Source: Eledone cirrhosa | Taxonomy: Eukaryota | Reading direction: 5' to 3' | Assembly: GCA_964016885.1 (NCBI GenBank) | Contig: OZ024743.1 | Span: forward strand, 375,720,001 to 375,784,000 | DNA: 64,000 nt | In this document: in pieces, positions 1-64,000 of the stretch | Position numbering within the stretch: position 1 is the stretch's first letter | How the letters are laid out: each line of letters opens with the position of its first letter | Made by a program: the position numbers and the translations under genes | Notes under the pieces: model-generated | What the model was told of the DNA's origin: nothing | Seen by the model: only the letters and a program-made list of their open reading frames with translations | The model's database searches: none

Positions 1-526
1 TATGTATGTATTAAATTTTACACTAAGCAGCTATACTCTAAATTCATATCTGTACCGAAGAAACGCTACAGGTTTTAACATATTTTATTTACATATAGAA
101 CACTTCTATTCATTGTCATATGTAAATGATATACCGAATAAAAGATGTTATACGCATGTTCACACACATCTCACATACAACAGATCTGTATAGAAATTTC
201 TTTTCTTTATTCTCATATTAGATCTATCTAGAATTAACTTGCAAATAAGTTATATTACTACAATATCTTAGTTCCTGGTCTGCTACTGTTGGTGTTGTTG
301 TTATTGTTGTTGCTTTTGCGTTTATTTTTATATTATTGCTGGTTTCGTTGTTCATAATGTTTTCTTTCATTTTAAAAATATTTCTTCGTTTAAGATCGAT
401 TTGTTTTTGTTGGATTAGTTTGTGGTGTTTTTTTTTTGTTTTTTTTTTTAGGAGGACTCACAATACATTTGAAGTATATTATAAAATGGATATCACTTGC
501 AATTAATATATATATATATAATATGC

Positions 527-714
527 GCCATAATTAGCTTACAGGCTTACAGTTAAGAAATGTGAATAAAAGTAGAAAACACAGTGATATTAAACTTTAT
601 TCCAAAAGTAATACAATAGGCAGTTCATGTAAGTTTATATACCTACATTGAATGTTCGAAATACTGCTTGTTTGTATTAATGTAAGCATGCCATTGTCGT
701 AAGCTAATTATGGC
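527..714. repeat. Short inverted repeat (16-bp perfect arms)
   Basis: GCCATAATTAGCTTAC at 527-542 and its reverse complement GTAAGCTAATTATGGC at 699-714, with an inner GCTTACA/TGTAAGC pair. Confidence 0.6.
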
Positions 715-1199
715 CGACATGTTGAGTTTGTCGCAGATGAATAAAAGATTTAAAAGATACGACTGAAGAGGTAGCCGTAGAGATGGAAGTAAAGGAAAAA
801 AACATGGAACATATTTTTCTTTTTTGCTGAGGTGGAGTTATGGGAGTCTTGCTTATCATCATAAAAATACACAAGCAAGATAATGCTCTTCAAAATTGTT
901 GTATCTCCTCCATATATTATGGTGGACGAGGTGAGATTGCTCCTAGTAAACCACATCATATGTTGCTACGGGCTTACGCTTGTTGTCGTTCATCGTTTCT
1001 TTATCGAAGCAAAGAGAGTAGACGCTCACCAATTATTTTGCTCTAGTATGCCAAATAGCGAAACAAGAATAACAACAAAAAGAACAAGATCAAGAACGAA
1101 CGAAGAACAACAGCAACAACAACAAAAGAACAACAAAGAAACACTATATATATATAATTAAAAGAGTAAAACAAGGCAAAGAAAGAAAAAACAAAGAAC

Positions 1200-1640
<441 letters not shown>

Positions 1641-1848
1641 TACTGAAAACTGATACTTCACGAAACATTACTCCAAGTTTTCCTGTTTCCGGTTTTTGAA
1701 GAAACATGCCAATGGTATATAATAGACAAATAGTTGGAATGTTTTTATATTATTATAACTAATGTTGGATTGGTGTATCCATGGTTAACATGGTTAACAT
1801 GCTGAAAGGTTTAGGCAGCGGTTTCATTCTCTGGTTGATTTCTTTAGG

Positions 1849-2066
1849 GTGGCGGATTGGCAGAATTTATAGACTGTCGAATAAAATGCGATTTCGGTAT
1901 TTTTTCTGACAGTTTTACATTCTGAGTTCAAATCCCCACCGAGGTTAGCTTAGCCTTTCATCCTACTGAGGTCGATAAAATAAAGTACCAGTTAAGTACT
2001 GGGGTTGATATAATCAACTTTGACCTTGTACAAAAATTTGCTGGCCTTGTGAATAAATTAGAAATA
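1849..2066 (+). mobile_element. tRNA-derived SINE (family A)
   Basis: A-box-like TGGCAGAAT, B box GAGTTCAAATCC, body GCCTTTCATCC..GAGGTCGATAAAATAAAGTACCAG, tail GCTGGCCTTGTG..TAGAAA. Several copies in the window. Confidence 0.8.
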
Positions 2067-2279
2067 TTAATATTAAGGATAAAACTTTAGTATTTTTGTA
2101 CTGTTTACTCAGGGAGTTGTAGAGCAGTGCCCATAACCCTTTTGAAGACTTCCAAGACTGGTGGAAAAAAAAGGAGAAAGATGTCCTCAAATTGGGGACC
2201 CGCTCTGAATGATTGCAACAGAGTGGACCTCTGCTAAAGACACCCAAGGGTCACGTGGTGGTATTAAACTGAATAATAG

Positions 2280-2700
2280 ATTATGTCAACTACCCAACTA
2301 GGTGGATGACAAAAATTTGTCTTTATGTGAAACAATTTATCATTTCGATTTCGGTATGGCCAAAATTTAGTTGTATCTAAATTTAAGGTAAATTCAAAAA
2401 AAAATTAACTAAACTAAAATTAGTATCAGCGTTAATTCCTAAAGGTATTTCACTAGATAATTTTATTATATCTTTTAAAAATATGTCTAAATGATGGCAT
2501 TTCATAATATGTGAAACAGAAAAGCCATCTTCTCCCCGCAAATTATAAAACCTCTTATTCAAAAGCTTTAAAATATATATTCCAATAATTGTGCATAATT
2601 CACAGCCATCTTGTAATCCTCTAGAAACATCAAGCAATTCAACTTTGTAATTTTTTCTCTTCCCAGAATAAGTTATTGAAAAACAAAAGAGATTTATTTG
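2280..2700 (-). pseudogene. Degenerate Penelope-like RT fragment related to the 60.7 kb element
   Basis: LDVSRGLQDGCELCTIIGIYIL...RGEDGF...INADTNFSLVNF aligns by eye with FDITMGASDSSQLTDLIGIFIL...YRDDGLF...IEFDNSIKLANF of the ORF at 60685. Confidence 0.7.
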
Positions 2701-2821
2701 AGTGCATAATTAACTAACATAATTAACTAACATAATTAACTAACATAATTAATCCATGTTTATAAATGTAAGCATATATAAGTAAATGAAACATTTCTAG
2801 TCCTGTAGATGTCATTTCTAG

Positions 2822-2854
<33 letters not shown>

Positions 2855-2864
2855 CGAAGGAGAT

Positions 2865-3115
<251 letters not shown>

Positions 3116-3576
3116 TATTATATATATTTATATATACATATATATATCATATATATATACACATATATATACATACATATATTATATTATATATACACAT
3201 ATATATTATATATCTATGTATATGTATATATTATATTCATATATATTATATATTATGTATTATATATATATACATATATATATCATATATATATACATAT
3301 ATATATACATATATATATTATATTATATATACACATATACATTATATATATATGTATATATATATATTATATGTATACATATATATTATATATATATATT
3401 TATATATATACATATAATATACATATATATATATTATATTATATATACATATATATATATATAATATGATATATAATATATATATATATGTATATATATA
3501 TACTTATATATATATATATATGTGTGTTGTATGGATGTATATATAATATGTATATGTATATATATAATATCTATAA

Positions 3577-3686
<110 letters not shown>

Positions 3687-3999
3687 TAGCGGGAATCATT
3701 AGATTGCATTTTGTAATTAGCAGAAAAATTGAATATTTTCCAGCATTCCAACATTATGTCCATTATGTCCATTATGTCCATTATGTCCATTATGTCCATT
3801 ATATAGATATATTATGGAAACTCGATACTCGCTGTAATGGTTTGTCACATTTCAGCTTTCAATAAACTATTTCAATCTATTTCAGAATTTCTGCCTTTTT
3901 TCACACTTCTGTGTTTAAATACACACACACACACACGTTACGTATAAACATGTATATATACATATACATATATATTCATATACATATATAGATTATATG

Positions 4000-4037
<38 letters not shown>

Positions 4038-4092
4038 GTTATACACATACATAAGCATATATATTCATATATGTGTGGATATATATATGTGT

Positions 4093-4173
<81 letters not shown>

Positions 4174-4600
4174 TATATATTCATGTATATATATATATAT
4201 ATATTTGTGTTTGTGTGTTGTGTTTGCGTGTGTCCATCTCTGTTTCTGTGTGACAACATAACAATGTTGAATTGCCTCTGAGGAGAGATATTTTCTCACT
4301 CATCACTTCATATACAGCTAATAAAAGACTTTATAATCGTCGTTTCATTTTTTTTTGTTGTCTTTTTTGTACCCTTTTCAAGATGGCAGAGAAATAACTT
4401 TCTTACAATATTTTCTCAATTTTAATCTTCAAACGAAATATTATAATCTTGTTGAAATTTTTCTATTTTAATCCTCAAAATGTTTCCCTTAAATATTTTC
4501 TTCGTTGATTTAATGATTTCACTATTTCGGGGGTTTTTTCTTCTTTCCATATCCTCGTATCTAACAAGGAACTTTGGAAGCATTATTTCATTAAAAAAAG

Positions 4601-4790
4601 GGCGGTGGATTGGCAGTATTGGTAGAGGGTCGGACGCCATGCTTTGACGTATAGAGTTACAGTCCTTGCCATTCTGAGTTCAAATCCCGCCAAGGTTAAC
4701 TTTGCCTTTCATCCTTACGAGGTCGATAAAATAAAGTACCAGTAATGCACTGGGTAATTGCTGGCCTTGTTCCTAACGTAGAAACAATTA
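4601..4790 (+). mobile_element. tRNA-derived SINE (family A)
   Basis: GGCGGTGGATTGGCAGTATTGG (A box), GAGTTCAAATCCC (B box), conserved body, (ATT)n-type tail. Confidence 0.85.
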
Positions 4791-5342
4791 TTTCATTAAA
4801 AAAAATGTTCCTACAATAATAATAATTATTATTATTGTTATATTTGAGGAAGGTCATGTTGTCCTAATATTGCCTAAAATAATAATAGAACACACTTCCT
4901 GTTTGGTTTGGGTTTGTTTTTCGCTTCAGTTCAGTATATCTTTATATTTTTTGATAAATATTTTAGCTGGCAATCAATCTTTATCATTGATTGACTAGCA
5001 GTTAATAATATGAATATAAATATAAATATAAAAATAATTTCTCAAAGTTCTTTCGTCACACATTTTTCTGTGACATCTTCAGTGATTTCCTCTCGTTGTG
5101 TTTTTATAACTATTTTTTTGTTGTTGTTGTTGTTTTGGTTGTCTCTGTTTGTGCATGCGTTTGTGTGCGTATATTCTGTTTGTTGCGTGCTTCTGTGTTC
5201 ATGTCTAAGTTTGTGTGTGTTTCACTATTTTTAGCAATATTAGGACAACATGACCCTCCCTAAATATAACAATATCTGTTTCAACACAAGATTTCATATC
5301 AAAAACCTTATAAAACAAGTACATCGCCGCATTATTATTACT

Positions 5343-6153
5343 TGGATTGGCAGTATCGGTAGAGAGTCGGACGTCATGCTTTGACGCATAGAGTTACGGC
5401 CCTTTCCATTCTGAGTTCAAATCCCGCCGAGGTCAACTTTGCCTTTCATCCTTACGGGGTCGATAAAATAAAGTACCAGTAATGTACTGGTAATTGCTGG
5501 CCTTGTGCCAAAAGTAGAAACAATTATTACTATTATCACTAGATTTGGTGGATTGGCAGTATCGGTTGAGAGTCGGACGCTAGGCTATGCAGTATAGAGT
5601 TACGGCCCTTTACGGTCTAAGTTCAAATCCCGCCGAGGTTAACTTTGCCTTTCATCCTTACGGGATCGATAAAATATAGTACCAGTAATACACTGGATTA
5701 ATTGCTGGCCTTGTGCCAAAAGTAGAAACAATTATTATTATTATTGTGTTGACACAATCGAGAGTTGGAACAAGATATCTTATTGGGTTCCAACTCTTTA
5801 TGTTCCAAGTTCAAATTTAACCACGATAAATTTTAACATTCATCTTCATGGGGTCGATAAATTAAAATACCAGTCAAGTGCTAGCATCGATTTTATCGAC
5901 TAATCGCCAACACAAAAATTGTTGGCCTTGTGCCTAAATCAGAAACCCAGTATCGACAAAGCGTCGGACAATCTGCTTTGTTGCATTGAGTTACGGCCCT
6001 TTATGTTCTGAGTTCAAATCCCCCAAGGTTAGCTTTGCCTTTCATCCTTACGGGGGGGGGGTCTATAAAATAAAGTACCAGTCACGCACTGGCGTCGATT
6101 TAATCGACTTTCCCCTCCCCCTAAATTGCTGGCCTTGTGCCTAAATCAGAAAC

Positions 6154-6200
<47 letters not shown>
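5343..6200 (+). mobile_element. Cluster of four head-to-tail family A SINE copies (~5343-5530, 5546-5745, 5750-5948 degenerate, 5950-6200)
   Basis: Repeated B box GTTCAAAT, TTCATC..GTCGATAAA..TACCAGT body, and GGCCTTGTGCC..AGAAAC plus (ATT)n tails. Confidence 0.85.
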
Positions 6201-6202
<2 letters not shown>

Positions 6203-7068
6203 CAACATATACCTCTGTATACTTTTAACAATTAATAAAACATTAATCCTTCTATGGCGTACATATATATTTATATTATATATATATATGTGTATGTGTG
6301 TGTGTGTCAGTGAGCGCGTGTATGTGTTTGTATGCATGTGTATACATTATAAATATATAGAAACATTTATAAATATATAGATAAAGGTACATACACACAT
6401 ACACACACATAACACACACGTACATACAGGGCTTAAACCCGATCCATCAAACTTTCCCCTTTTCCATGAAACTAATAAAACTTTTTGTACCCCTGTTTGT
6501 TGTCTCCTTGAACTATGTATATATATATACATGCATACAAACATACATGCATACATACATACATACATACATACATACATACATACATACATACATACAT
6601 ACATACATACATACATACATGCTTATATATATATACATGCATACAAACATACACACATACAGGTTTATATATACGTATATTTATGTATATGTGTGTATGT
6701 GCATATGTGTCTGTGTACTGACACACACTTCCCATGTGAATTTGCCTCTAAACCTAATCTGTGAAACAACTACAAAGTCACTTGTTGCATACGATGTGCA
6801 CTACAATAATGCACTTCAGGTGTCATGTTACAACACCCAGTCCATTGCTAGAGTTATGTCTTTTTCTATTATATTTTATTCAATAAATATCATTATCCAG
6901 CAGTTGCCATGGTAACCGAATACTTCAATCATCTTATATAAAAATCGATCATATTTTTTTCAATATCATTTTGGGGGTACTTTTTCGCTGTGTTCGTTTT
7001 AAGTAAATTGTGCAATACCAATTTCTTTTTCCATCACATGAGACGTGACATTAATGAAGGATTTCATT

Positions 7069-7133
<65 letters not shown>

Positions 7134-7214
7134 GTGAACATACACAAACAGAGAAGAACATATTCTTTCAAGCCCATTCTTTTTCTTGTCTTTGTCAAAC
7201 CACTAAGCTACAGA

Positions 7215-7470
7215 ACATAATCACAAACAGATGCAAACATAAACATATCGACGCCTCAAAAGAATGTTTAGGGTGCTATAAGACCTGGCTTTAACAATAT
7301 AACCCCACCCTAACGTACGAAATTGTATTTCAGGCGGGCGGTGGTTGATGAGAATAGATACTTGTGTTCGTTTGTGATTTCTGCAGTTTCCGTCTACCAA
7401 ATTCCATTTAAAATGCATTAGTCAACCCGAGGCTATAGTAGAAGACACGTGCTCGAAGATCCGCGAATTG
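7215..7470 (-). mobile_element. Degenerate SINE-like repeat fragment
   Basis: GTTTCCGTCTACCAAATT...GGCTATAGTAGAAGACAC resembles a common cephalopod interspersed repeat (recalled, not verified). Confidence 0.45.
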
Positions 7471-7609
7471 GGCCTGCCGTCGGGGTCTTGTACAATTTCC
7501 TATTACCCACTCTACTACCCTAAGTATTGAGTACTCTGGTCCGTTATGGTCCACCATGTATGTATGTATGTTTGTTTGTATGTATGTATGTTTCCATATA
7601 TGTATGTCT

Positions 7610-7682
<73 letters not shown>

Positions 7683-7685
7683 TAT

Positions 7686-8380
7686 ATTTCTTTATTAGCC
7701 ACAGGGGCACAAAAGAAGGGGACAAATACAAAGGGGGAAGTTTACATACAATAAAAACGTGTAAAATGTTATCACAGATGGAATTTAAAAGTTAGTCGAT
7801 TTTCCCCAATAGAGGGAGACAGTTTATATGGGTAACACAGACCCCCGAAAAAAATGTGCAACCCTCATCTCCAGGAGTACGAAGAGCTTGTACTCCTTTC
7901 CTCTCCTCCTCCTTTTCCTCAACCTACAGGCTGATATAGAGAGAAGGCCCATTCACTCGGGCCATTCTCGCCACTTTCACCCACCTTTCATAAAACTTGC
8001 TGGGGTACAGCACCTCTCTCTCCATCCTGATTCTTCTTCCAAAGTGGTATTTGAAAAAAAGAATCAGTTGTTGGCCGGAGAGAAAGGTGTCTGACCTCAG
8101 CCCTTTCAACCTTGTCCACCATACAACCTCTTTCGCCATAGCTATCACACAAAGGAAAACCGCCTCTCCTTCGTTTTTGAAGGAGGGTGGCGGTTTGATC
8201 ATGACAATGGACTCGGTGGTCAACTGGATTGGTCCCACCCGCGACAATAGTCGTTCTACATAGCCCCACAGGTCAGTGACGCCCGGGCAGTGTATGAATG
8301 CGTGCGCGACGGTTTCTTCGTCTCGCACGCACCTCGGACAGATCTTTTTTGCAGGGTCCCTGCCCGGGCGCCCATGTCTG
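7686..8380 (-). mobile_element. 5'-truncated L1/Tx1-like LINE 3' end (zf-RVT CCHC domain + 3' UTR)
   Basis: CPRC..DEETVAHAFIHCP..LW motif; AATAAA at the 3' end abutting (TA)n. Confidence 0.75.
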
Positions 8381-9139
8381 TAGATAGATAGATAGATAGA
8401 TATAGATATATATCTATATAGATATATAGATATATATACGAGTATATGTGCAATCGAGACGAAGTGCGTGTGTATTTGAAATAGAAATAATTTGAATGCA
8501 AGGAATGTCTGTTAAAACAGCATATTACATTCCTTTTCCCTTTTTTTTTCTTCCTTTCTCTCTCCCACATCCTTCTCTTGTCCCTTTTCATACTTGCTAA
8601 TCCTGCTTCCGCTTGCTACCACTTCCGCCGCCCCAGAGCTAATACTCTCCTGGCGCTTCGTTGGCAGGGTACGCTTTATCTCGTTCTGTGTTCTTTCTTT
8701 CTGTTCGTCTGTTCTGTTTGTCTAGTCGTCACACATGCATCATACCAGCAGAAATGTTTATTTTCTGTTGCACGAGCTAGCATAAGAAATTGCGGTCCTC
8801 TCAATTAATTCGTGCGAAACTTCAAGCCAGTTTGAGAGCTGATGAGGTCAGATGCGTGTATGATTTTTGTATCGTTTATAACTTTAATCTTGACATTTAT
8901 TGTAACCCTAATCTCCATCTATCTTCCTTTCTTTCTTCTTATCACTTGTACATGCCAATACACTTTTCCTTTTCTCTCAATCTTTTCTGTTTCATCTACC
9001 TGTCACTCACCTCATAACTTTACCAACCATTGGCGACTGACTTCTGTCCATGCATGCTGTCATTGACGGCTTTCGGCTGTTTTAAAAGCTATTCCTTGCG
9101 TTCGAGTTTTCAAATTATTTCTGTGAATATGTGTATATT

Positions 9140-9174
<35 letters not shown>

Positions 9175-9175
9175 A

Positions 9176-9307
<132 letters not shown>

Positions 9308-9362
9308 TGTGTGTGTGTGTGTGTGTACATATTCGAGTGAAACATGAAAGTGCTTGTGGAAA

Positions 9363-9448
<86 letters not shown>

Positions 9449-9452
<4 letters not shown>

Positions 9453-9640
9453 GATTAGCAATCGTGAGGTTGTGAGTTCGATTCCCGGCCCGGGCGATGC
9501 GTTATGTCCTTGAGCAAGACACGTTATTTCACGTTGCTCCTTCTACCTGGAGTTGTGACCAATAGATAGTATTAGCAATGGGAAAGACCAATGGAAACAT
9601 TATTTCCTCGGTCCGATTTGACGAAAGTCGATCGTAAAAT
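9449..9640 (+). mobile_element. tRNA-derived SINE (family B, CORE-like body)
   Basis: B box GAGTTCGATTCC followed by CCTTGAGCAAGACAC..ATTTCACGTTGCTC; second copy at ~21746-21920. Confidence 0.75.
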
Positions 9641-9887
9641 ATATTTATATATATACATGTGTCTGTAATTTTGGAATTTATCGATACCATCATGACTAGA
9701 TTCGATATATCTAAGTTAGCCCAATCAACACTCAATAATACACAAAAGGTGTTCGTTGTATCAGAATGGCAACATGTAATTTATAATTGAGACGCCTCAG
9801 ATTTGCTGGCTGATGGAAAATTTGTCATATTCTTCTTATGTCTGAATACCTACTAACATCTTTGACAACAACAACAACAACAACAAC

Positions 9888-9965
<78 letters not shown>

Positions 9966-10345
9966 GCCCTCCGACACGTCCTAAATACCTGGGGCTTCAG
10001 GTAGCGGCTTGATATTCATTAGGGCAAATTTTCCGGTTAAATAACATCAATGACTGAGATACCAAATTCCTAATAACAACAACGTTTCCTTGTTTGTCAT
10101 ATGGGGTGGGGGGAACACAAAGACAATAAAGATTACTATCAAAAATGCAAAAAATAACATTGGTTATATAGATTAATATTAATGGTATTATTTCTTTCGC
10201 TATTTTTAAATCAATGGTTGGAATGTAAAGATAATAAACTATAATCTTTAAACATACCATCGTCTACTGTCTTAAATTTTAACATTTTACAACATGAGCG
10301 CGTATCTTACAAAACGAGGTTGGAGAGTTACCGGAGGGGAGATAA

Positions 10346-10407
<62 letters not shown>

Positions 10408-10533
10408 GTAGGAGGTGAGTTTTATTGTAGTACAATAAAGCAATGCAGATATCGGATAAGAAGCACTCTACAGTTTGTGGGACTGGAGTATGCATAATAT
10501 AAGATCAAAAGATGGTTAAAGGAGTTCCATATA

Positions 10534-10600
10534 TTTTATTATGCGCATTTCAAAAACAAACATCATCAAACAATAATATTTGTGTTTTCATCAGATAAAA
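10534..10600 (-). ncRNA. Type I hammerhead ribozyme (PLE pLTR)
   Basis: Reverse complement reads UUUUAU-CUGAUGA-[long stem II]-GAAA-UGCGCA-UA/AUAAAA. Confidence 0.8.
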
Positions 10601-10710
10601 CAGGAGAACATGATATGAAGGCTAAAAAACACTTGTTGATAGTGCAGATATGTTGATTTAAAACTGCACTATCAACAAGTGTTTTTTAGCCTTCATATCA
10701 TGTTCTCCTG

Positions 10711-10777
10711 TTTTATCTGATGAAAACACAAATATTATTGTTTGATGATGTTTGTTTTTGAAATGCGCATAATAAAA
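10711..10777 (+). ncRNA. Type I hammerhead ribozyme (PLE pLTR)
   Basis: TTTTAT CTGATGA AAACACAAATATTATTG..TGATGATGTTTGTTTTT GAAA TGCGCA TA ATAAAA. Confidence 0.8.
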
Positions 10778-11100
10778 TATATGGAACTCCTTTAACCATC
10801 TTTTGATCTTATATTATATATATATATATATATATATAGTATTAGTTATACTATTTATGGTTATGTAAACACAAAACCTTAAGCAGTTGTAAGTATTTTA
10901 CACACACCCACTTTAACCTATATCTTTGATTTTTGATTGTACCTATTAATATAAATGTAATCTCGAAGTGTGTACTGCCACTCTAAATTCTGTAATGAAT
11001 GTTGACCCACAATGTTTGAATATGTATCAATGTTTGAATATGTGTTGGTATGTCTCTCGGCTGAAAAGGAGGTCATATAACTGTCCATGCATCAATAAAT

Positions 11101-11147
11101 TGCTCCGAAGAATCCAAACCTCGGTTTGGAGGAAACAGCTGTAAGCA
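11101..11147 (+). ncRNA. Type I hammerhead, probably inactivated (core CCGAAGA instead of CUGAnGA)
   Basis: TGCT-CCGAAGA-A TCCAAAC CTCG GTTTGGA G-GAAA-CAGCTG-TA-AGCA: stems I and II and palindromic stem III all present. Confidence 0.7.
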
Positions 11148-11187
11148 CAATAATGTTTTGAACAGCTCTTTGATTCTTATATTTCAT

Positions 11188-11304
<117 letters not shown>

Positions 11305-11587
11305 CTTTGAAAAGCCTTGCTGAACACACAAGCCTAAACCACTTGGCGCCGCGCTAGGGTTTTAACATATATGTGTACGTGTGTGTGTGTGTAAGCGTGA
11401 AGACATGGAAATGCTCGGTTTGGTACCTACCGAGAGAGCAATTACCCTCACCCCCATCCCGAGAGTGAAAGACCCTTAGTTTTTGTTAGGATATCATTCT
11501 AGAAGGAAAACTGATGTATATACAGTAGAACCTCGGCTCACGAACGGTATCACGATTAAGGAACACGTGAGCCGGCAACAACGGTTG

Positions 11588-12106
11588 ATTTAATGATTGT
11601 GCTCAATCACCAGTTATCGATCTTACTCGTAAATATCACTAAGACCAAGGAACTCCTTCATCAGTAAGTGGCTAAGGTCTTGCTTATACATCTCTTACTC
11701 TGTACATTAACTAGCTACCTGTCCAAGTAAGACGATCGAATAAAGCCGCGTAGTATTAAATTAACGTCTTACGGAAGGGCAGATATTACAGGACTGGTCA
11801 TAATATGTACTGAAGATAGCAGTCAAACGAGTCCCTCAATGACAAGTCTACAAATGTTTAATCTGTAGCAGTTGTATTATAATTAGGTTAAATCTATTCA
11901 TATAAAATATATATTAATTATTTAATATTGGTTATTAAACATTTTTTGTATATCGTTTAAATTTGTGTAAGTTATGCTCTGAGCTTAATGTTCATTGAGC
12001 TTCCTTTATTATATAACATAATCGATTAATGATGAATGAGCTCCGTGGTCTTAATGATACTTATGACTAAGATCGATAGTTGGTGATTGAGCCCAATCAT
12101 TAAATT
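11588..12106. repeat. Diverged ~75-bp inverted repeat
   Basis: TTTAATGATTGTGCTCAATCACCAGTTATCGATCTTA... at 11588-11665 versus ...TAAGATCGATAGTTGGTGATTGAGCCCAATCATTAAA at ~12030-12105. Confidence 0.65.
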
Positions 12107-12312
12107 GGCTATAAGAATAATGTTCTGGAATGTTCATGAAACGGCCGTATAAGTTAACTTTAGACAATTTTGGGTTGATTCGTTCTTTAAGTGAGTACAT
12201 TTATTATTTGTCGTTCTATATATATGTAGATAATACTAGTTGTTTCTCAACTTGATATATGGAAAAAAGTGTTTGTATATCGTTTAAAACTGTAATATAT
12301 ACTGTATATATA

Positions 12313-12400
<88 letters not shown>

Positions 12401-12408
12401 TATATATA

Positions 12409-12503
<95 letters not shown>

Positions 12504-12506
<3 letters not shown>

Positions 12507-13000
12507 AGTTATATATTAATATATATGATAAACACAAAACGTGTTTGTATTGCAACAGACAAAGTTAGCTAGCATGAAATAAACTAATTAAAGTGAATAC
12601 AATTTGTCTGTCTCGATATAAGTCAATAAAGACAAGCTTATATTGGCAAAAGCCGTGATTCCTGGACAAATTTAAATTTCAAAATCCAAACCCGCTCCGT
12701 AGATGAATTTGAACTTCGAAACGCAAATATGTTTCGCAACGATGGTACATGAATTGAAAAATAAAGAGAATCGAAATGGAATTGAAATAAAAAGTGAAAT
12801 ATCCAAATCTTCTGTGCTTATCAACAGGAATCCAGTAAAATTAGTACATTCCACCTTCAAAAATTTTGCAGGTCTGATTACACGTGGTGTAGCCAGCCAA
12901 ACTAGCCATCCCGCATAATTAGTTTATTTCATTGCTAGCTAACTTTGTCTGTTGTAATACAAACACGTTTTGTGTTTATCATATATATTAATATATAACT

Positions 13001-13003
<3 letters not shown>
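12504..13003. repeat. Fold-back element with ~85-bp inverted arms in (TA)n; related to the 32291-33327 repeat
   Basis: 12504-12590 is the reverse complement of 12917-13003. Interior TTTAAATTTCAAAATC..CCGTAGAT..CAAATATGTTTCG is shared with 32470-32535. Confidence 0.75.
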
Positions 13004-13086
<83 letters not shown>

Positions 13087-13094
13087 TATATATA

Positions 13095-13728
<634 letters not shown>

Positions 13729-13740
13729 CGTGCGTGTGTG

Positions 13741-41000: not shown

Positions 41001-44000
41001 GCTGTACTAGTTTCAAGCTTGTTAGCTATCGTCAGCAACGTATACCTTCCTGCCAGATTGTTGAACGTATATACTTACCTTATGCATATTAACGGCTGAG
41101 TAGCCCAATTTGCATATCTAGTGGGTTAATCGGCCGGGTGCACCGAAAGCGATAAACGAAAAAAAATGAAACGATATTTCATTTCCCACTCTTAGTACGG
41201 CTGTTACTTAAATATAAGTATGTACACGTACATACATATATGTATACTGACGTACAGTAGTATGTATATACATATATATATATATACATACATGCACACA
41301 TATATATATGCACGTATGGATTCACCGAACATTTATTATAATGCTCGGTGTGTTTGTAAACAAACATCCCGTATTAAGCCGTAGTGTCTAGCAACCACCG
41401 TTGCTCGTTTGTTCAACACTGACAAAAGAACGCTGTACTAGTTTCAAGCTTGCTAGCTATCGTCAGCAACGTATACCTTCCTGCCAGATTGTTGAACGTA
41501 TATACTTACCTTATGCATATTAACGGCTGAGTAGCCCAATTTGCATATCAAGTGGGTTAATCGGCCGGGTGCACCGAAAACGATAAACGGAATAAATGAA
41601 ACGATATTTCATTTACCACTCTTAGTACGGCTGTTACTTAAATATAAGTATGTACACGTACATACATATATGTATACCGACGTACAGTAGTATGTATATA
41701 TATATATATATATATACATACTTGCACACATATATATATGCACGTATGGATTCACCGAACATTTATTATAATGCTCGGTGTGTTTGTAAACAAACATCCC
41801 GTATTAAGCCGTAGTGTCTAGCAACCACCGTTGCTCGTTTGTTCAACACTGACAAAGGAACGCTGTACTAGTTTCAAGCTTGTTAGCTATCGTCAGCAAA
41901 GTATACCTTCCTGCCAGATTGTTGAACGTATATACTTACCATATGCATATTAACGGCTGAGTAGCCCAAATTGCATATCGAGTGGGTTAATCGGCCGGGT
42001 GCACCGAAAACGATAAACGGAAAAAATGAAACGATATTTCATTTCCCACTCTTAGTACGGCTGTTACTTAAATATAAGTATGTACACGTACATACATATA
42101 TGTATACCGACGTACAGTAGTATGTATAAATATATATATATATATACATACATGCACACATATATATATGCACGTATGGATTCACCGAACATTTATTATT
42201 ATGCTCGGTGTGTTTGTAAACAAACATGCCGTATTAAGCCGTAGTGTCTAGCAACCACCGTTGCTCGTTTGTTCAACACTGAAAAAGGAACGCTCTACTA
42301 GTTTCAAGCTTGTTAGCTATCGTCAGCAACGTATACCTTCCTGCCAGATTGTTGAACGTATATACTTACCTTATGCATATTAACGGCTGAGTAGCCCAAT
42401 TTGCATATCGAGTGGGTTAATCGGCCGGGTGCACCGAAAACGATAAACGGAAAAAATGAAACGATATTTCATTTCCCACTCTTAGTACGGCTGTTACTTA
42501 AATATAAGTATGTACACGTACATACATATATGTATACCGACGTACAGTAGTATGTATATATATATATATATATATACACATACATGCACACATATATATA
42601 TGCACGTATGGATTCACCGAACATTTATTATAATGCTCGGTGTGTTTGTAAACAAACATGACGTATTAAGCCGTAGTGTCTAGCAACCACCGTTGCTCGT
42701 TTGTTCAACACTGACAAAGGAACGCTGTACTAGTTTCAAGCTTGTTAGCTATCGTCAGCAACGTATACCTTCCTGCCAGATTGTTGAACGTATATACTTA
42801 CCTTATGCATATTAACGGCTGAGTAGCCCAATTTGCATCTCGAGTGGGTTAATTGGCCGGGTGCACCGAAAACGATAAACGGAAAAAATGAAACGATATT
42901 TCATTTCCCACTCTTAGTACGGCTATTACTTAAATATAAGTATGTACACGTACATACATATATGTATACCGACGTACAGTAGTATGTATATATATATATA
43001 TATACATATATGCACACATATATATATGCACGTATGGATTCACCGAACATTTATTATAATGCTCGGTGTGTTTGTAAACAAACATCCCGTATTAAGCCGT
43101 AGTGTCTAGCGATCACCGTGGCTCGTTTGTTCAACACTGACAAAGGAACGCTGTACTAGTTTCAAGCTTGTTAGCTATCGTCAGCAACGTATACCTTCCT
43201 GCCAGATTGTTGAACGTATATACTTACCTTATGCATATTAACGGCTGAGTAGCCCAATTTGCATATCGAGTGGGTTAATCGGACGGGTGTACCGAATACG
43301 ATAAACGAAAAAAAATGAATCGATATTTCATTTCCCACTCTTAGTACGGCTGTTACTTAAATATAAGTATGTACACGTACATACATATATGTATACCGAC
43401 GTACAGTAGTATGTATATATATATATATATATATATATACATACATGCACACATATATATATGCACGTATGGATTCACCGAACATTTATTATAATGCTCG
43501 GTGTGTTTGTAAACAAACATCCCGTATTAAGCCGTAGTGTCTAGCAACCACCGTTGCTCGTTTGTTCAACACTGACAAAGGAACGCTGTACTAGTTTCAA
43601 GCTTGCTAGCTATCGTCAGCAACGTATACCTTCCTGCCAGATTGTTGAACGTATATACTTACGTTATGCATATTAACGGCTGAGTAGCCCAATTTGCATA
43701 TCGAGTGGGTTAATCGGCCGGGTGCACCGAAAACGATAAACGGAATAAATGAGACGATATTTCATTTCCCACTCTTAGTACGGCTGTGACTTAAATATAA
43801 GTATGTACACGTACATAAATATATGTATACCGACGTACAGTAGTATGTATATATATATATATATATACATACATGCACACATATATATATGCACGTATGG
43901 ATTCACCGAACATTTATTATAATGCTCGGTGTGTTTGTAAACAAACATGCCGTATTAAGCCGTAGTGTCTAGCGATCACCGTGGCTCGTTTGTTCAACAC

Positions 44001-47000
44001 TGACAAAGGAACGCTGTACTAGTTTCAAGCTTGTTAGGTTATCGTCAGCAACGTATACCTTCCTGCCAGATTGTTGAACGTATATACTTACCTTATGCAT
44101 ATTAACGGCTGAGTAGCCCAATTTGCATATCGAGTGGGTTAATCGGCCGGGTGCACCGAAAACGATAAACGGAAAAAATGAGACGATATTTCATTTCCCA
44201 CTCTTAGTACGGCTGTTACTTAAATATAAGTATGTACACGTACATAAATATATGTATACCGACGTGCAGTAGTATGTATATATATATATATACATACATG
44301 CACACATATATATATGCACGTATGGATTCACCGAACATTTATTATAATGCTCGGTGTGTTTGTAAACAAACATGCCGTATTAAGCCGTAGTGTCTAGCGA
44401 CCACCGTTGCTCGTTTGTTCAACACTGACAAAGGAACGCTGTACTAGTTTCAAGCTTGTTAGGTTATCGTCAGCAACGTATACCTTCCTGCCAGATTGTT
44501 GAACGTATATACTTACCTTATGCATATTAACGGCTGAGTAGCCCAATTTGCATATCGAGTGGGTTAATCGGCCGGGTGCAACGAAAACGATGAACGGAAA
44601 AAATGAAACGATATTTCATTTCCCACTCTTGGTACGGCTGTTACTTAAATATAAGTACGTACACGTACATACATATATGTATACCGACGTACAGTAGTAT
44701 GTATATATATATATATATATATACATACATGCACACATATATATATGCACGTATGGATTCACCGAACATTTATTATAATGCTCGGTGTGTTTGTAAACAA
44801 ACATCCCGTATTAAGCCGTAGTGTCTAGCAACCACCGTTGCTCGTTTGTTCAACACTGACAAAGGAACGCTGTACTAGTTTCAAGCTTGTTAGCTATCGT
44901 CAGCAACGTATACCTTCCTGCCAGATTATTGAACGTATATACTTACCTCATGCATAGTAACGGCTGAGTAGCCCAATTTGCATATCGAGTGGGTTAATCG
45001 GCCGGGTGCACAGAAAACGATAAACGGCAAAAAATGAAACGATATTTCATTTCCCACTCTTAGTACGGCTGTTACTTAAATATAAGTATGTACACGTACA
45101 TACATATATGTATACCGACGTACAGTAGTATGTATATATATATATATATATATACATACATGCACACATATATATATGCACGTATGGATTCACCAAACAT
45201 TTATTATAATGCTCGGTGTGTTTGTAAACAAACATGCCGTATTAAGCCGTAGTGTCTAGCAACCACCGTTGTTCGTTTGTTCAACACTGACAAAGGAACG
45301 CTGTACTAGTTTCAAGCTTGTTAGCTATCGTCAGCAACGTATACCTTCCTGCCAGATTGTTGAACGTATATACTTGCCTTATGCATGTTAACGGCTGAGT
45401 AGCCCAATTTGCATATCGAGTGGGTTAATCGGCCGGGTGCACCGAAAACGATAAACGGAAAAAATAAAACGATATTTCATTTCCCACTCTTAGTACGGCT
45501 GTTACTTAAATATAAGTATGTACACGTACATACATATATGTATACCGACGTACAGTAGTATGTATATGTATATATATATATATATATACATGCACACATA
45601 TATATATGCACGTATGGATTCACCGAACATTTATTATAATGCTGGGTATGTTTGTAAACAAACATCCCGTATTAAGCCGTAGTGTCTAGCAACCACCGTT
45701 GCTCGTTTGTTCAACACTGACAAAGGAACGCTGTACTAGTTTCAAGCTTGTTAGCTATCGTCAGCAACGTATACCTTCCTGCCAGATTGTTGAACGTATA
45801 TACTTACCTTATGCATATTAACGGCTGAGTAGCCCAAATTGCATATCGAGTGGGTTAATCGACCGGGTGCACCGAAAACGATAAACGGAAAAAATGAAAC
45901 GATATTTCATTTCCCACTCTTAGTACGGCTGTTACTTAAATATAAGTATGTACACGTACATACATATATGTATACCGACGTACAGTAGTATGTATATATA
46001 TATACATACATGCACACATATATATATGCACGTATGGATTCACCGAACATTTATTATAATGCTCGGTGTGTTTGTAAACAAACATGCCGTATTAAGCCGT
46101 AGTGTCTAGCAACCACCGTTGCTCGTTTGTTCAACACTGACAAAAGAACGCTGTACTAGTTTCAAGCTTGCTAGCTATCGTCAGCAACGTATACCTTCCT
46201 GCCAGATTGTTGAACGTATATACTTACCTTATGCATATTAAAGGCTGAGTAGCCCAATTTGCATATCGAGTGGGTTAATCGGCCGGGTGCACCGAAAACG
46301 ATAAACGGAAGAAATGAAACGATATTTCATTTACCACTCTTAGTACGGCTGTTACTTAAATATAAGTATGTACACGTACATACATATATGTATACCGACG
46401 TACAGTAGTATGTATATATATATATATATATATATACATACATGCACACATATATATGCACGTATGGATTCACCGAACATTTATTATAATGCTCGGTGTG
46501 TTTGTAAACAAACATCCCGTATTAAGCCGTAGTGTCTAGCAACCACCGTTGCTCGTTTGTTCAACACTGACAAAGGAACGCTGTACTAGTTTCAAGCTTG
46601 TTAGCTATCGTCAGCAAAGTATACCTTCCTGCCAGATTGTTGAACGTATATACTTACGTTATGCATATTAACGGCTGAGTAGCCCAATTTGCATATCGAG
46701 TGAGTTAATCGGCCGGGTGCACCGAAAACGATAAACGGAAAAAATGAAACGATATTTCATTTCCCACTCTTAGTACGGCTGTTACTTAAATATAAGTATG
46801 TACACGTACATACATATATGTATACCGACGTACAGTAGTATGTATATATATATATATATATACATACATGCACACATATATATATGCACGTATGGATTCA
46901 CCGAACAATTATTATAATGCTCGGTGTGTTTGTAAACAAACATCCCGTATTAAGCCGTAGTGTCTAGCAACCACCGTTGCTCGTTTGTTCAACACTGACA

Positions 47001-50000
47001 AAGGAACGCTGTACTAGTTTCAAGCTTGTTAGCTATCGTCAGCAACGTATACCTTCCTGCCAGATTGTTGAACGTATATACTTACCTTATGCATATTAAC
47101 GGCTGAGTTGCCCAATTTGCATATCTAGTGGGTTAATCGGCCGGGTGCACCGAAAGCGATAAACGAAAAAAAATGAAACGATATTTCATTTCCCACTCTT
47201 AGTACGGCTGTTACTTAAATATAAGTATGTACACGTACATACATATATGTATACTGACGTACAGTAGTATGTATATACATATATATATATATACATACAT
47301 GCACACATATATATATGCACGTATGGATTCACCGAACATTTATTATAATGCTCGGTGTGTTTGTAAACAAACATCCCGTATTAAGCCGTAGTGTCTAGCA
47401 ACCACCGTTGCTCGTTTGTTCAACACTGACAAAAGAACGCTGTACTAGTTTCAAGCTTGCTAGCTATCGTCAGCAACGTATACCTTCCTGCCAGATTGTT
47501 GAACGTATATACTTACCTTATGCATATTAACGGCTGAGTAGCCCAATTTGCATATGGAGTGGGTTAATCGGCCGGGTGCACCGAAAACGATAAACGGAAT
47601 AAATGAAACGATATTTCATTTACCACTCTTAGTACGGCTGTTACTTAAATATAAGTATGTACACGTACATACATATATGTATACCGACGTACAGTAGTAT
47701 GTATATATATATATATATATATACATACTTGCACACATATATATATGCACGTATGGATTCACCGAACATTTATTATAATGCTCGGTGTGTTTGTAAACAA
47801 ACATCCCGTATTAAGCCGTAGTGTCTAGCAACCACCGTTGCTCGTTTGTTCAACACTGACAAAGGAACGCTGTACTAGTTTCAAGCTTGTTAGCTATCGT
47901 CAGCAAAGTATACCTTCCTGCCAGATTGTTGAACGTATATACTTACCATATGCATATTAACGGCTGAGTAGCCCAAATTGCATATCGAGTGGGTTAATCG
48001 GCCGGGTGCACCGAAAACGATAAACGGAAAAAATGAAACGATATTTCATTTCCCACTCTTAGTACGGCTGTTACTTAAATATAAGTATGTACACGTACAT
48101 ACATATATGTATACCGACGTACAGTAGTATGTATAAATATATATATATATATACATACATGCACACATATATATATGCACGTATGGATTCACCGAACATT
48201 TATTATTATGCTCGGTGTGTTTGTAAACAAACATGCCGTATTAAGCCGTAGTGTCTAGCAACCACCGTTGCTCGTTTGTTCAACACTGAAAAAGGAACGC
48301 TCTACTAGTTTAAAGCTTGTTAGCTATCGTCAGCAACGTATACCTTCCTGCCAGATTGTTGAACGTATATACTTACCTTATGCATATTAACGGCTGAGTA
48401 GCCCAATTTGCATATCGAGTGGGTTAATCGGCCGGGTGCACCGAAAACGATAAACGGAAAAAATGAAACGATATTTCATTTCCCACTCTTAGTACGGCTG
48501 TTACTTAAATATAAGTATGTACACGTACATACATATATGTATACCGACGTACAGTAGTATGTATATATATATATATATATATACATACATGCACACATAT
48601 ATATATGCACGTATGGATTCACCGAACATTTATTATAATGCTCGGTGTGTTTGTAAACAAACATGCCGTATTAAGCCGTAGTGTCTAGTAACCACCGTTG
48701 CTCGTTTGTTCAACACTGACAAAGGAACGCTGTACTAGTTTCAAGCTTGTTAGCTATCGTCAGCAACGTATACCTTCCTGCCAGATTGTTGAACGTATAT
48801 ACTTACCTTATGCATATTAACGGCTGAGTAGCCCAATTTGCATCTCGAGTGGGTTAATTGGCCGGGTGCACCGAAAACGATAAACGGAAAAAATGAAACG
48901 ATATTTCATTTCCCACTCTTAGTACGGCTATTACTTAAATATAAGTATGTACACGTACATACATATATGTATACCGACGTACAGTAGTATGTATATATAT
49001 ATATATATACATATATGCACACATATATATATGCACGTATGGATTCACCGAACATTTATTATAATGCTCGGTGTGTTTGTAAACAAACATCCCGTATTAA
49101 GCCGTAGTGTCTAGCAACCACCGTTGCTTGTCTGTTCAACACTGACAAAGGAACGCTGTACTAGTTTCAAGCTTGTTAGCTATCGTCAGCAACGTATACC
49201 TTCCTGCCAGATTGTTGAACGTATATACTTACCATATGCATATTAACGGCTGAGTAGCCCAAATTGCATATCGAGTGGGTTAATCGGCCGGGTGCACCGA
49301 AAACGATAAACGGAAAAAATGAAACGATATTTCATTTCCCACTCTTAGTACGGCTGTTACTTAAATATAAGTATGTACACGTACATACATATATGTATAC
49401 CGACGCACAGTAGTATGTATAAATATATATATATATATACATACATGCACACATATATATATGCACGTATGGATTCACCGAACATTTATTATTATGCTCG
49501 GTGTGTTTGTAAACAAACATGCCGTATTAAGCCGTAGTGTCTAGCAACCACCGTTGCTCGTTTGTTCAACACTGAAAAAGGAACGCTCTACTAGTTTCAA
49601 GCTTGTTAGCTATCGTCAGCAACGTATACCTTCCTGCCAGATTGTTGAACGTATATACTTACCTTATGCCTATTAACGGCTGAGTAGCCCAATTTGCATA
49701 TCGAGTGGGTTAATCGGACGGGTGTACCGAATACGATAAACGAAAAAAAATGAATCGATATTTCATTTCCCACTCTTAGTACGGCTGTTACTTAAATATA
49801 AGTATGTACACGTACATACATATATGTATACCGACGTACAGTAGTATGTATATATATATATATATATATATATACATACATGCACACATATATATATGCA
49901 CGTATGGATTCACCGAACATTTATTATAATGCTCGGTGTGTTTGTAAACAAACATCCCGTATTAAGCCGTAGTGTCTAGCAACCACCGTTGCTCGTTTGT

Positions 50001-53000
50001 TCAACACTGACAAAGGAACGCTGTACTAGTTTCAAGCTTGCTAGCTATCGTCAGCAACGTATACCTTCCTGCCAGATTGTTGAACGTATATACTTACCTT
50101 ATGCATATTAACGGCTGAGTAGCCCAATTTGCATATCGGGTGGGTTAATCGGCCGGGTGCACCGAAAACGATAAAACGGAATAAATGAAACGATATTTCA
50201 TTTCCCACTCTTAGTACGGCTGTTACTTAAATATAAGTATGTACACGTACATACATATATGTATACCGACGTACAGTAGTATGTATATATATATATATAT
50301 ATATACATACATGCACACATATATATATGCACGTATGGATTCACCGAACATTTATTATAATGCTCGGTGTGTTTGTAAACAAACATCCCGTATTAAGCCG
50401 TAGTGTCTAGCAACCACCGTTGCTCGTTTGTTCAACACTGACAAAGGAACGCTGTACTAGTTTCAAGCTTGTTAGCTATCGTCAGCAACGTATACCTTCC
50501 TGCCAGATTGTTGAACGTATATACTTACCTTATGCATATTAACGGCTGAGTAGCCCAATTTGCATATCGAGTGGGCTAATCTGCCGGGTGTACCGAAAAC
50601 GATAAACGAATAAAAATGAATCGATATTTCATTTCCCACTCTTAGTACGGCTGTTACTTAAATATAAGTATGTACACGTACATACATATATGTATACCGA
50701 CGTACAGTAGTATGTATATATATATATATATATATACATACATGCACACATATATATATGCACGTATGGATTCACCGAACATTTATTATAATGCTCGGTG
50801 TGTTTGTAAACAAACATCCCGTATTAAGCCGTAGTGTCTAGCAACCACCGTTGCTCGTTTGTTCAACACTGACAAAGGAACGCTGTACTAGTTTCAAGCT
50901 TGCTAGCTATCGTCAGCAACGTATAACTTCCTGCCAGATTGTTGAACGTATAAACTTACCTTATGCATATTAACGGCTGAGTAGCCCAATTTGCATATCG
51001 AGTGGGTTAATCGGCCGGGTGCACCGAAAACGATAAACGGAAAAAATGAAACGATATTTCATTTCCCACTCTTAGTACGGCTGTTACTTAAATATAAGTA
51101 TGTACACGTACATACATATATGTATACCGACGTACAGTAGTATGTATATATATATATATATATATACATACATGCACACATATATATATGCACGTATGGA
51201 TTCACCGAACATTTATTATAATGCTCGGTGTGTTTGTAAACAAACATCCCGTATTAAGCCGTAGTGTCTAGCAACCACCGTTGCTCGTTTGTTCAACACT
51301 GACAAAAGAACGCTGTACTAGTTTCAAGCTTGCTAGCTATCGTCAGCAACGTATACCTTCCTGCCAGATTGTTGAACGTATATACTTACCTTATGCATAT
51401 TAACGGCTGAGTAGCCCAATTTGCATATGGAGTGGGTTAATCGGCCGGGTGCACCGAAAACGATAAACGGAATAAATGAAACGATATTTCATTTACCACT
51501 CTTAGTACGGCTGTTACTTAAATATAAGTATGTACACGTACATACATATATGTATACCGACGTACAGTAGTATGTATATATATATATATATATATATACA
51601 TACTTGCACACATATATATATGCACGTATGGATTCACCGAACATTTATTATAATGCTCGGTGTGTTTGTAAACAAACATCCCGTATTAAGCCGTAGTGTC
51701 TAGCAACCACCGTTGCTCGTTTGTTCAACACTGACAAAGGAACGCTGTACTAGTTTCAAGCTTGTTAGCTATCGTCAGCAAAGTATACCTTCCTGCCAGA
51801 TTGTTGAACGTATATACTTACCATATGCATATTAACGGCTGAGTAGCCCAAATTGCATATCGAGTGGGTTAATCGGCCGGGTGCACCGAAAACGATAAAC
51901 GGAAAAAATGAAACGATATTTCATTTCCCACTCTTAGTACGGCTGTTACTTAAATATAAGTATGTACACGTACATACATATATGTATACCGACGTACAGT
52001 AGTATGTATAAATATATATATATATATACATACATGCACACATACATATATGCACGTATGGATTCACCAAAAATTTATTATTATGCTCGGTGTGTTTGTA
52101 AACAAACATGCCGTATTAAGCCGTAGTGTCTAGCAACCACCGTTGCTCGTTTGTTCAACACTGAAAAAGGAACGCTCTACTAGTTTAAAGCTTGTTAGCT
52201 ATCGTCAGCAACGTATACCTTCCTGCCAGATTGTTGAACGTATATACTTACCTTATGCATATTAACGGCTGAGTAGCCCAATTTGCATATCGAGTGGGTT
52301 AATCGGCCGGGTGCACCGAAAACGATAAACGGAAAAAATGAAACGATATTTCATTTCCCACTCTTAGTACGGCTGTTACTTAAATATAAGTATGTACACG
52401 TACATACATATATGTATACCGACGTACAGTAGTATGTATATATATATATATATATATACATACATGCACACATATATATATGCACGTATGGATTCACCGA
52501 ACATTTATTATAATGCTCGGTGTGTTTGTAAACAAACATGCCGTATTAAGCCGTAGTGTCTAGTAACCACCGTTGCTCGTTTGTTCAACACTGACAAAGG
52601 AACGCTGTACTAGTTTCAAGCTTGTTAGCTATCGTCAGCAACGTATACCTTCCTGCCAGATTGTTGAACGTATATACTTACCTTATGCATATTAACGGCT
52701 GAGTAGCCCAATTTGCATCTCGAGTGGGTTAATTGGCCGGGTGCACCGAAAACGATAAACGGAAAAAATGAAACGATATTTCATTTCCCACTCTTAGTAC
52801 GGCTATTACTTAAATATAAGTATGTACACGTACATACATATATGTATACCGACGTACAGTAGTATGTATATATATATATATATACATATATGCACACATA
52901 TATATATGCACGTATGGATTCACCGAACATTTATTATAATGCTCGGTGTGTTTGTAAACAAACATCCCGTATTAAGCCGTAGTGTCTAGCAACCACCGTT

Positions 53001-55877
53001 GCTTGTCTGTTCAACACTGACAAAGGAACGCTGTACTAGTTTCAAGCTTGTTAGCTATCGTCAGCAACGTATACCTTCCTGCCAGATTGTTGAACGTATA
53101 TACTTACCATATGCATATTAACGGCTGAGTAGCCCAAATTGCATATCGAGTGGGTTAATCGGCCGGGTGCACCGAAAACGATAAACGGAAAAAATGAAAC
53201 GATATTTCATTTCCCACTCTTAGTACGGCTGTTACTTAAATATAAGTATGTACACGTACATACATATATGTATACCGACGTACAGTAGTATGTATAAATA
53301 TATATATATATATACATACATGCACACATATATATATGCACGTATGGATTCACCGAACATTTATTATTATGCTCGGTGTGTTTGTAAACAAACATGCCGT
53401 ATTAAGCCGTAGTGTCTAGCAACCACCGTTGCTCGTTTGTTCAACACTGAAAAAGGAACGCTCTACTAGTTTCAAGCTTGTTAGCTATCGTCAGCAACGT
53501 ATACCTTCCTGCCAGATTGTTGAACGTATATACTTACCTTATGCCTATTAACGGCTGAGTAGCCCAATTTGCATATCGAGTGGGTTAATCGGACGGGTGT
53601 ACCGAATACGATAAACGAAAAAAAATGAATCGATATTTCATTTCCCACTCTTAGTACGGCTGTTACTTAAATATAAGTATGTACACGTACATACATATAT
53701 GTATACCGACGTACAGTAGTATGTATATATATATATATATATATATATACATACATGCACACATATATATATGCACGTATGGATTCACCGAACATTTATT
53801 ATAATGCTCGGTGTGTTTGTAAACAAACATCCCGTATTAAGCCGTAGTGTCTAGCAACCACCGTTGCTCGTTTGTTCAACACTGACAAAGGAACGCTGTA
53901 CTAGTTTCAAGCTTGCTAGCTATCGTCAGCAACGTATACCTTCCTGCCAGATTGTTGAACGTATATACTTACCTTATGCATATTAACGGCTGAGTAGCCC
54001 AATTTGCATATCGGGTGGGTTAATCGGCCGGGTGCACCGAAAACGATAAAACGGAATAAATGAAACGATATTTCATTTCCCACTCTTAGTACGGCTGTTA
54101 CTTAAATATAAGTATGTACACGTACATACATATATGTATACCGACGTACAGTAGTATGTATATATATATATATATATATACATACATGCACACATATATA
54201 TATGCACGTATGGATTCACCGAACATTTATTATAATGCTCGGTGTGTTTGTAAACAAACATCCCGTATTAAGCCGTAGTGTCTAGCAACCACCGTTGCTC
54301 GTTTGTTCAACACTGACAAAGGAACGCTGTACTAGTTTCAAGCTTGTTAGCTATCGTCAGCAACGTATACCTTCCTGCCAGATTGTTGAACGTATATACT
54401 TACCTTATGCATATTAACGGCTGAGTAGCCCAATTTGCATATCGAGTGGGCTAATCTGCCGGGTGTACCGAAAACGATAAACGAATAAAAATGAATCGAT
54501 ATTTCATTTCCCACTCTTAGTACGGCTGTTACTTAAATATAAGTATGTACACGTACATACATATATGTATACCGACGTACAGTAGTATGTATATATATAT
54601 ATATATATATACATACATGCACACATATATATATGCACGTATGGATTCACCGAACATTTATTATAATGCTCGGTGTGTTTGTAAACAAACATCCCGTATT
54701 AAGCCGTAGTGTCTAGCAACCACCGTTGCTCGTTTGTTCAACACTGACAAAGGAACGCTGTACTAGTTTCAAGCTTGCTAGCTATCGTCAGCAACGTATA
54801 ACTTCCTGCCAGATTGTTGAACGTATAAACTTACCTTATGCATATTAACGGCTGAGTAGCCCAATTTGCATATCGGGTGGGTTAATCGGCCGGGTGCACC
54901 GAAAACGATAAAACGGAATAAATGAAACGATATTTCATTTCCCACTCTTAGTACGGCTGTTACTTAAATATAAGTATGTACACGTACATACATATATGTA
55001 TACCGACGTACAGTAGTATGTATATATATATATATATATATACATACATGCACACATATATATATGCACGTATGGATTCACCGAACATTTATTATAATGC
55101 TCGGTGTGTTTGTAAACAAACATCCCGTATTAAGCCGTAGTGTCTAGCAACCACCGTTGCTCGTTTGTTCAACACTGACAAAGGAACGCTGTACTAGTTT
55201 CAAGCTTGTTAGCTATCGTCAGCAACGTATACCTTCCTGCCAGATTGTTGAACGTATATACTTACCTTATGCATATTAACGGATGAGTAGCCCAATTTGC
55301 ATATCGAGTGGGCTAATCTGCCGGGTGTACCGAAAACGATAAACGAATAAAAATGAATCGATATTTCATTTCCCACTCTTAGTACGGCTGTTACTTAAAT
55401 ATAAGTATGTACACGTACATACATATATGTATACCGACGTACAGTAGTATGTATATATATATATATATATATACATACATGCACACATATATATATGCAC
55501 GTATGGATTCACCGAACATTTATTATAATGCTCGGTGTGTTTGTAAACAAACATCCCGTATTAAGCCGTAGTGTCTAGCAACCACCGTTGCTCGTTTGTT
55601 CAACACTGACAAAGGAACGCTGTACTAGTTTCAAGCTTGCTAGCTATCGTCAGCAACGTATAACTTCCTGCCAGATTGTTGAACGTATAAACTTACCTTA
55701 TGCATATTAACGGCTGAGTAGCCCAATTTGCATATCGAGTGGGTTAATCGGCCGGGTGCACCGAAAACGATAAACGGAAAAAATGAAACGATATTTCATT
55801 TCCCACTCTTAGTACGGCTGTTACTTAAATATAAGTATGTACACGTACATACATATATGTATACCGACGTACAGTAG

Positions 55878-55969
<92 letters not shown>

Positions 55970-57225
55970 CATGCCCGCATATATATATGCACGTATGGAT
56001 TCACCGAACATTTATTATAATGCTCGGTGTGTTTGTAAACAAACATCCCGTATTAAGCCGTAGTGTCTAGCAACCACCGTTGCTCGTTTGTTCAACACTG
56101 ACAAAGGAACGCTGTACTAGTTTCAAGCTTGTTAGCTATCGTCAGCAACGTATACCTTCCTGCCAGATTGTTGAACGTATATACGTACCTTATGCATATT
56201 AACGGCTGAGTAGCCCAATTTGCATATCGAGTGGGTTAATCGGCCGGGTGCACCGAAAACGATAAACGAACAAAAATGAAACGATATTTCATTTCCCACT
56301 CTTAGTACGGCTGTTACTTAAATATAAGTATGTACACGTACATACATATATGTATACCGACGTACAGTAGTATGTATATATATATATATATATACATACA
56401 TGCACACATATATATATGCACGTATGGATTCACCGAACATTTATTATAATGCTCAGTGTGTTTGTAAACAAACATCCCATATTAAGCCGTAGTGTCTAGC
56501 AACCACCGTTGCTCATTTGTTCAACACTGACAAACGAACGCTGTACTAGTTTCAAGCTTGTTAGCTATCGTCAGCAACGTATACCTTCCTGCCACATTGT
56601 TGAACGTATATACTTACCTTATGCATATTAACGGCTGAGTAGCCCAATTTGCATATCGAATGGGTTAATCGGCCGGGTGCACCGAAAGGGATAAATGGAA
56701 AAAATGAAACGATATTTCATTTCCCACTCTTAGTACGGCTGTTACTTAAATATATGTATGTACACGTACATACATATATGTATACCGACGTACAGTAGTA
56801 TGTATATATATATGTATATATACATACATACACACATATATATATGCACGTATGGATTCACCGAACATTTATTATAATGCTCGGTGTGTTTGTAAACAAA
56901 CATCCCGTATTAAGCCGTAGTGTCTAGCAACCACCGTTGCTCGTTTGTTCAACACTGACAAAGGAACGCTGTACTAGTTTCAAGCTTGTTAGCTATCGTC
57001 AGCAACGTATACCTTCCTGCCAGATTGTTGAACGTATATACTTACCTTATGCATATTAACGGCTGAGTAGCCCAATTTGCATGTCGAGTGGGTTAATCGG
57101 CCGGGTGCACCGAAAACGATAAACGGAAAAAATGAAACGATATTTCATTTCCCACTCTTAGTACGGCTGTTACTTAAATATATGTATGTACACGTACATA
57201 CATATATGTATACCGACGTACAGTA

Positions 57226-57294
<69 letters not shown>

Positions 57295-59424
57295 CATGCC
57301 CGCATATATATATGCACGTATGGATTCACCGAACATTTATTATAATGCTCGGTGTGTTTGTAAACAAACATCCCGTATTAAGCCGTAGTGTCTAGCAACC
57401 ACCGTTGCTCGTTTGTTCAACACTGACAAAGGAACGCTCTACTAGTTTCAAGCTTGTTAGCTATCGTCAGCAACGTATACCTTCCTGCCAGATTGTTGAA
57501 CGTATATACTTACCTTATGCATATTAACGGCTGAGTAGCCCAATTTGCATATCGAGTGGGTTAATCGGCCGGGTGCACCGAAAACGATAAACGAACAAAA
57601 ATGAAACGATATTTCATTTCCCACTCTTAGTACGGCTGTTACTTAAATATAAGTATGTACACGTACATACATATATGTATACCGACGTACAGTAGTATGT
57701 ATATATATATATATATATATATACATACATGCACACATATATATATGCACGTATGGATTCACCGAACATTTATTATAATGCTCAGTGTGTTTGTAAACAA
57801 ACATCCCATATTAAGCCGTAGTGTCTAGCAACCACCGTTGCTCATTTGTTCAACACTGACAAACGAACGCTGTACTAGTTTCAAGCTTGTTAGCTATCGT
57901 CAGCAACGTATACCTTCCTGCCAGATTGTTGAACGTATATACTTACCTTATGCATATTAACAGCTGAGTAGCCCAATTTGCATATCGAGTGGGTTAATCG
58001 GCCGGGTGCGCCGAAAGGGATAAATGGAAAAAAAGAAACGATATTTCATTTCCCACTCTTAGTACGGCTGTTACTTAAATATAAGTATGTACACGTACAT
58101 ACATATATGTATACCGACGTACAGTAGTATGTATATATATATATATATACATACATGCACACATATATATATGCACGTATGGATTCACCGAACATTTATT
58201 ATAATGCTCGGTGTGTTTGTAAACAAACATCCCGTATTAAGCCGTAGTGTCTAGCAACCACCGTTGCTCGTTTGTTCAACACTGACAAAGGAACGCTGTA
58301 CTAGTTTCAAGCTTGTTAGCTATCGTCAGCAACGTATACCTTCCTGCCAGATTGTTGAACATATATACTTACCTTATGCATATTAACGGCTGAGTAGCCC
58401 AATTTGCATATCGAGTGGGTTAATCGGCCGGGTTAATCGGCCGGGTGCACCGAAAGCGATAAACGGAAAAAATGAACCGATATTTCATTTCCCACTCTTA
58501 GTACGGCTGTTACTTAAATATAAGTATGTACACGTACATACATATATGTATACCGACGTACAGTAGTATGTATATATATATATATACATACATGCACACA
58601 TATATATATGCACGTATGGATTCACCGAACATTTATTATAATGCTCGGTGTGTTTGTAAACAAACATCCCGTATTAAGCCGTAGTGTCTAGCAACCACCG
58701 TTGCTCGTTTGTTCAACACTGACAAAGGAACGCTGTACTAGTTTCAAGCTTGTTAGCTATCGTCAGCAACGTATACCTTCCTGCCAGATTGTTGAACGTA
58801 TATACTTACCTTATGCATATTAACAGCTGAGTAGCCCAATTTGCATATCGAGTGGGTTAATCGGCCGGGTGCACCGAAAACGATAAACGGAAAAAATGAA
58901 ACGATATTTCATTTCCCACTCTTAGTACGGCTGTTACTTAAATATAAGTATGTACACGTACATACATATATGTATACCGATGTACAGTAGTATGTATATA
59001 TATATATATATATATATACATACATGCACACATATATATATATGCACGTATGGATTCACAGAACATTTATTATAATGCTCGGTGTGTTTGTAAACAAACA
59101 TCCCGTATTAAGCCGTAGTGTCTAGCAACCACCGTTGCTCGTTTGTTCAACACTGACAAAGGAACGCTGTACTAGTTTCAAGCTTGTTAGCTATCGTCAG
59201 CAACGTATACCTTCCTGCCAGATTGTTGAACGTATATACTTACCTTATGCATATTAACGGCTGAGTAGCCCAATTTGCATATCGAGTGGGTTAATCGGCC
59301 GGGTGCACCGAAAACGATAAACGGAAAAAAGGAAACGATATTTCATTTCCCACTCTTAGTACGGCTGTTACTTAAATATAAGTATGTACACGTACATACA
59401 TATATGTATACCGACGTACCGTAG

Positions 59425-59462
<38 letters not shown>
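34237..59462 (-). repeat. Tandem array of about 59 monomers of ~430 bp, each with a type I hammerhead ribozyme (retrozyme-like satellite)
   Basis: ~430-bp period throughout (for example ORF ends 41367, 41797, 42227), highly similar copies, internal variable (TA)n, and a hammerhead fold in each unit. Copy number is estimated from length, not counted. Confidence 0.95.
36441..36527 (-). ncRNA. Representative monomer hammerhead ribozyme (type I); predicted cleavage between 36466 and 36465
   Basis: Minus strand: GUUCAACA AU CUGGCA GG AAGG UAU ACGUUG - CUGACGA - U AGCU AACA AGCU U - GAAA - CUAG - UA / CAGCGU U CCUU UGUCAG UGUUGAAC. Four consecutive helices in stem I, including G-U pairs. Confidence 0.85.
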
Positions 59463-59466
<4 letters not shown>

Positions 59467-60360
59467 GGAGGTGAGTTTTATTGTAGTACAATAAAGCAAT
59501 GCAGATATCGGATAAGAAGCACTCTACAGTTTGTGGGACTGGAGTATGCATAATATAAGATCAAAAGATGGTTAAAGGAGTTCCATATATTTTATTATGC
59601 GCATTTCAATAACAAACATCATCAAGCAATAATATTTCTGTTTTCATCAGATAAAACAGGAGAACATGATATGAAGGCTAAAAAACACTTGTTGTTAGTG
59701 CAGTTTTAAATCAACATATGAAAAGTGGTTTTAGATTGATGTGTGATATTGGGAAAAATATTTTATTTAGAGAGGGGGGGAAGGATGAAAAGGGAAGGAG
59801 AAGAAAGGGAGAGATGGGTGATAGAGAGAAAGAGATAGTTTTTATAACTGAGAGGAGATATAATTTTTACATAGAGGGGTTGAAAACCGTTGGAAGATAC
59901 TGTATAAACTAAAAATTTTGAAAATTAACGAAGGGAGGATATGTGCGAGGAAAAAATATTTTATTTAGGGAGGAGGATGAAAAAAAGGGGGGAGGAGATG
60001 AGAGTGAAGGTGGAGAGGGAGAGATGGGTGATAGAGAGAAAGAGATAGTTTTTATAACTGAGAAAAAGATATATTGTTTTAATATAGAGAGGTTGGGAAC
60101 CGTTGGAAGATAATGTATAAATTAAAGGAATTTGAAAATTAACGAAGGGAAATTATGTATGAAGATAGAGAGAAAAAAATAATAATTGTGGGTGAATATT
60201 CTAACGTCAAAAGAAGAAATGTATGTATTGTGGCAATTTCAAAATTAGCGAAGAGAAAAATTGTTACGGTTTGTGTGTAGAAGGATTTGAGAAAAATAAT
60301 GTGAAGTTAAAGTTTGTATATTGAATTGATATGTATTAATAATGAGTTCGTTGATAAAAT
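59463..60360 (-). mobile_element. Inverted copy of the Penelope 3' UTR + pseudo-LTR
   Basis: 59463-59765 is the reverse complement of ~60367-60665; ~59780-60352 is the reverse complement of ~63415-64000. Confidence 0.9.
59590..59656 (-). ncRNA. Type I hammerhead in the inverted pLTR
   Basis: Reverse complement of the 60472-60538 motif with about 2 substitutions in stem II. Confidence 0.78.
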
Positions 60361-60471
60361 AAATAAAATATTTTTCCCAATATCACACATCAATCTAAAA
60401 CCACTTTTCATATGTTGATTTAAAACTTCACTATCAACAAGTGTTTTTAACCTTCATATCATGTTCTCCTG

Positions 60472-60538
60472 TTTTATCTGATGAAAACACAAATATTATT
60501 GCTTGATGATGTTTGTTTTTGAAATGCGCATAATAAAA
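60472..60538 (+). ncRNA. Type I hammerhead ribozyme in the Penelope pLTR; predicted cleavage after 60532
   Basis: UUUUAU/AUAAAA stem I, CUGAUGA, ~16-bp stem II with G-U pairs, GAAA, palindromic AUGCGCAU stem III, AUA triplet. Confidence 0.82.
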
Positions 60539-60684
60539 TAAATGGAACTCCTTTAACCATCTTTTGATCTTATATTATGCATACTCCAGTCCCACAAACT
60601 GTAGAGTGCTTCTTATCCGATATCTGCATTGCTTTATTGTACTACAATAAAACTCACCTCCTACATTAACTTGCTCCTTAACGG

Positions 60685-62688
60685 TTGAGCGTTTACTCTC
60701 ATATTGGATACCTTTTGATGGTCCTTCACCTCTTCTTCTACAACATGGATTATTACAACATAACCAATTCAACTAAAGACATTCCTATACCTGGTAAATC
60801 CGAATTCACCAAACTTCTTATTGAAAAAACTGACTCCTTCGTAAGAAGACTTAGATGGACAGCCTATTTCTATGACCAGCGCCTAAAAGGGAACTTTCAT
60901 ACCAAAGAACACAACTTCCTCGATCATCTTTTTAATTCTAGACGAAATCCTCCTTCCAACAAAAATCTAGCACAATTCGAGGAAGAATTAACTAAAATAA
61001 TAAAAAATCTTAAATTCAAGAGATACCCTTACAAAGGACAAGAGCACCTTGTAAATCTCAAGAACACAATCTCTAACCTAAATTCCTCAAAAAATGTTTT
61101 AGTCCACTCTGACAAAACCAATAACCTATATGGTATTTCCAAGGATAATTATAACAACCTTATCCTAAAGGAACTTAGGAAAAAGTATCGTAAAACCAAC
61201 CATGAAAATTTAGAATGCATAAACCTTGAAGCCTATGAGATTATGTCAAAACTTGGCATTGAAAAAAAGACCGAACCATTCCTCCCAAGAACTCCGAGGA
61301 TAAATCTCAAGGATCACAAAAACAATTTTCGCACTGAACTACCTGTTAGATTAATCGCCCCCTCTAAATCTGATCTGGGGGTTGTTAGTAAAGCCATCTT
61401 GGATAGGATTATCCCACAGGTGAGTTCTAATTGCTCTTCTTTAAACCTAAATTTATGGTTTGGTACTTCTGAAGTGATTGGCTGGTTCAACAAATTGGAT
61501 AATAAAAACAAACTAAAATTTATTCAATTCGATATTGCCAGCTACTATTCCTCCATTTCGCCTTCACTTCTCAATAATGCTCTATCTTTCGCACTTAAAT
61601 ATTCTGACATCACCACAGATGAACTTCACATCATCCTCACCGCACGTAAAACCATCCTAGAGTTCAACAACGAATATTGGACCAGAGCCGATACCTCTAA
61701 CAACTTCGACATCACAATGGGAGCATCCGATTCATCCCAATTGACCGATTTAATTGGTATCTTCATTTTGAACTCTTTGAGTCGGAAAATTCCTCAACTT
61801 CGCGGTGGAATTTATCGTGACGATGGACTCTTTACTATCCTAAATTGCAATATAGTTAAACTTAATATTATTAAGAACAATATACGTAATCTCTTTAACC
61901 AACATAACCTAAAAATTGAATTTGATAATAGTATCAAACTAGCTAATTTCTTGGATGTATCTCTTAATCTTGACACTGGCCTATATTACCCTTACCATAA
62001 AAACAATGAGAATCTTAATTATGTTAACTTTAAATCTAACCATCCTACCAATATCAAGAATGCTATAGTTAATAATATTGGAAATAGAATATCTAACATA
62101 TCTTCTAATAAAAACATCTTTGATGCTAACGCCAATTACTATAATAACGCACTTTCTAAAGCCGGCTATCCAGATAAAATCAAATATAATAAAGAAACAA
62201 ATTCTAGGAAAACTTACAGTAGAATAATTAATCATGACCATTCCAATAATTTTAATAAAAGACCTAGATACAAAAACATAATCTGGTATAATGCTCCTTT
62301 CTCCATCTCTATTAATAACAATATTCCTAAATTATTTTTTAGTGCCTTAAATAAATGCTTCCCTCCCTCACATATCTATAGTAAAATATTTAACAAACAC
62401 ACCATCAAATTTTCGTATTCTACATCCTCCAATATTTCCAACATCATCTCTAAACACAACAACAAAATATTAAATACTAAATCTCTTCCTTCCAATATTG
62501 AATTTCATAATAACAGTAATAGTACTCCCGACGTCATTGTAAACCCTAGGCTAATTTCTGTAAACCCAAATACAACGTCAAACACAACTTCGCTAAATGT
62601 TCATAATCCAACTCTAAATCAAGAAACTATTATTCCTTATTATTCCTATCGCAAACAACTTCTCCAATCCAATTCCTTCTATAGATAA
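60685..62688 (+). CDS. Penelope-like reverse transcriptase (YRDD type); true start probably the ATG at 60718 or 60745
   Basis: 667-aa ORF with SDKT, KDHK, VRLIAP, FIQFDIASYYSSI, FDITMG, GIYRDDGL, NFLDVSLNL, SNHP, IIWYNAPFS. Confidence 0.9.
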   Translation: MSVYSHIGYLLMVLHLFFYNMDYYNITNSTKDIPIPGKSEFTKLLIEKTDSFVRRLRWTAYFYDQRLKGNFHTKEHNFLDHLFNSRRNPPSNKNLAQFEEELTKIIKNLKFKRYPYKGQEHLVNLKNTISNLNSSKNVLVHSDKTNNLYGISKDNYNNLILKELRKKYRKTNHENLECINLEAYEIMSKLGIEKKTEPFLPRTPRINLKDHKNNFRTELPVRLIAPSKSDLGVVSKAILDRIIPQVSSNCSSLNLNLWFGTSEVIGWFNKLDNKNKLKFIQFDIASYYSSISPSLLNNALSFALKYSDITTDELHIILTARKTILEFNNEYWTRADTSNNFDITMGASDSSQLTDLIGIFILNSLSRKIPQLRGGIYRDDGLFTILNCNIVKLNIIKNNIRNLFNQHNLKIEFDNSIKLANFLDVSLNLDTGLYYPYHKNNENLNYVNFKSNHPTNIKNAIVNNIGNRISNISSNKNIFDANANYYNNALSKAGYPDKIKYNKETNSRKTYSRIINHDHSNNFNKRPRYKNIIWYNAPFSISINNNIPKLFFSALNKCFPPSHIYSKIFNKHTIKFSYSTSSNISNIISKHNNKILNTKSLPSNIEFHNNSNSTPDVIVNPRLISVNPNTTSNTTSLNVHNPTLNQETIIPYYSYRKQLLQSNSFYR

Positions 62689-63148
62689 CACTAGATCACT
62701 CATTAATAATCTCTCTAATTGCAACTGCCGCATTAAAAATAAATGTCCTCTCAACAACCATTGCCTCGATAAAAACTTAATTTATGAATGTAAAATTATA
62801 ACTCGCACCAATTCCTTCACCTATTTTGGCTCCACTTCCACCGCTTTTAAAGCTCGTCTCTATAATCATCATTCATCTTTCAAATACAAACTTAAAAGAA
62901 CTAACACTGCTCTCTCAGAACTCATATGGTCCTTAAAAGACAAAAACATTAAATATAACATCTTTTGGAAAAAGATTTCTTCTGCATCCTCATACTTGAA
63001 CAGCTCTCTATCTAAAATCTGTAATCTCTGCCTAAATGAAAAATTTTCCATTATCTCTAACCTAGATTCTATAATAAATAGACGCTCAGATTTGTTTTCT
63101 ATCTGCCTGCATAAATTCCATAGAACTTTTCACAAAGTATACAGTTAA
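62642..63148 (+). CDS. Cys-rich linker + GIY-YIG endonuclease of the same PLE, in a shifted frame
   Basis: Manual translation: ...CNCRIKNKCPLNNHCLDKNLIYECKI..TYFGSTSTAFKARLYNHHSSF...TALSELIW...CNLCLNEK...CLHK..VYS* (TAA at 63146-63148). Confidence 0.88.
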   Translation: MPIANNFSNPIPSIDNTRSLINNLSNCNCRIKNKCPLNNHCLDKNLIYECKIITRTNSFTYFGSTSTAFKARLYNHHSSFKYKLKRTNTALSELIWSLKDKNIKYNIFWKKISSASSYLNSSLSKICNLCLNEKFSIISNLDSIINRRSDLFSICLHKFHRTFHKVYS

Positions 63149-64000
63149 TATTCAATTCTTTATCAATTTAGAATCTTTTCTCAAAGGCACATATACATAC
63201 ACCTCTTTAAAATATACCCATCTACCTTACTTTAAAGGGCATTATACACTCTATAATACTCGTTTATTCATTACCCTCATTCTATCTTCTCGTAAAATAA
63301 TATTTGTTTTTGACATTTTGAATATTCATCCGCAATCATTATTATTTTTTCTCTCTATCAAAAATCTTTTTAATCTCAATTTCATCCTTAATTTATTATT
63401 ATTTTTTTTCTCCCCATCGACGAACTCATTATTAATACATATCAATTCAATATACAAACTTTAACTTCACATTATTTTTCTCAAATCCTTCTACACACAA
63501 ACCTTAACAATTTTTCTCTTCGCTAATTTTGAAATTGCCACAATACATACATTTCTTCTTTTAACGTTAGAATATTCACCCACAATTATTATTTTTTTCT
63601 CTCTATCTTCATACATAATTTCCCTTCGTTAATTTTCAAATTCCTTTAATTTATACATTATCTTCCAACGGTTCCCAACCTCTCTATATTAAAACAATAT
63701 ACCTTTTTCTCAGTTGTAAAAACTATCTCTTTCTCTCTATCACCCATCTCTCCCTCTCCACCTTCACTCTCATCTCCTCCTCCCTTTTTTTCATCCTTCC
63801 CCCCCCCCCCTCCCTAAATAAAATATTTTTCCTCGCACATATCCTCCCTTCGTTAATTTTCAAAATTTTTTAATTTATACAGTATCTTCCAACGGTTTTC
63901 AACCCCTCTATGTAAAAATTATATCTCCTCTCAGTTATAAAAACTATCTCTTTCTCTCTATCACCCATCTCTCCCTTTCATCTCCTTCCCTTTTCATCCT

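Follow-up and report, generated by a model that had tools for sequence, protein, structure and literature searches.

The Hydra-type Penelope-like element (PLE) that interrupts a retrozyme-type tandem array in Eledone cirrhosa is most probably a later passenger in the TA repeat of one monomer, and the monomer family was likely spread in trans by the enzyme of a Penelope element, though probably one of another family than this (probability about 0.8). The window, that is the whole stretch analysed, comprises 64,000 nucleotides of contig OZ024743.1 (positions 375,720,001-375,784,000, forward strand) of the 3.0-Gb genome. Extended coordinates carry the window numbering on into the downstream DNA past 64000. 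The family names H1 (the interrupting element), H2, H3, X, Y and N1 and the names of the two end sites, A and B, are labels coined in this analysis.

Which enzyme spreads animal retrozymes is debated. PLEs have been put forward as strong candidates for mobilising the non-LTR retrozymes of metazoans (Cervera and de la Pena 2020, PMC7229834), and animal retrozymes have been argued to be non-autonomous PLE derivatives using PLE enzymes (Li, Clavereau and Pollet 2026, bioRxiv 10.64898/2026.07.22.740005). This proposal has so far rested on coexistence and homology, and we found no published junction-level evidence for the link in the openly readable literature, supplements aside. PLE mobilisation of retrozymes having already been proposed, what is new here is a test of the adjacent element as the partner, which fails, together with a panel of rival enzymes.

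The array totals 67 units, reaching about 73030 in extended coordinates. Its monomer is, as in non-LTR retrozymes, a non-coding tandem unit with one type I hammerhead motif. A pattern scan found minimal type I hammerhead motifs with a palindromic stem III both in the monomers (minus strand) and in the pLTR of the element (plus strand), and the minus strand holds 59 exact-pattern cores among the 67 units. An Rfam search at the gathering threshold gave no hammerhead match in monomers or pLTR, and the predicted folds of the two hammerhead pieces were no better than those of shuffles (z of -0.09 and -1.6). On the left the array borders on (TA)n, at 34236, as had been stated earlier; this end is the site B end of a long arm, and the other end is an inverted arm of 0.7 unit with site A near 73030 in TA. 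The array is bounded like a single two-armed insertion.

The element spans 59462-64241 and splits one monomer at its (TA)n. An earlier note on this DNA, made from the window, had the last monomer halting in its internal (TA)n where an inverted pLTR starts, and this is what we find: the repeat (59429-59462) breaks off at 59462, and the inverted pLTR opens with TGTAGGAGG. The 3' pLTR and the resumption of the array, which that note had suggested looking for beyond 64000, are both present; past 64241 come (TA)n and the right half of the interrupted monomer. Four monomers downstream lies a second H1 copy (65968-70752, extended), with an inversion point and a broken 668-aa frame identical to those of the first; the two ORFs differ at 2 of 2,482 bases. 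The split monomer together with the common inversion point and broken frame points to a single insertion event in an array that was already there and to a tandem duplication of 6.5 kb afterwards. H1 thus entered a pre-existing array, and H1 plus four monomers were later duplicated as DNA.

The description of the element as near-intact holds in part. An ORF with RT and GIY-YIG is present, but relative to the intact copy L073 it carries one extra base near 62637, ahead of the linker and the GIY-YIG domain, so this copy would yield no endonuclease by ordinary translation. Likewise, the element at 10407 has the same (TA)n boundary as had been noted, but it is a two-armed stub flanked by (TA)n on both sides and not a solo pLTR. 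Each monomer was also said to bring a new target site: its (TA)n is indeed the target of H1 here, but the array has fewer TA tracts per 10 kb (19) than its flanks do (27).

Table 1. Features of the array and of the H1 elements (window numbering)
Feature	Position	Strand	Remarks
Two-armed H1 stub in (TA)n	10407..10817	.	10407-10647, minus arm ending at B; 10648-10817, plus arm ending at A; (TA)n both sides
Array left end: the long arm's fixed 3' end (B), continuing into (TA)n	33887..34245	-	
Retrozyme-type tandem array, window part	34236..59428	-	unit ~430 bp
Minimal type I hammerhead motif, last monomer	59163..59206	-	predicted cut between 59170/59169; palindromic stem III; pattern scan
Monomer tail	59317..59375	-	59 nt between fixed 3' ends A (59376) and B (59317) of dispersed copies
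Internal (TA)n of last monomer	59429..59462	.	target of PLE insertion
H1 inverted arm	59462..60370	-	pLTR (ending at site B) and part of 3' UTR
H1 direct upstream pLTR	60360..60666	+	site A 60578, site B 60666, 88-nt tail between
Hammerhead motif in H1 direct pLTR	60472-60538	+	cut predicted after 60532
Short hairpin just 3' of site B	60673..60690	+	candidate protein-binding element
H1 ORF: RT and C-terminal GIY-YIG, Hydra-clade motifs	60682..63148	+	frameshift near 62637 splits off endonuclease part
H1 3' UTR	63149..64021	+	window part up to 64000
H1 3' pLTR	64022-64241, past window	+	ends at site A in (TA)n

Copies of the monomer are both dispersed and tandem, with 9,492 exact matches to its hammerhead motif genome-wide and loci on many contigs. 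For the first 48 Mb of contig C1, 63 places were listed; monomer ends were sampled at 56 of them (the last 7 omitted), giving 57 stretches. Among 100 free 3' ends, duplicates included, 38 lie at site A (unit 226-235), 40 at site B (unit 282-290) and 22 elsewhere, and a TA-rich flank follows 28 of the 38 A ends, 37 of the 40 B ends and 4 of the 22 others. The two fixed ends are spaced 59 nt apart, in (TA)n. With 21 loci added, 44 head-to-head pairs comprise 31 A+B (3 of them duplicates), one B+B, no A+A and 12 with a non-fixed end. When duplicates are removed, L095 and L103 are joined and the position-chosen set alone is counted, pairs with both ends fixed are A+B in 22 of 23 cases (binomial p=3e-6). 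Exact junctions of monomer B with TA number 2,987 genome-wide, compared to 7 at a control TA-like site of the unit.

One explanation for these copies is that the monomer is an ordinary satellite spread by DNA-level events, by a LINE or by a Helitron, its TA ends reflecting microhomology. Long arrays clearly do grow as DNA, as higher-order repeats and the 6.5-kb duplication indicate, and TA microhomology is present at both end sites. Nevertheless, recombination, LINE or Helitron insertion would not be expected to give two fixed ends, so strict a pairing of A with B, or 2,987 junctions at one site against 7 at the other. The fixed ends, inspected for the LINE-type or Helitron-type ends that the earlier note had set against its own proposal, show neither LINE tails nor Helitron-type ends and have the Penelope signature instead, and mobilisation by either was rejected on junction grounds. 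We regard the satellite explanation as largely refuted and highly improbable. The monomer carries the PLE insertion signature, a pattern that is not accounted for by a LINE, a Helitron or spread purely as DNA. Two fixed ends with A/B pairing on a non-coding unit suggest that a Penelope enzyme likely mobilises the dispersed monomers; the 22 of 100 ends at neither site count against this. Seen on non-coding copies in their thousands, the strict one-A-one-B rule amounts to evidence of the mechanistic-footprint kind.

The same rule governs H1. Its copies stop at pLTR position 219 (A) or 307 (B), and one A plus one B end was found in 15 of 15 scorable loci (from 20 intact-ORF loci, 5 of which are without a scorable second arm). 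Among 29 pLTR-selected loci, 13 of 14 two-armed copies are A+B, the exception (L039) being B+B. This pairing corresponds to the known PLE 'tail at one end' and matches the two internal RT start sites seen in vitro (PMC11167929). Genome-wide there are 7,402 exact junctions of an H1 end with TA and none in the reversed control, which bears out the claim that the family targets TA repeats. The family is very young: 131 scored matches are 99-100 % identical, about 50 of them with the full 821-aa frame.

The intact H1 protein (copy L073) is encoded by a single ORF of 821 aa, with RT and, at its C terminus, GIY-YIG. Its GIY-YIG match in Pfam falls below the cut-off (E=0.013), the 648-aa part of the ORF has no match to a Pfam RT family, and a PDB profile search gave no significant match; 19 protein homologs were found at 30-39 % identity. 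The motifs are DKT replacing DKG, a CxCX5C linker, and CxxC and CxH around conserved E and N, with no CCHH. These appear to match the description of the Hydra clade, an assignment made by described features. Hydra-clade PLEs as described by Craig et al. (2021, PMC8557442) likewise have a single ORF with C-terminal GIY-YIG, DKT, CxCX5C, CxxC and CxH, and they share with H1 a hammerhead in the pLTR, an inverted 5' arm, a tail at one end and the (TA)n target, in which almost all families of the clade insert; H1 has every one of these features. It differs in having RWT for RWK at the N-terminal motif (RWR in H2 and H3, RWK in most homologs), a unit of about 3.6 kb where the clade is generally below 3 kb, a tail of 88 nt where 30-40 bp is described for PLEs, and a very high copy number (PMC8557442).

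The earlier note had gone further and proposed a two-component system in which the RT/GIY-YIG of this element copies monomer RNA into (TA)n. A PLE enzyme as mobiliser is the part that stands as likely, given the A/B signature and the (TA)n insertion; the choice of H1 as partner is not supported, H1 being nested later, frameshifted in this copy, not enriched, and provided with a tail of 88 nt compared to 59 in the monomer. We consider a partnership with H1 decidedly unlikely. H1 and the monomer do have the target and the two-ended rule in common, as well as seven similar bases at site A. Their ages overlap, and H1 and H2, both very young, are a better fit than Y for the youngest of the retrozyme copies. 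Against this, H2, H3, Y and X have an identical target and rule, and H1 was nested after the array had formed. Just 3' of site B a hairpin with an identical closing stem is present in H1, H2 and H3, and no such hairpin is seen at the B site of the monomer. These traits, tail length and hairpin, would lean away from partnership. Tail length may, however, follow the RNA fold and not the protein, in which case H1 would perhaps survive the comparison of tails.

Both the monomer and H1 prefer (TA)n genome-wide, as had been predicted, but H1 is not enriched near retrozyme copies. Family ends at the 57 retrozyme stretches are H2 in 10, Y in 6, H3 in 5, X in 5 and H1 in 3, and the fraction for H1 is 4 of 19 at H2/H3 loci. 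The neighbours of retrozyme ends across a TA tract are H2 (3), Y (3), H3 (1) and X (1), with none from H1; among 49 loci selected for H1, one such H1-retrozyme pair was found. Near the 63 listed retrozyme loci, H1 ends number 1 within 2 kb (0.29 expected, p=0.25), 3 within 5 kb (0.73 expected, p=0.04, uncorrected) and 4 within 10 kb (1.45 expected). This weak proximity counts in favour of H1 but can be explained by shared TA-rich regions. Two further large retrozyme arrays (39 and 26 kb) contain no internal PLE. One of them, the C12 array, has an older H1 stub across a TA tract at its end, again in favour of H1; the other is flanked by an H3 stub on one side, while some 100 bp from its opposite end lies a piece resembling H1 at 79 %. 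H1 occurs no more often beside retrozyme copies than beside other PLEs, and we found no specific association. The caveat in the earlier note, that adjacency could reflect a common target preference, explains the adjacency: it is ordinary nesting and unfit for naming the partner.

Sequence comparison gave no closer tie. Consistent with the earlier statement that monomer and pLTR lack homology, none of 21 plus 2 shuffle tests of the monomer against the pLTRs of H1, H2, H3, X and Y was significant after correction; the best of the 21 was H1 (p=0.013, non-significant after correction), and the match to Y (p=0.08) was out of register. Homology, hairpin and tail-length comparisons revealed no 3'-end sequence or structure common to H1 and the monomer. 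No H1 sequence is joined at any of 44 unpaired monomer 5' junctions, and no monomer chimera with H1 was found. Single chimera-like cases involve family W (L046), H2 (L156) and other Hydra-like ends (L148 and L092) and are explicable by deletion or nested insertion.

At least five TA-targeting Penelope-type families besides H1 coexist in the genome. H2 (784 aa, copies 98-100 % identical) and H3 (713 aa) are of Hydra type, follow the two-ended rule and are 37 % identical to H1. X also targets TA with the two-ended rule, and an ORF was looked for in it and not found; N1 has a single end in 8 of 8 copies inspected. Y is a non-Hydra PLE with frames up to 1005 aa and a C-terminal endonuclease with a CX4CxxC linker. 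Beyond the named families there are dozens of TA-anchored end clusters. Tail lengths are 88 nt in H1, 80 in H2, 87 in H3, 60 in Y, 64 in X and 59 in the monomer. An automated tail scan is confounded by internal TA tracts; from it only clusters matching known ends were used, and the scan's own values are about 2 nt too high.

If tail spacing were a fingerprint of the enzyme, Y would be the partner, a reading that we hold tentatively and well below even odds. Y targets TA, its two ends are 60 nt apart, its A+B pairing is seen in 2 loci, and its frames are long. Y ends at retrozyme loci (6 of 57, with the 3 across-tract pairs) fit as well, but they are equally common at H1 loci (8 of 49, also with 3 across-tract pairs). 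Further points against Y are that it has no significant homology to the monomer and that short tails also occur in X and in unsampled families. Divergence is not on its side either: tail divergence to the medoid is 0.012 in H1 (n=6), 0.017 in the monomer (n=60) and 0.033 in Y (n=14), and the 12 sampled Y ORFs are mostly 92-98 % identical. By these values H1 and the monomer would overlap in age, whereas the Y copies in the sample appear to predate the youngest monomers. A partner family outside our sample is a possibility we take seriously, though at somewhat less than even odds, and service by several families seems rather unlikely. A search for Y read-through junctions gave mostly mutated TA junctions.

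Alternatively, the monomer may be the orphan pLTR of an unsampled PLE family, the dispersed copies being its truncated products, so that the array would be a pLTR-derived satellite of the kind put forward in the 2026 preprint. The anatomy of the monomer (hammerhead, then A, tail and B) is pLTR-like, and the dozens of other TA-anchored end families in the genome leave room for such a source. In Xenopus, 24 of 57 retrozyme families are reported to have homology to known elements, which number 22 and include 21 PLEs (bioRxiv 10.64898/2026.07.22.740005). The annotated arms, however, extend into further monomers and not into an upstream ORF, and multi-unit arms are common; in one copy, L148, which is old and fragmented, the 3' side is joined to part of a Hydra ORF. 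We judge this origin improbable, and a pLTR origin of the monomer is in itself compatible with copying in trans by a PLE enzyme other than that of H1.

For such copying in trans we propose the following steps. The GIY-YIG domain would cut both strands of (TA)n, as suggested by the lizard PLE in vitro. Each cut end would then prime reverse transcription at one of two fixed internal RNA sites, A or B, possibly with the aid of short TA microhomology, and the resulting pair of 5'-truncated cDNAs would be joined head to head. The distance from the predicted ribozyme cut to the sites on its 3' side is 228 nt for A and 287 nt for B, and monomer arms cross the predicted cut site up to several times (L138, L140 and L095/L103). 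As the sites are 3' of the cut and the arms run through it, the template would be an uncut multimer or a re-ligated circle. Long arrays may then expand as DNA by unequal exchange. A more specific version, which we offer as speculative and doubtful, is that a Penelope dimer, starting once per fixed site and probably moving round an RNA circle, copies a ribozyme repeat that resembles none of the sampled Penelope ends. The site spacing would then be a fingerprint of the enzyme, by which a retrozyme could be matched to its partner (here the non-Hydra Y) among many competing TA-targeting families.

These steps can be compared with the Poseidon element of Anolis (PAc), for which in vitro work showed that two internal RT start sites define the tail, that both target strands are cut and extended at an AT-rich target, and that the reaction needs RNA lying 3' of the start sites (Frangieh et al. 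2024, PMC11167929). PAc belongs to another clade and its start site is reported to be non-homologous to the target, whereas all ends here have short TA microhomology. No strand difference in start-site use was seen in vitro (PMC11167929), whereas nearly every genomic pair here combines an A end with a B end.

The monomer resembles the metazoan non-LTR retrozymes of PMC7229834 in its non-coding tandem units with one type I hammerhead each, low GC, range from dimers to ~60-mers, thousands of copies and coexisting PLEs. It differs in its unit of 430 bp (170-400 nt in the described retrozymes) and in its hammerhead, which is minimal and of PLE type; for its fixed A/B ends, its head-to-head arms and its TA targeting we found no counterpart in the passages of that paper on these elements. 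The 2026 preprint draws on co-occurrence and pLTR homology, mainly in vertebrates, and we found no analysis of insertion junctions in its text, whereas our data consist of a junction signature with no significant homology to the sampled pLTRs (bioRxiv 10.64898/2026.07.22.740005). Non-autonomous Chlamys elements such as MRC1 (PMC8557442) are also non-coding, PLE-dependent and present as multicopy head-to-tail insertions. They generally share 3' ends with autonomous families and are described there as being without canonical hammerheads; no such shared end was found for the monomer.

Since intact candidate enzymes differ in tail spacing (H1, H2, H3 and Y), the choice of partner and the rule of RT start sites are testable in one in vitro panel. 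At the other end of the copies, 12 of 100 monomer 5' starts cluster at unit 398-409, probably an effect of selection and alignment length.

The long arm of the retrozyme array, that is, of the tandem hammerhead-bearing monomers, ends at site B, one of the two fixed 3' ends of the monomer, in all three large arrays that we compared. Within the window array, a deleted monomer (231 bp) is found twice, at 35185-35651 and 39720-40186, and this recurrence at 4,535 bp indicates a higher-order repeat. An older, diverged monomer subfamily (L182:1600-3100; 69-83 % identity) keeps its 3' end at the other fixed position, site A, in TA. At L046:1300-1460 a retrozyme arm is fused directly to the end of W, an unrelated TA-anchored family, with no TA between them, a junction that may reflect a template switch or a deletion.

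Positions of the three large arrays and of elements noted in the window
Feature	Position	Strand	Long arm
Large array 1	window array		39 kb, anchored at B
Large array 2	G000:C12:20.397-20.436 Mb		39 kb, anchored at B
Large array 3	G000:C21:33.956-33.982 Mb		25 kb, anchored at B
Decayed PLE, clade other than that of H1; RT and GIY-YIG pieces	window 17833-19459	-	
LINE-like RT fragment	window 14002-16146	+	
LINE-like RT fragment	window 23370-24323	-	
LINE-like RT fragment	window 28491-29186	-	
Broken-up ORFs, Helitron-like	window 29514-32102	+	

Between the duplicated H1 Penelope-like elements (PLE) nested in the array, the pLTRs carry 5/308, 4/307 and 2/220 substitutions and the ORF 2/2482, a roughly tenfold higher divergence in the pLTRs (window 59462-60666 versus 65968-67178 in the numbering continued downstream). 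This excess may be due to inverted-repeat mutation or to sequencing error.

The three LINE-like fragments have motifs that we take to be RTE-like. The two minus-strand fragments have a common 3' end running into (TA)n, and this 3' end recurs in 9 loci. The broken-up ORFs, which resemble a Helitron Rep/helicase in their motifs, stop about 2 kb short of the array and no connection to it was seen.

Relatives of the decayed PLE share 79-92 % identity with it. N1, a younger family at 73-75 % identity, targets (TA)n, contains a minimal hammerhead and has a single fixed end in 8/8 of the copies listed. Reading by eye at loci L123, L131 and L122, we also noticed hammerhead-like motifs with an apparent U3-A8 type core in families H2 and X, and what may be a further variant core in H3.
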